Under the pieces are notes generated by a model that saw only the letters and a list, made by a program, of their open reading frames with translations, did not search any database and was not told where the DNA came from. Shown one piece after another: positions 1 through 58,764 of a stretch of 58,764 nt of DNA. The position numbers were made by a program, and so were the translations under genes. This stretch comes from Candidatus Saccharimonadales bacterium (GTDB taxonomy: Bacteria > Patescibacteriota > Saccharimonadia > QS-5-54-17). The stretch is taken from the NCBI GenBank assembly GCA_040876925.1, contig JBBDOS010000009.1, positions 1-58,764 of the forward strand, in the 5' to 3' direction. Within the stretch, counting starts at the first letter, position 1. Each line of letters starts with the position of its first letter.

Positions 1-183
1 ATGCCAATAGATAATGAACTCATATTGACTATATTCTAACAGATATTATCGTGATTCTAGTTGATCGTAAGTTATATAAACGTAAGGCTATGATTATTAA
101 TATATTCAACAGGCGTTGACTTATATATAAGTACTTGTGCTAAACTATTTACTAAACCATAAGAGGATTTACAAACAAGAGTT

Positions 184-1236
184 ATGGCAGAAAAACTAGA
201 TAAGCAAAAAAAGCCCAATACTAAGGAGGCCAAAGATAATGGTTCTACTTCTGGATGGAAGCATTTTCGTTTGCAAAAACCTAATGAAGCCACTGATAAA
301 TTAAACTCATTTCCAGTAAAGATAGCTATATTAGCAGTAATTCTTATAGGATTATCAGCTCTAGCTTGGGTAGCAGTTGGTCCATTTGATTCCGATGATG
401 AAGTTACTAGTCCCGAAGCGTTTAGTATAGATAATGAATCTTTTAGTGAAGATGATATAGCTCCTTATGTAGCTGGAGCTAAAGAAGTCGGTATAGATCC
501 AGATATATTAATGCAGGCCATTGAAGAAGGCCTAATCTTTAAGACCGTAGCAGATGAGTATGATATAGAGATATCTGATGAGTTAATTAAAGAAACACTT
601 ACTAAATATGACAACTACGACCCAGATCTAATAGAGAGTAATGCCTGGGTGCGATTAGTAGGTTTTCGCCTAGCTATGGAAGATATGATGGACGAGAATA
701 TATCAGATGATATTAAGGGTTATTCGTTTGTTTTTCATTTCGGTACGTTGTCAGACCCCTTTATACCTGATGCAGAAGAGATGGGGGAGACTTTACCGGA
801 AGAAGTGATTGATAAAATAGGTGATGAAGAGGCTATTGCAGCGGATAGGGCTTATGCTAAGGAGCGAGCAGAATATTACCACGAACAACTTACAGCTGGG
901 TCTATGTCTCCGGAGGAGGCTTTTGATGAAATTAGAAACGACAACAGGCTAAATCCCCACTATTTTGATAATCCAGACTTGAGCTACTCTAGAAAGTTTG
1001 GTTTCAGTGATGATTATTGGAAAGACGAGGTGGCCTTAAATGAAGTAATTAACTTTATAGAGCAGGAATCATCAGCTGATCAATATTCCGATATAGAAGT
1101 CGGTGAATTTACCTATGTAGAATCAGATGATCACTACGACGCCTACTACTACTTTGTCTACCTGGAAGAACCACCAGGAGTCTGGAACTCTATAGCCAGC
1201 AAGCTTAATGAGCTAGGAGTGACAATATTATGGTAA
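184..1236 (+). CDS. Acidic membrane-anchored protein with weak SurA/PrsA N-terminal-like chaperone region
   Basis: One TM segment (~aa 46-66), then a D/E-rich exported domain. Segment LIFKTVADEYDIEISDELIKETL resembles SurA_N helices. Overlaps the next ORF by 7 nt. Confidence 0.45.
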   Translation: MAEKLDKQKKPNTKEAKDNGSTSGWKHFRLQKPNEATDKLNSFPVKIAILAVILIGLSALAWVAVGPFDSDDEVTSPEAFSIDNESFSEDDIAPYVAGAKEVGIDPDILMQAIEEGLIFKTVADEYDIEISDELIKETLTKYDNYDPDLIESNAWVRLVGFRLAMEDMMDENISDDIKGYSFVFHFGTLSDPFIPDAEEMGETLPEEVIDKIGDEEAIAADRAYAKERAEYYHEQLTAGSMSPEEAFDEIRNDNRLNPHYFDNPDLSYSRKFGFSDDYWKDEVALNEVINFIEQESSADQYSDIEVGEFTYVESDDHYDAYYYFVYLEEPPGVWNSIASKLNELGVTILW

Positions 1237-3458
1237 AGATACTTAAAAATCTTGGTTTAATTGCAGCTGCGTTATCTATATCTGCATTAGCAGTTGCTTT
1301 GATAAATACTGACCAAGTCTATGCCGACCATAATGATGCGACCTGTAGATCCTGGGGTGAGATAAATGTTCATGCTACACACAGAGATACTCGTACAGGT
1401 GTAAGCGGTAATGCTGCCGGTGCAACAGCTCGTCTAAGTTCTAGTCATAACGGTACCAGAACTGGTACCACTAACTCTAGTGGTAGAGTCACTTTTGGCA
1501 GACTATCCTGTGGTTGTGTAGCTGGAACTGGTCCGGCTAGCTACAGAGTTAGTATGTCTGGAACACCATCAGGAACAGTAGGCAATGGTAGTTGGAGTCC
1601 TAGCTCTAGAAGCGGGACTCTTAGAAATGGACATCCTGTATCGCTTAGCTTTAGATATGACTGGCAGTCTACTTATTATAGATACAATACCAGTATCGAT
1701 GTATCTGGCACCTCTAATACTCCAAAACCAGGCCAAGAAATAACAGTTAGAGGCACAGTTAGGAATGTTGGTACAGATGATGGTCGTAGTTATAACTACG
1801 GATTTAGGGTTACAAGCGGAGGTCAGTATCTAGAGAACTCAAGTACTTATATTAGTAGGTCTAGTGGCTTAAATGATGGCAGAAGCAGGACTCATACTAG
1901 AACTTATAGAGTGCGAGATAATGCTCCTCATAATGCGCTAATTAGATTTGAGTTCAGAGCTGGAAATTCCAGGCAAGAACAAGTCAAGCCAACTAGGAGA
2001 GTTGAGGATGGGGGATATGACCGTAGTTCAGGCAGTACCAGAGTTTATAACCAGCAATTTGAACTAAGTAATATTACAGTTTCTGGTGATGATGACTACG
2101 TAACACCTGGCCTTAATGGTAGTAGTTTAGATATAAGGGTGCACGTAGTTAATAATGGCGACGTAACTTCAGCACCTGCTTCTATTAATAACTCAGGAGC
2201 TACGGGCAGTACTTCAAACGGAGTAAGAACAACTCTAGATATTTATCGTGATGGAGACAGAGTGAATAGACGTACATTTACTGGTCAGATTTCTTATGGC
2301 AGTGGTGGTAGAACTTTTAGTTATAGACAGAACATACCAAACTCCGCATCTGAAGACACGGTATATTGCTTTATAGCCTATTCTAATCCAACCGCTGGAT
2401 GGAGTGATGGCTCTAGTTATGGTGGTGCACCTTTCAACAACACTCCAGATCCAATTAGAACATCGGATAATGTGAATGACTGTGGCAATGAGAGTAGAGT
2501 TACTACTCAAAGCTACTTCCAGGTATCTAGAAATGATATACATTCTGGCGTAGCTTTTGCTGCTGCTAGTAACCCGTTTACTGGTTGCTCTCCGGTAGAT
2601 CCCACCAGAGGATTTATCAGCGCATCTAGGACAGGAACAGGTTCTAGTGACTATGGATCTTTGGTTGAGTATGCGGCCTACGCCTTAGATGTTGTTAGCC
2701 GTTTTGGTTCAGCAGTAGGAGTGGGCAGTAATGTTTCACCACCTAGCTTCTTTACAGCCTCCCCGGGTAATAATGATTTAACTTTTGCCAATACCCCAAA
2801 TGACGGTTTCCTAGGAGCCGAAGCCTATAGATGTATGTCGGACTTATTTACTATGCTAAATAAAGATCCAGCTAGTGCACCAAACAATACAAACAATATA
2901 TCTCTAGCAGGACTATTTGGTGGTAGTAGTGATGCTCAAGTATATGGTGGAGATAATACTAATGTCAGAATTAGCAATGGCAACCTAGGTAATTCTAATA
3001 ATAGAAGATTAACTTTAATAGTAGACGGTAATGTCACAATATCTAGCAACATTAGATACCAGGGCAGCAGCTCCTCATATAGGTCTAATAATATAGCCAT
3101 TATCGCTAAAGGGGATATATTAGTAGAGAGCGATGTAGAAGAAATTAATGCTATGCTGTATGCGATTCCTAGAAACGAAGGTAATGGTGGCGTGCTAGAT
3201 ACTTGTTCTGATCATGAAAATCTAGGTACTAATGTTTGTGACGAACAGTTAACAATAACTGGTGTAGTGGTGGCTGATAGACTAGATCTTAAACGCACTC
3301 ATGGTGGTATATCAGGTAATAGAGATAGAGAGCCAGCAGAAATATTTAGGTTTAGCCCCGAGATGTTCATACGAGCTCCATACTTCGTATTTGCTTCAGG
3401 TGTACCTACACCCGATCTGCAAGTACAGCAGTTAGTAGATTTGCCACCTTTGTTCTAG
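1230..3458 (+). CDS. Large secreted protein, putative pilus-associated adhesin (two CARDB/Ig-like segments, CPR-type C-terminal beta-rich domain)
   Basis: Signal peptide ending VYA-D; PKPGQEITVRGTVRNVG and LDIRVHVVNNG Ig-like motifs; several Cys; C-terminal IVDGNVTISSNI...IAIIAKGDI...INAMLYA; directly upstream of pilM. Confidence 0.5.
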   Translation: MVKILKNLGLIAAALSISALAVALINTDQVYADHNDATCRSWGEINVHATHRDTRTGVSGNAAGATARLSSSHNGTRTGTTNSSGRVTFGRLSCGCVAGTGPASYRVSMSGTPSGTVGNGSWSPSSRSGTLRNGHPVSLSFRYDWQSTYYRYNTSIDVSGTSNTPKPGQEITVRGTVRNVGTDDGRSYNYGFRVTSGGQYLENSSTYISRSSGLNDGRSRTHTRTYRVRDNAPHNALIRFEFRAGNSRQEQVKPTRRVEDGGYDRSSGSTRVYNQQFELSNITVSGDDDYVTPGLNGSSLDIRVHVVNNGDVTSAPASINNSGATGSTSNGVRTTLDIYRDGDRVNRRTFTGQISYGSGGRTFSYRQNIPNSASEDTVYCFIAYSNPTAGWSDGSSYGGAPFNNTPDPIRTSDNVNDCGNESRVTTQSYFQVSRNDIHSGVAFAAASNPFTGCSPVDPTRGFISASRTGTGSSDYGSLVEYAAYALDVVSRFGSAVGVGSNVSPPSFFTASPGNNDLTFANTPNDGFLGAEAYRCMSDLFTMLNKDPASAPNNTNNISLAGLFGGSSDAQVYGGDNTNVRISNGNLGNSNNRRLTLIVDGNVTISSNIRYQGSSSSYRSNNIAIIAKGDILVESDVEEINAMLYAIPRNEGNGGVLDTCSDHENLGTNVCDEQLTITGVVVADRLDLKRTHGGISGNRDREPAEIFRFSPEMFIRAPYFVFASGVPTPDLQVQQLVDLPPLF

Positions 3459-3552
3459 AAAAAAAGTTTAGACTTAAACAAATTCCTAGTGCATACACTT
3501 ACCTGAGTCTCTTCCCACTACTTAGTGCTTATGCTAAAATTACTAACAAGTT

Positions 3553-4605
3553 ATGGCAAATTTTCTATCAAACAAAATCAAGGACAGCTTCTTCGCCCTG
3601 GACATTGGCTCTACTGCTATTAGAGCTGTACAGCTAAAGGGGGTAGATATGCCAAAGACAATAGTGTCTTATGCTTCTTCACCTATAGATCCTAGACTTG
3701 CTGAGAGTGACTCCAAGCAAGATCAACAAAGTCTTAAAAAATCTATAGAGAAGTTGATTAAGGGTGCTAATATCAGTGAGAAAAATGTGGTAGCTGGTAT
3801 TCCAACAAAAAGAATATTTGCATCAGTAGTAGATTTTCCAAAACTATCTGATGCCGAACTCAAAAAGACAGTAGAGTATCAGTTAGACAGTCATATCCCC
3901 ACATCTATAGACGAAGTTAAGGTAGACTGGATACCATTAGGACCATCTATAGTGGACGAAGAAAAAGTAGAAGTGTTGATAGTTAGCGTCAATAAAGATT
4001 TCGCTGAAGAGCGCATGCATATGATAGACGATTTAGGTTTTAACACTATTGCTTTTGAGCCAGACGCCATTGCTCTAACAAGATCTTTAGTTAGCAGTGA
4101 TTACAGCGGCTCATCTCTGCTCTTAGATATAGGGTATTTGAATACTGATTTAGTAATCACTATTGGTGATAAACCTAGATTAATTAGATCAGTACCGGTT
4201 GGCGGACAATCTTTTATTAAGACTGTTGCCCAGAACTTAAACTTAGACACCACTCAGGCACAGCAATTTGTTTACAAGTTTGGCTTAAGCACTGATAAAG
4301 CTGAAGGGCAAATATATAGAGCTTTAGAAAATGTAGTAGAGAGTCTTATTGGCGAGATAAGTAAGTCTATTAAATTCTTTTCAGATAGATATTCCGGAGC
4401 TACACTAGATCGCATAGTTGTTACTGGTGGAGCTTCGGCTTTACCGGGTTTGCCGCTATATATAGCTAATAGAACTGGCATACAAGTAGAAATAGGCAAC
4501 CCATGGCAAAATATTTCTTATTCACCGAGTCAGTACAATGAACTAATTAATCTATCTAGCCACTACGCTACAGCGCTAGGCCTAGGATTGAGGGCTGAAG
4601 AATAA
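3553..4605 (+). CDS. pilM: Type IV pilus assembly protein PilM (copy 1)
   Basis: Actin-like fold motifs FALDIGSTAIRAVQL, LLLDIGYLNT, IVVTGGAS, IGNPW; followed by pilN/pilO-like genes. Confidence 0.9.
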   Translation: MANFLSNKIKDSFFALDIGSTAIRAVQLKGVDMPKTIVSYASSPIDPRLAESDSKQDQQSLKKSIEKLIKGANISEKNVVAGIPTKRIFASVVDFPKLSDAELKKTVEYQLDSHIPTSIDEVKVDWIPLGPSIVDEEKVEVLIVSVNKDFAEERMHMIDDLGFNTIAFEPDAIALTRSLVSSDYSGSSLLLDIGYLNTDLVITIGDKPRLIRSVPVGGQSFIKTVAQNLNLDTTQAQQFVYKFGLSTDKAEGQIYRALENVVESLIGEISKSIKFFSDRYSGATLDRIVVTGGASALPGLPLYIANRTGIQVEIGNPWQNISYSPSQYNELINLSSHYATALGLGLRAEE

Positions 4606-5330
4606 TGATAACTATCAATTTATTACCGGATATTAAAAAAGACTATATTAACGCTAGAAGACAGCGTAATAAGGTAGTAGGGTGGTCTATTTTTTCTGGA
4701 GGAGTTGCTTTAGGTCTTATAATCATATCGTTAATAATCATTACTGCTCAATGGGTAGTGGTTGATCGTACTAGGACTAATGTCGAAGAATTAAACCAAG
4801 AATTATCAGCCAAAGAAGATGTCGTAGAAGTACTAACTGTCAAGAATCAGTTAGAGGTATTACCGGAATTGCACCTACAAAAATCTAAGATAAATAGGCT
4901 TTTTGAATATCTACAATCACTAACGCCACAGGGTGTTAGGTTAAGTTCTGTAAGCTTAGATATGGACAGGTACATACTGGAAGTAGCTGGTAACGCCAGC
5001 AGTATCCGCGACTTTAATATTTTAGTCGATACCTACAAGGCTACAGTTTATCAATTAGGTCCATCAGTGACATTAAGTAATCAAGATACTGAAGAATCAT
5101 CTGATGAAAGCTCTGATTTAAGCGACCCAGCCAATGCCTTTAGTGATGTTAAATCTGTAATGAGTATTGATGCTGCCACTCAGAGTGCTAATTTCAGAAT
5201 AACTATCGAGTTTGATCCAGCTATATTTGATGCTAGGTATTCAACTGTAGATATATCTACTAGCGGTATAGCAGACTCTGAAGAGCAACCAGATGTTATC
5301 TTTGATGATAGCATGGAGAATGGAGAGTAG
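4605..5330 (+). CDS. pilN: PilN-like pilus alignment protein
   Basis: N-terminal MITINLLP (INLLP motif), TM helix, coiled coil, LQSLTPQGVRLSSV; coupled to pilM by TAATG overlap. Confidence 0.8.
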   Translation: MITINLLPDIKKDYINARRQRNKVVGWSIFSGGVALGLIIISLIIITAQWVVVDRTRTNVEELNQELSAKEDVVEVLTVKNQLEVLPELHLQKSKINRLFEYLQSLTPQGVRLSSVSLDMDRYILEVAGNASSIRDFNILVDTYKATVYQLGPSVTLSNQDTEESSDESSDLSDPANAFSDVKSVMSIDAATQSANFRITIEFDPAIFDARYSTVDISTSGIADSEEQPDVIFDDSMENGE

Positions 5331-5331
5331 T

Positions 5332-5970
5332 ATGAATTTATTTGATATCAACCTCAATAAGGACGCTAAGATAGATAAAATTAAATCCACTATGATAATA
5401 TCCGTAATAGCTTCTGTTATAGTAATATCTTTCTCTTTAGTATTTCTCAAGTTTTTATTTGACCTATGGAGCTATAGTGGTAGAGTCTACTCAGCTCAAA
5501 GAGATGCTAGAGACACTCTTCAGACCAACATAGATGCATATGAACAGTTAAAACCACAGTTTGATGTGTTGAATTCAGCCAGCGGTAACCCCAACAGCCC
5601 AGATGCTGGAATAGTTTTAGATGCCCTACCTAACGTTTATGATTTTCCAGCATTGGCAGCATCCATGAAAAAACTAGCTGATAATAGTGGCGTGCAACTA
5701 GTATCATTTGGTGGAGTTGATGAGGAAGGTACTGTGCCTGTTCCATCACCAGATCCAGCACCTTACGATATTTACTTCAGGGTAGAAGTAGGTGGTTCAT
5801 ATAATGATATACAGGTCTTCATAGACTCTTTAGACCTATCAATTCGTCCGTTTGAGGTAGTTAGTATAGAACTGTTTGGCTCAGACGATACACTGAGAGC
5901 AGATATTAGATTAAAGACATATTATCAACCGACAAAGAATCTTAATTATCCACAAAGGGTGGTTCAATAA
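5332..5970 (+). CDS. pilO: PilO-like pilus alignment protein
   Basis: TM helix, ALPNVYDFPAL, VGGSYNDIQVFIDSLDLSIRPFEV pattern; position after pilN. Start moved to ATG 5332 (GGAG upstream). Confidence 0.75.
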   Translation: MNLFDINLNKDAKIDKIKSTMIISVIASVIVISFSLVFLKFLFDLWSYSGRVYSAQRDARDTLQTNIDAYEQLKPQFDVLNSASGNPNSPDAGIVLDALPNVYDFPALAASMKKLADNSGVQLVSFGGVDEEGTVPVPSPDPAPYDIYFRVEVGGSYNDIQVFIDSLDLSIRPFEVVSIELFGSDDTLRADIRLKTYYQPTKNLNYPQRVVQ

Positions 5971-6224
5971 TGTTAGAGCAAAAAGACATCATAGTAATAT
6001 CACTAGTAGCAGTATTTAGCTTCATAGCTTCTTTCTTCATAGCTTCAGCTTTAATAACTGCACCAGAAGATAGGGCCGAAGAGGTCTTGGAAGTTAGCGA
6101 AGTGTCCTCAACCTTTCCAGAAGTTAATAGAAGAATATTTAATTCCAATGCTATTAACCCTACAGAAGAAATAACAATCGGAGAGGATTCTGTCACTAAT
6201 CCATTTGATAGTACGAGGGACTAG
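5970..6224 (+). CDS. Small membrane protein of the pil operon (PilP-position, ends in NPF motif)
   Basis: N-terminal TM segment, C-terminal VTNPF; coupled to pilO. Confidence 0.55.
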   Translation: MLEQKDIIVISLVAVFSFIASFFIASALITAPEDRAEEVLEVSEVSSTFPEVNRRIFNSNAINPTEEITIGEDSVTNPFDSTRD

Positions 6225-6230
6225 TTTGTT

Positions 6231-7439
6231 ATGCTAACGTTTAAATACACAGCTAGAGATCCTAAAACTCATGAAGAGATCAAAGCTACAGTTCAAGCCC
6301 AATCTCAGCCAGCAGCAGTAAAATTAATTACCGATCAGGGCCTAACACCTACTGATATAGAGGTACAAACTTCTGGGAGTAAGTTTTCTTCTAGTAATAA
6401 AATTAGCTCCAAAGATAAAATAGTTTTTTTCCGGCAGCTATCAACTTTAGTGGGCGCAGGTCTACCACTAACTCAATCTCTAAGAACTGTTATTGATCAG
6501 GTAGATAGCAAAGGTTTAGTTACAGTTTTAATGCAAGTTGTTTCTGATGTTGAGGGGGGTACCCCTTTAGCGGACACTATGGCTAAACATCCTAAAGTAT
6601 TTAATGATGTAGTGGTTAGTTTAATAGCTGCCGGTGAAGCCTCTGGTATGCTTGATGAATCTCTTAAGAGGATTGCTGATCAAACTGAGAAAGATGCTGA
6701 AATGGTATCAAAAGTCAGAGGAGCATTGGTTTATCCAGCTATAGTGCTATTTGTTATCATTGCTGTAATAGTTTTCATGTTGACTACGGTTCTACCTCAA
6801 ATAGAACTGCTCTATCAAGATTTGAATCAGGATTTACCGCTCACAACTGATATCATGCTAAGAATTGCTAGTGCTTTAACTAGTTTCTGGTGGGTACTAT
6901 TAATTCTGCTAGGTGCAGGCGGGTTCTTGCTGAAGAAATACATAGAGACAGATAGCGGCAGAAGGCAGTTTGACTATTTCAAAATGAAAGTTCCTTTATT
7001 CGGCAAGTTGTTTAAAAAACTATATATGGCTAGATTCGCTAGAACAGGAGCTATTTTAATGCAAAGTGGAGTGCAGATGTTGGAGATGCTACGAATTACT
7101 TCAAGGGCGGTCAATAACGTTTTGGTTGCAGATGATATTATCAAAGCTGCTGGTAAAGTTAGAGGGGGTAAGCAATTATCCGAGTCTTTAAGTGATAGCG
7201 ATCACTTCTTATCTTTAGTACCACAAATGATTAGCATAGGTGAAAAGTCAGGTTCGATAGATGGCATGATGTCAAAGGCAGCAGATTTCTACGAGAAAGA
7301 ATTAGATGATGAGATTAAAACTATTTCTACCATTATAGAGCCTTTATTAATGGTAGTACTAGCAGTAGTAGCAGCTATTATGGTTGGAGCCATACTTTTG
7401 CCGGTATATGGATTAGTTGGAGGTAATATATCTATTTAA
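6231..7439 (+). CDS. pilC: Type IV pilus platform protein PilC (T2SSF family)
   Basis: FFRQLSTLVGAGLPL, GEASGMLDESL, GEKSGSIDGMM, IEPLLMV; two T2SSF repeats. Confidence 0.95.
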   Translation: MLTFKYTARDPKTHEEIKATVQAQSQPAAVKLITDQGLTPTDIEVQTSGSKFSSSNKISSKDKIVFFRQLSTLVGAGLPLTQSLRTVIDQVDSKGLVTVLMQVVSDVEGGTPLADTMAKHPKVFNDVVVSLIAAGEASGMLDESLKRIADQTEKDAEMVSKVRGALVYPAIVLFVIIAVIVFMLTTVLPQIELLYQDLNQDLPLTTDIMLRIASALTSFWWVLLILLGAGGFLLKKYIETDSGRRQFDYFKMKVPLFGKLFKKLYMARFARTGAILMQSGVQMLEMLRITSRAVNNVLVADDIIKAAGKVRGGKQLSESLSDSDHFLSLVPQMISIGEKSGSIDGMMSKAADFYEKELDDEIKTISTIIEPLLMVVLAVVAAIMVGAILLPVYGLVGGNISI

Positions 7440-7580
7440 ATAAACGTTTGGTTGCAAAAAGGGAAGTAAAGTAGAAATTTAAATAATTTAAGTTGTCTAG
7501 ACAGTACTTGTGAAGTAAAATATTAAGCATAACCTTGATTAAAGATTTCAAAACATATAATATCAAGAGAAGGTAAATAT

Positions 7581-8096
7581 ATGATAAATACAAATTCGCT
7601 AAATAAGAAGTTAAATTCTCGTAAGCTAACCAAAGACTCCAAAGAAGGCTTTACAATTATTGAAGTGGTCTTAGTGCTGGCTATAGCAGGTCTTATATTC
7701 TTGATAGTATTTCTAGCTCTACCACAACTTCAGAGTACTCAAAGAGATTCGCAAAGGCGATCGGATATAGGAAGATTTATATCTGCTCTTGAAACATATG
7801 CATCTAATAATAATGGGAGATATCCGCAAGCTAATGACCAGGCCCTAAGTGCTTTTGAATCAGGGTATCTGACTAATCAAGGCACTCAATTCAACGACCC
7901 CCTAGAAGACAGTTACAACTATAGTTTTCAAGATCCTAGTGGAGTAGGGTTAACTAGCGGAACCATTTACTATCAGGAAGGCGCTTTTTGCGGAGATCAG
8001 GAAGGTACTTTTGAATCAGGAGGTGCTGGTTCTAGAAATATAGCTGCTATGGTGCCACTTGAGAATGGTATAGCCTACTGTGTAGATAACCGATAG
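7581..8096 (+). CDS. Type IV pilin, probable major pilin
   Basis: Class III signal EG|FTIIEVVLVLAIAGLIF with Glu5; C-terminal Cys pair; own promoter and GAAGG SD. Confidence 0.9.
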   Translation: MINTNSLNKKLNSRKLTKDSKEGFTIIEVVLVLAIAGLIFLIVFLALPQLQSTQRDSQRRSDIGRFISALETYASNNNGRYPQANDQALSAFESGYLTNQGTQFNDPLEDSYNYSFQDPSGVGLTSGTIYYQEGAFCGDQEGTFESGGAGSRNIAAMVPLENGIAYCVDNR

Positions 8097-8183
8097 AGAT
8101 TGTCTAGACTATAATATTTTACTCAAGGAATCTATACTTATCCATCTAACTCAAAAGTTCTCATGCTATAATTTAGGCTAGAT

Positions 8184-8987
8184 ATGAATAGGCACTATTA
8201 TAGATATAAAAAAGGCAACGATTTAGGCTTTACAATTCTGGAGTTAATTCTATTTGTAGCCATATCTAGTTTAATGCTAACTATAGCTTTTACTTCTATA
8301 GCTGGCAGGACGCAGCAAGCTCAGTTTAATGATTCTGCTAGAACTCTAGAGTCGCAATTAAGAAGACATGTTAGTAATGTTAGCACCGGCCTAAACCTAA
8401 GAGGTAGTGTTGACTGTTCTCCTTCTGGCGGTGTCCTGACTTTTCCAGATAATGATAATGCTGTTAGTCCAGGGCAGAATCTTTCCTGCGTAGCTAACGG
8501 TATTTATATGTCCTTTGATTTAGATAGACCAGAAAGTTATGTTATACAATCTGCTGCTACAACTATAGATTATGATTCAGAAGCGACTTCTTTAGAGAAC
8601 TTGGTAGAAAAACTTACATCCATGGATGTTGGCCTAGTGCCTGCTACTAGGCAAGAGATTGACATTAGTTGGGGTACAGAATATATTGGCGGCTTTGTAG
8701 ATGTTAATGGTTCATTAACAGAGGTTGCTGATATAGCGTTCTTACGGCTCAGAGCAGTAGATTCTAGTAGCGAATATATGTTTGCTTATTATAAGGAGCC
8801 TAACGATACAGATATAGCTGATTTAGAGGGTGATATGGCTAGATTTAGAGACGAGAATATTACTCCTATACCCTCTGACACAGAATACGGTATGTGTTTT
8901 GAAAGTACAGCTAATGACCTAGTAGCTATTGTTATCGGAGCTGACTCACAATTTAGTGCTATCTTTAATGATTTGAGGTGTCAATAA
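8184..8987 (+). CDS. Minor type IV pilin
   Basis: LG|FTILELILFVAIS prepilin motif with Glu5. Confidence 0.85.
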   Translation: MNRHYYRYKKGNDLGFTILELILFVAISSLMLTIAFTSIAGRTQQAQFNDSARTLESQLRRHVSNVSTGLNLRGSVDCSPSGGVLTFPDNDNAVSPGQNLSCVANGIYMSFDLDRPESYVIQSAATTIDYDSEATSLENLVEKLTSMDVGLVPATRQEIDISWGTEYIGGFVDVNGSLTEVADIAFLRLRAVDSSSEYMFAYYKEPNDTDIADLEGDMARFRDENITPIPSDTEYGMCFESTANDLVAIVIGADSQFSAIFNDLRCQ

Positions 8988-9023
8988 CTACTAATAGTGG
9001 TTATGCTATACTTTTAGGAGTAT

Positions 9024-9659
9024 ATGAGAGCAGTAGATTTTAGTTGCAAAAACAAACAGGGATTTACTCTTGTAGAGCTTCTAATTGCCATTAGTATGTT
9101 TACTGTAGTGTTGTTATTAGTGGTGGCTACCTTTACGCAAATCAATCGTTCTTATACTAAGGGTATTACAACTAAGACTGTACACGAAGAAGGTAGAAGT
9201 GCTTTGTCAGCTTTAGCTCAGGATTTTAGAACTACGACCTCATCTAATAAAGTCAGTATAGACTGCGGCAATCAATCTTGTAATTCTGAAAATGCTCCAA
9301 CTGAAGTATTTTGCTACGACGACAAAGCCTATGTATTTCAAGCCCCACAAACTGGCTCTAATCCATCTCCAGGCTCATTAATTAAGGTCGAAGGGACCAC
9401 ATGCAGTGAAGTAGATCTAGATAGGGGAGTGAGCGTACTGGGCAGCAATCTGCAACCTCAATTCTTTAAGGTAATAGAACTAGTACCCAATAAAACTTAT
9501 AAGCTGGAATTAGCGCTGTCTACTTCTGACTATCAAGCAAGTTTCGACCTTCTAGAGGGTATAGGTACTAGAGATGTTTTCTGTGATCCTGCTGCTCAAG
9601 GAAATCAATATTGTGAAGTAGTTTATCTAACCAGTACAGTTACACTGCGTGGTAATTAA
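9024..9659 (+). CDS. Minor type IV pilin (PilW-like)
   Basis: QG|FTLVELLIAISMF prepilin motif; six Cys in the globular domain. Confidence 0.85.
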   Translation: MRAVDFSCKNKQGFTLVELLIAISMFTVVLLLVVATFTQINRSYTKGITTKTVHEEGRSALSALAQDFRTTTSSNKVSIDCGNQSCNSENAPTEVFCYDDKAYVFQAPQTGSNPSPGSLIKVEGTTCSEVDLDRGVSVLGSNLQPQFFKVIELVPNKTYKLELALSTSDYQASFDLLEGIGTRDVFCDPAAQGNQYCEVVYLTSTVTLRGN

Positions 9660-9717
9660 ATTTACACCTTAAAACAGTATGTGGAATATAGTCTATTACT
9701 GTGATATTATTTATGTT

Positions 9718-10845
9718 ATGAATATGCATAAGGGTAATGTTGTTGGGAGTAGATTAAATAACAGTGGTGCAGTGTCTATGATTACTGTTATTTTTGTGAC
9801 AATTATATTAGCTGTTATGGTGATAGGTTTTGTGAGGTTGATGGTTTCAGAACAGAGACAATCGACAGATGACGATTTATCTAATAGGGCGTTTTATGCG
9901 GCTGAATCTGGTATAGAAGACGCTAAATCTGCACTAGCTGATTATATGGCCGATAGCGCAGAGTTTAATGCTGAAATGTTAGATAGGTTTGATGACTGTG
10001 AGCCATTTGGCGAGGGGCATCTTATAGCTGATCCTAGTTTGGAAACTGAGATAACCTGTCAATTAGTAAAAACAAGCTTGCCCGATGTACAAGTTGACGG
10101 ATCGGCTGCATGGTCTAGCTTTATGATTCCTTTGTCTGGAGAACAGAGCTTTAATAGATTTAGGCTGGAGTGGCATAATCCAGCTAATGATGGTGAAAAC
10201 TATAGCCTTAAATCAAACAATAGTTTGCCAACTACTAACAATTGGGGTAGTGGCGGTAATCCTTACCCAGCAGCTATGAAGGTAACATTAGTGAAACAAG
10301 GTATATCATCTAATACCAGTAGAGAAGATGTCATAAACTCAACTAGAATAGTTTATCTCTTACCTACTAGTGGAGGGGTGAGTACGCTAAACACTGCATC
10401 AAGTAACTTTGGCCTAGGAGATAGCTCGCCTCAAGGAGTAAATTGTACTAACAGTTCTCAAACTCAGGATGATAGTTATTCTTGTCGGGTTGATTTTACA
10501 AACTTGCTTCCAGGATCTAATGATTACTATGTAATACTTACTCCTTTATATACATCAACATCTATTAAACTTTCACTTCGCGACAATGGAGGTAATTTAA
10601 TCAATATTGTTGATGCTCAAGCAGAAGTAGACGTTACTGCTAGGGCTGGAGATATTTTCAGGAGAGTAAGAGCTAGAGTATTACTTAGTGACCCCGCTAT
10701 AGCATTAGTATCCGATCTTGCTGTTGGTGCCAATGAGATATGTAAGGACTATATCTTGAGAGAGGATCCAAATGAGTCTGGTAATAGCTTTACTACCATT
10801 AATCCAGGTATCAGTAACTACTGCATGCAATCACCGGCTAACTAA
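9718..10845 (+). CDS. PilX-like minor pilin
   Basis: SG|AVSMITVIF without Glu5, then RAFYAAESGIEDA (PilX_N motif). Start uncertain (ATG 9718 chosen; ORF track gives 9679). Confidence 0.75.
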   Translation: MNMHKGNVVGSRLNNSGAVSMITVIFVTIILAVMVIGFVRLMVSEQRQSTDDDLSNRAFYAAESGIEDAKSALADYMADSAEFNAEMLDRFDDCEPFGEGHLIADPSLETEITCQLVKTSLPDVQVDGSAAWSSFMIPLSGEQSFNRFRLEWHNPANDGENYSLKSNNSLPTTNNWGSGGNPYPAAMKVTLVKQGISSNTSREDVINSTRIVYLLPTSGGVSTLNTASSNFGLGDSSPQGVNCTNSSQTQDDSYSCRVDFTNLLPGSNDYYVILTPLYTSTSIKLSLRDNGGNLINIVDAQAEVDVTARAGDIFRRVRARVLLSDPAIALVSDLAVGANEICKDYILREDPNESGNSFTTINPGISNYCMQSPAN

Positions 10846-10927
10846 CCCTAAATAACATAATATTTAGATTGATTTAGCATTATCCTACGTTGCACTATAT
10901 GGGCTAACTGCTTTATAGTATATATAA

Positions 10928-11968
10928 ATGAAAAAGCACAACAATAAAGACGAATATTTCGGTTTAGATATCGGTACGACTGGAGTTAGGCTAGTACAGT
11001 TAAAGTCTGGAGATGATAACCCTTCGTTAGTTACTTATGGACAAAAAGCTTTTGATAAAGTTGTTGATGTCGCATCTATGACTAATGAACAAGATAGAGA
11101 AATTGTTAAGACAAAGATCGATGAGCTTAAGAAAGAACTAAAAGTGTCTACTAATAGAGCGGTAGTTGCAGTACCAGATAAATATTCATTAGCTTCGGTG
11201 GTGAGAGTGCCCCTTAGTAATAGGGAGGAAATGTCTAAATTCATATATGATAATGCAGAAAAATACTTCGATAGACCTATAAATGGGCTAAGAATTGATT
11301 GGTACATAGTCTCCCCTGATACTAATCAAGCAGAAGTGGATGTTCTAGTTGTGGGTGCTAATGAGAGTGTTATATCGAAATATGTAGACCTAATTAACTA
11401 CTTAGAGCTAGAGTTAGTGGCTCTAGAGATAGATACTCTAGCATTAGCTCGTAGTGTAGTGACTAATGAAGATTCTGCGGTTGTAGCATTAGATTTAGGC
11501 TACAATAATGCTTCTATGTCAGTAGTGTTCAAGAGACTTCCCAGAGAAGTAGCTTCTGTTAATATGGGTGGTGAAGTATTTATTAATATGGTAGCGCAGA
11601 GTTTTAATGTTGATAGAGATGAAGGTCAGAAATTTGTTGAAGAGTTTGGGGTTTCACTTGATAAGTTCGATGGTCAAGTACTTAAAGCTATAGAGCCTGG
11701 TTTAGTAGAGATTATAGATAAAATATCTCAAGTATCGTCAGATTTTACTGCCAAGAACAAGACTAAAATAGCCAAAGTTGTATTACTAGGTGGTACAGCA
11801 GCCATGCCATCTTTAGCGTCTTATCTATCAGAGAATCTAAAGACTCCTGTAGAAATAGCTAATCCTTGGAAAAACGTGGCTTATCCGGCTAATCAACACG
11901 ATGCTTTAATGAACCTCTCCTTAAACTTTGGTATAGCAGTAGGTTTAGCTCAGAGAGGATATATTTAA
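10928..11968 (+). CDS. pilM: Second PilM paralogue
   Basis: FGLDIGTTGVRLVQL, VALDLGYNNA, VLLGGTAAMP, IANPW. Confidence 0.85.
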   Translation: MKKHNNKDEYFGLDIGTTGVRLVQLKSGDDNPSLVTYGQKAFDKVVDVASMTNEQDREIVKTKIDELKKELKVSTNRAVVAVPDKYSLASVVRVPLSNREEMSKFIYDNAEKYFDRPINGLRIDWYIVSPDTNQAEVDVLVVGANESVISKYVDLINYLELELVALEIDTLALARSVVTNEDSAVVALDLGYNNASMSVVFKRLPREVASVNMGGEVFINMVAQSFNVDRDEGQKFVEEFGVSLDKFDGQVLKAIEPGLVEIIDKISQVSSDFTAKNKTKIAKVVLLGGTAAMPSLASYLSENLKTPVEIANPWKNVAYPANQHDALMNLSLNFGIAVGLAQRGYI

Positions 11969-11971
11969 GAT

Positions 11972-13756
11972 ATGTTAGTAAATGAGACACAAAATAAGTT
12001 TGAGAAGCTCTTAGTAGAACAGGGATTAATTAGCGAGGAGCAGCTTCAGGAGTTGAGACAGGAATCTACAGAGAAGGGTAAGTCGATAGTTAACTTAATA
12101 TCGGAAAGGAATCTAGTAGATCCAGAAAGTACAGTTAAGACTATTGCAAAAGCAGAAAATGTACCTTACGTAGACTTAAGAAAGTTTAAGGTGGATGAGG
12201 GGCTTTTAAGTACCATTCCTAAAGATCTGGCTAAGAACTATCAAGTTGTACCCGTAGGTATGCTAAATGGTCGCTTAGCAGTGGGTATGATAGATCCTAC
12301 GAATTTACAGGCAGTTGATTTTATAACTCGTAAAATAGGCCAGCCTATACTACCGCATATGGTATCTTCGGATAGTATCAATGCTATCTTGAGTCAATAC
12401 AAGGCAGATGTATCAGACGATATTTCGGATGTAATGGGTAGCGTATCCGAGTTTGCTAAATCAGAAAAGAAGGAAGAACAAGAAGAGTCGCAGAGCTCAG
12501 ATCAAGTTAAAAGCTTTGTCCAAGACGCGCCTATAACTAGAGCTTTAAACACGATATTAGATTATGCGGCTCAACTCAAAGCTTCTGACATACATATAGA
12601 GCCTAGAGAGGAGAATGTTAAGATTAGGTTTAGAATAGATGGTATTTTGCAAGATACTATGACTCTACCTAAGGAGGTACAGTCAGCGCTAGTTTCTAGA
12701 GTTAAGATTCTCTCGAGACTGAAGATAGATGAACACCGCTTACCTCAAGACGGTGGATTTCAGATACAACATAATGGTAATGATATAGACTTACGTATAG
12801 CTATAGCCCCAATAGTGTGGGGAGAGCAAATAGTAATACGTTTACTTGATAAAGACCAAAGCTTACTCAGTATAGAGAACCTAGGCTATAGAGGTAGATC
12901 TAAAAGGCTAATAGAGGAAGGATTAAAGAAGCCACACGGTATGACTTTATCAACTGGACCAACTGGTTCTGGTAAATCCACTACTCTTTATGCCGGTATT
13001 AGTACTATCAAAGATGTTGCTATCAATATCATCACCCTAGAAGACCCTATAGAGTACAAGATAGATGGCATTAATCAAATGCAAGTTGATTCGCAGTATG
13101 GATTAACTTTCAGTGATGGCTTGCGGTCTATACTACGTCAAGATCCTGATGTTATTATGGTTGGTGAGATTCGTGATTCAGAAACGGCTGATTTAGCTGT
13201 GCAAGCAGCTCTAACAGGTCATATAGTGCTTTCTACCCTACACACCAACTCAGCTGCAGGAGTACTGCCTAGGCTTATTGACATGGGTATAGAACCATTC
13301 TTAATCACTTCAACAATTAATACAGTTATAGGACAAAGACTAGTTAGAAAAGTATGCGATAAATGCTCTAAAGAGTACAAGGCTTCTGAGGCAGAGGTAT
13401 CCTCTATCAATAAGACTCTAGAAGGTTTACTGCCTGAATCCGGTAAAGTAAGCGATAAAATTAAAGAAGATTTAGGCTATGACATACTACCTAGTTTAAG
13501 TGATGAGATTAAGCTATATAAGGGAGAAGGGTGTGAAGAGTGTGTGGATGGATACAAGGGTAGGACAGGAATATTTGAAGTGTTTACAATAACACCTGAT
13601 ATGGAGAAGATATTAGTTAAGGGGACTACCAGCAATCAAGTTCAAGCACAAGCTCAGGAGGATGGCATGGTAACCATGAAGCAAGATGGATATCTCAAAG
13701 CCCTTAACGGCGCTACAACGCTAGAAGAAGTTGTTAGGGTGGCCTCTGATTCTTAA
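11972..13756 (+). CDS. pilB: Type IV pilus extension ATPase PilB (GspE/PulE family)
   Basis: N-terminal MshEN/T2SSE_N region, ASDIHIEP, Walker A GPTGSGKST, LRQDPDVIMVGEIRD, Zn CxxC..CxxC. Confidence 0.95.
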   Translation: MLVNETQNKFEKLLVEQGLISEEQLQELRQESTEKGKSIVNLISERNLVDPESTVKTIAKAENVPYVDLRKFKVDEGLLSTIPKDLAKNYQVVPVGMLNGRLAVGMIDPTNLQAVDFITRKIGQPILPHMVSSDSINAILSQYKADVSDDISDVMGSVSEFAKSEKKEEQEESQSSDQVKSFVQDAPITRALNTILDYAAQLKASDIHIEPREENVKIRFRIDGILQDTMTLPKEVQSALVSRVKILSRLKIDEHRLPQDGGFQIQHNGNDIDLRIAIAPIVWGEQIVIRLLDKDQSLLSIENLGYRGRSKRLIEEGLKKPHGMTLSTGPTGSGKSTTLYAGISTIKDVAINIITLEDPIEYKIDGINQMQVDSQYGLTFSDGLRSILRQDPDVIMVGEIRDSETADLAVQAALTGHIVLSTLHTNSAAGVLPRLIDMGIEPFLITSTINTVIGQRLVRKVCDKCSKEYKASEAEVSSINKTLEGLLPESGKVSDKIKEDLGYDILPSLSDEIKLYKGEGCEECVDGYKGRTGIFEVFTITPDMEKILVKGTTSNQVQAQAQEDGMVTMKQDGYLKALNGATTLEEVVRVASDS

Positions 13757-13835
13757 GGAGCCCTATCCCAGTATTATCTGGTATGATATTATTAAGCATA
13801 AGTAGATAAAATTAAGAAGGAGCAGCAGGTTTAGT

Positions 13836-14903
13836 ATGCAGGGTAGTTTACGAATAGAGAACTTACTTCAAGAGGTTATAGATAAAGACGCATCAGACTT
13901 ACATCTTCAAGTAGGGTTACAGCCAATGCTTAGAGTAGACGGTGAATTAATAGCTATGCACGATCTACCTCAGTTAGATGAAGAGACAGTAGAAGGTCTA
14001 ATCTATTCTATTGTAGACGAAGAACAGAAACAGATTATTAATAAGGATAAAGAATTAGACTTTTCTTTTGCTTTTGGAGATTTGGGCAGATTCCGTGTTA
14101 ATGCTTTCCATGAAAGAGGTAATTTAGCAGCAGCTCTTAGATTAATTCCTAATGAGATTCGCACACTTGAAGAATTAGGTATGCCTAAAGCTATGAATGA
14201 TTTTACAGAGTTTCCCAGAGGCCTTGTTTTAGTTACTGGACCAACCGGCTCTGGTAAATCTACTACTTTAGCGGCAATGATAGATAGAATTAATACTGAA
14301 CGTTCAGCTCATATTATAACTATTGAGGACCCCATAGAGTATACGCATAAGAGTAAGAAATCAGTTATGGTACAGCGTGAAGTTCATTATGATACCTATT
14401 CTTTTGCTGCAGCTTTGCGTTCTAGTTTACGTCAAGATCCAAATGTAGTTCTAATTGGTGAGATGAGGGACCTAGAAACTATAGCAGCAGCAATTACTAT
14501 AGCGGAGACCGGTCACTTAGTCTTAGCGACCCTACATACGAACTCTGCATCTCAATCTATAGATAGAATGATAGATGTATTTCCACCTCACCAACAACAG
14601 CAGATAAGAGTTCAGCTAGCCTCTATACTACAAGGTATATGTTCCCAAAGACTCATTCCCTCTATAGGTGGCGGTAGGGTAGTAGCGGCAGAAATATTAG
14701 TAGCTAATTCAGCTGTTAGAAATATAATTCGTGAAGGTAAAACTCACCAGTTAGAATCTGTTATTCAAACCGGATCTGATCAAGGTATGCAGTCCATGGA
14801 TAAAACATTAGTAAGCCTTATTAGATCTGGTAAGATTACTTACGATCAAGCTAAAAGGGCAGCAGTTGATGTTCAAGAGCTAGATCGTTTAATGCGGAGC
14901 TAG
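13836..14903 (+). CDS. pilT: Pilus retraction ATPase PilT
   Basis: ASDLHL, GPTGSGKSTT, TIEDPIEY, LRQDPNVVLIGEMRD, AVRNIIRE motif. Confidence 0.95.
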   Translation: MQGSLRIENLLQEVIDKDASDLHLQVGLQPMLRVDGELIAMHDLPQLDEETVEGLIYSIVDEEQKQIINKDKELDFSFAFGDLGRFRVNAFHERGNLAAALRLIPNEIRTLEELGMPKAMNDFTEFPRGLVLVTGPTGSGKSTTLAAMIDRINTERSAHIITIEDPIEYTHKSKKSVMVQREVHYDTYSFAAALRSSLRQDPNVVLIGEMRDLETIAAAITIAETGHLVLATLHTNSASQSIDRMIDVFPPHQQQQIRVQLASILQGICSQRLIPSIGGGRVVAAEILVANSAVRNIIREGKTHQLESVIQTGSDQGMQSMDKTLVSLIRSGKITYDQAKRAAVDVQELDRLMRS

Positions 14904-14909
14904 GGTCTG

Positions 14910-15761
14910 TTGATTCAAGAAATTATAATTGTAGCGGTGTACTCGCTTGCTTTAGGAAGTTTTATAAATGCTTGGGTATGGCGCCAGAGACAAAAGGATG
15001 TATTACTAGAATCTGAAGCCACAACCGGCAATAATAAAGATATTACTCAAGTTAATTACTCAATTGTTCACGGTAGATCTATATGTACTAGTTGTCATCA
15101 CGAGCTATCAATGAAAGACCTAGTACCTGTTATTAGCTGGATACTACTTAAGGGTAGATGTAGATATTGTAACAACAATATATCTTGGCAATATCCTGTT
15201 GTAGAAACAACAGTAATGCTTTTGGGGGTTATTAGCTTCTTGTTGTGGCCTTGGGAATTGAATAATATAGTTGGCTATTTACAGGTTTTTATCTGGATTA
15301 ATATAGTAGGGGTTTTTGTAGCTCTTTCAGTATATGATCTTAAGTGGTACTTATTGCCAAATAGTATGATGGTATCTCTATTAATACTAGCTTTAACATA
15401 TCAAGGACTAAGAGCGGTAGAAGGTGTTGGTGTTAATGATTGGTTATTTAACCCCCTTATAGGTGGTGTTGGGGCTTTTATATTCTTTTATATTTTATAC
15501 TTATTTAGCAGAGGTAAATGGATGGGTGGAGGTGATGTCAAATTAGCACTGGTACTAGGTCTAATATTAGGTAGTGCGGCTACTTTAGTAGGGTTATTTC
15601 TAGCCTTTAATATAGCTGCTATAGCTAGCCTAATAATGATAGCTATAGGTGTTAGAAGTCGTAAAGATGTAGTTCCTTTTGGGCCATTTTTAATGTTAGG
15701 GGCTTGGTTAGCCTTGCATTTTAGCAGTAGTCTCATTAATTGGTACTTAACTATACTCTAG
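14910..15761 (+). CDS. pilD: Prepilin peptidase PilD (A24)
   Basis: LGSFINA, RSICTSC..GRCRYC Zn motif, MGGGDVKL catalytic Asp, VPFGPFL; TTG start. Confidence 0.92.
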   Translation: MIQEIIIVAVYSLALGSFINAWVWRQRQKDVLLESEATTGNNKDITQVNYSIVHGRSICTSCHHELSMKDLVPVISWILLKGRCRYCNNNISWQYPVVETTVMLLGVISFLLWPWELNNIVGYLQVFIWINIVGVFVALSVYDLKWYLLPNSMMVSLLILALTYQGLRAVEGVGVNDWLFNPLIGGVGAFIFFYILYLFSRGKWMGGGDVKLALVLGLILGSAATLVGLFLAFNIAAIASLIMIAIGVRSRKDVVPFGPFLMLGAWLALHFSSSLINWYLTIL

Positions 15762-15769
15762 ACTATACT

Positions 15770-16678
15770 CTAACTATTGTGGTATTTTTCATGAACATTT
15801 TTAAGTTGAGGATTGGTTACATGCGTATATATTTGAGTAGTTGCTATATTGCTATGACCCAATAAAGCTTGAACTGATCTCATATCAGCGCCGTTATGCA
15901 ATAAGTCTGTAGCAAAACTATGTCTTAGGGTGTGAGGAGTAACTCTTTTAGTGATACCGGCTAATTTAGCGTACTTTGACACACTTCTTTGGACGCTTCT
16001 ACTGCTAAGTCTAGTGTATTCACCATCGTCTAAACCCTCTTGGCTTCTAGAATAGTGTATGAATAATGGCTTATAGTTGTCACTTCTAGTTTTAAGGTAG
16101 GCTTTTAGCCAATTAGCGGCTCTTTCGCTAATGAAAATAGGCCTATCTTTCTGCCCTTTACCTCTAACCATGAATTCGCGTCTATCCAAATTAATATGAT
16201 CTCTATTAAGTCCTACTAACTCAGAAACTCTGAGACCACTAGAAAAAAGTAATTCTAGAATAGCCCTATCTCTTATACCACTAGGTTTATTGGTGTTGGG
16301 TTGCTGAATAAGCCTATCTAACTCTTTGTTATCCAAAAATTCTATTTTAGGTCTACTAACTTTAGCAAGTTCTATCTCATCAGCTGATAATACATCTAAA
16401 CCACGTCTTGTTAAGTACTTCATTAGTGATCGCAATGCTATTAAATGATAGTTTTGAGTGGTTTTGGATAGTTCTTTATCGTTATCATCTCTATATCTAT
16501 TTAGAAACAAACGGAATTTACGTATTTTCTCTCTATCAATTTTCTCCACTCTAATATCGCTGCTATAACCTAAAAATCTTTGTAGATAATGATCGTAATT
16601 GTATACGGTTTTCTGTGATCGATTTTTCTCTATTTCTAGATATTCTAAAAAATCAACAATAGCATCAGATAATAACAT
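15770..16678 (-). CDS. XerC/XerD-family tyrosine recombinase
   Basis: RDRAILELLFSSGLRVSEL, RGKGQKDR, HTLRHSFATDLL, LGH, TQIY. Start set at ATG 16678 (TACAAT 6 nt upstream). Confidence 0.93.
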   Translation of the reverse strand: MLLSDAIVDFLEYLEIEKNRSQKTVYNYDHYLQRFLGYSSDIRVEKIDREKIRKFRLFLNRYRDDNDKELSKTTQNYHLIALRSLMKYLTRRGLDVLSADEIELAKVSRPKIEFLDNKELDRLIQQPNTNKPSGIRDRAILELLFSSGLRVSELVGLNRDHINLDRREFMVRGKGQKDRPIFISERAANWLKAYLKTRSDNYKPLFIHYSRSQEGLDDGEYTRLSSRSVQRSVSKYAKLAGITKRVTPHTLRHSFATDLLHNGADMRSVQALLGHSNIATTQIYTHVTNPQLKNVHEKYHNS

Positions 16679-16723
16679 AATTACATTGTACGACACATTG
16701 ACCTTCTGTGATAATATATATGT

Positions 16724-17416
16724 ATGAATAAGATGCTCTCTGAGTATGTTAATAAGGCTCGAAATAAGGGCCTAAAAGACGACGACACAAAGACAAGATT
16801 AATAGATGCTGGGTGGGGTGTTGATGAAATATATGAGGCTATAGATGGAGGTGATGATTTAGTGCCTCCTTCACCTGATTCAAATACAGATAAGAGTGTA
16901 TCTAGTAGTAAAACTAGCAGTGGAGATAAACCTATTAACGTGATAACTAGCGGGTTTTCTGGTAGTGGATTTGAATATATTATCTACTTTCTAGCTCTTG
17001 GTGTGGTAGCTATATCGGTGGGAGCTGTTTTGCACAGTATAATTAATGTATTAATCGACACAGAAAAGTTTAGTTTCTATCAGGAGACTATACCGATAGC
17101 CTCAGCAGCCTTAGTGGTTGCTGCCCCAGTCTTTATAGGGTTTATGCTAAGACTTAAGAAGAAAGAGGCTAGGCTGCCAGAGATACTACTAGACCCTTCA
17201 CGCAGAAGAGCAGTACAGCTACTACTCCTAGTCACCTTTATTGTAGGAGTTATTAAATTGGTGGCTTATGTCTACAATATTATAACTATAGGTGATGCTT
17301 CGACTTTTGATATGCAAACTTCACTACTAGCAGAAACGTTTCATGCATTAGTAACTATAGGTATAGCTGGTGGCATATTCTGGAAGTACTTTAAAGAGCA
17401 GTCAAAGCTAGACTGA
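16724..17416 (+). CDS. CPR-type membrane protein (DUF5671-like)
   Basis: N-terminal LSEYVNKAR..G...RLIDAGW helical motif, low-complexity linker, 4 TM helices. Confidence 0.55.
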   Translation: MNKMLSEYVNKARNKGLKDDDTKTRLIDAGWGVDEIYEAIDGGDDLVPPSPDSNTDKSVSSSKTSSGDKPINVITSGFSGSGFEYIIYFLALGVVAISVGAVLHSIINVLIDTEKFSFYQETIPIASAALVVAAPVFIGFMLRLKKKEARLPEILLDPSRRRAVQLLLLVTFIVGVIKLVAYVYNIITIGDASTFDMQTSLLAETFHALVTIGIAGGIFWKYFKEQSKLD

Positions 17417-17430
17417 TACATTAAATAGAT

Positions 17431-17850
17431 ATGGAAAGCTATAAAATAACAGCAATTATATTATCGATATTCTTTATATCGATAATTGCTATTCAATTTC
17501 TTTTAACTGAGGATATTCGCCACGACAATCTGGTCTCTGAAGATTTAGCATCTATAGAAAACAGTTTCTATGAAGCATCAGCAGACTCTACCTGGCAAGA
17601 GGGTGAGGTCGATATAGCGGACTTAAGTATTGGAGACGATATTAAGGCCCGAGCTGCAGATAATAACTATAAAGTTAGTATCTTAAATATCTCTGAAGAT
17701 GAGGAAGTATTAACGCTAGAGCTTTGTGCAGATTTCAGGAGAGACACTAGTGATTACTCTAGCTCATCTGATTATGATTTCAATAAGCACTCTCAGGGAA
17801 AGAGTTGTTTTGAAAGAGAGATCTACGCCCCAGTAATGCCGGTTCGTTAG
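17431..17850 (+). CDS. Membrane-anchored hypothetical protein, partner of the DUF5671-like gene
   Basis: N-terminal TM segment, DLASIENSF helix, ELCADF...CF Cys pair. Confidence 0.5.
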   Translation: MESYKITAIILSIFFISIIAIQFLLTEDIRHDNLVSEDLASIENSFYEASADSTWQEGEVDIADLSIGDDIKARAADNNYKVSILNISEDEEVLTLELCADFRRDTSDYSSSSDYDFNKHSQGKSCFEREIYAPVMPVR

Positions 17851-17888
17851 ATTTTTAAAGGATTGGGTTATAGCTTATACTTTCTATC

Positions 17889-18674
17889 ATGCATGAATAT
17901 CTGCAAGCGTTAATACTAGCTTTAGTACAGGGACTAAGTGAGTTCATACCTGTTTCAAGTTCGGGGCATCTAATATTTTTTGAAGAAATATTAGGGGCAT
18001 CATTTGGCGGTGTTATTTTTGATGTAGTACTTCATTTTGGAACACTGCTATCTTTGCTGGTTTATTTCCGAAAGGACTTAGTAAGGTTTATAGGTTCTAT
18101 ACATAAACCAGGTAACGACCAAAAACTAGCTATTAATCTAGTAATTGCGACTTTACCTGCTGTAGTAGTAGGATTCTTTCTTTTTGATATCGCTGAAAAG
18201 TTAATGAGATCATTGTGGCTGGTTGTTTTCATGCTGGTATTTTTAAGTATATTAATGTTTATAGCCGATAAGATCAATAGAAACAGAAATGTAGATGATA
18301 TTACAACGAGAGATGCGTTAATTATCGGCTTTGCTCAAGTTTTAGCTCTTATTCCAGGTACTTCTAGGGCGGGTAGCACTATTGTAGCTGGATCTCTACT
18401 GGGCTTAAATAACGCTGAGTCAGCTAGATTCAGTTTTCTAATGGCTATACCTATTCTGATAGGCGCTAACGTTAGAGTTTTATTTAGTGAGGGTTCGATA
18501 GCTGTAGTTATTAAACATCTAGACATATATATTCTTGGCTTAGTGGTTTCTTTTGTTGTAGGCTATATGGTGATAAAGTTCTTATTAAACTATTTGAGTA
18601 GCCATGGTTTAGCAGTATTTGCTTGGTATAGAATAGTTTTAGCTATAGCAATAGCGAGTGTATTAATAATTTAA
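17889..18674 (+). CDS. uppP: Undecaprenyl-diphosphate phosphatase
   Basis: VQGLSEFIPVSSSGHL, LALIPGTSRAGSTI, ARFSFLMAIP. Confidence 0.95.
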   Translation: MHEYLQALILALVQGLSEFIPVSSSGHLIFFEEILGASFGGVIFDVVLHFGTLLSLLVYFRKDLVRFIGSIHKPGNDQKLAINLVIATLPAVVVGFFLFDIAEKLMRSLWLVVFMLVFLSILMFIADKINRNRNVDDITTRDALIIGFAQVLALIPGTSRAGSTIVAGSLLGLNNAESARFSFLMAIPILIGANVRVLFSEGSIAVVIKHLDIYILGLVVSFVVGYMVIKFLLNYLSSHGLAVFAWYRIVLAIAIASVLII

Positions 18675-18688
18675 GGAGATGAAGATTA

Positions 18689-19324
18689 ATGGAGCCTAAT
18701 CAGAAGAAGTTAGAGGAAATTAGCAAAGAAAAAACTCTGATCTTAATTAAGCCTGAAGGTGTCATGAGACAGATAGTAGGTGAGCTAATTAGTAGGTTTG
18801 AGAAGAAAGGATTGAAAATAGTTGGTCTAAAAATGATTTGGGCTGATGAAGAGATGGCCAGCAAGCACTATACAGATTCTGAAGAATGGCTACTCGATAC
18901 AGGCACCAAAACTTATGAGGGCTATAAAGAAAAAGGTATTACACCACCGTTAGAGCCAAGAGATTTAGGATTAAATACCAGACGTAAGTTAGTAGAGCAT
19001 ATAACTGCTGGTCCAGTTATAGCTATGGTTTTACAGGGTGCTCATGTCATAGAGACTGTCAGAAAGATGAGAGGTACTACTAATCCAGTTAAGGCAGATG
19101 TTGGTACCGTAGGCTTTGACTTCACTCTAGAGTCGTATGAACTATCAGATGCTGGTGATTGGGCTATTAAGAACATCTTGCACGCTAGTGATTCTGTAGA
19201 AAATGCTAATTCAGAAATATCTATATGGTTTAGTGACTCTGAAATATTTGATTACAATACCGCCATAGAGCACTTGCTTTATAGCAAAGATTGGCAACAA
19301 CACAGTAAACGATCTAAACAATAG
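18689..19324 (+). CDS. ndk: Nucleoside-diphosphate kinase (long form)
   Basis: EKTLILIKPEGV, GELISRFEKKGL, GTTNP..A..GT, NILHASDS catalytic His. Confidence 0.93.
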   Translation: MEPNQKKLEEISKEKTLILIKPEGVMRQIVGELISRFEKKGLKIVGLKMIWADEEMASKHYTDSEEWLLDTGTKTYEGYKEKGITPPLEPRDLGLNTRRKLVEHITAGPVIAMVLQGAHVIETVRKMRGTTNPVKADVGTVGFDFTLESYELSDAGDWAIKNILHASDSVENANSEISIWFSDSEIFDYNTAIEHLLYSKDWQQHSKRSKQ

Positions 19325-19378
19325 AATTACTTAGAGAAACTGCCTAGGAGTTTATAGCCTGTTATAATAACTGGCTAA

Positions 19379-19455
19379 GCCCCGGTAGCTCAGCAGGATA
19401 GAGCGTCTCCCTCCTAAGGAGAAGGTCGCAGGTTCGACTCCTGCCCGGGGCGCCA
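19379..19455 (+). tRNA. tRNA-Arg(CCT)
   Basis: Cloverleaf GCCCCGG/CCGGGGC, anticodon loop CT-CCT-AA, TTCGACT T-loop, encoded CCA. Confidence 0.97.
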
Positions 19456-19522
19456 AAAATCTAGATTATAACTATTTAGCAAACAAAAAAGACTATGTAA
19501 GCATTAAGTTAAAACATATATA

Positions 19523-20062
19523 ATGTCTGCTATGGCAGATACGTTTCCAGGTCAGCACCCAGATGAACAAGTAGATCTTGTTTTCAGAAAGCATCCTGTA
19601 GTAATGCGTAAATATATTACCTACAGCTCATTGATCCTAGCATTAGGTTTAGTGCCGTCTATATTCAAGCCCTTAGAGCCTTGGGCTTGGTGGTTTGCAT
19701 TAGGAGGATTAGTATTGGCGCTAATAGCTTTCGGATACAGGTTTTTAAGTTGGTATTTTAGTGTTTATATCATAACCGATAGTAGGTTGATTGAGATTAG
19801 GCAAACTGGATTTTTTAATCGTAGCGTAGAAGATATTAGTCATAACCGTATACAAAGTGTAAACTATGAGATTAAAGGTCTTCAGGCGACTTTATTAAAG
19901 TACGGTCATATATATGTTCAGACCTATGCGGGTCCAATAGTAACCATGAAACATATACATAGGCCGGAAGAGATCCAAGAACACCTAAACGAAAGAATTC
20001 GCGGTATAGAACCAAATCACGATCCATCAGGGTTAAGTAAAGGAGGAGAAAATGAAGCCTGA
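19523..20062 (+). CDS. Membrane protein with bacterial PH domain
   Basis: FRKHP, 2 TM helices, WYFSVYIITDSRLIEI..GFF.RSV, YGHIYVQT. Confidence 0.75.
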   Translation: MSAMADTFPGQHPDEQVDLVFRKHPVVMRKYITYSSLILALGLVPSIFKPLEPWAWWFALGGLVLALIAFGYRFLSWYFSVYIITDSRLIEIRQTGFFNRSVEDISHNRIQSVNYEIKGLQATLLKYGHIYVQTYAGPIVTMKHIHRPEEIQEHLNERIRGIEPNHDPSGLSKGGENEA

Positions 20063-21089
20063 TTTCACCCAAATTAAAAGCAAAATTAAGCTAAAAATAT
20101 CTAGAAATGCTAGTAGTAATGCTGTTAAGCCAGATAACCCTACAGGTGATGATATAGATTTAGAGCGAGAGAGCATACTAGAAGGGGGCAAGAAGTACAT
20201 AAAGCCCTTAAACCTATCCCATAGACAAGCTTTGAAAGTTACAGCTATTATACTATCCTCTTTAGTTTTAGTAGTCATATCTATCTTTGCTGTATTAATC
20301 TATCACTACCAAAGCGATAGTGATTTAGTTTATGGCGCATCTAAAGTTATACCTTATCCCGTGGGCACAGTAGATGGCTCATTAATAACCTATGAAGATT
20401 ATCTCTTTGAACTAAGAACCCTGAAAAGCAGTGCCAATAGTCAAATGGGTGAGGATCAGAATGTTGATTTCAGCACTAAGGAGGGACAGGAACAATTAGA
20501 GACACTAAAGACTCTTGCCATCACAGAAGCACAACGCAAGATAGTCACTCGTAATCTAGCCAGGGAAAATGGAATCAGAATCAGTAGAAGTGATTTATCA
20601 ACTGAAATAGATCACTTTATTGAGCAAGAGGGTGGTCAAGAGCAGCTAGAAGAAGCGATAGATAGTTTTTTTGGTTGGAGCATGGGAGATTTCCGTAAGG
20701 TTATTAGATTACAGATGTTAGAGAAAGAATTAATGCTAGATACCGCTAATTCTGTTCTAAGTAGAGTTCATGATGGTGAAGATTTTGCTGAACTAGCTCA
20801 AAACTTCTCTAGTGACGGTAGTGCTGTTGAGGGTGGAGACCTCGGCTTTATTAATGAAGAAACTCCTTTCGTAGAAGAATTCAAGGAAGTAGCTTTATCT
20901 CTAGAAGTAGGGGAGGTGTCTGATTTAGTGGAAACTCAATTTGGCTTCCATATTATTAAGGCTACAGATGAAAGTGATGAAGGAATAAGAGTATCGCATA
21001 TATTACTAGATAGATCTTCTATACAAAAACAAGTGCAGGAGCGGCTAGAAGAAGCTAACCCCAGAGTGTTTATAGATATCAATATATAG
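20052..21089 (+). CDS. SurA/PrsA-family peptidyl-prolyl isomerase (SurA_N + rotamase)
   Basis: TM helix, VGTVDGSLITYEDY, GEDFAELAQNFSSDGSAVEGGDLGF, ETQFGFHIIK. Confidence 0.88.
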   Translation: MKPDFTQIKSKIKLKISRNASSNAVKPDNPTGDDIDLERESILEGGKKYIKPLNLSHRQALKVTAIILSSLVLVVISIFAVLIYHYQSDSDLVYGASKVIPYPVGTVDGSLITYEDYLFELRTLKSSANSQMGEDQNVDFSTKEGQEQLETLKTLAITEAQRKIVTRNLARENGIRISRSDLSTEIDHFIEQEGGQEQLEEAIDSFFGWSMGDFRKVIRLQMLEKELMLDTANSVLSRVHDGEDFAELAQNFSSDGSAVEGGDLGFINEETPFVEEFKEVALSLEVGEVSDLVETQFGFHIIKATDESDEGIRVSHILLDRSSIQKQVQERLEEANPRVFIDINI

Positions 21090-21091
21090 AC

Positions 21092-21169
21092 TGGAGCCGA
21101 TGGGGAGACTCGAACTCCCGACCTCTGCTTTACGAGAGCAGCGCTCTTAGCCAACTGAGCTACATCGGC
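21092..21169 (-). tRNA. tRNA-Thr(CGT)
   Basis: Reverse complement GCCGATG...CATCGGC-T-CCA, anticodon loop CT-CGT-AA. Confidence 0.97.
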
Positions 21170-21269
21170 ACCAAGGTTAATTATAAAGTTGCGGACTGTT
21201 TATTAAAACTGCTACTATAAATTAGTTCGTTTACTTAATAAGTGCATTAATACTATTTAAGTTATTTGA

Positions 21270-21347
21270 GGACCCGTGGTGTAGCATGGTTAACACGCCT
21301 CCCTGTCACGGAGGAGATCGCCGGTTCAAATCCGGTCGGGTCCGCCA
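21270..21347 (+). tRNA. tRNA-Asp(GTC)
   Basis: GGACCCG/CGGGTCC acceptor stem, loop CT-GTC-AC, CCA. Confidence 0.97.
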
Positions 21348-21412
21348 GATATATAGATAATTCTACTGTATTGACCGAATTTAATGATTATCTTGTATAA
21401 TGTTCATCAGTA

Positions 21413-21802
21413 ATGAATATCCGAGATTTTTTTATAGAGAAACCCGTTGAATTTTTCAGATCACAACTGATACTAAAAGATAAATTTATACGTTGGTTCT
21501 TATTTATAGCTATAGTTCTTTGTTTGACTGTAGTGGGCATGTTAGCTTTTAACCTGCGACCAGCTGCTTTTGTAGTGCCGGTAGAATATACTAGTGGCAT
21601 AGGTTTTACTAGGTTGGGTGACTGGAAATTAATTTATAGCTACGGACTTTTTAGTTTATTAGTAACTATAGGCAATATTGCTCTAGCTATAACCTCTTTT
21701 GATAAGAGTAGAATATCTAGTTTTTTCTTACTAATATCTGCTATTTTAATTAACATACTTACTATCGTAGTACTAAGTACCTTATTGGGGCAGCTAGGAT
21801 AA
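21413..21802 (+). CDS. Hypothetical 3-TM membrane protein (CPR type)
   Basis: Three hydrophobic segments; VPVEY..GIG...LGDW loop. Confidence 0.6.
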   Translation: MNIRDFFIEKPVEFFRSQLILKDKFIRWFLFIAIVLCLTVVGMLAFNLRPAAFVVPVEYTSGIGFTRLGDWKLIYSYGLFSLLVTIGNIALAITSFDKSRISSFFLLISAILINILTIVVLSTLLGQLG

Positions 21803-21806
21803 TTTT

Positions 21807-22850
21807 ATGGTATCGCTAGATCATCTAATAGTTTTTTCTGTAGCTTTTGCGGTTAGTTTTTTGGCTATACCATTAGTTAAAAAACTGGCAATACGAATAG
21901 AGGCTATGGATGTCCCTGATTCTAGAAAGATTCATAGCAAGCCATTACCTAGGATAGGTGGTTTAGCTATATTTCTCGGCTTTATCATCCCTTTCCTTAT
22001 TTATTTTGATCTAGATAGGAGGTTGTGGGGTTTTCTAGTAGCTTTATCGATAGTCTTTGTAGTCGGATTCGTAGAAGATGTACGCGGTTTAGGTGTTTGG
22101 CATAAATTAACTTGGCAGGCAATAGCGGCAATAGCAGTATTAGCGGGAGGGATAGGTATAGTTGCTGTTACAAATCCTGTTGGGGGTGGATTTATATTTC
22201 TAGATAGTTGGAGAATACCTGTTGAGGTATTAGGGTTAGGCTTTAATATCATACCCCTAGCTAATTTAGTTAGCGTTATCTGGATTGTAGGTATTATTAA
22301 TACAGTTAATTTCTTAGACGGTATGGATGGTTTAGCTTCGGGCGTCAGTATTATTGCGGCTTTGGTGCTATTTGCGATCTCCTTAACTCCAGCAGTAGAT
22401 AATAGTAATTTAGCATTACTAACCATGATGTTATCAGGATCCTTACTAGGGTTCTTGTTGTATAATTGGCATCCATCTTCAATATTTATGGGAGATAGTG
22501 GAGCTTTTACAATCGGACTCATACTGGCAGTTATTACAATATACTCAGGATCTAAGATAGCAGTTGGAGTACTAGTTCTAGGTGTGGCAATATTTGATGC
22601 CGTCTGGGCTGTAACGAGGAGACTATATAACCGTCAATCTCCGTTTGCTCCGGATAGAGGACACATACATCATCAGCTATTAGACTCTGGTTTATCTCAG
22701 ACACAAGTAGTGATGCATCTATACATAGTAGCTGGGATTATTGGTGCTACAGCAGTATTCTATGGTGGCATAACAGCTTTTACAGTATTATTAATCATGA
22801 TAGTATTAACAGTTAGCATAGCTCGTATTAGAGTTGGCAAAATAAGCTAA
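21807..22850 (+). CDS. WecA/TagO/MraY-family glycosyltransferase (family 4)
   Basis: RKIH..P.PRIGG, NTVNFLDGMDGL, FMGDSG, HIHH motif (WecA/TagO type). Confidence 0.9.
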   Translation: MVSLDHLIVFSVAFAVSFLAIPLVKKLAIRIEAMDVPDSRKIHSKPLPRIGGLAIFLGFIIPFLIYFDLDRRLWGFLVALSIVFVVGFVEDVRGLGVWHKLTWQAIAAIAVLAGGIGIVAVTNPVGGGFIFLDSWRIPVEVLGLGFNIIPLANLVSVIWIVGIINTVNFLDGMDGLASGVSIIAALVLFAISLTPAVDNSNLALLTMMLSGSLLGFLLYNWHPSSIFMGDSGAFTIGLILAVITIYSGSKIAVGVLVLGVAIFDAVWAVTRRLYNRQSPFAPDRGHIHHQLLDSGLSQTQVVMHLYIVAGIIGATAVFYGGITAFTVLLIMIVLTVSIARIRVGKIS

Positions 22851-22972
22851 CATAATATTTAGTTGTGGATTTTATAAAAAGTTAGCCTTCTATATCCGTG
22901 GCTATAATGTATAATGTAGCGCCAGAGTATTTAAGTGACAACTAATAATTAAGCGGAGTTTAATGAGTTAAA

Positions 22973-23704
22973 ATGCAAGAAAAAATATCCTTAAGTGTCA
23001 AACCCAGAGAAGATGTAGGTAAAGCCGTTGCTGATTTACGCAATCAAGGCATGATACCTGGAGTTATTTATGGTCAAGGTAAAGATGCCAAACCCGTACT
23101 AGCTGATGAGTCTTACTTGAGGGATGTATATATGCAAGCCGGAACCAACAGGTTAATAGAAGTAAACTTAGAAGGTGTCAAGACGCCACTAAGCACTCTA
23201 TTTGTAGATATACAACACAATCCTGTTACTGGAGATATTATTCACTTTGATCTTTATACAGTAAAAATGGATGAAGCTATTGAAACAGAAGTGCCAATCC
23301 ACTTTGAAGGTACTGCTCCAGCTACTTACAACCTGGGCGGAATACTCGTGACTAATATAGAAGCTATTGAAGTAAAGGCTTTACCAGATAAACTCCCCAA
23401 AAATTTTGAGATTAATCTAGATGAATTAGAAGAAATAGGTGACTCTATTCATGTCAGCGATCTAAAGGTGCCAGAAGGTGTAGAGCTATTAGATGAACTA
23501 GAAGAACTAATTGTTAAAATAGATCCTCCTCGCAGCGAAGAGGAGCTAGAAGAGTTAGATGAAGAGATAGACGAAGACGCTGAAAAGGATGTAGCATCAG
23601 AGCATGGTGCTGATGAAGAGGACGATGAAGATGGTGGGGCAGAAGATGGAGATTCAGAGGAATCAACTGAAGATACCGATTCTAAGTCAGATTCAGACAA
23701 CTAA
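22973..23704 (+). CDS. rplY: 50S ribosomal protein L25/CTC (long form with acidic tail)
   Basis: LRNQGMIPGVIYG, DIQHNPV...IHFD, EVPIHFEG, GDSIHVSDL, D/E-rich tail. Confidence 0.95.
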   Translation: MQEKISLSVKPREDVGKAVADLRNQGMIPGVIYGQGKDAKPVLADESYLRDVYMQAGTNRLIEVNLEGVKTPLSTLFVDIQHNPVTGDIIHFDLYTVKMDEAIETEVPIHFEGTAPATYNLGGILVTNIEAIEVKALPDKLPKNFEINLDELEEIGDSIHVSDLKVPEGVELLDELEELIVKIDPPRSEEELEELDEEIDEDAEKDVASEHGADEEDDEDGGAEDGDSEESTEDTDSKSDSDN

Positions 23705-23725
23705 GTAAGCTTAAATAGAAAGCAA

Positions 23726-24169
23726 TTAAGTAGTATTTACGATTTCGCGTAGATGAGATGTGTTTGTGATCCCGCCCCTATAAGATAAGTATCTTACGTA
23801 AGCGCTGGTGTGGAATTTTTTAAGGGTAGATAACACAATATTTGCTATATCTTCAGTGTTTATACTATCTTGATGATTATTAATGACTAATTTCTCTACA
23901 GTATCGACTAGAGCTTCAGCGGTATTGATATGGTCGTCTAACCCTATACATGAATTACAGATACTTATTAGTAGTTTCGACCTACTATAAGGCTCTGTAT
24001 TACCGCTTTTCTTAATAACCGTTAGATAACCCATATCAATTGATTCATAGGTCGTGAAAGCATTCTGACAGCTTCTGCAGCGTCTTCTACGCCATACCCT
24101 ATGAGCTTGAGAGGTCTGCCTACTGTTATAAACATCTGTCTGTTTATGATCGCATATAGGGCAGTTCAT
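23726..24169 (-). CDS. nrdR: Transcriptional repressor NrdR
   Basis: MNCPIC..V.NSR..RRRRCRSC..FTTYE Zn ribbon plus ATP cone, AYVRY. Confidence 0.92.
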   Translation of the reverse strand: MNCPICDHKQTDVYNSRQTSQAHRVWRRRRCRSCQNAFTTYESIDMGYLTVIKKSGNTEPYSRSKLLISICNSCIGLDDHINTAEALVDTVEKLVINNHQDSINTEDIANIVLSTLKKFHTSAYVRYLSYRGGITNTSHLREIVNTT

Positions 24170-24218
24170 ATTTATATCTCCTATAAAACAACTTTTTAAT
24201 ACTTATATTATCTAATAA

Positions 24219-24253
24219 AAATAGCTCCAATTAATTTTTACTAGGAGCTATTT
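24219..24253 (-). terminator. Inverted repeat / intrinsic terminator ~50 bp upstream of nrdR
   Basis: AAATAGCTCC (24219-28) / GGAGCTATTT (24244-53); T-run follows on the minus strand. Confidence 0.55.
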
Positions 24254-24314
24254 AAATACATTTGTTAAAACAACAAATTCACACCACTCTGTTTTTGGCA
24301 CCTTTGTTCGTACC

Positions 24315-24332
24315 ATGACAATATATTGTCAT
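24315..24332. promoter_or_regulatory. Perfect 18-bp palindrome resembling an NrdR box
   Basis: ATGACAATATATTGTCAT; core ACAATATATTGT fits the NrdR box aCwAtATaTwGt; ~150 bp upstream of nrdR. Confidence 0.55.
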
Positions 24333-24504
24333 ACCGCAGAGAAAAACACAAGTGGAAAGCTGTGGAAAAGTAGTAAAAATGTCTAAAATTATAAAAATAA
24401 CACCTTAGATAAGAGTGTTGTCAGGATGATTTTTTAGTAAATATCAACTTAGCTAATAAAAAAACACCCTAATCATTTAGTAGAAAAGGGTGTTTTTGTA
24501 AGGA

Positions 24505-24663
24505 TTAATGATCTAGATTATCCAAAACATTATCCTCTGGTAGCCTAGGGTGCTTTGGTTTACGTCCTGGTCGCCTTTTAACAGGCTTATCCGCTTCTGG
24601 CACCTCTGCTGGTAACTGTTCGAAAAACAGCGGATAAGAACCAAGTCCTCGCTGCTTCTTCAT
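24505..24663 (-). CDS. Small basic Pro-rich protein (52 aa), not in the ORF track
   Basis: MKKQRGLGSYPLFFEQLPAEVPEADKPVKRRPGRKPKHPRLPEDNVLDNLDH; GAGAGG SD-like run and TATAAT upstream; terminator hairpin directly downstream; GC-richer than flanks. Confidence 0.7.
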   Translation of the reverse strand: MKKQRGLGSYPLFFEQLPAEVPEADKPVKRRPGRKPKHPRLPEDNVLDNLDH

Positions 24664-24880
24664 AGCAATTATACCTCTCTTTTTAAAACAACAGGAACCA
24701 TCTTATTATATTCAAGACAATAAGTCAATACTTTTGTCAAGGAAAGTGGGTAGAATCTATAATGTTCGGTTTTTGAGTTTTGCGGTGGGTAATCCTAATT
24801 TTTTAAAAATAGCGTATATATAGATAATTTTGTATAGTATCTAGGTAGCCATTAGTTTTAGCTATAGTAATACTAAATAA

Positions 24881-24957
24881 GGATCCGTAGCTCAGTTGGC
24901 TAGAGCGCCACATTGACGTTGTGGAGGTCGCAGGTTCGAGCCCTGCCGGATCCACCA
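24881..24957 (+). tRNA. tRNA-Val(GAC)
   Basis: GGATCCG/CGGATCC acceptor stem, loop TT-GAC-GT, CCA. Confidence 0.97.
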
Positions 24958-25189
24958 GGTAGCTTAAGAATGTAATCATATACAAATTATGAGCTCTGTA
25001 ATTATTTTGTTAACTAAAATGCTAACTTTCGATTCAGAGAAGACTTATTAATAGATAATACCTAATTACTTACAGAGTTTAATAGATAAGTAATTTTATT
25101 TTATAAAAAGCTACTTAAACATTATCTTAATTAGTCACAAGAAATTAAAATTATCATACGTATTTAACTTTTCTATAAAGGTATATAGA

Positions 25190-25255
25190 TATAAAAAAAC
25201 CGCAGGAGATTAGTGATTTTCACGACTCCTACGGTTTTTATCTTTTTGTTTTGTA
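25190..25255 (-). ncRNA. Candidate ~65-nt small RNA
   Basis: TTGAAA-N17-TAATAT promoter (25290-25262), A-rich 5' part, terminator AAAAACCGTAGGAG/CTCCTGCGGTTTTT with T-run; no ORF. Confidence 0.4.
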
Positions 25256-25494
25256 CTTTTAATATTACACCCAAAAATATAGGGTTTCAACCCCAAAGCA
25301 TAATAATTTTGTGTTCAATTATAACTATCAATAACAGGGGTAAAACTACAATAATAGTAGACGATAATACAACGATTAAGGATATGATTTAATATTAATG
25401 CTTAAAAGCATGAATAAACTATTTTTCAAAAAATATTAGATTTTTAACTAATAACTGGAGTTATTGAAAATACTTTCATGATAGGATATTTGTA

Positions 25495-25737
25495 ATGAAA
25501 GATTTACCGCCATATTCTTTGGAAGCTAAAAATCTTAAAATAGGTAAATATCGCCACTATTCTGGGAAAGATTATGATGTTATAGGTGTATGTCGTCACA
25601 GCGAGACCTTAGAAGAGATGGTGGTTTATAAAGCTTTATATGGTGAAGGTGACTTATGGGTGAGACCTTTAGTAATGTTCATGGAAGATGTTGAGGTTAG
25701 TGGTAGCATGCAGCCAAGATTTAAATTTATAGGCTAG
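25495..25737 (+). CDS. DUF1653 family protein
   Basis: GKYRHYSGKDY.V....RHSETLEEMVVYKALYG....WVRP..MF...V....PRF. Confidence 0.88.
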   Translation: MKDLPPYSLEAKNLKIGKYRHYSGKDYDVIGVCRHSETLEEMVVYKALYGEGDLWVRPLVMFMEDVEVSGSMQPRFKFIG

Positions 25738-25780
25738 TATAGGTTATACTAATATCTAAAGCATATCTTAAGGAGTTTTT

Positions 25781-27583
25781 GTGGTTAAGAATAAAGATAG
25801 AATACATGCTATGAGACATAGTTTAGCCCATATTATGGCAGCTGCTATTAAAGAGCTCTGGCCTGAAGCTAAGTTTGGTGTAGGTCCGGTGATAGATGAT
25901 GGTTTTTATTACGACATAGATCTAGGAGATAAAGCTATAACAGAGGATGACCTACCTCAAATAGAATCTAAAATGAAAGAGTTAATAAAAGCCGATCTTG
26001 CTTTTGAGCAGTTCGATGTTTCTATAGATGAGGCTATTAAGAAGGAGAATGAAAATAACCAAACATATAAGGTTGAACTACTGCAGGATTTAAAAAACAA
26101 AGGCACAACTTCTGTGAATGATGTAGACTCTAGCACCTTAGATGTGTCTAAAATCGATAGTGTTTCTTATTATCGTTGTGGTAATTTTGAAGATCTTTGT
26201 CGAGGACCACATGTTGAATCTACAGGTAAAGTTGGAGCATTTAAGCTACATAAACTAGCTGGTGCTTACTGGAGAGGAAATGAGACTAAGCCTATGCTAC
26301 AAAGAGTATATGGCGTAGCTTTTAGTAACCAAAAAGAACTAGATGAATATTTTGAATTAATGTCTGAAGCAGAAAAGAGAGATCACCGTAAGCTTGGTCA
26401 AGAGTTGGAGCTGTTTACATTTTCCGACCTGGTTGGTTCAGGATTACCCTTGTTTAAGCCTAAGGGAGCTACATTAAGAAGCTTACTTGGTCGCTATTCT
26501 CAGCAATTACGTCAAGAGAGAGGCTTTGAAGAAGTATGGATACCTCATGTTACTAAAGTTGATTTATATAAACAGTCTGGTCACTGGGATAAGTTTGGTG
26601 ATGAGCTATTTATAGTTAAGAGCCAGGAGACATCTGATGACCTAGCCTTAAAACCCATGAACTGTCCTCACCATGCTCAGATATATGCATCGCAGATGCA
26701 TAGTTATCGGGATTTGCCAATTAAATATATGGAGAATACTACTGTTTATCGTGATGAAAAATCTGGAGAACTTCATGGCTTATCTAGGGTTAGATCTATA
26801 ACTATGGATGACTCGCATGCTTTTGCTACCCCCAGCCAAGTAGAGTCAGTAGTTACAGAATTAGTAGAAGCGGCTCAAGAGCTATATCAGGTATTGGGCA
26901 TGGACTTAAGCTTACGTCTAAGTTTTCGCGATAACTCTAGTAATTATCTGGGTGAAGAATCTTTATGGGATGAAGCTCAGCTCAGCCTAGAGTCGATTGC
27001 TAAAAAACAAAAGCTAAAATACATAATCGAAGCAGGTGAAGCTGCTTTCTACGGCCCTAAGCTAGACTTTATGGCAGTAGACGCTATAGGGCGTGAATGG
27101 CAATTAGCTACTGTGCAGCTAGATTTCATACAGCCACAGCGTTTTGGGCTTGAGTATGTTAGTGAAGACGGCAGCAGGCAGACGCCAGTAATGGTTCATG
27201 CTGCATTATTAGGTTCTTTTGAAAGGTTCTTATCGGTATATATAGAGCATACTAATGGACGTTTCCCGTTCTGGGTAGCACCTGACCAAGTTCGCATATT
27301 GACAGTTAATGAGGATGTGTTGGGTTACGTTGAAAAGGTTACCGAGTTATTCTCTAAGATGGTTTTAAGTAGACCACTGAAGAACAACCAGTTGCGTTTC
27401 AGTGTAGATGATAGCAATCAATCATTAGGTAAAAAGATACATCAGGCCGAAACAGAGAAAATACCAATAATACTAATAGTTGGCCCTAAAGATGAAAAAT
27501 CACAGGAAGTGAGCGTACGTAAAGACGGCAAGGATCAGAAAGTAGAGTTGAGCAAGCTAGAAGAGTTTTTGCTTAGCATATAA
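25781..27583 (+). CDS. thrS: Threonine--tRNA ligase (no N-terminal TGS domain)
   Basis: RHSLAHIMA, DLCRGPHV, GAYWRG, RDHRKLG, KPMNCPHH, FYGPKLD; GTG start with AGGAG. Confidence 0.97.
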   Translation: MVKNKDRIHAMRHSLAHIMAAAIKELWPEAKFGVGPVIDDGFYYDIDLGDKAITEDDLPQIESKMKELIKADLAFEQFDVSIDEAIKKENENNQTYKVELLQDLKNKGTTSVNDVDSSTLDVSKIDSVSYYRCGNFEDLCRGPHVESTGKVGAFKLHKLAGAYWRGNETKPMLQRVYGVAFSNQKELDEYFELMSEAEKRDHRKLGQELELFTFSDLVGSGLPLFKPKGATLRSLLGRYSQQLRQERGFEEVWIPHVTKVDLYKQSGHWDKFGDELFIVKSQETSDDLALKPMNCPHHAQIYASQMHSYRDLPIKYMENTTVYRDEKSGELHGLSRVRSITMDDSHAFATPSQVESVVTELVEAAQELYQVLGMDLSLRLSFRDNSSNYLGEESLWDEAQLSLESIAKKQKLKYIIEAGEAAFYGPKLDFMAVDAIGREWQLATVQLDFIQPQRFGLEYVSEDGSRQTPVMVHAALLGSFERFLSVYIEHTNGRFPFWVAPDQVRILTVNEDVLGYVEKVTELFSKMVLSRPLKNNQLRFSVDDSNQSLGKKIHQAETEKIPIILIVGPKDEKSQEVSVRKDGKDQKVELSKLEEFLLSI

Positions 27584-27611
27584 CCCCAAAAACTCTAATA
27601 ATAGGAAGAGA

Positions 27612-28220
27612 ATGAAGAATATAAGATCGGTAGCCATTGATGTAGATGATGTGTTAATGCCGCATATGGAGGCTATGTTAACTTATTACTACAAGGCACA
27701 TAACATAGAAGTCTCTAGGGAGGACTTAGAACAAATTGGCTTATTGGATAATGCTTTAAGCCGATCAAGTATTAATAGGGAAGATTTCATAGCCGATATA
27801 GAGGGTTATTTGCTAAGCTCAGATTTTAACGATATACCACCCTTTAATGAAGCTATAGAAGCAATTAATAAACTAAAAGAGAATTATAGTCTTAATATAG
27901 TAACTGCTAGGCCAAAGGTACTACACAAACAAACTAAATCATGGCTACAAGCGCATTTTCCAGGAGTGTTTGCTGATGTAAGGTTTACTAACTATGGATC
28001 TTGGGGTTATCCTCATAAAACTGAATCAAAAGCTAATGTATGCCAGGTTTTGGGTGCAGATTTGTTGATAGATGATAGTCCATCACATATTATCGAAGCT
28101 ATTGATTGTGGGATGATAGGTTTATTGTTTGGAGATTATCCTTGGAATAGATCTATAAGTTCAGATTTAGACATAGAAAGAGCTCCTAACTGGGAAGAAG
28201 TAGTTAGTAGGTTGATGTGA
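27612..28220 (+). CDS. HAD-family 5'(3')-nucleotidase (NT5C-like)
   Basis: AIDVDDVL, IVTARP, K..VC, LLIDDS, PWNR. Confidence 0.82.
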   Translation: MKNIRSVAIDVDDVLMPHMEAMLTYYYKAHNIEVSREDLEQIGLLDNALSRSSINREDFIADIEGYLLSSDFNDIPPFNEAIEAINKLKENYSLNIVTARPKVLHKQTKSWLQAHFPGVFADVRFTNYGSWGYPHKTESKANVCQVLGADLLIDDSPSHIIEAIDCGMIGLLFGDYPWNRSISSDLDIERAPNWEEVVSRLM

Positions 28221-28558
28221 GTAGTATCAGGTTTAAGGATTTAGTTTGTAATATGGTGAAGAATATACCAGAAGGCAGAGTGATGACGTATGGCCAGATT
28301 GCAGCTTTGTGTGGTAAACCACGAGCTGCTCGAGTAGTAGGTCAAATAGCTCATTTTGGTCCCAGTAACATCCCCTGGCATAGAGTTGTTAATAGATTTG
28401 GGGGTCTTGCTAGTAGCTATAGTTATGGAGGTAGAGAGGGGCACAGGCAGGATTTAGAAGCAGAAGGTATCAAGGTAGATAATAATTACACAATAGATAT
28501 TAAAGAGTTGATCTGGTGGCCAAAGACCACAAAAACTGAGAGTTTTAGTAAGGAGTAA
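28217..28558 (+). CDS. Alkyltransferase-like protein (Atl/YbaZ, MGMT family)
   Basis: IPEGRVMTYGQIA, ARVVG, PWHRVV (Trp in place of the catalytic Cys). Confidence 0.88.
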   Translation: MSSIRFKDLVCNMVKNIPEGRVMTYGQIAALCGKPRAARVVGQIAHFGPSNIPWHRVVNRFGGLASSYSYGGREGHRQDLEAEGIKVDNNYTIDIKELIWWPKTTKTESFSKE

Positions 28559-28568
28559 TAACACAGAT

Positions 28569-29444
28569 ATGAATTCTAAATTAATAGCTATAGTAGGCGA
28601 GACCGCTACTGGTAAGTCAAAGTTAGCAATGGAAACAGCCAAACAATTTAATGGTGAGATTATTAATGCCGATTCATGGCAAATATATAAGTACATGGAC
28701 ATAGGAACAGCTAAGCCATCAAAAGAAGATAGAGCTCAAATACCTCATCATTTAATAGATATAGCCAATCCTGACGAAGATTTTAATGCAGCTATCTATA
28801 AGAACAAAGCTCAATTAGCTATAAAAGATATATTAAACAGAGGTAAATTACCTATAATAGTTGGCGGTACAGGCCTTTATGTAGACAGCGTATTATTTGA
28901 TTATAGTTTTGCACCTAAAGGGGATTTAGCAGCCAGACAAGAACTAAATAATAAAACCATAGATCAGTTAATAGACATAGCTACTAATAAGAATATATCT
29001 TTACTAGGCATAGACACTCGCAATAAAAGACGTCTAGTGAGATTAATTGAATCAAATGGTTTTATACCTCAGAAAAAATCTATAAGATCCAATACCCTAA
29101 TTATAGGCACAAAGACTGAGTCCAGGTCTAAGCTAAGAGCAAACATTGAGTATAGAGTAGAAACTATGTTCAGACATGGCCTCAGGCGTGAAGTAGATGA
29201 ACTGGCTCAACACTATAACTGGGATGTAGAAGCTATGAAGGGCATAGGTTATAGAGAATTCAAAGACTATTATGAAGATAATCAATCTATATCTGAAACT
29301 AAACGCAAGATTGTTAAATCTACCCTAGATTTAGCTAAGAGACAGCGTACATGGTTTAAGAAGAATATGGACATAAAATGGGTCCAAAGTATAGATGAGG
29401 GCTTAGAGTTAGCTAATGATTTTATTAACCACAAAACAACTTAA
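28569..29444 (+). CDS. miaA: tRNA dimethylallyltransferase
   Basis: GETATGKS, DSWQIYKYMDIGTAKP, VGGTGLY, AKRQRTWF. Confidence 0.96.
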   Translation: MNSKLIAIVGETATGKSKLAMETAKQFNGEIINADSWQIYKYMDIGTAKPSKEDRAQIPHHLIDIANPDEDFNAAIYKNKAQLAIKDILNRGKLPIIVGGTGLYVDSVLFDYSFAPKGDLAARQELNNKTIDQLIDIATNKNISLLGIDTRNKRRLVRLIESNGFIPQKKSIRSNTLIIGTKTESRSKLRANIEYRVETMFRHGLRREVDELAQHYNWDVEAMKGIGYREFKDYYEDNQSISETKRKIVKSTLDLAKRQRTWFKKNMDIKWVQSIDEGLELANDFINHKTT

Positions 29445-29472
29445 AGCTAGACGAATTAATTATTAACAAACA

Positions 29473-30774
29473 ATGCTTTATACTAATAGTAATATGTTAC
29501 CTCATCTATTAGCTATATGGGTCGGCAAAATACTAATATTATTAGGGCGGCTTAAGGGCGGCAGCTCTTCTTTACCGGGTTTGGTAGTAGAGAAGTTGTA
29601 CCCAAACTTTATTCAGCATATACCCAGTTATTTCGACAAGATTATTGTAGTAACAGGCACAAATGGAAAAACTACTACTACAAAATTGTTGAGAAATATA
29701 CTACATGAAGAATTTGATTTAGTAGTCAGCAATCAGTCTGGCAGTAATATGCCTAGAGGAATTATTACATCTGTAATATCTTCTATGAGTTGGACAGGAA
29801 AACTACACGCTAAAATAGGTTTATTTGAAGTTGATGAAGGATTTACAACATATATGTGCAAAGAGTTAGAGCCAGAAGTGCTAGCTATATTAAACTTGCA
29901 CAGAGATCAACTAGATCGTTATGGCGAGGTAGATAGGATAATAAATATGCTATCTAAAGCAGCTGAATCAAGTAAGTCTGTGCTTGTTAATTTTGATGAC
30001 CCTAAACTAAAAAGTGCTTTTATACAGTTTGATAATATAACTAGCTTATCGGCTTCATCTAAAGTACGCAGATTAGTGCCTAACGATGACCAGCTTCATA
30101 AAAGCACTTCAGCTACTATTGACAACGAAAAAGACTATCCAGCGGATATATTTATCAAATATGTTAATGGATACAATCACGGTCAGGAAATAAAGATTGA
30201 TATAAGATGTGTAGATATAAAAATCAAAACTAAACTACAAGGTGTTTTTAACGCATACAATATTGCTGTGGCTGTGGCTATAGCAAGCGATCTGGGTGTT
30301 AATAAGGATACTATTAACAATGTAGTTGCGAATTTTGAACCTGCATTTGGCCGTAGTGAAATTGTTAAACTTAAAGACAAGTATATTAAAATTCTTTTAG
30401 TTAAAAACCCTAGTGGCTTCAATCAAATTATTGTTAGTTTCTTAAATCAGCAACCTTTGCCTACTTTGATTATTATTAATGACAATTATGCTGATGGTCG
30501 CGATGTTTCCTGGTTGTGGGATGTTGATATTGAGAATTGGCATAATATTGATTCGGGTAAAATTATAACTAGTGGTACTAGGGCTTATGATATGGCCCTG
30601 AGACTTCAATATGCGAATATTGAGTGTGTTGTTGAGCCTGATATAAAGAAGGCCATAGCTAAATTAATTAGTTTAACTCCCAAAAATGGTACTAGCAATA
30701 TAGTTCCAACATACACCGCTATGTTAAAGTCGCGTAAGCTATTAAAGAATAAAGCAAAATTAAAGGCTTGGTAA
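29473..30774 (+). CDS. murT: MurT lipid II amidotransferase subunit (Mur ligase + DUF1727)
   Basis: VTGTNGKTTT, GSNMPRG, LNLHRDQLDRYGE, LVKNPSG, INDNYADGRDVSWLWDVD, PTYTAM. Confidence 0.9.
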   Translation: MLYTNSNMLPHLLAIWVGKILILLGRLKGGSSSLPGLVVEKLYPNFIQHIPSYFDKIIVVTGTNGKTTTTKLLRNILHEEFDLVVSNQSGSNMPRGIITSVISSMSWTGKLHAKIGLFEVDEGFTTYMCKELEPEVLAILNLHRDQLDRYGEVDRIINMLSKAAESSKSVLVNFDDPKLKSAFIQFDNITSLSASSKVRRLVPNDDQLHKSTSATIDNEKDYPADIFIKYVNGYNHGQEIKIDIRCVDIKIKTKLQGVFNAYNIAVAVAIASDLGVNKDTINNVVANFEPAFGRSEIVKLKDKYIKILLVKNPSGFNQIIVSFLNQQPLPTLIIINDNYADGRDVSWLWDVDIENWHNIDSGKIITSGTRAYDMALRLQYANIECVVEPDIKKAIAKLISLTPKNGTSNIVPTYTAMLKSRKLLKNKAKLKAW

Positions 30775-30784
30775 GGGGCAACTT

Positions 30785-31495
30785 ATGGAATTAAAAATAG
30801 CCCATTTATACCCTCAAAATATGAATATTTATGGTGACTGGGGGAATGTCGTTACCTTAGAGAAGAGGCTTGAATGGCGAGGCTATAAGATTAAGTATGA
30901 AGTTGTAGAAATTGGCGATGAATATGATTTTACTCAAGCAGATATAGTGTTTGGCGGCGGCGGCCAAGATAAAGGCCAATTGATAGTTGCCGAGGATCTG
31001 CAGAGACACAGAAAGAACATAAATAAGGCTAATAAAGAAGGTGTAGTCTTTCTATTAGTTTGTGGTCTTTATCAATTGTTTGGAAATAAATTTACTACAT
31101 CAATTGGCGAGGAGTTACCTGGTTTAGGCGTATTTGACGCTGAGACAGTAGGCTCTGAAGATAGAATGATAGGGAATATAGTACTACAAACCTCCTGGGG
31201 TGAGTTAGTGGGGTTTGAAAACCATAGCGGTAAAACTATTCTAAACTCGGGTCAAAGTGCTCTAGGTAGGGTGACGAAAGGTTACGGAAATAACGGCTCC
31301 GATGGCTTCGAGGGTGCTATTAGCAATAACTCATTCGGGACTTACTTACATGGCTCATTATTGCCCAAGAATCCAAAATTTGCAGATGAATTAATTAAAA
31401 GAGCGTTAACCCGAAGAGGTGACTTAACAAACCTAGAACCTCTAAGTGATAGTTTAGCTGTTAAGGCTGCAAATATAGCGAAGTCTAGACCTTAA
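30785..31495 (+). CDS. gatD: GatD glutamine amidotransferase (CobQ-like)
   Basis: HLYP..MNIYGD.GN, GGGQD, VCGLYQLFG, GFENHSG, TYLHGSLLPKNP. Confidence 0.92.
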   Translation: MELKIAHLYPQNMNIYGDWGNVVTLEKRLEWRGYKIKYEVVEIGDEYDFTQADIVFGGGGQDKGQLIVAEDLQRHRKNINKANKEGVVFLLVCGLYQLFGNKFTTSIGEELPGLGVFDAETVGSEDRMIGNIVLQTSWGELVGFENHSGKTILNSGQSALGRVTKGYGNNGSDGFEGAISNNSFGTYLHGSLLPKNPKFADELIKRALTRRGDLTNLEPLSDSLAVKAANIAKSRP

Positions 31496-31609
31496 AGTTG
31501 TTCATTGAATATAGATATTTATGCAAATTAACCAGGGTTATTTAAAAATAAGCCTATATTGTAACAGTAATTTTTGCTACAATTAAAGATAATAAATTGG
31601 AGAATAACA

Positions 31610-32239
31610 TTGGTCGAGCAACTATTTGGATCAAAAACCAGAGTCAAGTTACTGCATTTGTTTTGCAATAACCCTAATCGTAGCTTTTATGTGCGAGAGA
31701 TTACTCGCAAGATAGAAGAGCAGATTAATTCTGTGCGCAGAGAATTATCTAATTTACTCAGTATCGGGATAATTAAGTCTGACACTAGTGGAAACAGGTT
31801 ATATTATGAAGTCAACCAAGACCATCCCTACTATAAGTCTTTGCGATCGATGTTTACATATGTAGCTGATGAAGGAGCTGACTCGTCAGTTACTTCAACT
31901 GATATGTCTACTAGATTTAGGGCAGTTGGTAGCGTTGATTATGTAGCCTTAAGCGGAGTCTTAACTAGAGACGATAAGTCTCCTGTAGATATACTTATTG
32001 TTGGAGATGTAAATAAGAGCAGGTTGGATAATTTGATATCCGAAATAGAGAGTGAGGAGGGGGGCGAACTGCGCTATACTGTATTGAGTCGTGGTCAGTA
32101 TGATTATCGTTATCATCTTAAGGATAAATTCCTTAATTCTGTGTTTAATTCTAAAAAAACAGTAGTAATAGATAGAATTCATAGTGAGGACGAAGATACT
32201 GATAAAAATAATAGCAAACCTAAAAAATCAAAAGAATAA
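31610..32239 (+). CDS. Winged-HTH plus nucleotidyltransferase-like protein (CPR family)
   Basis: LFGSKTRVKLL..F, YVREITR....INSVRREL, VDILIVG; TTG start 31610 after GGAGA. Confidence 0.7.
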   Translation: MVEQLFGSKTRVKLLHLFCNNPNRSFYVREITRKIEEQINSVRRELSNLLSIGIIKSDTSGNRLYYEVNQDHPYYKSLRSMFTYVADEGADSSVTSTDMSTRFRAVGSVDYVALSGVLTRDDKSPVDILIVGDVNKSRLDNLISEIESEEGGELRYTVLSRGQYDYRYHLKDKFLNSVFNSKKTVVIDRIHSEDEDTDKNNSKPKKSKE

Positions 32240-32249
32240 AGGAGGATAA

Positions 32250-32879
32250 GTGGAGATTACATATTATGGAGCTAATTGTATCAAGATAGCTTCCAAAGAA
32301 GTGACTATATTAATAGATCCAGTGACGGGTGAATATGGGCCTAATCCTAAAGTTAAAGCTGATGTATTGCTGTATTCGCAGCCAACTAAGAAGGATATAG
32401 CTTCTAAAATAGACTTCCTTATAGATAACCCCGGTGAATACGAGATAAAATCAGTCATGATAGATGCTATTGCTGCTAGATTACACACCCAGAAACAGGA
32501 AGAAGCTCCGAAAGGTGTTATATATAACATATCCCATAAGGATATAAGAATATTAGTACCCGGCAATATACATCCAAACATTGCAGATGACCAGTTAGAT
32601 AGAATAGATGGCATAGACGCTCTAGTAGTTCCAGTTGGTGGTAGGGGGTTAACTATGGACAAAGAAGCTGCGGCAGATTTTATTAGACAATTTGATCCAT
32701 CTCTAGTAATTCCTATTCACTATGATGATGGTAAAACTAAATATCCTATGCCACAGGATAAAGTGGATAGCTTTTTACAAGAAGTTGGTGCTATAGATGC
32801 ATCTCATGATAAAAGTATAAAAATATCTACTCGAGACGTATCTGAAGACGTTAAGTTTGTAGTGCTAGATACTATTTAG
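32250..32879 (+). CDS. MBL-fold protein (Lactamase_B_3-like), metal motif degenerate
   Basis: ITYYGANC, ILIDP, PGEYEI, VVPVGG, VIPIHY; HxHxDH absent. Confidence 0.7.
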   Translation: MEITYYGANCIKIASKEVTILIDPVTGEYGPNPKVKADVLLYSQPTKKDIASKIDFLIDNPGEYEIKSVMIDAIAARLHTQKQEEAPKGVIYNISHKDIRILVPGNIHPNIADDQLDRIDGIDALVVPVGGRGLTMDKEAAADFIRQFDPSLVIPIHYDDGKTKYPMPQDKVDSFLQEVGAIDASHDKSIKISTRDVSEDVKFVVLDTI

Positions 32880-32901
32880 TTAAAGATTTAAACTGGGCTG
32901 A

Positions 32902-33120
32902 CTATTCTGATTTTGCAGAGTTAATAGTTTGATATCGCCCTTGTTTTTTAAGTGTACGCAATCCTTGAGCACTAATCTTCATAGTGACCTTCTTCCCGTC
33001 AAGTAAAAACGTTTGTTTATGTAGGTTCGGTTTCCATATTTTCCTAGTTTTTCTTTGAGAAAAACTAACATTATGACCAAACTGCTTACCTTTATCTGTA
33101 ATTTCGCATTTGTGAGCCAT
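32902..33120 (-). CDS. rpmB: 50S ribosomal protein L28
   Basis: CEITDK..QFGHNVSFS.RKTRKIWKPNL, ISAQGLRT. Confidence 0.95.
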   Translation of the reverse strand: MAHKCEITDKGKQFGHNVSFSQRKTRKIWKPNLHKQTFLLDGKKVTMKISAQGLRTLKKQGRYQTINSAKSE

Positions 33121-33263
33121 GACTATCTCCTTAAGAACAAATCAAATGATATCATACCAAAGTATAGCTAAATAGTGCAAATAAAATTTATTTTATTTGC
33201 AGCTAAGTTTTCATATAGGTGCTTACTTAATGTTTATAATTTAGCTATACTAGGTAGGAGTAT

Positions 33264-33902
33264 ATGATGATAGGTGATACATTTACGATAATTATTATAG
33301 TTCTGGCCACTTTAGCTGTGTCAGTGACTCTCCATGAGTATATGCATGGCTATGTTGCTTACAAGTTAGGAGATAACACAGCTAAGTTTAGTGGGCGTCT
33401 AACCCTAAATCCACTAGCCCATGTAGATCCGTTCGCTACTGTATTGCTGCCGATAATTCTAGCTGTGATTGGCCTACCACCATTCGGAGCTGCTAAACCA
33501 GTACCATTTAATCCTAGCAACCTTAGGAATGGAGAGACAGGCCTAATGATGGTGTCTATAGCTGGTCCATTAACCAATCTAGTCCTAGCTGCTATTGGCG
33601 GTATTCTTTTCCAAGTTTTACCAGCATCATTTTTCTCTTTAGCTATTTTGCCGTTGTTTATAGTACTTAACCTAGCTTTCTTTGTTTTTAATATGATTCC
33701 TTTTCCGCCACTAGATGGATCCAGAGTTCTATACGTACTAGCACCAGAGTCTATACGTAGATTTATGCACAGCATAGAGCGTATGGGTCTTGTCGGTATA
33801 GGCCTTTTTATATTTATAGGCTTTCCTATAATAGGGCCTTTCTTAAGCGAAGCTATAGGCATACTTACTCAGTGGCTAGCAGGGGAAAATCTACTGCTTT
33901 AA
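33264..33902 (+). CDS. Site-2 protease (M50 family)
   Basis: HEYMHG, GRLTLNPLAH, AGPLTN, FNMIPFPPLDG. Confidence 0.92.
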   Translation: MMIGDTFTIIIIVLATLAVSVTLHEYMHGYVAYKLGDNTAKFSGRLTLNPLAHVDPFATVLLPIILAVIGLPPFGAAKPVPFNPSNLRNGETGLMMVSIAGPLTNLVLAAIGGILFQVLPASFFSLAILPLFIVLNLAFFVFNMIPFPPLDGSRVLYVLAPESIRRFMHSIERMGLVGIGLFIFIGFPIIGPFLSEAIGILTQWLAGENLLL

Positions 33903-33929
33903 GAAATGCCAACGTGATATAATATAAGT

Positions 33930-34092
33930 GTCTCCGCACATACGCCGTACTTTGGCATTGTTTTCCTGAACAATTAGTTTTGAAAGGGAGTCTTATATTA
34001 GTCAAGTCCAGCGATTCGTTCGCAGACTTGGTCTTGCGGACACCCACCTGCCTTCGGTAGGAAAAACGGCCACTGTATGACTGTGCGGGGAC
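33930..34092 (+). ncRNA. ssrS: Probable 6S RNA
   Basis: TGaTATAAT promoter at 33915-23; closing stem GTCTCCGCACA/TGTGCGGGGAC; TTTTCCTG/TAGGAAAA; central bubble; GGGAGTCT/GGACACCC; CAAGTC/GACTTG; CCTGAAC and CACC motifs in E. coli-like positions. Confidence 0.7.
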
Positions 34093-34170
34093 CTTAACAT
34101 ATTATCTAGACAAACATTTTGTCTGTAATATACTTAGTCACACTTAATAATTTAAATGAGCGTTTTAGAT

Positions 34171-34295
34171 TAATATGGTGAAGAGGGTGCAATTCTCTCA
34201 CTGTCGCGCAACGGTAAAAGTCCGAGCCCATATTACCTCTCTAGTTTGTTATGTACAAAGCAACTAGTAAAAAATCGCTAGACTCGCGTCAAGTC
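34171..34295 (+). promoter_or_regulatory. Cobalamin riboswitch (compact)
   Basis: TAATATGG/CCATATTA closing stem, GAGGGTGCAATTCTC T-loop hairpin, CTGTCGCGCAACGGTAA, AAGTCCGAG, and a downstream GACT-CGCGTCA-AGTC hairpin with CGCG complementary to L5. Confidence 0.85.
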
Positions 34296-34318
34296 ATAAA
34301 TTCATTCGAAAATATGAA

Positions 34319-34352
34319 ACACCTAGTACGTAAGTCTAGGTGTATTTTTTAT
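34319..34352 (+). terminator. Riboswitch-controlled intrinsic terminator
   Basis: ACACCTAG/CTAGGTGT stem followed by ATTTTTTAT, upstream of the SD of the next gene. Confidence 0.8.
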
Positions 34353-34384
34353 ACAAAACGTCTCTTAAAACAAGGAGGTTACAG

Positions 34385-34843
34385 GTGTTAAATAATATTA
34401 ATAAACAAAAGCTGGTAGGTATATTTACTACCTTAATGATAGTTGTTGCACTAGGTATTTTAGGCGCGTATGCCTTTAATCAATATCAGGCAAATCAATC
34501 TAATGGAGATACTGTATCCGAAGAGGAAACTATTCAAGAATCGGTTGAGATATCTTTGAATTATGGTGACGGAGAAGATTCAGAAATATACTACGCTCAA
34601 TACAAAAGCGGTATGAGCGTTTTTGAGGCGCTAGAATCAGCATCAGAACTTAATGATTTTGAGCTAGAGTACACCGATTATGGAGGGGATCTAGGTGTGT
34701 TTGTTGAGTCTATTAATGGATATTCTGGTGGTGACGATAAATGGTGGCAGTTTTGGGTAAACGATGAGTATCAAACGAGTGGTATGAGCAGTGTGATAGT
34801 TAGTTCAGGTGATATAATAGAGCTAAGATTAACTGGAGAATAG
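34385..34843 (+). CDS. DUF4430-domain membrane-anchored protein (putative cobalamin-binding)
   Basis: AAGGAGG SD then GTG 34385; TM anchor; SVFEAL, LGVFVESING, WWQFWVND..G.....GD.I. Confidence 0.8.
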   Translation: MLNNINKQKLVGIFTTLMIVVALGILGAYAFNQYQANQSNGDTVSEEETIQESVEISLNYGDGEDSEIYYAQYKSGMSVFEALESASELNDFELEYTDYGGDLGVFVESINGYSGGDDKWWQFWVNDEYQTSGMSSVIVSSGDIIELRLTGE

Positions 34844-34848
34844 AAAAA

Positions 34849-35406
34849 TTGAAAAATCTAAAAACTATAGACAACAAAACGAAGTTAATACTAGCCTTAG
34901 TTTTAATAGCTATTGGTGTGAGCGGTAGATTATTACCGCATTTATGGAACTTTACCCCCATAATAGCTATAGCGCTATTCGCAGGTGTTTATATGGGTAA
35001 GAAATATGCAGTATTTTTACCGCTAACAATAATGTTAATAGGTGATATTTTCATAGGCTTTGACCATCTAGCTATAACCATATCTATATATGGATCCATA
35101 GCACTAGCGGGCTTGTTGGCTTATGGCCTACGTCGATATAAAAGCTTTAGGGTAGTTGCTGGTATAACAGTTGCTTCATCAATAATGTTCTTCCTAATAA
35201 CTAACGCTGCTGTCTGGGTATTTAGCCCTCTATATACACCTAATTTTTCAGGGCTAATGCAGTCATATGTTATGGGAATACCTTTTTTCCGTAACTCTCT
35301 AATAGGTAACCTATTCTATACAGGCATACTCTTTGGAGTTTATGAACTAGCTACATTTAGAAGTAGATACAAAACTGGCTTAGTTGCTAAAAATATTAAC
35401 TTTTAG
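34849..35406 (+). CDS. DUF6580-family membrane protein (ECF S-component-like putative vitamin transporter)
   Basis: RLLPHLWNFTPIIAIALFAG, FFLITN..VW, Y...GL..SY.MGIPFFRNSL.GNL.Y; ~6 TM segments; TTG start. Confidence 0.75.
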   Translation: MKNLKTIDNKTKLILALVLIAIGVSGRLLPHLWNFTPIIAIALFAGVYMGKKYAVFLPLTIMLIGDIFIGFDHLAITISIYGSIALAGLLAYGLRRYKSFRVVAGITVASSIMFFLITNAAVWVFSPLYTPNFSGLMQSYVMGIPFFRNSLIGNLFYTGILFGVYELATFRSRYKTGLVAKNINF

Positions 35407-35412
35407 AAGTAA

Positions 35413-35489
35413 TGGTCGGGGATATCGGATTTGAACCGATGACCTCACGGCCCCCAGCCGTACGCGCTGCCTGACTGCGCTAATCCCCG
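35413..35489 (-). tRNA. tRNA-Pro(GGG)
   Basis: Reverse complement CGGGGAT...ATCCCCG-A-CCA, loop CT-GGG-GG. Confidence 0.96.
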
Positions 35490-35543
35490 CACCAAGATTG
35501 TAGCACTAAAAGCGCATTTCTATATCTGCTATAATTAATTACA

Positions 35544-36200
35544 ATGTCAAAAACAAAACCAGTAAACTATGAACAGGTATCGCTAGAGGCACTGCAGCAA
35601 GGCATGGCTGTTGTTAAAAAAGGTAATGATGTATACGGTCTTTATGTAGATGGGTCTAGAGAGTTAATATCTAGCAGCGAAAGTCCAGATTATGTCTGGG
35701 AAGATGCTTTAAATGCTCTAAAAAAACGAGTTAACAGAAATAAAGAGCAAAGTAACAATGATCTAAGTGGTAAAGATGTAAAAAAGTCAACAAAAATCAG
35801 GATATATTCTGATGGTGGTTCTAGAGGTAATCCGGGACCATCTGCTGCTGGATATGTAATTATGACGAAGGATGAAAGTCAAATACTACATAATGGTGGT
35901 AAATATTTAGGGATTACAACCAATAATCAAGCCGAATACCAAGCTGTTAAACTTGCACTAGAAGCTGCAGAGAAATTTTCCCCAGATGAAATAGATTTTT
36001 GTGTCGATAGCTTATTAGTAGCTAATCAACTTAACGGAATATTTAAGGTTAAAAACAAAGAACTATGGCCGGTTTATGAATCAATCAAAGAGCATACTAA
36101 TAAATTTAAAAAAGTTACCTTCCGGCATGTTTATAGAGAAGACAATACTCTAGCAGATGAACAAGTCAATATTATTTTAGATGAACATTCTAAAGAATAG
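35544..36200 (+). CDS. Ribonuclease HI-family protein with ~85-aa N-terminal extension
   Basis: IYSDGGSRGNPGPSA, TNNQAEYQA, DSLLVANQ, HVYREDN..AD. Confidence 0.9.
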   Translation: MSKTKPVNYEQVSLEALQQGMAVVKKGNDVYGLYVDGSRELISSSESPDYVWEDALNALKKRVNRNKEQSNNDLSGKDVKKSTKIRIYSDGGSRGNPGPSAAGYVIMTKDESQILHNGGKYLGITTNNQAEYQAVKLALEAAEKFSPDEIDFCVDSLLVANQLNGIFKVKNKELWPVYESIKEHTNKFKKVTFRHVYREDNTLADEQVNIILDEHSKE

Positions 36201-36257
36201 GGATTAGTACAATCTAATCATTGATAAAACTTAAGCACAATATTATAATATATATTT

Positions 36258-36598
36258 GCAAGATTGCTGGATGACTGCCGCTAACTATAAGTTAAGCGGA
36301 GGAAAGTCCGGACAGCGTATGGGTAGGACGGTCGTTAACGGCGACCGGGAGCGATCCCAGGGAAAGTGCCACAGAAACAATACCGCCTCTTTGGAGGTAA
36401 GGGTGAAATGAGTAGGGTAAGAGCCTACAGCTATAGTAGGTGACTACTATAGAAGGTAAACCCCGTCCGCTGCAAGGAGCGAGTCGTTTATGCTTACCCA
36501 GGCGACGGCTTAGCACAATAACCGCTTGATTCTATTAGCAATAATAGGACTAGAGAGATAGTCATCTTTAACAGAATCCGGCTTACAGGTGATCTTGC
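36258..36598 (+). ncRNA. rnpB: RNase P RNA
   Basis: GAGGAAAGTCC, GAAAGTGCCACAGAAA, AAGGGTGAAA, GGTAAACCCC, ACAGAATCCGGCTTA; P1 GCAAGAT/ATCTTGC. Confidence 0.96.
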
Positions 36599-36600
36599 AT

Positions 36601-36631
36601 TAAATATACCCCTTATATAGGGGTATATTTA
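36601..36631. terminator. Hairpin between convergent rnpB and rplT
   Basis: Perfect 13-bp inverted repeat TAAATATACCCCT/AGGGGTATATTTA. Confidence 0.7.
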
Positions 36632-36660
36632 ATGCTCTATTAGACTTAATTTAAGATAAA

Positions 36661-37017
36661 TTATTTTTGACTAGATTTTTGAGCTTGATTTACAATAGCT
36701 GTAAATATTTTTGGCTGAGAAACTGCTAGTTCTGCTAGTATTTTACGATCTAATTTAATATTAGAGGTTTTAATCTGATTCATTAGCTTTGAATAGGTTA
36801 AGCCGTTTTTTCTAGCAGCAGCATTGATACGGGCAATCCATAATTTTCTAAAATCACGTTTTTTATTACGTCTATCACGATACTGATACTGCATAGACTT
36901 TTGAACACCTTGCTTAGCCATTCTGTAGCTAGAGGTTCTAGCATGAGACATGCCCTTGGCTTGCTTCAGTATCTTCTTATGCCGTTTTCTGGCGGCTACA
37001 CCTCTTTTGACTCTCAT
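36661..37017 (-). CDS. rplT: 50S ribosomal protein L20
   Basis: [39 protein letters not shown]. Confidence 0.97.
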
Positions 37018-37215
37018 TTATTTACCTCCAAGCATTTTGTTAACATTGGCATTATCACCATCAGAGAAGTCAAATTCTCTAGTGAAGTTTCGTTTACGTG
37101 AATTACGCTTCTTGGATAGCATATGTGATCTAAAAGCTCGTCTTCTACGCAACTTACCGCTGCCAGTCACTTTGACGCGCTTACTAGCTCCACTATGGGT
37201 TTTCATCTTTGGCAT
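37018..37215 (-). CDS. rpmI: 50S ribosomal protein L35
   Basis: [29 protein letters not shown]. Confidence 0.97.
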
Positions 37216-37312
37216 AGTTTAATTCTACTCCCTTAAACAAATTTATTTATAAACACTGCTTGCAATTCTATCACACAGGCAGATTAGTTTAAAACTATTT
37301 TATACTAAATAA

Positions 37313-37816
37313 CTATTTTTTTCTAATAACCATGTTTAGTTGCTTACCACTCAAGCTTGGTTTTTGATCAACTACAGCCACATCTTCTAGGTCTTGAGCA
37401 AGATTATCTAACAGTTCATTGCCTAGTTCGGGATGGATAATTTCTCTACCCTTAAATCTTACAGTAAATTTTACTTTATGGCCCTTTTCCATAAATTTAC
37501 GTGCTTGATTGGTTTTAACCTCTAGGTCGTGGCTATCAATTTTTAGACCTAACCTTATCTGTTTCATCTCTTGAGCTTTCTGACTTTTTCTAGCTTTTTG
37601 CTCTTGTTTAGTTTTCTCGTATTGATATTTACCCCAGTTAATCATTTTTACTACAGGTGGGTTTGCCTGAGGAGATATCTCTACCAAATCTAAACCCTCT
37701 TCATCAGCTTTATCAAAAGCATCTTTTAGGCTCATTACGCCAAGCTGTTCTCCAGCATCATCTATTAATCTGATCTCAGGGGATTTTATTTGCTGATTTA
37801 GGCGCGGCTCTTTGAT
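37313..37816 (-). CDS. infC: Translation initiation factor IF-3 (non-canonical ATC start)
   Basis: Frame is open 27 codons upstream of the listed ATG (IKEPRLNQQIKSPEIRLIDDAGEQLGVM); AAGGAG 6 nt before ATC at 37816. Confidence 0.93.
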   Translation of the reverse strand: MKEPRLNQQIKSPEIRLIDDAGEQLGVMSLKDAFDKADEEGLDLVEISPQANPPVVKMINWGKYQYEKTKQEQKARKSQKAQEMKQIRLGLKIDSHDLEVKTNQARKFMEKGHKVKFTVRFKGREIIHPELGNELLDNLAQDLEDVAVVDQKPSLSGKQLNMVIRKK

Positions 37817-37891
37817 GTATCTCTCCTTAATTATCTGCCAAATTTTAGCAAATTATAGATACTCCAGTCAATAAGGTGTTATTGAAACTAG

Positions 37892-38659
37892 CTATCTTTT
37901 GAATAAACCAATAAGTTTAATCGGTTTTTGGGATAGTCTTATTCTGAATATATTGTCTTTCATAGTGCTACCATCAAAAGTGGCTATGCATTCCTCCTTG
38001 GTTTCTAGTACTGCTAACCTAGCCCTAATTTGAGAGATATTATTGAATGCCTCTAGCTTATTTGTAGTTTTATTAACTTTTTGATTACCTAGCTTTATAT
38101 TGCTGGTAATCTTAATTAACAGAGAGCTAGATGTGTCTGAACTATGCAGGTTAGCATTAGTAACTTCACATGTATGCATGGGAGTTACTAATTCGTTTTC
38201 TCCATCTAATTGCAAGGTGGCTTTTTTAATGCGGATAGATTTAGTGGGTTTAATTTTGCAGTAATTTAAAAATGGATTATCGTTTAAGTATATTGGATAG
38301 AAATTATATAGTCTCCTCGATGATAAAGCTTCACAGGCTTGTTCCCAATTTGTTATTCCAAGTAATTTAGTAAAAGAGTTGCCGCCATCTATAGGTATAA
38401 ATCCTATAGCTATAGATGTTTTACCGGTAGAGTCTATAGCTGTTACTACTTCATTGACGGTCTTATCATCACCTATAATTACTATAGTCTGAACCCCTTG
38501 TTTGATAGCTGATCTAGTTATTTTAGTGGTATCTTTTTCATAAAGAGTTTTTGATATGTCACCATCTATGTTTAATTGTCTAATCTTGCTCTTGAGTTTG
38601 TCCTCTATAGAATAAAATTGAGAAGATTTTGTATTAGGATTGATTATGTAGTGATACAT
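37892..38659 (-). CDS. Diacylglycerol-kinase-family-like protein (divergent)
   Basis: YIINP, IVIIGDDKTVNEVV (degenerate GGDGT), IGFIPI.GGN.FTKLLGI. Confidence 0.7.
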   Translation of the reverse strand: MYHYIINPNTKSSQFYSIEDKLKSKIRQLNIDGDISKTLYEKDTTKITRSAIKQGVQTIVIIGDDKTVNEVVTAIDSTGKTSIAIGFIPIDGGNSFTKLLGITNWEQACEALSSRRLYNFYPIYLNDNPFLNYCKIKPTKSIRIKKATLQLDGENELVTPMHTCEVTNANLHSSDTSSSLLIKITSNIKLGNQKVNKTTNKLEAFNNISQIRARLAVLETKEECIATFDGSTMKDNIFRIRLSQKPIKLIGLFKR

Positions 38660-38679
38660 ATAGTTTCCACAAGAGCTGT

Positions 38680-39087
38680 TTATTCTTCCTCGTTCGAATC
38701 TTTGTCCATTCCTCTAATATCAATTTTTCCTGATATAGATGCACCTTTTTCTACTAATATATCCTGAGATTTAATATTGCCATTTATTCTAGCGCTCCTC
38801 TCACAAATAACTTTATCTTGGCAATCGATATTACCGATAACCTCTCCAGATATATTGGTTGTTGTAGACTTAATATCACCCAAAATTGTTCCTCCATCCC
38901 TGATATAGATAGTTTTTTGAGATGATATGTCTCCTTTTATTTCTCCATATATCCAAATATCGTTTTCGCTAATCAAATCTCCACTAAACACTGCGCCAGA
39001 AGCTATAACTGTACTAAGTGGATCAATCTGAATACTGGTGCTACTGTTGTTGCTAAGTAGACTTTTGATGCTCTTTAGTATCTGCAT
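38680..39087 (-). CDS. Bactofilin (polymer-forming cytoskeletal protein)
   Basis: TVIASGAVFSGDL, IYGEIKGDI, ISGEVIGNI, ARINGNI, VEKGASISG beta-helix repeats. Confidence 0.88.
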   Translation of the reverse strand: MQILKSIKSLLSNNSSTSIQIDPLSTVIASGAVFSGDLISENDIWIYGEIKGDISSQKTIYIRDGGTILGDIKSTTTNISGEVIGNIDCQDKVICERSARINGNIKSQDILVEKGASISGKIDIRGMDKDSNEEE

Positions 39088-39103
39088 TATAATAATCCTT
39101 TCC

Positions 39104-39583
39104 TTATTGATTAATAGCCGTATTATTTTTAGCCTGCTCTAAAGAAGATGCCTCTTCTTTAGAGAGAGTATAGTCGCTTGTCCCATATCTTATTGGCTTT
39201 ATATATATTCTTGTGCCCTCACGGGAATGTATGCTAGTTAGAATAAATCCGCTATCATTATGATCTAGTACGCTTAAGGCAAAACTTTGATCTCCGCCTG
39301 TATTTTCGAATGGATTAAATCTTACAATAGCTGTTTTCTGCAGGCTATTAGCAGCAATATCAGATAGGTATTTGTAATTTTCTTGTAGTGATCCAAATTT
39401 ATCATTGGCTCCTTTTGTCTCAACGAAATAATGTTTTATCGTACTAGCTAGGCTACCTTTTGATTCCATGCCTCCGAATAATTGATTAATTTGTTTATTT
39501 ATTTGTCGCTGACGATAAGCAACAAATACCCCAAGCGCTAGGGCTAATGTAGATATTACTATAATAACAACAGACTCAATCAT
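39104..39583 (-). CDS. DUF4446-family protein
   Basis: N-terminal TM segment, LQKTAIVRFNPFENTGGDQSFALSVLD, REGTRIYIKP, LSKEE. Start set at ATG 39583 (GAGGA SD). Confidence 0.85.
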   Translation of the reverse strand: MIESVVIIVISTLALALGVFVAYRQRQINKQINQLFGGMESKGSLASTIKHYFVETKGANDKFGSLQENYKYLSDIAANSLQKTAIVRFNPFENTGGDQSFALSVLDHNDSGFILTSIHSREGTRIYIKPIRYGTSDYTLSKEEASSLEQAKNNTAINQ

Positions 39584-39631
39584 ATCTATCCTCAAGTATA
39601 CACTGACTATCATTCACTATATAATAGTTAT

Positions 39632-39940
39632 ATGGCAAAGAAGAAAAGAACCAGAAAACAAAAAGAAAGAGCTAAAGCTAGAAGGCTTCAGCATATCTCG
39701 TCTTTAACCACTAAAGAAGTGGCCAAAGATGATAGTAGTAATAAACAAGATACTTCATTAATGTCTCAGGACGTACAAAGTACCGAGGGTTTATTAAAAG
39801 AGGGAAGTGCTAATAAAGGTCTTGATAAGATTAAATTTAGTATCGTGATATTTCTTAGTCTTATAGCTATACAGTTCGGCTTATGGATCTTATTACGCTT
39901 AGAAATGTTGCCACAGTCCTGGATAGAGCTTCTCAGCTAA
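39632..39940 (+). CDS. Hypothetical protein, basic N-terminus and C-terminal TM helix
   Basis: MAKKKRTRKQKERAKARR; one C-terminal hydrophobic segment; TATAAT 6 nt before ATG. Confidence 0.6.
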   Translation: MAKKKRTRKQKERAKARRLQHISSLTTKEVAKDDSSNKQDTSLMSQDVQSTEGLLKEGSANKGLDKIKFSIVIFLSLIAIQFGLWILLRLEMLPQSWIELLS

Positions 39941-39965
39941 GTCAGTATACTTCTATGAGAGTTAT

Positions 39966-40937
39966 TTAAGGGGTTTTGATATATTTACGGTACCATCTGG
40001 AGGCGTATTCAGGGCTAACTTGGTTAATGTAAATGCCGGTATTTAATTCATATCCCCCAGCGATATTAATTCTAGGACTAACCTTAATAAAGAAGTGGTT
40101 ATAGTCTCCATTAACACCCTCTTGGAGATGATAATTAAAATCAATCTGGCCGTCGCTAAGAGCTGACACAACTCCCTTTAAGTGGTCAGCTAACGACTTA
40201 ATCTCTTCATCAGTTAGATCTATTATTGAATGAACCTGACGGTTTGGTATTATCCACGTCTCCAAAGGAAATTTGCTAGCAAAAGGACATATAGTTGTAG
40301 TGTGTCTAGTGTGAGCTACCACTCTTTTTTCTTGTTTGAGCTCCCAGCGGATAACATCACAGAGCGCAGAGGTACGGTGTTCTATCTGGTATTGGCTTAA
40401 TGCCTTACGTTCGCGCAATACTTGAGGAGGGATTATCTTACTAGCAATTATTTGTGAGTGTGTGTGATTTAAACTAGCTCCTGATCTAAATCCTTGATTC
40501 TTGAAGACACTAATATATGAGTATTTCTTTCTCAGTAACTTAACTCTTCGTTGATAGACTTCAAGAACTCTTACAATTTCAGTAACTGAAAGTGCGGAAA
40601 AGGGGGTATTCATTTTAGGTGTTTCTAAAACTATCTCTTGAATACCTGCTGCATCTGGATTCTTTGGCGTAAATGCTGGATATTCATTCTCAACTACTTT
40701 AACTTCCCATTTACGTCTAACTTGTAGCTTGTTTTTGCGTTCTTTAACTTCGTAAATGCTACGATTCTTCTCTATGGGGTGTTGTTTACTATTTTTCTGA
40801 CTCAATATCTCGCTACTAAGTTCCTGAGGTCTTTTACTTCGTCTAGGAGATATCACAACATAGTCGTCTAAGTAATAATGCTTGCGCAACTGAGACGACT
40901 TGCTCTCTTCTATATTTGATACTTTTTTTGCCACCAT
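39966..40937 (-). CDS. GalT-like HIT-superfamily nucleotidyltransferase (DUF4931-like)
   Basis: QLRKHYYLDDYVVISPRRSKRP, VVENEYPA, FKNQGFRSGASLNHTHSQII, CPFAS.FPLE.WI.P. Confidence 0.82.
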   Translation of the reverse strand: MVAKKVSNIEESKSSQLRKHYYLDDYVVISPRRSKRPQELSSEILSQKNSKQHPIEKNRSIYEVKERKNKLQVRRKWEVKVVENEYPAFTPKNPDAAGIQEIVLETPKMNTPFSALSVTEIVRVLEVYQRRVKLLRKKYSYISVFKNQGFRSGASLNHTHSQIIASKIIPPQVLRERKALSQYQIEHRTSALCDVIRWELKQEKRVVAHTRHTTTICPFASKFPLETWIIPNRQVHSIIDLTDEEIKSLADHLKGVVSALSDGQIDFNYHLQEGVNGDYNHFFIKVSPRINIAGGYELNTGIYINQVSPEYASRWYRKYIKTP

Positions 40938-41033
40938 AATGCTTAAGGCTTATTGTAGCAAAGACAGGGGTTTATAGTAAAATCATTTTCTATCCCTTTA
41001 GCTAAGTGTTTATGTTATAATATTACTTTGCAA

Positions 41034-41441
41034 GGGGCTGAATTATATAGCTTCGACGTGAGTATTTTGACAACTTATCTAGCGAGTCGAGTTGGTTTAC
41101 GCGTTAGCTGAACCACTACAATAAATGCAAACGCATTTGATCGCGTAAGAGAAACTGTGGCTAGCTTTTTTGCTCCTCAGCTATCTTATGCAAAAGCTAT
41201 AGTTTAACTTATAGCCATCAGCAATGTGATTATCGAATAGCATTAACTGGTGTCATATTATTCGATGTAGGATAGATAGATTTGTTACTATCTACTATCT
41301 GAAATTTTTTGTGACTACAGACTTATTCTTATTTGTTGGTTTGAAATGAATGAGTTTGGAAATATTTTTAAACCAAATACACTCGTAGAAGGATAGGAAG
41401 TCAACTTGCGGACCGGGGTGCGATACCCCGCAGCTCCACCA
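41034..41441 (+). ncRNA. ssrA: tmRNA
   Basis: GGGGCTG/CAGCTCC-A-CCA acceptor stem with G3:U pair, TTCGAC after the D-like loop, AATAAAT-GCAAAC resume motif; tag ORF 41127-41207. Confidence 0.96.
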
Positions 41442-41478
41442 AGAAAAGTGCCCGGATTTATTGTCGGGCTTTTTTCTT
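41442..41478 (+). terminator. Intrinsic terminator after ssrA
   Basis: GCCCGG/TCGGGC stem flanked by AAGAAAA and TTTTTTCTT. Confidence 0.75.
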
Positions 41479-42004
41479 GGTAAAAACCTACATAACCCAT
41501 AAACATCTACAACCCTAAAAAACTTCATATTATCCAGCTATTGTAGCGTCCCCTAAGATCTAAGTGATAATTTCACTTAATTTTACTCCCTAGGGTTCAG
41601 GTAATTTCTTACAATCCACTCAGAGCCTGTGTAATAGCCTCTGAGGCATAGTTAAGCGCATACCTGAGTGTATATGTGATTGTAATCTATCGCGCCCAAT
41701 GCGCGGCTTAATTCAAGCTACTTATTAATAGAGTGAAGAATAAATAAAACACAAGGTATACTGTTGAAAATATTCATAAGCTGCTTGCGTTTTTTATCGC
41801 TAATAATAACAAACACAATAAAATAAATATTCAATAAATAATCATTTTTTTTAGGCCCTAAAAACACACAGTATTAAGCATTATTTTCATAAAAAATCTA
41901 AATATATTTTATGAATTCTTATTTTTTTTAAATATTTTCAAAATAAAAAACAATCACACAATCAATGAATATGAGTCAAATTATAGCAATGAATGTAGGG
42001 AGTA

Positions 42005-42095
42005 TTAAATAAAAGTAACGGCTTGGTGAAGCCGTTACTTAGGGAGCTTTATTTTACGTTTTTGTTTTTGAGCACTTTTATTATTCAAAGTGCTT
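42005..42095 (-). ncRNA. Candidate ~90-nt small RNA between ssrA and smpB
   Basis: TTGACA-N17-TATCTT promoter (42130-42102), 5' hairpin AGCACTTT/AAAGTGCT, A-rich linker ending CTCCCT, perfect 12-bp terminator; no ATG. Confidence 0.5.
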
Positions 42096-42193
42096 ATCTC
42101 TAAGATATACAACTCTTATGCTAGTGTCAACACTTTTTATAACTTTTTATATTTAATTTTTAAAAATATTTCAAACCCTATTATTTATTTGGC

Positions 42194-42634
42194 CTAGATT
42201 TTTTTGACGCGTGCTATTTGTCTTTGAGCTTCACGTTTTTTAATAACTTCACGTTTATCATATTTTTTTCGAGCTGTACCAATACCTAATTCTAATTTAA
42301 CGAACCTATCAACTACGCCTATTTTAGTAGGAATGATATGATGACCATTTTGACGTTCAGATTTTATTTTTTGTATTTCGTTTTTGTTTAATAATATTTT
42401 ACGATCTCTTTCTGGTTCATGTTGTTTTAATTCACCCGCAGGAGGGTAGGGTGAAACATGAGATCCTGTCAGCATAGGTTCACCATCTACAAAACGTACG
42501 TATGACCCTTTAATGCTAACTAGCCCATTTTTTATGCTTTTTACCTCACTACCCAGTAAAACCAAACCGGCCACTACTGTATCGGTTATATCATAATCAA
42601 ATCTAGCTCGTTTATTACTGGCTATAGTCTTCAT
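42194..42634 (-). CDS. smpB: SsrA-binding protein
   Basis: IASNKRARFDY, AGLVLLGSEVKSI, HEPERDRKILL, GTARKKYDKR. Confidence 0.97.
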   Translation of the reverse strand: MKTIASNKRARFDYDITDTVVAGLVLLGSEVKSIKNGLVSIKGSYVRFVDGEPMLTGSHVSPYPPAGELKQHEPERDRKILLNKNEIQKIKSERQNGHHIIPTKIGVVDRFVKLELGIGTARKKYDKREVIKKREAQRQIARVKKI

Positions 42635-43088
42635 GCTTTTAATTATACTACATCTGTTAAATCTATATCTCTGATCACCTTTTTTAGTTCACAGTATACA
42701 ATTACCAAAAACCTTATATCTTAATGACTTAATTATACTGATAGTATTAATTATACTTATCTATCAAAAATTAAGTATACGTTCATTAGAAAAAGTACAT
42801 GTTTAGAAGTATTTAATCAAATAATCAAAAATATAAGCAATTTAAATATTTGTCTATAAAACTTAAAAATATTATTAATTTGATTATTTTTAAATCGAGC
42901 AATCAAATCGACAGAAAATCTATAAGATTATGTAGACTAATAATCTACATATAATCTATTAATATATTAAATAAATATATAAAAATTAGTTTAAGTACAA
43001 ACAAAAACACTAGATTTAATGGTTTGAACAGTGAACACAAAATATATAATTACTATCCTAATAAGGATAGTGTAGAATAATCTTAAGT

Positions 43089-43586
43089 ATGTGCAGTAGA
43101 TATCCTAGAACTAATAAATGGCTTGAAGATCTCTTTGAGAGTACTTATGGTCTATATTTTTCCGATACAGAAAAGACAAATACTATAAAAATAGAATTTG
43201 GCCGAAGAGCGAAGAGAAGGCTAGGGTCTATAAATATTAGAGCCTCAGACCCTGATCTATCACTAATTAGAGTTAATGGTTGGTTCAGGCACCAATGTAT
43301 ACCAGAGAGTATAGTGCAGTCAGTTATAGTCCACGAGCTTTGTCACTATGCTCATGGGTTTAATTCTGGGTCCGATAGTGCTCAATATAAATATCCACAC
43401 TCAGGGGGAGTTGTTAAGAATGAGTTTGCTGAAAGAGGATTAGAGGGGCTATATAAGCATCAATCTAGGTGGATAAAAGAAGAGTGGCCTAAATTTTTAC
43501 AAGAACACCACTCCAAACCCATAACAAGATCTAAACCAAAGCAAACATACTCCTCAAGGATTATTACTAGGCTCAAATACTTCTAG
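43089..43586 (+). CDS. SprT-like zinc metallopeptidase (CPR type)
   Basis: FGRRAKRRLGSI, VIVHELCHYAHG, YPHSGGVV. Confidence 0.72.
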   Translation: MCSRYPRTNKWLEDLFESTYGLYFSDTEKTNTIKIEFGRRAKRRLGSINIRASDPDLSLIRVNGWFRHQCIPESIVQSVIVHELCHYAHGFNSGSDSAQYKYPHSGGVVKNEFAERGLEGLYKHQSRWIKEEWPKFLQEHHSKPITRSKPKQTYSSRIITRLKYF

Positions 43587-43640
43587 GGCTGCTTGAGTTA
43601 ATTAGAGAGGTAGACATGTTATTAGTGGTACAATGATTTT

Positions 43641-44729
43641 ATGGACTTATTTTTGATTATTGGTGGAATTATTTTAGCTGTTACCTTAGTAATACTATGG
43701 CAAAGCTGGTATGAAAAGAAACCAAAAGACAGTATGGTGTTGATACAGGAACAGCTCAATAACCTAACTACTAAAATAGACGATCAGCTTGATAGTTTAA
43801 CAACCAGAATAGATGGTCGAATAGATAAAGGTCAGACAGAAATGCAAAACTCTTTATCTAAACAGCTATCTGAATCGTCTAGATTAATCAAAGATGTTAC
43901 AGAGAGCCTCACCAAACTAGATGACACTAATAAACAAGTTATTAATGTAACCGACCAACTACAGTCACTGCAAGATATACTAAAAAACCCTAAGCAAAGA
44001 GGTGTTTTAGGGGAGTATTATCTTGAAACTGTGTTAAAAAACGTTTTACCACCAGAGCGTTTTGCGTTACAGCATTCATTAGGTAAGAATGAAGAAGGTA
44101 AAGATTTAATAGTAGATGCCGCCATATTTTTAGATAAGAACAAGGTACTGCCTATAGACTCTAAGTTTTCTCTGGAGAATTACAACAGGTTAGTTGCAAC
44201 CCATAGTAAGGTGGAAAAAGATAAACTAGAAAAAGCTTTTAGATCTGATTTGAAGAACAGAATAGATGAGACGGCTAAATACATTAATCCATCACTTAAC
44301 ACTATGGACTTTGCTTTTATGTTCATCCCCTCAGAAGGTGTTTATTACGACCTGTTAATCAACAAGGTTGGTGGCAATAGCTCATCAAGGGATTTAATAG
44401 AATATGCTTTTCAAGATAAGAAAGTAATTATAGTATCACCTACATCGTTCATGGCTTATCTCCAGACTGTCATGCAGGGCTTAAGAAGCTTGGAGATAGA
44501 AGAGAATGTAAGGACTATCCAAAAACAAGTATCTAACCTAAACAAGCATCTATTAACTCATAATGAATATATGGCAAAATTAGGAGGTTCTTTAGGCACT
44601 ACTGTTAATCACTACAATAAGACTTATAAGGAATTATCAAAGATAGACAAAGATGTTACTCGCATAGCAGGTACTGATTCAGTAGTTGATCCAGTTGTGA
44701 TTGAAAAACCACAAACCAGTGATGACTAA
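43641..44729 (+). CDS. rmuC: DNA recombination protein RmuC
   Basis: TM segment plus coiled coil, NPKQRGVLGE, VDAAI, PIDSKF, TMDFAFMFIPSEG, IVSPT. Confidence 0.93.
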   Translation: MDLFLIIGGIILAVTLVILWQSWYEKKPKDSMVLIQEQLNNLTTKIDDQLDSLTTRIDGRIDKGQTEMQNSLSKQLSESSRLIKDVTESLTKLDDTNKQVINVTDQLQSLQDILKNPKQRGVLGEYYLETVLKNVLPPERFALQHSLGKNEEGKDLIVDAAIFLDKNKVLPIDSKFSLENYNRLVATHSKVEKDKLEKAFRSDLKNRIDETAKYINPSLNTMDFAFMFIPSEGVYYDLLINKVGGNSSSRDLIEYAFQDKKVIIVSPTSFMAYLQTVMQGLRSLEIEENVRTIQKQVSNLNKHLLTHNEYMAKLGGSLGTTVNHYNKTYKELSKIDKDVTRIAGTDSVVDPVVIEKPQTSDD

Positions 44730-44877
44730 AATGATTATTCGTTAATCTTAAACAGCAACACCACCACGATGACTATATATTTAAAAACTATACAACTTCT
44801 ATAGTGTAGATAAATATACAACTTATTTTTATATAATAATGGTTGACAACGTGTAATTGTTATGCTAAGTTGTTTAT

Positions 44878-45275
44878 AAGCTTTTAATAAAAACAAAAAC
44901 GTTAAAATTAAAAGCAAACCTTAAAAAATATCTATAGACTAGCATCTAGATCTATGGATAAACCTCCTTTCTCTAATAGGCGTTTCGCTTTTTGGTAGGG
45001 CTCAATTAAGTGTTAGAATCTAGCACTTAGCTGGGCCTTACCAAACACCATTTTTAAGTGGTAGGGCGGCGTCTACGCCCAAAAAGCATCAGTTTGCTGG
45101 AGGGCGATAAGCCGTTTCGGTAGCTTGCTTTATCTTTTCGATAAGTTGCTCCGATCGGTTTCAACGACGGGGCGATAAGCGCTACATAATTTTAAATATC
45201 GGGCGGTTTTGTCGTCTCGTCTTTTCTTTTTTGAATACACACCCCTTAGCTACTTTAAAAGTCTAGGGGGTTTTT
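44878..45275 (+). ncRNA. Unassigned ~400-nt structured RNA or leader upstream of the pheST region
   Basis: TTGACA-N17-TAAGTT promoter with TATG (44843-71); several helices with G:U pairs on the plus strand; terminator CCCCTTAG/CTAGGGGG+TTTTT at 45242-75. Confidence 0.55.
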
Positions 45276-45336
45276 GATGATAGCTATATTATTTTATCAA
45301 GATTATAGTTAATATATTTTTGCTATACTACTACCT

Positions 45337-45693
45337 ATGTTAAGAAGATCTTATTTATTTGTTGGTATAGTGGTGCTACTGTTGTTTGCAACGTTAATTG
45401 TTAGCATGTTTATAACAAACCCAGATGAGCTAGGTCCATTCGGCCTCACTCTTTGGTTTTCTACTCTACTAACTGCTACAACTGGACTCTTGTGGATAAT
45501 CTTAACTAGTTTTATATACGGCAAGAGCAGAGAGGGGATGATGATAGCGCTAAGAAGATCATTTTTAATAAGTATGTGGGCTGTAGCTATTCTTGCTCTG
45601 AGCAGTTTGCGTCAACTCGGTATTAGAGATATCATTCTTTTAACTGTTTTGGGGCTGTTAATAGATTTTTATATGAAGCGAGTGCAGAAATGA
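45337..45693 (+). CDS. Hypothetical 4-TM membrane protein (CPR type)
   Basis: P.ELG..G..L.F, ALRRSFL, LALSSLRQL; overlaps pheS (ATGA). Confidence 0.65.
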   Translation: MLRRSYLFVGIVVLLLFATLIVSMFITNPDELGPFGLTLWFSTLLTATTGLLWIILTSFIYGKSREGMMIALRRSFLISMWAVAILALSSLRQLGIRDIILLTVLGLLIDFYMKRVQK

Positions 45694-46706
45694 ACCAAGA
45701 AGATATTATTCAGAAATTTAAACAAGATATAGAAAAAACTGATTCACTAAAATCGGTAGATGAACTAAGAGTTGAATATATAGGGCGTAAGGGTTTAGTA
45801 ACTAATTTACTGAGATCGGTTGGTGATATACCAGAGAAAGATAGAGCTGCAGAAGGCCAACGCCTCAATAGTCTCAAGAAAGAGATAGAGAGTGCTATTG
45901 AATCAAAACAACTAGAACTCAGAAGTGCTCAGTTAGAATCAGAAATATCTGACTCTGTAGATATAACTTTGCCCGGAGAAGGACACACAGTTGGTCACTT
46001 TCATCCAGTTCAGTCGCTGCAACAGGACTTAATAGATATATTTTCTCAAATTGGCTTTAGCGTAGCTGATGGACCAGAGGTAGAGACAGATTGGTATTGC
46101 TTTGAAGCTCTTAATATACCCGTTAACCATCCAGCTAGAGATATGCAAGACACTTTTTATCTAGAAGATGGCAACATTCCAAGGACCCACACCTCCAGTG
46201 TTCAGATAAGGTATATGGAGAATAACGAGCCACCTATTAGAATTATATCTCCAGGTGTTGTTTATCGTAATGAAGACGAAGATGCTACTCACTCTTGGGC
46301 TTTTAGGCAAATAGAAGGATTGGTTGTAGACAAAAATATAAGCCTTTCAGATCTTAAAGGCACTTTATTATATATGCTAAAAGGTATTTTAGGAGAGAAT
46401 ATTCGTATCAAATTGCTACCCAACTATTTTCCTTATGTAGAGCCCGCACTAGAAGTTCATGCTAGCTGTATATTATGTGACGGTAAGGAGGCAAGTTGTC
46501 GTATGTGTAAGGGCACTGGCTGGTTGGAAATGCTTGGTGCTGGTATGGTTCATCCTCAGGTATTACGTAATGTTGGTATAGATCCAGATATATATAGTGG
46601 TTTTGCTTTCGGTGGCGGCATAGATAGAATAGCGATGATAAAATATCAAATTGATGATATACGGTATTTATGGCGCCCTAATCTAAAGTTTTTGGAGCAA
46701 TTTTAA
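45690..46706 (+). CDS. pheS: Phenylalanine--tRNA ligase alpha subunit
   Basis: GHFHPV, FEALNIPVNHPARDMQDTFY, RTHTSSVQ, YFPYVEP, GMVHP, GFAFGGGIDR. Confidence 0.98.
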   Translation: MNQEDIIQKFKQDIEKTDSLKSVDELRVEYIGRKGLVTNLLRSVGDIPEKDRAAEGQRLNSLKKEIESAIESKQLELRSAQLESEISDSVDITLPGEGHTVGHFHPVQSLQQDLIDIFSQIGFSVADGPEVETDWYCFEALNIPVNHPARDMQDTFYLEDGNIPRTHTSSVQIRYMENNEPPIRIISPGVVYRNEDEDATHSWAFRQIEGLVVDKNISLSDLKGTLLYMLKGILGENIRIKLLPNYFPYVEPALEVHASCILCDGKEASCRMCKGTGWLEMLGAGMVHPQVLRNVGIDPDIYSGFAFGGGIDRIAMIKYQIDDIRYLWRPNLKFLEQF

Positions 46707-46707
46707 G

Positions 46708-49503
46708 ATGTTAGTAGTACTAGATTGGCTGGAGGAATACTTAAACGATAAACCAGGACTAGACCAGGTTATAGAAGCCATGGATAAAGCAGGCGTGGAG
46801 GTGGAGGGAGTATATAGGCCACCAAATTTCGACACTAATATAGTAGTGGCTGAAGTTTTAGAAGTTAAACCTCACTCAGATGCAGATAAACTTAAAATAG
46901 CCACTGTTAGTGACGGCAATAATAAATACTCAATAGTCTGTGGCGCTCCTAATGTAGCTAAAAATCAACACGTTGTTTTGGCAAGAAAAGATTCAGTATT
47001 ACCTGATGGCAATAAAATCGAAAAAACAACAATCAGAGGTGAAGTTTCTGAAGGAATGCTTTGCTCTCCTAAAGAGTTAAATCTAGGAGAATATCATAGC
47101 GGCATAATGATTTTTAATGAAGATATTAATTTAGGTACACCCATTAGAGGTCTATTTAACTCTGATTATACAGTTATAGATATAAAAACTGCCGCTAATA
47201 GACCTGATTTGCAGGGCTATAAAGGCTTAGCTATAGAAATAGCAGCTCATACCGGAGTAGATACTATTATGGATGAAGATAGTCCTCTTTCTATAAGGGA
47301 AGACGATGACTTATTTACAATAGAAACAGAAGAATCAGTCCAGTCTTACTCCTTAATTAAATTAAAAATTAATGCTAGTAAATCTTCGCCAACCTGGATG
47401 CAAAGAAGATTACGTTTGAGCGGCATCAAGACAATTAATGCTGTTGTTGATATTACTAACTATTGCATGTTATCTCTGGGACAGCCCATGCACGCCTTTG
47501 ACACTAACAAAATCAAAGACAGAATTCATGTTAGGTTCGCGCAAAAAGATGAGAAATTAACTACCCTAGACGGTATAAACAGAAGTTTAACAGTAGAGGA
47601 TTTAGTAATTGCCGATAATAGTAAACCTATAGGTTTGGCGGGTGTTATAGGAGGAGAAGAGTCAGAAATTACAGAAGAGACCAAAGAGATATTGTTGGAG
47701 TCAGCCACCTTTGACGCCTCGACAGTAAGGAAAACTGCCCAAAGACACACAGTAAGAACAGATGCCAGTGCTAGGTTTGAAAGAGGTCTCCCCACGCAAC
47801 TAGTCATACAGGCTAATGAGCTAGCTTGTAAGCTGATGGTTGAATATGCAGATGCGGAACTTGTTTCTCACAAGCACCAATTGAATATATGGCCATGGGT
47901 TAGACATATTGGCTTAAGGGTCAGCCGCTTTCAAGATATAAGCAGTTTAGATCTCAAGAAAGAAGAGATAGTTGCGGAATTAAAGAAATTGCACTTTGAT
48001 GCTAGTGTTTTCGATATAGTTAAAGAGGCTCGTAAACATCTTGGTAAGTCTTATAAAATTGGAGCTAACTTCAAAAAAGATGGCGTAGAAGCTTTTGACT
48101 GTTCCTATTTAGTTGATTATATATACTCGCTAATAGGTGTTAATGTTGGTCATACGGCGCTTGGTCAATATGAACTAGGCAGAGTAGTGGAAGGAGAGTT
48201 GATTCCAGGAGACGTGCTGTTTATAGAAGGAGTTATAGATAAATCTGCAACAGATCACTACTATATAAGTGACTCTAATGGCAATAAAATAAAACGCCAA
48301 CTAGATTCAGATAAAAAAGTTGGACATAACGGTATATATATTGGCGGTGATAAGGTCATTACAGCTGCTGAGTATATATATAGCGATGGCAAATGGGAGA
48401 AAAGAGCTAGTAGCGGCGTCTTGGAGGTAGACGTTAGTGAATTCTTGAATAATCCAGGTTATCTAGGCGCTAGGAGATATGTAGATAATTTAAATGATTA
48501 TATAAGCGCTACAGTTCCATGGTGGCGCCCAGACGTTAATATTGAAGCCGATCTGTTCGAAGAGGTAGTAAAAACAATAGGTTTAGATAAACTAGATGCT
48601 ACTTTACCAAAATGGAACGTCAATATAGATACACCAGATAATTATTGGCGTAGGTTTAGGTTAATTAGGCACTTGCTCAGAGCTATGGGATTATTTGAGG
48701 TTACAACATACCCATTTATAAGCCCGAGGGTTGTTGAGCTTTTTAATCTCCAAGACTATGATCACTTAAAACTCAAAAATCCCCGCAGTAAAGAACAGTC
48801 ATTTCTTAGGCGGAGTTTAGTTCCGCAGATGCTACTATCTGTCCATGATAATCAATCATATCGTCACGAATTTGGTTTCTTTGAAATAGCCAAAACCTTT
48901 ACCCCTTCAGATAAAAGGGGAGAACTACCTCAAGAGATACCTATGCTAACAGTTGTTTATACAGGTGATAAGGCATTATCTAGAGTTAAAAATTGTTTGG
49001 ATCAATTAATTAAGGAGGTTGGAGGGTCTATTAACTTATCACCATCTTCAGATATACCGTTTCTACATCCCTCCAGGAGATCTAGACTAGAACAAGGAGA
49101 ACTGTATATTGGTGATTATGGTTCTATACACCCAGATATTAACCATCACCTCAAACTATCTAAAGATTCAGCCGCTTTAGAGATAGATCTTAATGCCTTA
49201 TTTGCCATCTGGACCGACCCAAGGTTTGAGCCTATCCCTAAATACCAAAGCGGTTACCGTGACTTAACCTTAGCTATACCTGAGGGATTAAGCTGGCAAG
49301 ATCTAAATAGTTATCTATCTAGCATCAAAGATATAAAATCGAGCTTCAAGGATTACTTCTCTAAAGATGGAGTTAAAAAAATAACTATTCATGTTGAATT
49401 AATTTCTAAGGATAAAACTCTAAAAGATTCAGATATAGCGAGTAAAATCAACGAGATTGAACAGGGATTAAAAAGAGATCTAAATATTATAGTGGAACAT
49501 TAG
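46708..49503 (+). CDS. pheT: Phenylalanine--tRNA ligase beta subunit with inserted NlpC/P60 domain
   Basis: OB fold (CGAPNV, RGEVSEGMLCS), B3/4 (GQPMHAFD, RFERG), split B5 (VPWWRPDV..EADLFEEV), catalytic-like and ACB domains; insert at aa ~436-593. Confidence 0.96.
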   Translation: MLVVLDWLEEYLNDKPGLDQVIEAMDKAGVEVEGVYRPPNFDTNIVVAEVLEVKPHSDADKLKIATVSDGNNKYSIVCGAPNVAKNQHVVLARKDSVLPDGNKIEKTTIRGEVSEGMLCSPKELNLGEYHSGIMIFNEDINLGTPIRGLFNSDYTVIDIKTAANRPDLQGYKGLAIEIAAHTGVDTIMDEDSPLSIREDDDLFTIETEESVQSYSLIKLKINASKSSPTWMQRRLRLSGIKTINAVVDITNYCMLSLGQPMHAFDTNKIKDRIHVRFAQKDEKLTTLDGINRSLTVEDLVIADNSKPIGLAGVIGGEESEITEETKEILLESATFDASTVRKTAQRHTVRTDASARFERGLPTQLVIQANELACKLMVEYADAELVSHKHQLNIWPWVRHIGLRVSRFQDISSLDLKKEEIVAELKKLHFDASVFDIVKEARKHLGKSYKIGANFKKDGVEAFDCSYLVDYIYSLIGVNVGHTALGQYELGRVVEGELIPGDVLFIEGVIDKSATDHYYISDSNGNKIKRQLDSDKKVGHNGIYIGGDKVITAAEYIYSDGKWEKRASSGVLEVDVSEFLNNPGYLGARRYVDNLNDYISATVPWWRPDVNIEADLFEEVVKTIGLDKLDATLPKWNVNIDTPDNYWRRFRLIRHLLRAMGLFEVTTYPFISPRVVELFNLQDYDHLKLKNPRSKEQSFLRRSLVPQMLLSVHDNQSYRHEFGFFEIAKTFTPSDKRGELPQEIPMLTVVYTGDKALSRVKNCLDQLIKEVGGSINLSPSSDIPFLHPSRRSRLEQGELYIGDYGSIHPDINHHLKLSKDSAALEIDLNALFAIWTDPRFEPIPKYQSGYRDLTLAIPEGLSWQDLNSYLSSIKDIKSSFKDYFSKDGVKKITIHVELISKDKTLKDSDIASKINEIEQGLKRDLNIIVEH
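48013..48486 (+). other. NlpC/P60 (C40-like) domain inserted in PheT
   Basis: IVKEARKHLGKSY..G, FDCSYLVDYIY (Cys465), LIPGDVLF, VGHNGIYIGGDKVITA (His540), YLGARRY. Confidence 0.88.
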
Positions 49504-49522
49504 AGACGGAGTCTCTTTTTGT
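49502..49522 (+). terminator. Terminator after pheT
   Basis: AGAGAC-GGA-GTCTCT followed by TTTTGTTT. Confidence 0.6.
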
Positions 49523-49561
49523 TTGCCAGTTCTGCCCTCTAGCAGCTATACTGAATTTAGC

Positions 49562-49969
49562 ATGACTCAGCCATCACAAAACCCAGAATCAGCTCCAAAC
49601 CTTCCAGAGCAATACGATTTTCCTCAACTTAAAGAGGAGCACCAGCCATTAGCAGGAGAAGTTTATGAGCCGGGAGCGGAACGACAGGCAGAACAGAACG
49701 TAGAAACTGATGTCAGCGATAGTCAGGTCCAAGCACCTATTAATGATGATACTAATGATTCAACTGATTTACCCAAGCATGTAGTAGTTGCTGATATTCC
49801 GGACGTGGCTGATGATATAGATGTTATAGAAAAAGCCTGGGTAGATAGAGCTAAACAGATTATAAAAGAAAATAAGGATGATCCCAGGTCCCAGGAAGAA
49901 GCTTTCGAGCAATTACAGATTGAATATCATAAAAAGCGCTATGGGCGTGACATTAAGGCTAAAAGGTAG
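49562..49969 (+). CDS. Hypothetical protein (low-complexity N-terminus, helical C-terminal domain)
   Basis: DDIDVIEKAWVDRAKQII...DDP..QEE....LQIEYHKKRYGR; start set at ATG 49562. Confidence 0.65.
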   Translation: MTQPSQNPESAPNLPEQYDFPQLKEEHQPLAGEVYEPGAERQAEQNVETDVSDSQVQAPINDDTNDSTDLPKHVVVADIPDVADDIDVIEKAWVDRAKQIIKENKDDPRSQEEAFEQLQIEYHKKRYGRDIKAKR

Positions 49970-49980
49970 CAATAATATTT

Positions 49981-52653
49981 ATGGGTGCCTTAACGCTCTT
50001 TATTTTGATGACGATAATAACACTAACTGTAATAACAGCAGCATTTGTTATTTATAGAAAGGGCTTAAGGTTTGCTAAAGGAGTAGAAAGAGGCATTAAG
50101 ATGGTGCCCATACTTATTAATTTGCCGCCTTCAAGTGAGGATATAGAAGTAGGCCAGAGGGATATACGTGATGTTATTCAAGAAAGAATTTCGCAAGCTG
50201 AGGTGTTATACAGTTTAATAGCTGGTACTACCACCAAAGGTTTTAAAAGCAAGTTTTTTGGCCAGAGACATATAGGTTTTGAAATTGTTGCTATAAATGG
50301 CACTATACGTCTTTATGCGGCTGTGCCTGTGGCATTGGTTTCGGTGGTTAAACAAGCTATCTTAACTGCTTATCCTGGAGCTCAACTAGATGAAGTTGAG
50401 GATCATAATATTTTTTCTGATGTAGGCAAAATAAGCGGTACTTATGGTGGTGAGATTAAACTTAAACAGCCATACTCTTACCCCATATCTACTGCTCAAC
50501 AACTTAAACGTGATGCTATGCAGGCCATTATAAAAGCCTTAGCTAGTATCGACCAAGGTGATGGTGCTAGTTTACAGATACTAATTCGTCCAGCTAGGAA
50601 TAATTGGACTAAAGTATCTGAGAGTTTAGTAAAGAAGAAGCGTGAGGATAAAGATAAATCGGGTGTTTCGGTTAAAGACTTAATTAAAGCTCCATTTAGG
50701 GCTCCTGACGGGGGAGGTGAAGGGGATAAGCCATCAAAACCACCTAAACAATTAAGCAACTTAGAACAAACAACACTCGATTTGATAGAGGAAAAAACTA
50801 GATCTCCTGGATATGAAACATTAATCAGAGTCGTCTCGTCATCTTCAACAGCAGCTAAATCCCAAGCTATTACTAGCAATATTGTTTCTGCATTTTCATT
50901 GTTTGACGCTCCTGGGCTTAACGGATTTAAGTTTGAAGCAGCTAAGAATATAGAGAACTTTGTTACGGATTTCATCTTTCGATTCTTTCCTCCCGAAAAG
51001 AACAAGATGATATTAAGTAGTGTTGAATTAGCATCACTATTCCATTTACCAGATGATCAGTTTGCTAAAACAGCTAAACTGGAAAGACAGTCATCCAAAC
51101 AGGTTGAGGGCCCCACAAAAGTTAGTCAAGACGGTTTATTGCTAGGGCATAACACTTATCATGAGGTACAAAAAGAAATACGTCTTAGTGATGAGGACCG
51201 CCGCCGCCACTTATATATTGTAGGACAAACTGGTACGGGTAAAACTACAGTACTATCTAATTTGATGGTTCAAGATATGGTTGCTGGTAAGGGCTTTGCT
51301 TTTATAGACCCCCATGGTGATGAAGCGGAGAATTTACTAGGCATGGTGCCGAAGAGCAGAATGGAAGACGTTATATATTTTGATCCAGCCCATATCAATC
51401 ATCCAGTAGGTCTTAATCTATTCGAGCACCACACTGAAGATCAAAAAGACTTTTTAATTCAAGAAGCAATTAATATGCTTTATAGGCTATATGATCCACA
51501 ACATACTGGGATAATAGGTCCTAGATATGAGCACTTATTTAGAAATGCTGCATTGGTTGTAATGGCTGATCCCGATGGTGGGACATTTGTAGATATTCCT
51601 AAATTATTCAGAGATCCGCAATTCGTGCGACAAAAACTGGAACACGTACAAGATCAGTCCGTAAGAGAATTTTGGCAAAAAGAAATGCCACAATCTCAGC
51701 GATCTAATGATTTTGGTGAGGTGGTTAGCTGGTTTGTCTCTAAATTTGGGGCTTTCTTGAATAACCAATTAATGCGCAATACGATCGGCCAAGCTAAAAG
51801 TGCCTTTGATTTAAGAGAAGTTATGGATGGCAATAAAATATTAATAGCTAATTTGAGCAAAGGTCGTTTAGGTGAGCTTAACTCTCAATTACTAGGTATG
51901 ATATTTGTAATGAAGTTTCAGGCTGCAGCCATGAGTAGGGCTAATATACCTGAGTCCGAGCGAAAAGACTTCTCCCTCTATGTAGATGAGTTTCAGAACT
52001 TTTCAACAGAATCTTTTGCTTTTATTCTTTCAGAAGCTCGTAAATATCGTCTAAGCTTGATTGTAGCTAACCAATTTATTTCTCAACTAAGTGAGGAAGT
52101 AAGAGATGCAGTATTTGGTAATGTTGGTACGGTTTTAAGTTTTCGTACAGGCCCAGCAGATGCGGACTTTTTAGTTAAACAGTTTTCTCCTTCTTTTAAT
52201 GAGCATGATTTAGTTAATCTACCTAACTTTAATGCAGTTGTGCGCTTAATGCATGAAGGGTTGCCCAGCAAGCCATTTAATATCATGACGCTGCCTCCAT
52301 TAGCTCAATCTAATAAACAAGTATCCACAGCTCTCAAGCATCTATCAGGTGCTAAATACGGCAGACCTCGCTTACAAGTAGAGGAAGAGATATTTAATCG
52401 TCTTTCTACTAAATCTACTCCCAATCCTTTTGAGAGTTTAGCTAACACTCAGGGTCTAGGTGATAAGGGTTCAACCCAGGGTTCATCTAATAACCCTAAG
52501 CAGCAAACAAGTTCTTCTTTTCTTGATGAGTGGCTTGAAAAACGAAAGAAGGTTATGGATAATAAGCCGTCAACTTCTACTACAGATTCAGATAGTCAAA
52601 ACACCTTACCAGAGCTTGATGATAATAAGAATATTAATTCTGATAATAACTAA
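49981..52653 (+). CDS. VirD4/TraD/HerA-like (DUF87) membrane-anchored ATPase
   Basis: N-terminal TM segment, RRRHLYIVGQTGTGKT (Walker A), FIDPHGD, LYVDEFQNF (Walker B), EARKYRL, ANQFISQL. Confidence 0.85.
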   Translation: MGALTLFILMTIITLTVITAAFVIYRKGLRFAKGVERGIKMVPILINLPPSSEDIEVGQRDIRDVIQERISQAEVLYSLIAGTTTKGFKSKFFGQRHIGFEIVAINGTIRLYAAVPVALVSVVKQAILTAYPGAQLDEVEDHNIFSDVGKISGTYGGEIKLKQPYSYPISTAQQLKRDAMQAIIKALASIDQGDGASLQILIRPARNNWTKVSESLVKKKREDKDKSGVSVKDLIKAPFRAPDGGGEGDKPSKPPKQLSNLEQTTLDLIEEKTRSPGYETLIRVVSSSSTAAKSQAITSNIVSAFSLFDAPGLNGFKFEAAKNIENFVTDFIFRFFPPEKNKMILSSVELASLFHLPDDQFAKTAKLERQSSKQVEGPTKVSQDGLLLGHNTYHEVQKEIRLSDEDRRRHLYIVGQTGTGKTTVLSNLMVQDMVAGKGFAFIDPHGDEAENLLGMVPKSRMEDVIYFDPAHINHPVGLNLFEHHTEDQKDFLIQEAINMLYRLYDPQHTGIIGPRYEHLFRNAALVVMADPDGGTFVDIPKLFRDPQFVRQKLEHVQDQSVREFWQKEMPQSQRSNDFGEVVSWFVSKFGAFLNNQLMRNTIGQAKSAFDLREVMDGNKILIANLSKGRLGELNSQLLGMIFVMKFQAAAMSRANIPESERKDFSLYVDEFQNFSTESFAFILSEARKYRLSLIVANQFISQLSEEVRDAVFGNVGTVLSFRTGPADADFLVKQFSPSFNEHDLVNLPNFNAVVRLMHEGLPSKPFNIMTLPPLAQSNKQVSTALKHLSGAKYGRPRLQVEEEIFNRLSTKSTPNPFESLANTQGLGDKGSTQGSSNNPKQQTSSSFLDEWLEKRKKVMDNKPSTSTTDSDSQNTLPELDDNKNINSDNN

Positions 52654-52760
52654 TTGTAATCTAATAATTTCACAAATTTTAAGTAGCAAAAACTATTGTT
52701 TGCTAAGGGGTTTCAGGGTATAATATTTTAAGTACTTACAATTGAGGTAAATAAAGAGTT

Positions 52761-54764
52761 ATGCCAAAACAAACAAGCCAGTATGGTGCTGGTCAGATTC
52801 AAGTTCTAGAAGGCTTAGAGCCGGTTCGCAAAAGACCAGGAATGTACATAGGCGGTACAGGAGTCGAGGGGCTACACCACCTAGTGTGGGAGGTTGTAGA
52901 TAATGGAATTGACGAAGCATTAGCGGGTTTTGCTACAGAAGTTTCTGTTATTATTCGTGAAGATGGCGGTATGACAGTTAGAGATAATGGGCGTGGAATT
53001 CCAGTAGATAAGCATTCTAAAACAGGCAAGTCAGGACTAGAGACAGTATTAACGGTATTACATGCTGGTGGTAAGTTCGGTGGTGACTCTAGTGGTTACA
53101 AAGTCTCAGGGGGCCTACATGGAGTAGGAGTTAGTGTAGTTAACGCTTTGTCTACTAAATTAATAGCTAGAGTATTTAGAGACGGTATAGAGTATGTACA
53201 GGAATTTAGTGTTGGTGCTCCTAAGACCGATATTAAGAAAGTAGGAAAGACGGATCGAACAGGTACAGAAATCACTTTCTATCCAGATGAAACTATATTT
53301 GAGATAGCTAAGTTTGATTTTGAAACTATATTAGATCGTTTACGCCATCAAGCTTATCTAACAAAAGGAGTTCGTACCTCTATCGTAGATGAATCTACAG
53401 GTGCTAGTTATGGATTCTATTTTGAAGGAGGGATAGAGTCTTATGTTCGTCACTTAAACAGAGGCAAGGAAGTGGTGCATGACAAGCCATTTTATGTATC
53501 AAAGGAAGTAAAAGAGTCTGTTATAGAGATCTCTTTGCAGTATTCAGATAGTTTTTCGGAGAATGTTAAAGCTTTTGCTAATAACATACACACTCCTGAA
53601 GGAGGTACTCCTATTACTGGATTCAGAGCTGCATTAACAAGAGTCATTAATGATTACGCTCGTAAGAATGGCTTTATTAAAGACAAGGAAGAAAATCTTA
53701 CAGGAGAAGATGTTAGAGAGGGGCTAACAGCAGTAATATCGGTTAAATTACCAGACCCTCAATTTGAAGGCCAGACCAAAGCGAAACTTGGCAATCCTGA
53801 GGTTAGAGGTTATGTTGAGCAAGTAATGAGCGAATGGTTAACCTATTATCTAGAAGAAAACCCTGTAGAAGCTCGTAAAATTATTAGTAAGACTTTATTA
53901 GCGGCTAAAGCAAGAGTAGCTGCTAGAGCTGCTAGAGACACTGTTATACGTAAAGGAGCTCTAGAAGGAGGCTCTCTACCTGGTAAGCTAGCAGACTGTT
54001 CATCTAAAAGTCCAGAAAACTCAGAAGTATATATAGTAGAGGGTGATTCAGCTGGTGGTTCTGCTAAGAATGGTAGAGATTCTAAGTTTCAAGCTATACT
54101 TTCCTTAAGAGGTAAAGTGCTTAATGTAGAGAGAGTTAGGCTAGATAAGATGTTGGCCAACAAAGAGGTTAAAGAATTAATTATGGCTTTAGGAACTTCC
54201 GTAGCTGAGTCGTTTGATATATCTAAATTACGATATCACCGTATTATTATTATGACAGATGCAGATGTAGACGGCGCCCATATACGTACTTTATTATTGA
54301 CACTATTTTATAGATATCTACCAAAGATAATAGAGGACGGATATTTATACATAGCTCAACCCCCGCTATATTTATTAGAGGTAGGCAAAAAACGTTACTA
54401 CGCTTTTAGCGATGAAGAGAAAGATAGCATTATAGAAAAACTAATCAAGAAAAAAGGCAAGAAAGATATAGTTAGCAGTTCTAATGATGTAGATAATACA
54501 ACTTTTGTAGATGAAAAAGAAAAGGATCGATTGAAATTAGCAGGCGTAAAGAATATTCAACGCTATAAAGGTTTAGGAGAGATGGATGCTGAGGAGTTAT
54601 GGGATACAACTATGAATCCAGAAAACAGAGTGTTGCTACAGGTTGCTATTGAAGATGCCGAAAAGGCTGATGCGGTATTTACTAAACTAATGGGTATAGA
54701 TGTCCCTATGCGTAAGAGTTTTATACAGTCTCACGCTAAGTCAGTAGAGAATTTGGATGTTTAA
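52761..54764 (+). CDS. gyrB: DNA gyrase subunit B
   Basis: LEPVRKRPGMYIG, EVVDNGIDE, GGLHGVG, EGDSAGGS, MTDADVDG, QRYKGLGEM. Confidence 0.98.
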   Translation: MPKQTSQYGAGQIQVLEGLEPVRKRPGMYIGGTGVEGLHHLVWEVVDNGIDEALAGFATEVSVIIREDGGMTVRDNGRGIPVDKHSKTGKSGLETVLTVLHAGGKFGGDSSGYKVSGGLHGVGVSVVNALSTKLIARVFRDGIEYVQEFSVGAPKTDIKKVGKTDRTGTEITFYPDETIFEIAKFDFETILDRLRHQAYLTKGVRTSIVDESTGASYGFYFEGGIESYVRHLNRGKEVVHDKPFYVSKEVKESVIEISLQYSDSFSENVKAFANNIHTPEGGTPITGFRAALTRVINDYARKNGFIKDKEENLTGEDVREGLTAVISVKLPDPQFEGQTKAKLGNPEVRGYVEQVMSEWLTYYLEENPVEARKIISKTLLAAKARVAARAARDTVIRKGALEGGSLPGKLADCSSKSPENSEVYIVEGDSAGGSAKNGRDSKFQAILSLRGKVLNVERVRLDKMLANKEVKELIMALGTSVAESFDISKLRYHRIIIMTDADVDGAHIRTLLLTLFYRYLPKIIEDGYLYIAQPPLYLLEVGKKRYYAFSDEEKDSIIEKLIKKKGKKDIVSSSNDVDNTTFVDEKEKDRLKLAGVKNIQRYKGLGEMDAEELWDTTMNPENRVLLQVAIEDAEKADAVFTKLMGIDVPMRKSFIQSHAKSVENLDV

Positions 54765-54766
54765 TC

Positions 54767-57250
54767 ATGGCTAAAGAAGAAAGCATAATACCAGAAGAAA
54801 CACTAGACAACAGGGGAGAAGTTCATGAACGTAACCTAGTTGACGAGATGGAAAAGAGTTACTTAGAGTACTCAATGAGCGTTATAGTAGCTAGAGCTCT
54901 CCCGGATGTTAGAGATGGGCTAAAACCTGTACATCGTCGCATCTTATATACTATGGGAGAAGAAGGCCTGCGTCATAATGTTAAATATAGAAAGAGTGCT
55001 AGTACAGTTGGTACAGTTATGTCCCGTTATCATCCTCATGGTGATTCAGCAATATATGACTCATTAGCTCGTATGGCCCAAAGCTGGTCTATGAGATATC
55101 CGTTAGTTGATGGACAGGGTAACTTTGGATCTATGGACGGCGATTCACCAGCAGCTATGCGCTACACTGAAGCCAAAATGACTGCTTTAGCAGAAGATAT
55201 GTTAGCAGATATAGATAAAGATACAGTAGATTTTAGACCTAACTTTGATGGATCTAATTTAGAGCCCTCCGTACTACCTGCAAAGCTTCCAAATCTATTG
55301 CTTAACGGTCAAATGGGTATAGCTGTTGGTATGGCTACAAACATACCACCCCATAATCTAGGAGAGGTAATAGACGCTCTTGTTTATATGATAGATAACG
55401 GTGATGTAACTACAGATGAACTTCTAGAATTTATTAAAGGACCAGATTTTCCTACAGGAGGCGTTATATACGGTAAAGAGTCAATTAGACATGCTTACGG
55501 AACTGGTAGAGGCGGAGTTACATTGCGGGCAGTGGCTGAAATAATTGAGCACAAAAAAGGTCACCAAATTTTAATTAGCGAAATACCATATGGTCAAAAT
55601 AAAGCTAATCTAATAGAAAAAATTGCCGAATTAGTAAAAGACAAAAAGATTAATGGTATAGCAGACTTAAGGGATGAAAGCTCAAGAGGTACTGTTAGGG
55701 TAGTTATTGATCTTAAAAAAGATGCTTATCCAAATAAAATTCTTAATCAGTTATACAAATTTACAGCTATGCAAACTAAGTTCCATCTTAATATGTTGGC
55801 GTTAGTTGATGGCATTCAACCTAAAGTATTAAACCTAGAGTCTATATTATCTGAATATCTAAAACATCGACAAATTGTAATAAAACGTCGCAGTGAGTTT
55901 GAGCTAAGAAAAGCTCAAGATAGAGAGCATGTACTCGAAGGGCTAAAGTTGGCTCTAGATGACATAGATGAGGTCATAAAGACTATTAGGGCTTCTCAGA
56001 GTAGTGATACTGCTAGAACTAACTTAATGAAGAACTTTAAGTTAACAGAGATTCAAGCAAATGCCATCTTGTCAATGCAGCTTCGTACTTTGGCTGGCTT
56101 GGAGCGTAAAAAAGTTGAAGACGAACTCAAGGAAGTTAGAGCTAGGATCAAAGAGTTAGAAAAAATACTTTCTAGTAAAAAAGAAATACTTAAAGTAGTC
56201 AAAGAAGAACTCCTAGATGTTAGAAGTAAATACGGGGACGATAGAAGAACAAGGATAGTTGACCAAGAGTTGGGCAAGTTTTCAGACGAAGAGCTAATAC
56301 CTAATGAACAAGTCGTCGTGACAATTACTAAAGGTAATTATATAAAGAGAACCACAGTAGATACTTATAGAAGTCAGGGTAGAGGGGGCAAGGGTGTAGT
56401 TGGTATGGGTACTAAAGAAGAAGATGTTATAGCTCATATGCTTTTTGCTAACTCACATGATTACATTTTATTCTTCACAACCATGGGTCGTGTATTTAGA
56501 ACCAAAGCATATGATATACCGGTATCTTCTAGAACGGCTAAAGGTCAAGCTATTGTTAACCTATTACAGCTACATCCAGAGGAGGAGATTAGTGCTATCA
56601 TCAAGTTGCCAAAAGATGGAACTGCTCAAAATACCTACTTACTTATGGCTACTAAGTCAGGTATTGTTAAAAAGACATCACTAGAACTGTTTTCTAATAT
56701 TAGAACTAACGGAATTATAGCTATTAAACTAGATAAAAACGATATACTGCAGTGGGTTAGAGTTACTGAAGGAAACGATCAAATTTTGATTTCAACTGCT
56801 AAGGGTCAGGGTTTAAGATTTCAGGAAACAGACGTGCGCCCTATGGGTAGAGGTGCTAGAGGTGTTAGGGGTATTCGTCTTCGCGAAGGTGATACTGTAG
56901 TTGGCTTTGACGTGGTTGATGATAATGCTCAAGTACTAGTAGTTCATAGCAATGGCTATGGTAAGCGGACAAAGGTTAAGTTGTTTGCAGTTCATAAAAG
57001 AGGTGGGTTAGGAGTCAAGGCTGGTGTAATAAGCAAGAAAACAGGAGCGGTAGTTAATGTTGTTAGGGTGGATCCTGGCAAAGATGAAATACTTTTAATT
57101 TCTAAAAAAGGAAATATTATTAGACTAAAGGCTAGTGAGATATCTATAATTGGTAGGGTTACTCAGGGTGTAAGAATTATGCGACTCAATAAAAACGATA
57201 ACATTGTTTCAGTAGCTCTTATATCTGAGGCGGCAGCGGAGCAGGAGTAA
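54767..57250 (+). CDS. gyrA: DNA gyrase subunit A
   Basis: RALPDVRDGLKPVHRR, YHPHGDSAIYD, AAMRYTE, GyrA box QGRGGKG. Confidence 0.98.
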   Translation: MAKEESIIPEETLDNRGEVHERNLVDEMEKSYLEYSMSVIVARALPDVRDGLKPVHRRILYTMGEEGLRHNVKYRKSASTVGTVMSRYHPHGDSAIYDSLARMAQSWSMRYPLVDGQGNFGSMDGDSPAAMRYTEAKMTALAEDMLADIDKDTVDFRPNFDGSNLEPSVLPAKLPNLLLNGQMGIAVGMATNIPPHNLGEVIDALVYMIDNGDVTTDELLEFIKGPDFPTGGVIYGKESIRHAYGTGRGGVTLRAVAEIIEHKKGHQILISEIPYGQNKANLIEKIAELVKDKKINGIADLRDESSRGTVRVVIDLKKDAYPNKILNQLYKFTAMQTKFHLNMLALVDGIQPKVLNLESILSEYLKHRQIVIKRRSEFELRKAQDREHVLEGLKLALDDIDEVIKTIRASQSSDTARTNLMKNFKLTEIQANAILSMQLRTLAGLERKKVEDELKEVRARIKELEKILSSKKEILKVVKEELLDVRSKYGDDRRTRIVDQELGKFSDEELIPNEQVVVTITKGNYIKRTTVDTYRSQGRGGKGVVGMGTKEEDVIAHMLFANSHDYILFFTTMGRVFRTKAYDIPVSSRTAKGQAIVNLLQLHPEEEISAIIKLPKDGTAQNTYLLMATKSGIVKKTSLELFSNIRTNGIIAIKLDKNDILQWVRVTEGNDQILISTAKGQGLRFQETDVRPMGRGARGVRGIRLREGDTVVGFDVVDDNAQVLVVHSNGYGKRTKVKLFAVHKRGGLGVKAGVISKKTGAVVNVVRVDPGKDEILLISKKGNIIRLKASEISIIGRVTQGVRIMRLNKNDNIVSVALISEAAAEQE

Positions 57251-58092
57251 TGCAGCTAATAATAATATCTTTTATAGCTTGGTTTAGTGCTCAAATAATC
57301 AAGTTTAGCTTAAGGGCCTATAATGGCGACCCAAACTTTAGGGTTTTTTATCAATCTGGAGGAATGCCAAGTGCTCATACAGCAACAATAGTAGCGCTGA
57401 GTTTTTCAACTCTGGCTATATATGGTTACGATAGTCCTATATTTGGCTTATCAGCTGTGTTCTCGGCGGTAATAATATATGACACCTTAGGTGTTAGGCG
57501 CTCTAGCGGGGAACAGTCTGTAATGTTAAATAATCTAATACGGGCCTCCGGTAAAAAAGAAACAGTTAGAGAGGTTGTAGGGCACTCTCCTAGAGAGGTA
57601 GCTGCGGGTTTTATATTGGGCTCTCTAGTGTCTATTTTGGCAACTATCTCAGAATGGTCAGCTAATGCTGGATGGCTAACTCAATCACCCATAGGTATAG
57701 AGCAAAGTGTATATCTCTACATATTCATAGCTATTTTGCTTCTTGGTTTGGTATCCAAAGTAATACTAAGCAGGTATAGATTAGTGGAGGTTATTTATAG
57801 GCTTAGATCTGCTATTTGGTGGTCTTTTATATTGCCCGCTCTATTTGGTCTGTTTTTCTCGTTATTACAAACTCAAACTACCGGGCTGGGCTCTTACAGG
57901 TTTTGGTCTCTACTAATATTATTGGTTTTTATTGTATCTCAAGTATATCTATTTATACGTCTTTATCGCACAATCCCCAGCCAGTACAAGCAACAATCAA
58001 ATGAATTAAAGATACTGAGAAGAAGCCAGAGAAGAATACAAAAGACTATTAAAAAGAAAAAAAGAAAAAAACAAAGATACAAGAGGAAATAA
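57250..58092 (+). CDS. Divergent PAP2 (DUF212) protein with extra C-terminal TM region and basic tail
   Basis: AQIIKF, GGMPSAHTA, YDTLGVRRSSGEQS..LN, GHSPREV; then 3 more TM segments and a K/R-rich tail. Confidence 0.8.
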   Translation: MQLIIISFIAWFSAQIIKFSLRAYNGDPNFRVFYQSGGMPSAHTATIVALSFSTLAIYGYDSPIFGLSAVFSAVIIYDTLGVRRSSGEQSVMLNNLIRASGKKETVREVVGHSPREVAAGFILGSLVSILATISEWSANAGWLTQSPIGIEQSVYLYIFIAILLLGLVSKVILSRYRLVEVIYRLRSAIWWSFILPALFGLFFSLLQTQTTGLGSYRFWSLLILLVFIVSQVYLFIRLYRTIPSQYKQQSNELKILRRSQRRIQKTIKKKKRKKQRYKRK

Positions 58093-58112
58093 GTTCATTA
58101 TCGAAATAACTG

Positions 58113-58142
58113 TTGACACTGCTAGTAGTTTTAGATTAGTAT
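58113..58142 (+). promoter_or_regulatory. rRNA operon promoter
   Basis: TTGACA (58113-18), N18, TAGTAT (58137-42); boxA-like GTACTTTGATAA at 58220-31. Confidence 0.6.
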
Positions 58143-58345
58143 AACTCTTGCACAACTTAGCAGGTGGCTAATTACTATAAGTGACTTAACTATAGTAGAG
58201 CTCCTATTTAAGAAGTGAGGTACTTTGATAATTTGGACTGTGCAGTGTAACCGTAATTAAACTACTTTTAAGTAGTGGATACACGTTTTTTGCACATTGT
58301 ACGTTAAAACAATGTCAGTCAAAATTTTGAGCAATCAAATTCAAT

Positions 58346-58764
<419 letters not shown>

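What the first reader, a model, noticed from the sequence alone, without database searches (positions are those of the whole stretch)
44843..45275. Undescribed ~400-nt structured RNA with its own promoter and terminator ahead of pheST
Seen: promoter TTGACA-N17-TAAGTT with TATG; hairpin 44929-60; a 12-bp helix TTGGTAGGGCTC/GGGCCTTACCAA (44992-45003/45033-44) capped by TAAGTGTTAG/CTAGCACTTA; GGGCG/CGCCC; long-range GCTTT/AAAGC and CCTCC/GGAGG; internal repeats TGGTAGGGC (44993, 45059) and GGGCGATAAGC (45102, 45170); an anti-SD-like ACCTCCTTTCT; terminator 45242-75. G:U pairs consistently favour the plus strand. No T-box consensus is visible. A 14-codon uORF MDKPPFSNRRFAFW (44954-98; 3 Phe) recalls E. 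coli pheM but lacks an SD and is far from the terminator. Inference: either a new large ncRNA class or a non-T-box Phe-sensing attenuator. The downstream gene seems to have its own -10 box, which favours a stand-alone RNA.
Basis: partly seen in the sequence, partly recalled or inferred. Interest (0 to 1): 0.72.

Follow-up and report, generated by a model that had tools for sequence, protein, structure and literature searches.

The report
New housekeeping structured RNA of Saccharibacteria
The flagged stretch is a real, separately transcribed gene for a folded non-coding RNA of about 345 to 400 bases. It belongs to an undescribed RNA family found once per genome across the ultra-small Saccharibacteria, always just ahead of a small membrane-protein gene, and it is not a phenylalanine sensor for pheST.

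Summary
Window 44843-45275 (+) holds a promoter, a strongly folded RNA with no conserved reading frame, and an intrinsic terminator. The fold z-score is -10.6 on the plus strand and -4.6 on the minus strand.

- **No known family.** Nothing in Rfam 15 matches, even at E<=10.
- **Distribution.** The RNA is single-copy and present in all 8 species of its family. A model of its 3' half finds exactly one copy in 132 of 401 genomes of the class (109 of 186 genera). Divergent copies turned up in 15 of 20 model-negative genomes. Outside the class there are almost no hits.
- **Size.** The family ranges from about 130 nt to over 450 nt around a shared core: a 5' hairpin with an AAAACAAAAAC loop, a CGCUC/GAGCG-GUCAGUC element, and a 3' hairpin AAGCGCU...AGCGGAUUU.
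- **Structure.** Covariation is strong: 95.5% of cells are paired against 32-48% in slid controls, with 127 double changes.
- **Not Phe-linked.** Most families lack pheST downstream. The constant neighbour is a 4-TM protein of about 118 aa, found in 145 of 151 genomes, which has its own leaderless promoter.
- **Not SRP RNA.** The class lacks Ffh and FtsY.

Best reading: a trans-acting housekeeping RNA that acts as a protein-binding scaffold. Its function is unproven. Closest analogue: OLE RNA with OapA.

The parts
44843..44871 (+). Sigma-70-type promoter: -35 TTGACA (44843-48), 17-nt spacer, extended -10 TG-c-TAAGTT (44863-71). The predicted transcript start is about 44877-79.
   Evidence: Read directly. 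The same TTGACA-N17-TGCTAAnTT is found in all 8 family members. TTGAC(A/T)-N17 with a -10 sits 89-128 nt (short forms) or 150-412 nt (long forms) upstream of the core in nearly all of 74 homologues.
44878..44915 (+). P1, the 5' hairpin: GCUUUUAAU/AUUAAAAGC closing an A/C-rich loop that holds AAAAACAAAAAC (44889-900).
   Evidence: The arms are invariant in the family and the loop length varies from 20 to 50 nt. Short forms carry the equivalent GUAAGU[CAAAAACAAAAA]CUUAC. Family f6 shares AAGCUUUU...AAAAGC...CCUUAACA.
44930..44959 (+). Hp2 hairpin (AUCUAUAGAcUAG / CUAGaUCUAUGGAU).
   Evidence: Seen in the MFE fold. All 8 family members form a hairpin here from different sequences, so the changes are compensatory.
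44962..44972 (+). ACCUCCUUUCU. Its CCUCC (44963-67) pairs long-range with GGAGG (45099-103) and closes the multi-helix junction. The anti-SD resemblance is probably incidental.
   Evidence: MFE fold. Conserved in 7 of 8 species, and G002 shifts register to CCCUC/GAGGG. Absent from the short forms.
44994..45042 (+). P4 long hairpin: GGUAGGGCU.../...GGGCCUUACC with a variable capping helix.
   Evidence: Folds at -30 kcal/mol on its own. The outer 9 bp are conserved and the cap differs in sequence in every species while still pairing. Long forms of other families have the equivalent GGUAGGGU..CACCCUAC.
45060..45080 (+). P5: GGUA-GGGCG...CGCCC hairpin, the second GGUAGGGC copy.
   Evidence: G004 and G002 carry roughly 40-nt structured insertions inside it.
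45085..45112 (+). P6 mini-hairpin AGCA/UGCU followed by the invariant GCUGGAGGGCGA.
   Evidence: UUGCUGGAGGGCG is invariant in the 7 family members aligned.
45109..45161 (+). P7 variable hairpin. In relatives it ends in GCCAGUC / GAGCGGCCGACC, the counterpart of the class-wide CGCUC[hairpin]GAGCG-GUCAGUC element.
   Evidence: The inner hairpin of that element covaries at 5 of 5 pairs.
45166..45221 (+). P8, the class-wide 3' hairpin: GACGGGGCGAUAAG-CGCU-[18-nt AU-rich loop]-GGCG-GUU-UUGUCGUCUCGUC. It has an asymmetric internal loop (G versus GAU/GUU).
   Evidence: This is the core of models R1 and R2. The hit lies at 45075-45224 with 131.5 bits. 7 of 9 stem pairs covary, and the inner CGCU/AGCG is invariant at 3 of its 4 pairs across 47 sequences. 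Variant motifs occur in f5, f3 and f6.
45242..45275 (+). Intrinsic terminator (CCCCUUAG...CUAGGGGG followed by UUUUU).
   Evidence: 7 of the 8 family members have an unrelated terminator at the same place, G003 showing none. A terminator-like hairpin was flagged in 56 of 74 homologues, about 50 of them separate hairpins 16-63 nt after P8.
45321..45693 (+). Co-conserved neighbour: extended -10 TGCTATACT (45321-29), then 7 nt on the ATG of a leaderless gene (45337-45693) for a 118-aa protein with four transmembrane helices. Its stop overlaps the pheS start (ATGA).
   Evidence: ORF listing. A TGnTATACT lies 6-9 nt before the ATG in 7 of 7 readable family members. A homologue is the first downstream ORF in 71 of 83 loci. 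It is single-copy in 145 of 151 genomes of the class. The structure model has pLDDT 93 and four helices. There is no Pfam hit and no PDB fold match.

Best explanation
Window 44877 to about 45275 (+) is an independent gene for a structured non-coding RNA. It belongs to an undescribed family that is a single-copy, near-universal component of Saccharibacteria (class Saccharimonadia).

**Shown here**
- It has its own strong sigma-70-type promoter and its own intrinsic terminator.
- It has no conserved reading frame.
- Its secondary structure is supported by covariation.
- A conserved core is separated by lineage-specific expansion domains. The core has three parts: a 5' hairpin displaying an AAAACAAAAAC loop, a CGCUC/GAGCG-GUCAGUC element, and a 3' hairpin whose asymmetric internal loop AAG-CGCU/AGCG-GAUUU is nearly invariant in sequence.

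**Inferred**
- It acts in trans as an abundant housekeeping RNA that serves as a protein-binding scaffold, that is, the RNA subunit of an RNP. The sequence-invariant internal loop and the GUCAGUC junction would be the docking sites. The variable domains would be tolerated expansions, as in RNase P, SRP or tmRNA.
- A candidate partner or functional associate is the 4-TM protein encoded immediately downstream in almost every genome. That arrangement parallels OLE RNA and OapA.

It does not sense phenylalanine or control pheST.
For: - **Independent unit.** Promoter and terminator are conserved in position but not in terminator sequence. The downstream gene has its own extended -10 element 6-9 nt before its ATG in 7 of 7 family members.
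- **Strand and fold.** z is -10.6 on the + strand and -4.6 on the - strand.
- **Copy number.** One copy in the genome.
- **Distribution.** 8 of 8 family genomes. One hit each in 132 of 401 class genomes, covering 109 of 186 genera. Recognisable divergent copies in 15 of 20 model-negative genomes, found by looking upstream of the 4-TM gene. Only 4 weak hits in about 373 genomes of other classes.
- **Covariation on a MAFFT alignment that was not fitted to the structure.** 95.5% of cells are paired against 32-48% when slid; 14 of 23 pairs have double changes, in 127 cells; 0 of 500 shuffles reach this. An independent mutual-information scan recovers the same helices. Every family-specific helix has compensatory changes.
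- **Sequence invariance of paired and looped core elements.** CGCUC/GAGCG and CGCU/AGCG are almost invariant, with 4 of these 9 pairs never varying in 47 sequences and the rest departing in at most 8. This points to sequence-specific recognition, not mere helix formation.
- **Size range.** About 130 nt to over 450 nt around a fixed core.
- **Gene pairing with the 4-TM protein.** 71 of 83 loci. The protein is single-copy in 145 of 151 genomes. The pair stays together while the upstream neighbours vary (rmuC, smpB and others) and while the downstream insertion of pheST varies.
Against: - Transcript ends and abundance are therefore inferred from sequence alone.
- No protein partner has been identified.
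- By the positive-inside rule, the two conserved motifs of the 4-TM protein (TNP and QSxGQLTxRD) fall in loops predicted to face outside the cell. That does not favour direct RNA binding through them (inference).
- Saccharibacteria keep gene order unusually well (PMC10768705), so adjacency alone is weak evidence of a functional link.
- In some short-form loci the membrane-protein gene starts only 10-30 nt after the terminator, with no convincing separate promoter. Co-transcription by read-through is therefore not excluded there.
- The 3' hairpin motif is not strictly invariant. f5, f3/f16 and f6 carry variants.
Confidence: 0.5

Rival explanations
1. Cis-acting leader or attenuator. The RNA would be the 5' leader of the 4-TM gene (and, in this family, of the 4-TM-pheS-pheT operon), and its terminator would be a regulated read-through point, as in a riboswitch or a protein-dependent attenuator.
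For: - It always lies directly upstream of the 4-TM gene on the same strand.
- A terminator sits between the RNA and the gene.
- In several short-form loci the start codon follows the terminator within 10-30 nt and no clear separate promoter is visible.
Against: - In this family a conserved TGnTATACT lies 6-9 nt before the ATG, which implies a leaderless mRNA with its own promoter, in 7 of 7 readable members.
- Terminator sequences are unrelated between species. I found no conserved alternative (antiterminator) pairing with the conserved core.
- The linker between P8 and the terminator varies from 16 to 63 nt.
- The promoter is near-consensus, which suggests constitutive expression.
- Expansion domains of 0-300 nt are unusual for an aptamer.
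Confidence: 0.15
2. Decoy or base-pairing regulator acting through the exposed A/C-rich loop. The loop AAAACAAAAAC would mimic a motif found near the 5' ends of several transcripts of these genomes. It would either titrate the factor that binds that motif (as CsrB or 6S do) or pair with U/G-rich targets.
For: - The loop motif is conserved from the short forms to the long forms.
- The 11-mer occurs 9 times in the 0.7-Mb genome against about 1 expected. Copies lie 10-35 nt downstream of promoters in at least three 5'UTRs and in two other small transcription units.
- A second small unit with the same motif is conserved in at least 30 genomes.
Against: - Several genomic copies are simply Lys/Thr/Gln-rich coding sequence.
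- No binding factor is known.
- This does not explain the invariant 3' hairpin, or why long forms of some families have only a degenerate version of the motif.
- The rRNA leader carries a canonical boxA-like CUUUGAUAAUUU, so the A/C motif is not the antitermination boxA.
Confidence: 0.15
3. Functional analogue of 6S RNA. It would be an abundant RNA that binds RNA polymerase holoenzyme, with the large AU-rich loop of the 3' hairpin (which begins UAnAUA) imitating a melted -10 region.
For: - No 6S RNA (RF00013) is detectable in the genome.
- The RNA is single-copy, class-wide and driven by a strong promoter.
- The loop is AU-rich and its 5' part is semi-conserved (UAAAUAGU, UAUAUAAU, UACAUAAU).
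Against: - No match to any 6S model at E<=10.
- The covariation-supported structure is a multi-hairpin RNA, not a rod with paired 5' and 3' ends and a two-stranded central bubble.
- The loop is terminal, not internal.
Confidence: 0.08
4. Phe-sensing attenuator of pheST. It would act through a pheM-like leader peptide or by binding tRNA-Phe.
For: In this family the RNA lies about 400 nt upstream of pheS, and a 14-codon uORF with 3 Phe codons exists in this genome.
Against: - In the short-form families the RNA and the 4-TM gene are followed directly by the homologues of window genes 49523 and 49981, with no pheST.
- The uORF start codon is absent in the nearest relative and the frame is not conserved.
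- No T-box model match and no T-box sequence.
- The 4-TM-pheS operon has its own promoter.
Confidence: 0.02

Closest known systems
OLE RNA (Rfam RF01071) with its membrane partner OapA
   Same: - A lineage-restricted, single-copy, ornate structured RNA with no known catalytic or regulatory target.
- It is encoded immediately upstream of, and on the same strand as, a small protein with four transmembrane helices that is co-conserved with it.
   Different: - No sequence or structure match to RF01071.
- Different phylum: Patescibacteria versus Bacillota.
- The size is variable (about 130 nt to over 450 nt) against roughly 600 nt.
- Here the RNA has its own terminator, and at least in this family the protein gene has its own leaderless promoter. 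ole-oapA, in contrast, is co-transcribed (my recollection of the literature).
- Homology of the 4-TM protein to OapA was not tested.
- Membrane localisation is untested.
Other orphan structured bacterial ncRNAs found by comparative genomics (raiA motif, ROOL, GOLLD, HEARO)
   Same: Defined only by conservation and covariation, strongly structured, function initially unknown.
   Different: - None matches.
- Unlike ROOL, GOLLD and HEARO, it is not associated with phages or mobile elements: it is single-copy, has no phage match, and sits in a fixed syntenic position.
Universal RNP RNAs with a conserved core and lineage-specific expansions (RNase P RNA, SRP RNA, tmRNA)
   Same: - One copy per genome.
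- Strong promoter.
- Sequence-invariant internal loops embedded in covarying helices.
- Large insertions tolerated at fixed points.
   Different: - RNase P RNA (36259-36601) and tmRNA (41034-41441) are separately present in the same window.
- SRP is excluded because the class lacks Ffh and FtsY.
T-box riboswitch (RF00230), the usual pheST leader in Bacillota
   Same: A structured RNA with a terminator lying upstream of pheS in this one family.
   Different: - No model match.
- No T-box sequence or specifier architecture.
- A separate promoter lies between it and the operon.
- The link to pheST is not conserved.
6S RNA (RF00013)
   Same: Plausibly an abundant, constitutive RNA in a lineage with no detectable 6S.
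   Different: Different architecture and no model match.

Membership tests
T-box riboswitch (RF00230) | Match to the covariance model | tested here: not met
   No T-box hit at the gathering threshold over the window, nor at E<=10 over 44650-45450.
T-box riboswitch (RF00230) | Conserved T-box sequence (AAnnnGGGUGGUACCGCG-like) forming an antiterminator that competes with the terminator | tested here: not met
   Read directly, the sequence has no such motif. Terminator sequences are unrelated between species and no conserved competing pairing was seen.
T-box riboswitch (RF00230) | Conserved position directly upstream of an aminoacyl-tRNA synthetase or amino-acid gene that it controls | tested here: not met
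   pheST follows only in the long-form families. Short-form families have the RNA and the 4-TM gene without pheST. A separate -10 element precedes the 4-TM gene.
pheM-type leader-peptide attenuator | Conserved short ORF rich in Phe codons, with a ribosome-binding site, overlapping the attenuator | tested here: not met
   The uORF at 44954-98 exists only in this genome. The nearest relative has ACG at the start position, and other relatives have unrelated sequence there.
SRP RNA (RF00169 / 4.5S) | Match to the covariance model, including the helix 8 motif | tested here: not met
   0 hits at E<=1 in the own genome and in 31 genomes of the class, while 13 of 14 control genomes gave hits.
SRP RNA (RF00169 / 4.5S) | Presence of the partner protein Ffh (M domain) and of the receptor FtsY | tested here: not met
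   PF02978 is absent from the genome. PF00448 gives only weak P-loop-only hits in 21 genomes. No ORF carries the DTAGR or TKxD motifs.
6S RNA (RF00013) | Match to the model | tested here: not met
   No hit in the genome at E<=1 or in the region at E<=10.
6S RNA (RF00013) | Rod-like fold with paired 5' and 3' ends and a large two-stranded central bubble | tested here: not met
   The MFE and the covariation-supported structure are a series of hairpins and a multi-helix junction.
6S RNA (RF00013) | Binds sigma-70 RNA polymerase holoenzyme | not testable with these tools
   Needs biochemistry.
OLE RNA (RF01071) | Match to the model | tested here: not met
   No hit at E<=10, and none in 6 related loci at E<=0.1.
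OLE RNA (RF01071) | Adjacent co-conserved gene for a small 4-TM protein (OapA) | tested here: inconclusive
   A co-conserved 4-TM gene is adjacent. Its homology to OapA was not tested. Pfam gives no family and there is no PDB fold match.
OLE RNA (RF01071) | RNP localised at the membrane | not testable with these tools
   Needs fractionation or imaging.
MITE-like or repeated mobile element | Several copies per genome, or presence on phages or plasmids | tested here: not met
   One copy in the 696-kb genome. One hit per genome across the class. No match among 50,697 phage records.

The most novel reading that the evidence does not exclude
Saccharibacteria have lost the whole SRP pathway: no Ffh, FtsY or 4.5S RNA was detectable in any genome examined. 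On this reading, this class-wide, single-copy, strongly promoted RNA, together with the universal 4-TM protein encoded next to it, forms a lineage-specific membrane RNP. That RNP would take over part of the job of delivering or organising membrane-protein synthesis, or another core membrane function. It would be a new RNA-based cellular machine, not a regulator.
Probability: 0.06. Interest if true: 0.95.

Novelty: categorically new. Interest (0 to 1): 0.75.

Why it matters
Conserved structured RNAs present once per genome across an entire bacterial class are rare. The known ones (RNase P, SRP, tmRNA, 6S) are core machinery.

This family matches no entry in Rfam 15, and full-text searches of the literature found no description of it. 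It sits in one of the most reduced and least understood bacterial lineages, the 0.6-1 Mb epibiotic Saccharibacteria, where little non-essential sequence is expected to survive.

Its core is small enough, about 100 nt, for direct biochemistry. Cultivable and genetically tractable Saccharibacteria now exist, so the function is testable.

This analysis also unifies what look like separate 'large RNAs' of 350-540 nt with a minimal ~130-nt form. That identifies the elements likely to carry the function.

The side observation that the class lacks SRP altogether raises the question of how these cells target membrane proteins.

Tried and rejected
- **Rfam.** I ran the gathering threshold on the whole window, E<=10 on the region, and E<=0.1 on six homologous loci including short forms. 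Only chance hairpin hits came back (mir-3479 at E 0.002; ncr1175 at E 0.017).
- **SRP RNA hypothesis.** I raised it because RF00169 is absent from the class. I rejected it when Ffh and FtsY also proved absent.
- **6S.** No model match and the wrong architecture.
- **T-box or pheM attenuator.** Rejected on synteny and on the non-conserved uORF.
- **boxA-like antitermination role for the A/C motif.** Rejected because the rRNA leader has a canonical boxA-like CUUUGAUAAUUU instead.
- **Conserved small ORF in short forms.** One example is MDGKR... starting in the 3' stem. It is not conserved, since the AUG is replaced in relatives.
- **Extra long-range or pseudoknot pairs.** A mutual-information scan over 48 short forms recovered only the known helices, plus one non-canonical A.G<->C.U pair at the loop closure.
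- **More family members from metagenomes.** The first pattern scan found nothing. The second gave 120 chance 15-mer matches; none of the 80 fetched and scored matched the RNA model.
- **A protein-anchored search of genome contigs.** It returned only the sister species, a Candidatus Saccharibacteria MAG.
- **Fold search of the 4-TM protein model against the PDB.** No match with E<1. Pfam: none.
- **Literature.** Five full-text searches found no description of this RNA or of SRP loss in Saccharibacteria.
Full report
**1. The observation**

- A TTGACA box (44843-48) is followed after 17 nt by TAAGTT (44866-71), preceded by TG.
- An ORF-poor stretch of about 345 nt follows.
- A GC-rich hairpin with a U-tract closes it (45242-75).

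Folded as RNA, the plus strand reaches -149.4 kcal/mol (z = -10.6 against dinucleotide shuffles). The minus strand reaches only -109 kcal/mol (z = -4.6). The consensus promoter scanner did not list the promoter because TAAGTT matches TATAAT at only three positions. Conservation, described below, shows it is real nonetheless.

**2. Homologues**

The element is single-copy in its 696-kb genome. BLAST against relatives found it in the same family. All eight species of that family have it. They share TTGACA-N17-TGCTAAnTT, the same order of conserved blocks, and, in seven of the eight, a terminator of unrelated sequence. The sister species is labelled a Candidatus Saccharibacteria MAG.

A covariance model of the 3' half (R1) found exactly one hit per genome in 132 of 401 genomes sampled from the class. 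These cover 109 of 186 genera and about 50 families. A second model built from the short forms (R2) hit 14 of about 26 same-class genomes in a phylum-wide sample, and only 4 of about 373 genomes from other classes, all weakly.

I then used the neighbouring protein gene as an anchor in 20 genomes that both models had missed. In 15 of them I could recognise divergent copies.
- Families f5, f3, f16, f8 and f19 carry long forms with variant 3' hairpins (AGGCGCC..GGGUGCUUCU; GUGUGCC..GGGCAGAUACG).
- Family f6 shares the 5' hairpin of this genome's family plus the GAGCGGUCAG element.

The family is therefore probably close to universal in the class. The models undercount it.

**3. Anatomy**

Extracting 74 full units from promoter to terminator shows a size series from about 130 nt to over 450 nt. 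The minimal form reads: GUAAGU[CAAAAACAAAAA]CUUAC, an A-rich linker, A-CGCUC[hairpin, loop CCUAAAGG]GAGCG-GUCAGUCA, then AAGCC-nn-GGACGGUAAG-CGCU-[15-20-nt AU-rich loop]-AGCG-GAUU-UACCGUCC-GGCU, then a terminator.

The longer forms insert domains between the 5' hairpin and this core. In this genome's family the insertions are Hp2, the CCUCC strand, the long GGUAGGGCC hairpin, the GGUAGGGCG hairpin and the GGAGG strand. The finding is thus one size variant (about 345 nt to the end of P8, about 400 nt with the terminator) of a broader family.

**4. Structure support**

I tested the proposed core structure on a plain MAFFT alignment of 47 distinct short-form cores (A5), which was not fitted to any structure.
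- 95.5% of cells are paired, against 32-48% when the 3' partners are slid by 1-3 columns.
- 14 of 23 pairs have changes on both sides, in 127 cells.
- No shuffle out of 500 reaches any of the measures.
- The inner hairpin covaries at 5 of 5 pairs and the long 3' stem at 7 of 9.
- CGCUC/GAGCG and CGCU/AGCG are almost invariant in sequence; 4 of these 9 pairs never vary.

An independent mutual-information scan recovered the same helices and no extra long-range pairs. It also found a non-canonical A.G<->C.U covariation at the closure of the 3' loop.

Within the eight-species family, Hp2, the cap of P4, P7 and P8 all keep pairing through different sequences. The CCUCC/GGAGG closure is conserved, with one register shift.

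**5. What it is not**

- *A known Rfam family.* No family matches the region at E<=10, or six homologous loci at E<=0.1.
- *A T-box or pheM-like attenuator.* There is no T-box model hit or motif. The 14-codon uORF is not conserved. In the short-form families the RNA and its neighbour gene are followed directly by homologues of window genes 49523 (148 aa) and 49981 (an 890-aa TraG/VirD4/HerA-like ATPase), with no pheST.
- *SRP RNA.* I considered this because RF00169 is undetectable in 31 genomes of the class. But the genome has no Ffh M domain, and the SRP54 GTPase family is absent from 21 genomes apart from P-loop-only hits. A six-frame motif scan finds no SRP-type GTPase.
- *6S RNA.* No model match, and the architecture is wrong.
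- *A mobile repeat.* It is single-copy, syntenic, and absent from phage records.

**6. Context**

Many hits lie 11-13 kb from a contig end. The same is true here, where the 16S gene starts 13.4 kb downstream at the contig end. This reflects a conserved block: RNA, 4-TM gene, (pheST in some families), the 148-aa gene, the ATPase, gyrBA, and the rRNA operon.

The one neighbour that never separates from the RNA is the gene for a protein of about 118 aa with four transmembrane helices.
- A homologue is the first downstream ORF in 71 of 83 loci.
- The protein is single-copy in 145 of 151 genomes of the class.
- It has no Pfam family.
- Its model is a confident four-helix bundle (pLDDT 93) with no informative PDB neighbour.

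In this family the gene is preceded by TGnTATACT 6-9 nt before the ATG in 7 of 7 readable cases. This implies a leaderless mRNA with its own promoter. In some short-form loci a separate promoter is less clear. My scan flagged a terminator-like hairpin after the 3' hairpin in 56 of 74 units. About 50 of these are separate hairpins lying 16-63 nt after it.

**7. How it most likely works**

Shown: an independent, single-copy, class-wide gene for a structured RNA with a conserved core and variable expansions.

Inferred: it acts in trans as a housekeeping RNA whose sequence-invariant elements are recognition sites for a protein partner. Those elements are the asymmetric internal loop of the 3' hairpin, the twin CGCU(C)...(G)AGCG-G helices, and the GUCAGUC junction. 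A fixed core with tolerated insertions is the pattern seen in RNase P, SRP RNA and tmRNA.

The conserved pairing with a 4-TM gene recalls OLE RNA and OapA. However, the conserved motifs of the protein are predicted to face outside the cell, and Saccharibacteria conserve gene order strongly (PMC10768705). I therefore hold the membrane-RNP version only as a sub-hypothesis.

Rivals:
- A cis-acting leader of the 4-TM gene (0.15).
- A decoy or pairing RNA acting through the A/C-rich loop (0.15). That 11-mer is about nine-fold enriched in the genome. It recurs just downstream of promoters in several 5'UTRs and in two further small units.
- A 6S-like polymerase binder (0.08).

**8. Novelty and earlier notes**

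Five full-text literature searches found no description of this RNA. One genome announcement for an oral Saccharibacterium reports only 2 annotated ncRNAs (PMC8830319). That is consistent with neither this RNA nor an SRP RNA being annotated.

Earlier unchecked AI notes of this scan describe what is evidently the long form of the same family (about 480-545 nt, after trpS and before a 4-TM gene and pheS) in other Saccharibacteria genomes. They also name OLE/OapA as the closest analogue. These notes agree with my results but are not independent evidence.

New in this analysis:
- The link between the long forms and a ~130-nt minimal form.
- The class-wide distribution figures.
- The covariation test on a neutral alignment.
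- The rejection of the pheST link.
- The exclusion of SRP.

**9. Limits**

Transcript ends are therefore predictions. The partner and the function are unknown. The family has only eight species, so support for the family-specific helices rests on few sequences. Metagenome scans added none.

Noticed in passing
whole genome G000 and 20-31 genomes of the class: The SRP pathway appears to be missing from the whole class. There is no SRP RNA (RF00169 in 0 of 31 genomes) and no Ffh M domain (PF02978). The SRP54-type GTPase (PF00448) gives only weak P-loop-only hits in 21 genomes, and no ORF carries DTAGR or TKxD. No 6S RNA (RF00013) is detectable in G000 either. I found no paper reporting this.
   Followed up: partly
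window 42008-42130, minus strand: A second conserved small transcription unit. It has TTGACA at 42130-25 and a hairpin AGCACUUU-GAAUAAUA-AAAGUGCU, followed by CAAAAACAAAAAC, then a hairpin GUAACGGCUUCACCAAGCCGUUAC with a U-tract. There is no Rfam match (GibS at E 0.06 is chance). The same unit, with its own promoter, is present in at least 30 other genomes of the class, usually divergent from the main RNA's promoter. In most of them the second hairpin is followed by CCAUGAAAA, so it may be a leader and not a free sRNA.
   Followed up: partly
G000 contig C11, about 50150-50320, minus strand: A third promoter-to-terminator unit. It has TTGACT-N17-TGCTAAAAT, a 5' AUAAAACAAAAACC, a GCUUAGG..CCUAAAGC hairpin, and a terminator CAACGUUUCAUAUGAAACGUGUUUUU. 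It carries the same A/C motif.
   Followed up: no
G000: C4:81763, C9(window):35548, C4:94755 and others: The motif (C)AAAAACAAAA(AC) occurs 9 times in the genome against about 1 expected. Several copies lie 10-35 nt downstream of promoters in 5'UTRs, while others are Lys-rich coding sequence. It may be a lineage-specific leader element. It is not boxA, because the rRNA leader has a canonical boxA-like CUUUGAUAAUUU at about 58223-58234.
   Followed up: partly
window 34161-34238 (+): AdoCbl-II (cobalamin) riboswitch aptamer hit, 48 bits against a gathering score of 36.5, in a 0.7-Mb CPR genome.
   Followed up: no
window 49523-52653 (+): A 148-aa protein with no Pfam family, followed by an 890-aa P-loop ATPase with weak TraG/VirD4/TrwB/HerA-like matches. 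The two form a pair conserved across the class, directly downstream of the RNA and 4-TM gene in families that lack the pheST insertion.
   Followed up: partly
window 45337-45693 (+): The 4-TM protein gene appears leaderless (a -10 element 7 nt before the ATG). Its stop overlaps the pheS start (ATGA at 45690-93). Invariant residues D98 and Y112 and the motifs TNP and QSxGQLTxRD are conserved across the class. There is no Pfam family and no PDB fold neighbour.
   Followed up: partly
window 36259-36601, 41034-41441, 44877-45275: Three structured RNA genes (RNase P RNA, tmRNA and this RNA) plus the small unit at 42.0-42.1 kb lie within 9 kb, upstream of the gyrBA-rRNA block.
   Followed up: no

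What the first reader, a model, noticed from the sequence alone, without database searches (positions are those of the whole stretch)
48013..48486. NlpC/P60 cysteine-peptidase domain inserted inside phenylalanyl-tRNA synthetase beta subunit
Seen: PheT is 931 aa rather than the usual ~800. The B5 domain is split between EEIVAELKKLHFDASVF and NLNDYISATVPWWRPDV by ~158 aa carrying the NlpC/P60 signature: IVKEARKHLGKSY..G, FDCSYLV (Cys465), PGDVLF, GHNGIYIGG (His540), terminal YLGARRY. The third triad position is Thr (VITA for the usual IHA), and there is a ~30-aa loop between GDVLF and GH. The frame is continuous and both flanks are intact. Known: NlpC/P60 enzymes are mostly secreted D-Glu-mDAP/Lys endopeptidases; the superfamily also includes amidases and acyltransferases. 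PheRS is a cytoplasmic (alpha-beta)2 enzyme, and its B5 domain is a helix-turn-helix-like module near the metal and DNA-binding region. Inference: an essential translation enzyme carries a papain-like module. Possible roles are cytoplasmic muropeptide recycling or sensing coupled to translation, aminoacyl or peptidyl editing or transfer via a Cys thioester, moonlighting against host peptidoglycan, or self-processing. I cannot verify from the sequence whether this fusion has been reported.
Basis: partly seen in the sequence, partly recalled or inferred. Interest (0 to 1): 0.93.

Follow-up and report, generated by a model that had tools for sequence, protein, structure and literature searches.

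The report
Cell-wall-type peptidase nested inside PheRS beta
In this ultra-small (Saccharibacteria-type) bacterium, the essential enzyme subunit that helps load phenylalanine onto tRNA carries a complete and probably active cell-wall-peptide-cutting cysteine enzyme spliced into one of its loops; this conserved fusion appears to be undescribed, and the same module also occurs as a free-standing gene in related bacteria.

Summary
PheT (46708..49503, 931 aa) is a bona fide bacterial PheRS beta. Its B5 domain is split at the tip of a beta-hairpin by a 158-aa NlpC/P60 domain (48013..48486).

**It is real.** Pfam PF00877 scores 37.7 bits against a cut-off of 23. The AlphaFold2 model has pLDDT 94. 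All Foldseek neighbours are peptidoglycan DL-endopeptidases. More than 150 PheT clusters carry the same insert, so it is not a chimera.

**It is conserved.**
- Cys465 and His540 are invariant (111/111).
- The published gamma-D-Glu pocket signature is kept (Y449, D464, S466, small residue at 483/484).
- The insert is the best-conserved part of the protein (55% vs 40% mean pairwise identity).
- The third triad position varies (Thr here).

**It is dispensable for PheRS.** Within the class the insert is full, loop-less, decayed (Cys/His lost) or absent, and losses are repeated. The B3/B4 editing residues are intact in every state. Dtd is absent from the whole class. No stand-alone NlpC/P60 compensates for loss.

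**It has free-standing relatives.** The same leaderless module occurs as a ~200-aa B5::NlpC/P60 mini-protein (at least 865 clusters) and as a core-only protein. Some host genomes have no canonical PheRS beta.

**Best reading (about 0.45):** an active cytoplasmic gamma-D-glutamyl amidase for peptidoglycan-derived peptides, carried on PheRS as a scaffold. A PheRS-coupled acyl chemistry is not excluded. No paper describes the fusion.

The parts
45690..46706 (+). pheS (PheRS alpha, 338 aa), immediately upstream; its stop lies next to the pheT start
   Evidence: ORF list. The sequence at 46691-46715 shows the TAA stop followed by ATG. Identification as pheS rests on position and on typical class II motifs in the translation; it was not scanned separately.
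46708..49503 (+). pheT, PheRS beta subunit, 931 aa, host of the insert
   Evidence: TIGR00472 617 bits. Pfam B3_4 211.7, tRNA_synthFbeta 129.5, tRNA_bind 66.8, B5 38.3 and FDX-ACB 30.5 bits. AF2 pLDDT 93.6. Foldseek matches bacterial PheRS beta chains with TMt 0.66-0.77.
47896..48012 (+). N-terminal half of the B5 domain (aa 397-435), ending in strand 431-434
   Evidence: Spliced to aa 596-632, it gives Pfam B5 at 54 bits over profile 2-66/67. AF2 secondary structure.
48013..48486 (+). Nested NlpC/P60 (C40) domain, aa 436-593
   Evidence: PF00877 37.7/44.3 bits. AF2 insert model pLDDT 93.8, pTM 0.89. Foldseek top hits are 7cfl, MepS, LytE, 9ubf and YkfC, with TMt up to 0.83. Mean pairwise identity is 0.553 against 0.399 for the rest of PheT.
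48052..48054 (+). Tyr449, equivalent of YkfC Tyr226 (gamma-D-Glu S1 / catalytic Tyr)
   Evidence: 111/111 conserved. Mapped from the profile alignment to 3h41 and the signature defined in PMC2954226.
48097..48105 (+). Asp464-Cys465-Ser466: nucleophile Cys flanked by the S1 Asp and Ser
   Evidence: Each is 111/111 conserved. Codons verified.
48232..48318 (+). Family-specific extra beta-hairpin (aa 509-537) between the GDxxF motif and the catalytic His
   Evidence: AF2 strands 517-521 and 527-531. Absent in loop-less variants that keep Cys and His. Mean identity 0.394.
48325..48327 (+). His540, catalytic His
   Evidence: 111/111 conserved. Retained in loop-less variants and lost in decayed ones.
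48361..48363 (+). Thr552, canonical third triad position (His+12)
   Evidence: Variable among orthologues: H45, M24, Q19, T15, E4.
48487..48597 (+). C-terminal half of B5 (aa 594-630), with strand 598-603, the PWWRPD motif and acidic residues D609, D615, E618, E619
   Evidence: Pfam B5 at 593-625. D609, D615, E618 and E619 are invariant in alignment A1. Their assignment as Mg2+ ligands rests on alignment to E. coli PheT and on my own knowledge of the B5 annotation.

Best explanation
The 158-aa segment is a complete, folded and catalytically competent p60-type NlpC/P60 cysteine hydrolase. It is inserted at the tip of the beta-hairpin (the wing) of the PheRS-beta B5 domain.

It most likely acts in the cytoplasm as a gamma-D-glutamyl-specific amidase on peptidoglycan-type stem peptides, that is, muropeptide turnover or salvage. 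Cys465 would attack the gamma-D-Glu carbonyl, His540 would act as the general base, and Y449, D464, S466 and T483/A484 would hold the D-Glu moiety.

This activity is functionally separable from aminoacylation. PheRS, and specifically B5, serves as a stable, constitutively expressed scaffold. It may also act as a steric wall that limits which substrates reach the cleft, as the SH3b domain does in YkfC.

What is shown:
- the nested architecture;
- the fold;
- the invariant dyad and S1 signature;
- stronger conservation than the host protein;
- dispensability (repeated loss and decay);
- the existence of free-standing leaderless versions.

What is inferred: the substrate class, the recycling role and the gating role of B5.
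For: **Family and fold**
- PF00877 is above the gathering score.
- Both AF2 models are high-confidence.
- All 48 significant Foldseek PDB hits are NlpC/P60 cell-wall hydrolase-type domains, nearly all peptidoglycan DL-endopeptidases (Acd24020, MepS, LytE, YkfC, RipB and others). No LRAT or CHAP amidase ranks high. The profile search of PDB sequences gives the same families.

**Selection**
- C465 and H540 are 111/111. Y449, D464, S466 and Q487 are 111/111.
- Insert identity is 0.553 (0.587 without the hairpin), against 0.399 for the rest of PheT and 0.505 for the editing domain.

**gamma-D-Glu signature**
- PMC2954226 defines Tyr226, Trp228 (or another hydrophobic residue), Asp237, Ser239 and a small residue at 257, plus the Cys/His dyad, as the S1 pocket for gamma-D-Glu. 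It predicts that proteins with these residues bind X-L-Ala-gamma-D-Glu.
- The insert has Y449, a W/F/L/I at 451, D464, S466 and T483/A484.

**Separable from PheRS**
- The insert is full, loop-less, decayed or absent among close relatives. At least 7 changes are needed on the PheT body tree, and sister lineages in genus g9 differ.
- Editing residues N254, H265, G318, E334, T354 and A356 (E. coli numbering) are conserved in all states.
- Free-standing leaderless homologues exist. The B5::NlpC/P60 mini-protein occurs in genomes with no canonical PheRS beta (7 of the 10 carriers).

**Substrate availability and precedent**
- The genome encodes five Mur-ligase-type genes.
- The insert is the genome's only NlpC/P60.
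- Cytoplasmic NlpC/P60 peptidoglycan-peptide recycling enzymes are documented, including in the reduced-genome Chlamydia (PMC9928106; DPP VI/YkfC in PMC2954226).
Against: - No biochemical data exist, and the substrate is inferred from sequence signature and homology only.
- The YkfC-type S2 determinants for a free N-terminal L-Ala are absent. The Asp256 equivalent is H/Y/F at position 482, and there is no SH3b domain. The exact peptide is therefore unknown.
- The canonical Arg of the LPR motif is replaced.
- The third triad residue is variable and is Met in 24 of 111 sequences. That is unusual for amide-bond hydrolases and would suit a more activated (ester or thioester) substrate.
- The model does not explain why the module sits in B5, next to the aminoacylation domain (PMC8136816), nor why free-standing copies keep B5-like flanks.
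- Most insert-less relatives have no NlpC/P60 at all, so the proposed recycling step is not generally required.
- No conserved linkage to recycling or transport genes was seen.
Confidence: 0.45

Rival explanations
1. PheRS-coupled acyl chemistry. The Cys-His site acts on a product of PheRS itself. It could hydrolyse a mis-acylated or D-aminoacyl-tRNA(Phe) or an aminoacyl-adenylate as an extra editing or deacylase site. Alternatively it could capture Phe as a thioester for transfer to an acceptor.
For: - The host domain B5 contacts the alpha aminoacylation domain directly and through a conserved Mg2+ (PMC8136816).
- Free-standing mini-proteins retain B5-like flanks with invariant residues. This hints that B5 contributes to function.
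- The third triad residue is relaxed, with Met in 24 of 111 sequences. That is more compatible with activated esters.
- The whole class lacks Dtd, so a D-aminoacyl-tRNA deacylase function is unfilled.
- NlpC/P60 enzymes handle D-configured acyl groups.
Against: - The canonical B3/B4 editing residues are intact in all states.
- Dtd is absent equally in insert-bearing and insert-less lineages, so there is no complementarity.
- The insert has been lost or has decayed many times without visible compensation.
- Mini-proteins occur in genomes without PheRS beta. Two of the four B5 Mg-ligand positions are changed in them.
- The gamma-D-Glu S1 signature is fully kept, which would be unnecessary for a Phe or Tyr ester.
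- To my knowledge, no NlpC/P60 enzyme is known to act on aminoacyl-tRNA.
Confidence: 0.2
2. Extracellular or lytic moonlighting. The domain is a true peptidoglycan DL-endopeptidase that reaches a cell wall (its own, or that of the host bacterium of this epibiont) after non-classical release or lysis of some cells. PheRS would be an abundant carrier.
For: - All close sequence and structure neighbours are cell-wall hydrolases, including phage-tail-like and conjugative-element lysins (8v3w, Tn916-like 9ubf/4hpe).
- It is the only NlpC/P60 in a genome that makes peptidoglycan.
Against: - There is no signal peptide or wall-binding (LysM/SH3b) domain in any of the three formats (sequences).
- The domain is embedded in a roughly 260-kDa cytoplasmic heterotetramer.
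- Related genomes that do have secreted NlpC/P60 proteins use ordinary multidomain, leader-bearing forms (L133, L134).
Confidence: 0.1
3. Non-catalytic role. The domain is kept as a ligand-binding or structural module, for example a muropeptide sensor or a stabiliser of B5. The Cys and His would be conserved for binding rather than turnover.
For: - Decayed inserts without Cys or His are retained at 100-120 aa instead of being deleted in some lineages (L046-L050). The bulk of the domain can therefore be tolerated, or be useful, without catalysis.
- Non-catalytic NlpC/P60 domains exist (RipD 4jxb among the Foldseek hits).
Against: - The dyad, the catalytic Tyr and the S1 residues are invariant in 111/111 sequences, and the insert shows the highest conservation in the protein. 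This is the pattern of an enzyme.
- Known pseudo-enzymes of this family have lost the dyad.
- Clean loss of the insert is frequent.
Confidence: 0.1
4. Artefact: an assembly chimera or mis-joined contig created the apparent fusion.
For: None found. Read-level evidence could not be obtained.
Against: - The same in-frame architecture is present in more than 150 protein clusters from NCBI, JGI, ENA and Logan assemblies, in 46 named genome records, and in about 50 of 121 genomes of the class.
- There is no compositional break.
- The spliced flanks form an exact B5 domain.
Confidence: 0.01

Closest known systems
p60-type NlpC/P60 (MEROPS C40) gamma-D-Glu-diamino-acid endopeptidases: C. difficile Acd24020 (7cfl), E. 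coli MepS/Spr (2k1g, 8xud), B. subtilis LytE/CwlO (8i2d, 8wt3)
   Same: - Same fold, with TMt up to 0.83.
- Same motif order: (G.PY.WG), DCS, (..Q), (GD..F), (H.G.Y.G), (ARR).
- Same Cys-His dyad, conserved Tyr and gamma-D-Glu S1 residues.
   Different: - These enzymes are secreted or lipid-anchored and act on the sacculus. The insert has no leader and sits inside a cytoplasmic synthetase.
- It has two family-specific additions: the hairpin at 509-537 and a longer 555-570 hairpin.
- H/Y/F replaces the Arg of the LPR motif.
- The third triad residue is variable.
Cytoplasmic peptidoglycan-peptide recycling NlpC/P60 enzymes: Bacillus YkfC / DPP VI (3h41; PMC2954226) and Chlamydia trachomatis YkfC (PMC9928106)
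   Same: - Intracellular NlpC/P60 enzymes that cleave gamma-D-Glu-mDAP/Lys in free murein peptides.
- An accessory domain forms part of the active site so that biosynthetic precursors are spared.
- One example comes from a reduced genome.
   Different: - The YkfC subfamily is defined by Asp256 plus an SH3b Tyr118 that bind the free L-Ala amine. The insert has neither (H/Y/F at 482, no SH3b).
- Those enzymes are independent proteins, not nested in another enzyme.
Bacterial PheRS beta subunit (T. thermophilus 1pys/2iy5, E. coli 3pco, M. tuberculosis 7k98)
   Same: - All eight canonical domains are present in order.
- Editing-site residues and the acidic B5 residues are conserved.
- The model superposes on these chains.
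   Different: None of the solved chains (775-836 aa) has anything inserted in the B5 hairpin. There the two strands are joined by a 2-5 residue turn.
Free-standing B5::NlpC/P60 mini-proteins of Patescibacteria (P0122 family, annotated only as 'NlpC/P60 family protein')
   Same: - Colinear with window PheT aa ~411-616: first B5 half, NlpC/P60, second B5 half.
- Leaderless.
- Cys, His and the S1 residues are kept.
   Different: - A separate ~200-aa gene with its own conserved N-terminus (MxYRAVGNRCAV).
- It has a short version of the hairpin, canonical LPR and VIHA motifs, and a changed EE pair at the B5 Mg site.
- It is found with or without a canonical PheT.
- The B5 assignment of its flanks is only moderately supported: Pfam B5 22 bits, hhalign probability 63%.

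Membership tests
NlpC/P60 (Pfam PF00877, MEROPS C40) | Sequence match above the curated family threshold | tested here: met
   37.7 bits in context and 44.3 bits alone, against a cut-off of 23. The whole-genome scan gives the same hit.
NlpC/P60 (Pfam PF00877, MEROPS C40) | Papain-like alpha+beta fold with an N-terminal helix bearing Cys and a beta-sheet bearing His | tested here: met
   AF2 pLDDT 93.8, pTM 0.89. Helix 465-474 starts at Cys465 and strand 540-546 starts at His540. 48 Foldseek hits at E<=1e-3 are all NlpC/P60 domains. This is a predicted structure, not an experimental one.
NlpC/P60 (Pfam PF00877, MEROPS C40) | Catalytic Cys-His dyad in canonical (non-permuted) order | tested here: met
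   Cys465 and His540 are 111/111, in Cys-then-His order.
NlpC/P60 (Pfam PF00877, MEROPS C40) | Third polar triad residue (His/Glu/Gln/Asn) 12 residues after the His | tested here: inconclusive
   The window has Thr552. Orthologues have H45, M24, Q19, T15, E4. A polar residue is not universally kept.
NlpC/P60 (Pfam PF00877, MEROPS C40) | gamma-D-Glu S1 signature (YkfC Tyr226, hydrophobic 228, Asp237, Ser239, small 257; PMC2954226) | tested here: met
   Y449 111/111; position 451 W/F/L/Y/M (Ile in the window); D464 111/111; S466 111/111; T483 (98/111) and A484 (A/S 102/111). The mapping is by profile alignment and motif, not by a ligand complex.
NlpC/P60 (Pfam PF00877, MEROPS C40) | Cysteine-dependent hydrolysis of gamma-D-Glu-diamino-acid bonds | not testable with these tools
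   Requires an enzyme assay of wild type versus C465A.
YkfC / DPP VI subfamily (free-N-terminal L-Ala-specific recycling peptidases) | Acidic residue equivalent to Asp256, plus an SH3b domain contributing Tyr118 | tested here: not met
   The equivalent position 482 is H83/Y21/F7. No SH3b domain is detected. The insert is therefore not filed as a YkfC-subfamily member, although it may work similarly.
Permuted NlpC/P60 (LRAT, YaeF/YiiX C92) | Circular permutation with the catalytic Cys near the C-terminus | tested here: not met
   The order is Cys465 then His540. PF05708 scores only 17-19 bits, below its cut-off of 27, and the match covers a local segment only.
Bacterial PheRS beta subunit (TIGR00472 pheT_bact) | Equivalog-level match and the full domain set B1-B8 | tested here: met
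   617.3 bits against a cut-off of 402.65, in two stretches interrupted at the insert. All Pfam domains are present.
Bacterial PheRS beta subunit (TIGR00472 pheT_bact) | Intact B5 domain | tested here: met
   The spliced flanks score 54 bits on PF03484 over profile 2-66/67. D609, D615, E618 and E619 are invariant.
Bacterial PheRS beta subunit (TIGR00472 pheT_bact) | B3/B4 editing-site residues (E. coli N254, H265, G318, E334, T354, A356) | tested here: met
   Conserved in the window and in all insert states. The residue list comes from my knowledge of E. coli PheRS mutational studies. PMC8136816 lists equivalent M. tuberculosis residues.
Bacterial PheRS beta subunit (TIGR00472 pheT_bact) | Forms an active (alpha-beta)2 enzyme with PheS | not testable with these tools
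   pheS is adjacent, and PheT is the only B3_4-bearing gene in the genome. Activity was not tested.

The most novel reading that the evidence does not exclude
The nested cysteine hydrolase is mechanistically coupled to PheRS. Because it sits on the B5 wing next to the aminoacylation site, it would use Cys465 to take an aminoacyl group from Phe-AMP or from (mis)acylated or D-aminoacyl-tRNA(Phe). It would then either hydrolyse that group, as a second, papain-type editing site in a lineage that lacks Dtd, or transfer it to a gamma-D-Glu-containing acceptor such as a peptidoglycan precursor. This would directly link translation and wall metabolism. The free-standing B5::NlpC/P60 proteins would then be trans-acting versions that dock through their B5 scaffold.
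Probability: 0.17. Interest if true: 0.93.

Novelty: new variant of a known kind. Interest (0 to 1): 0.72.

Why it matters
Aminoacyl-tRNA synthetases are known to acquire editing, tRNA-binding and signalling domains. I know of no case where a complete cell-wall-type cysteine peptidase is nested inside a core domain of an essential synthetase, and full-text searches found none.

In these lineages the insert is the best-conserved part of PheRS beta. It is also the only NlpC/P60 enzyme in a genome of about 0.7 Mb. A minimal organism is therefore paying to keep it.

The natural series gives a ready-made comparative system for asking what the enzyme does, and whether fusion to PheRS matters. The series runs from full, through loop-less and decayed, to absent, and also includes the free-standing B5::NlpC/P60 and core-only proteins.

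If the favoured reading is right, it reveals a cytoplasmic muropeptide-processing step in Patescibacteria, organisms that depend on scavenging. If the coupled reading is right, it would be a new kind of synthetase-associated chemistry.

There is also a practical point. Automatic pipelines name fragments of these PheT genes 'C40 family peptidase' and name the mini-proteins simply 'NlpC/P60 family protein'. Both names hide the architecture.

Tried and rejected
1. **Assembly chimera.** Rejected on cross-assembly conservation.
2. **His517 in the extra hairpin as the catalytic His.** This was suggested by the Pfam alignment ending at residue 531. It is rejected because H517 is only about 86% conserved and is absent from loop-less variants, whereas H540 is invariant.
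3. **The insert compensates for a degenerate B3/B4 editing site.** Rejected because the editing residues are intact in all states.
4. **The insert replaces Dtd.** There is no support: Dtd is absent from 121/121 genomes whatever the insert state.
5. **Insert-less genomes carry a compensating stand-alone NlpC/P60.** Mostly not; the majority have none.
6. **Pure horizontal cassette behaviour.** The insert tree is largely congruent with the PheT body tree at family level. Vertical descent with repeated loss is therefore preferred. One supported incongruence (loop-less f1 grouping with f6) remains unexplained.
7. **Conserved gene neighbourhood as a functional clue.** None was found around pheT or around three mini-protein genes, or around the core-only genes.
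8. **Geometry of the active site relative to tRNA and the alpha subunit.** Not obtainable. The prediction tool returns no coordinates and folds single chains only.
9. **Literature.** Three full-text searches for the fusion returned nothing relevant.
10. **Compositional signs of recent DNA insertion.** None.

Full report
**1. Observation**

The window holds pheS (45690..46706) followed directly by a continuous 931-aa ORF at 46708..49503. The ORF is an equivalog-level bacterial PheRS beta: TIGR00472 scores 617 bits against a cut-off of 403. It has B3_4, tRNA_bind, B5, core (tRNA_synthFbeta) and FDX-ACB domains.

Only the second half of B5 is detected in the native protein (593-625, profile positions 34-66). 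When aa 397-435 and 596-632 are spliced together, the result is a full B5 domain (54 bits, profile 2-66 of 67). The insert therefore interrupts B5 precisely.

In insert-less relatives the two flanking strands are joined by a turn of 2-5 residues. In the AlphaFold2 model the strands 431-434 and 598-603 flank the insert. The insertion point is the tip of the B5 beta-hairpin. Base composition shows no break. All codon coordinates were verified.

**2. It is real and folded**

A region-restricted search found at least 155 PheT clusters, 46-86% identical over aa 415-615. All have PF00877 inside PheT, and they come from NCBI, JGI, ENA and Logan assemblies. A genome-collection scan returned 46 named records. 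Most are titled Candidatus Saccharibacteria or Saccharimonadia; some are titled Patescibacteria group, and one Howlettbacteria. This excludes an assembly chimera.

The full-length AF2 model has mean pLDDT 93.6, with 85-98 across the insert. It matches solved bacterial PheRS beta chains (TMt 0.66-0.77), none of which has an insert.

The insert modelled alone has pLDDT 93.8 and pTM 0.89. All 48 of its significant Foldseek hits are NlpC/P60 cell-wall hydrolase-type domains, nearly all peptidoglycan DL-endopeptidases: Acd24020, MepS, LytE, Acd33800, the T. thermophilus DL-endopeptidase, YkfC, SagA and RipB, with TMt up to 0.83. Sequence and profile searches of the PDB give the same families.

**3. 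Catalytic and substrate-pocket residues**

In 111-113 full-length orthologues, Cys465 and His540 are invariant. So are Y449, D464, S466, Y467, D470, Q487, G501, D502, F505, G546 and R590.

The Pfam alignment stops at residue 531, apparently because His517 of a family-specific hairpin (TDHYY...) is aligned to the profile's His. His517 is not invariant and is missing from loop-less variants.

The canonical third position (552, His+12) is Thr in the window. Among orthologues it is H45, M24, Q19, T15 and E4.

The YkfC structure paper (PMC2954226) defines the gamma-D-Glu S1 pocket of NlpC/P60 enzymes as Tyr226, Trp228 or another hydrophobic residue, Asp237, Ser239 and a small residue at 257. It predicts that proteins keeping these residues plus the dyad bind X-L-Ala-gamma-D-Glu. 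By the profile alignment to 3h41 and by motif, these correspond to Y449, position 451 (W/F/L; Ile here), D464, S466 and T483/A484. All are conserved.

The YkfC-subfamily S2 determinants are absent. The Asp256 equivalent is H/Y/F at position 482, and there is no SH3b domain.

The insert is the most conserved part of the protein. Mean pairwise identity is 0.553 (0.587 without the hairpin), against 0.505 for B3/4, 0.480 for the B5 flanks, 0.302 for B6-7, 0.257 for B8, and 0.399 for everything outside the insert.

**4. Distribution and evolution**

The genome is 696 kb and 97% complete, and the PheT insert is its only PF00877 hit. In a sample of 121 genomes of the same class, PheT comes in four states at this site:

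| State | Description | Examples |
|---|---|---|
| Full | ~160-aa insert | majority of carriers |
| Loop-less | 509-537 deleted, Cys and His kept | L007, L028, L029, L030 |
| Decayed | 100-120 aa; FDCSY motif deleted and His lost, PGDxLF and YLGARRY kept | L046-L050 |
| Absent | tight hairpin turn | many families |

A maximum-likelihood tree of the PheT body, with insert columns removed, follows the family codes. It splits the class into a clade of 19 sequences that never have the insert and a clade of 51 in which the states are intermixed. Presence or absence needs at least 7 changes, of which at least 4 are forced by well-supported branches. In genus g9, full and absent forms are sisters.

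The insert-only tree is largely congruent with families. One supported exception is that the loop-less f1 inserts group with a loop-less f6 insert. I therefore prefer one old gain followed by repeated deletion and decay. Occasional recombination is not excluded.

In a 401-genome sample of the phylum, about 12-13 genomes from at least seven families carry the insert in a PheT-sized frame.

**5. Tests of PheRS-coupled ideas**

- The canonical editing residues (E. coli N254, H265, G318, E334, T354, A356) are conserved in every state. The insert is not a replacement for a dead editing site.
- Dtd (PF02580) is absent from all 121 genomes. There is no complementarity with the insert.
- Most insert-less genomes have no NlpC/P60 of any kind. 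The activity is accessory.
- According to PMC8136816, the small alpha/beta subdomain preceding the linker to beta2 contacts the alpha aminoacylation domain directly and through a conserved Mg2+. I take this subdomain to be B5. The corresponding acidic residues D609, D615, E618 and E619 are invariant here. The insert therefore sits on a domain adjacent to the catalytic subunit.
- The orientation of its cleft could not be computed, because no coordinates are returned and only single chains can be folded.

**6. Free-standing relatives**

Other Patescibacteria encode leaderless relatives in two further formats.

*Core-only proteins.* These are 145-170 aa long (L074, L075 and others).

*B5::NlpC/P60 mini-proteins.* This family of ~200-aa proteins (P0122 from G114; also G360 and G009) is colinear with window PheT aa ~411-616. 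The order is first B5 half, NlpC/P60, then second B5 half ending in ...TPPxREVExxDDIRWIILQSL.

- BLAST E-values are 2e-18 and 7e-17. The genome search aligns the mini-protein to the window from nucleotide 47938, which is aa 411.
- The family has at least 865 clusters, the top 120 of which are 54-61% identical over the full length. They carry Wildermuth-, Taylor- and Uhrbacteria and Paceibacterota names, and are annotated only as 'NlpC/P60 family protein'.
- Their spliced flanks hit Pfam B5 as top hit but below threshold (best 22.2 bits, E 1.6e-4, with the alignment crossing the splice point).
- hhalign against insert-less B5 regions gives probability 63%, E 7e-5. The B5 assignment of the flanks is probable, not proven.
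- G009 and G360 have an insert-less PheT.
- G114 has no B3_4 domain at all. In its class only 24 of 101 genomes have one.
- The mini-protein occurs in 10 of those 101 genomes: 7 without and 3 with a canonical PheT.
- Mini-protein and PheT insert never co-occur in the samples, but the numbers are small: 3 against 13 genomes.
- Gene neighbourhoods are not conserved.

**7. Interpretation**

Shown:
- the nested architecture;
- the high-confidence p60-type fold;
- an invariant dyad and gamma-D-Glu signature;
- the strongest purifying selection in the protein;
- dispensability for PheRS;
- the existence of stand-alone versions that do not need PheRS beta.

Inferred: the domain is an active cytoplasmic gamma-D-glutamyl amidase acting on peptidoglycan-type peptides. 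The genome has five Mur-ligase-type genes, so such peptides exist in the cell. Cytoplasmic NlpC/P60 recycling enzymes are documented (DPP VI/YkfC; Chlamydia YkfC, PMC9928106).

I propose, as inference only, that B5 or the PheRS body plays the part that SH3b plays in YkfC. It would wall off one side of the cleft so that biosynthetic precursors are spared. That would also explain why the mini-proteins keep B5-like flanks.

Points that this reading does not explain:
- the location next to the aminoacylation domain;
- the relaxed third triad residue (Met in a fifth of sequences);
- the replacement of the LPR Arg.

These keep a PheRS-coupled acyl chemistry alive at about 0.2.

**8. Novelty**

Both domain families are well known, and the precomputed Pfam annotations already show both on these proteins. 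Three full-text searches found no description of the fusion. No solved PheRS has it. Databases name fragments 'C40 family peptidase'.

Earlier notes of this scan on three other genomes reached the same basic verdict. I confirmed it independently. My data disagree with one claim, that the trait spans the whole Saccharibacteria lineage: it is absent from a whole major clade and from many members of the other.

I class the finding as a new variant of known kinds, of high interest to synthetase and CPR biologists.

Noticed in passing
L073:1951-2601 (-) (G114), L131:1254-1880 (-) (G360), L132:1494-2078 (+) (G009); family P0122-P0241: A large family (at least 865 clusters) of ~200-aa leaderless proteins. 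They look like an excised PheT module: B5 first half, NlpC/P60, then B5 second half. The conserved ends are MxYRAVGNRCAV and TLETPxxREVExxDDIRWIILQSL. They are annotated only as 'NlpC/P60 family protein'.
   Followed up: partly
G114 and its class (genome search): Only 24 of 101 high-quality genomes of this other Patescibacteria class have any B3_4 (PF03483) hit, although the model detects all 14 control genomes including archaea. Most of that class therefore seems to lack a canonical PheRS beta subunit. How tRNA(Phe) is charged there was not examined.
   Followed up: no
Class of the window, 121 genomes: D-aminoacyl-tRNA deacylase (Dtd, PF02580) was not found in any of the 121 genomes of the class.
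   Followed up: no
L046-L050 (G480, G477, G450, G402, G444), PheT aa equivalent to window 436-593: Decayed inserts of 100-120 aa. They have lost the FDCSY motif and the catalytic His but keep PGDxLF and YLGARRY. These are natural pseudo-enzyme remnants inside an essential gene.
   Followed up: partly
window 48232-48318 (aa 509-537): The family-specific extra beta-hairpin (SATDHYYISDSNGNKIK) resembles the catalytic His hairpin that follows it (KVGHNGIYIGGDKVIT), which suggests an internal duplication. It probably causes the Pfam alignment to stop at residue 531. Several lineages have deleted it again.
   Followed up: partly
L007, L008, L010 (family f1) versus L029 (family f6): The loop-less inserts of f1 group with a loop-less insert of f6 (99% SH-aLRT), although the PheT bodies sit in different clades. 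The cause could be recombination of the insert, convergent deletion or a tree artefact.
   Followed up: no
L128 (G260) and L129 (G181): The PheT frames are only 651-667 aa, and their matches to the window PheT start at aa 137-152. They appear to lack the N-terminal B1/B2 (tRNA_bind) part. Small stand-alone tRNA_bind genes occur in related genomes (G114 C12, L135 2540-2926).
   Followed up: no
window 49981-52653 (+): An 890-aa ORF two genes downstream of pheT has an N-terminal membrane segment and a GQTGTGKT Walker A motif. It looks like a TraG/VirD4- or HerA-type ATPase. A very acidic 148-aa ORF (49523-49969) lies between it and pheT. Neither was scanned against the family libraries.
   Followed up: no
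G000 contigs C11, C3, C4, C9 (29650-30285), C2: This 696-kb genome has five Mur-ligase-type genes, one more than the MurC-F set. One of them lies in this window. The fifth could be Mpl or FolC, which would bear on the recycling idea.
   Followed up: no
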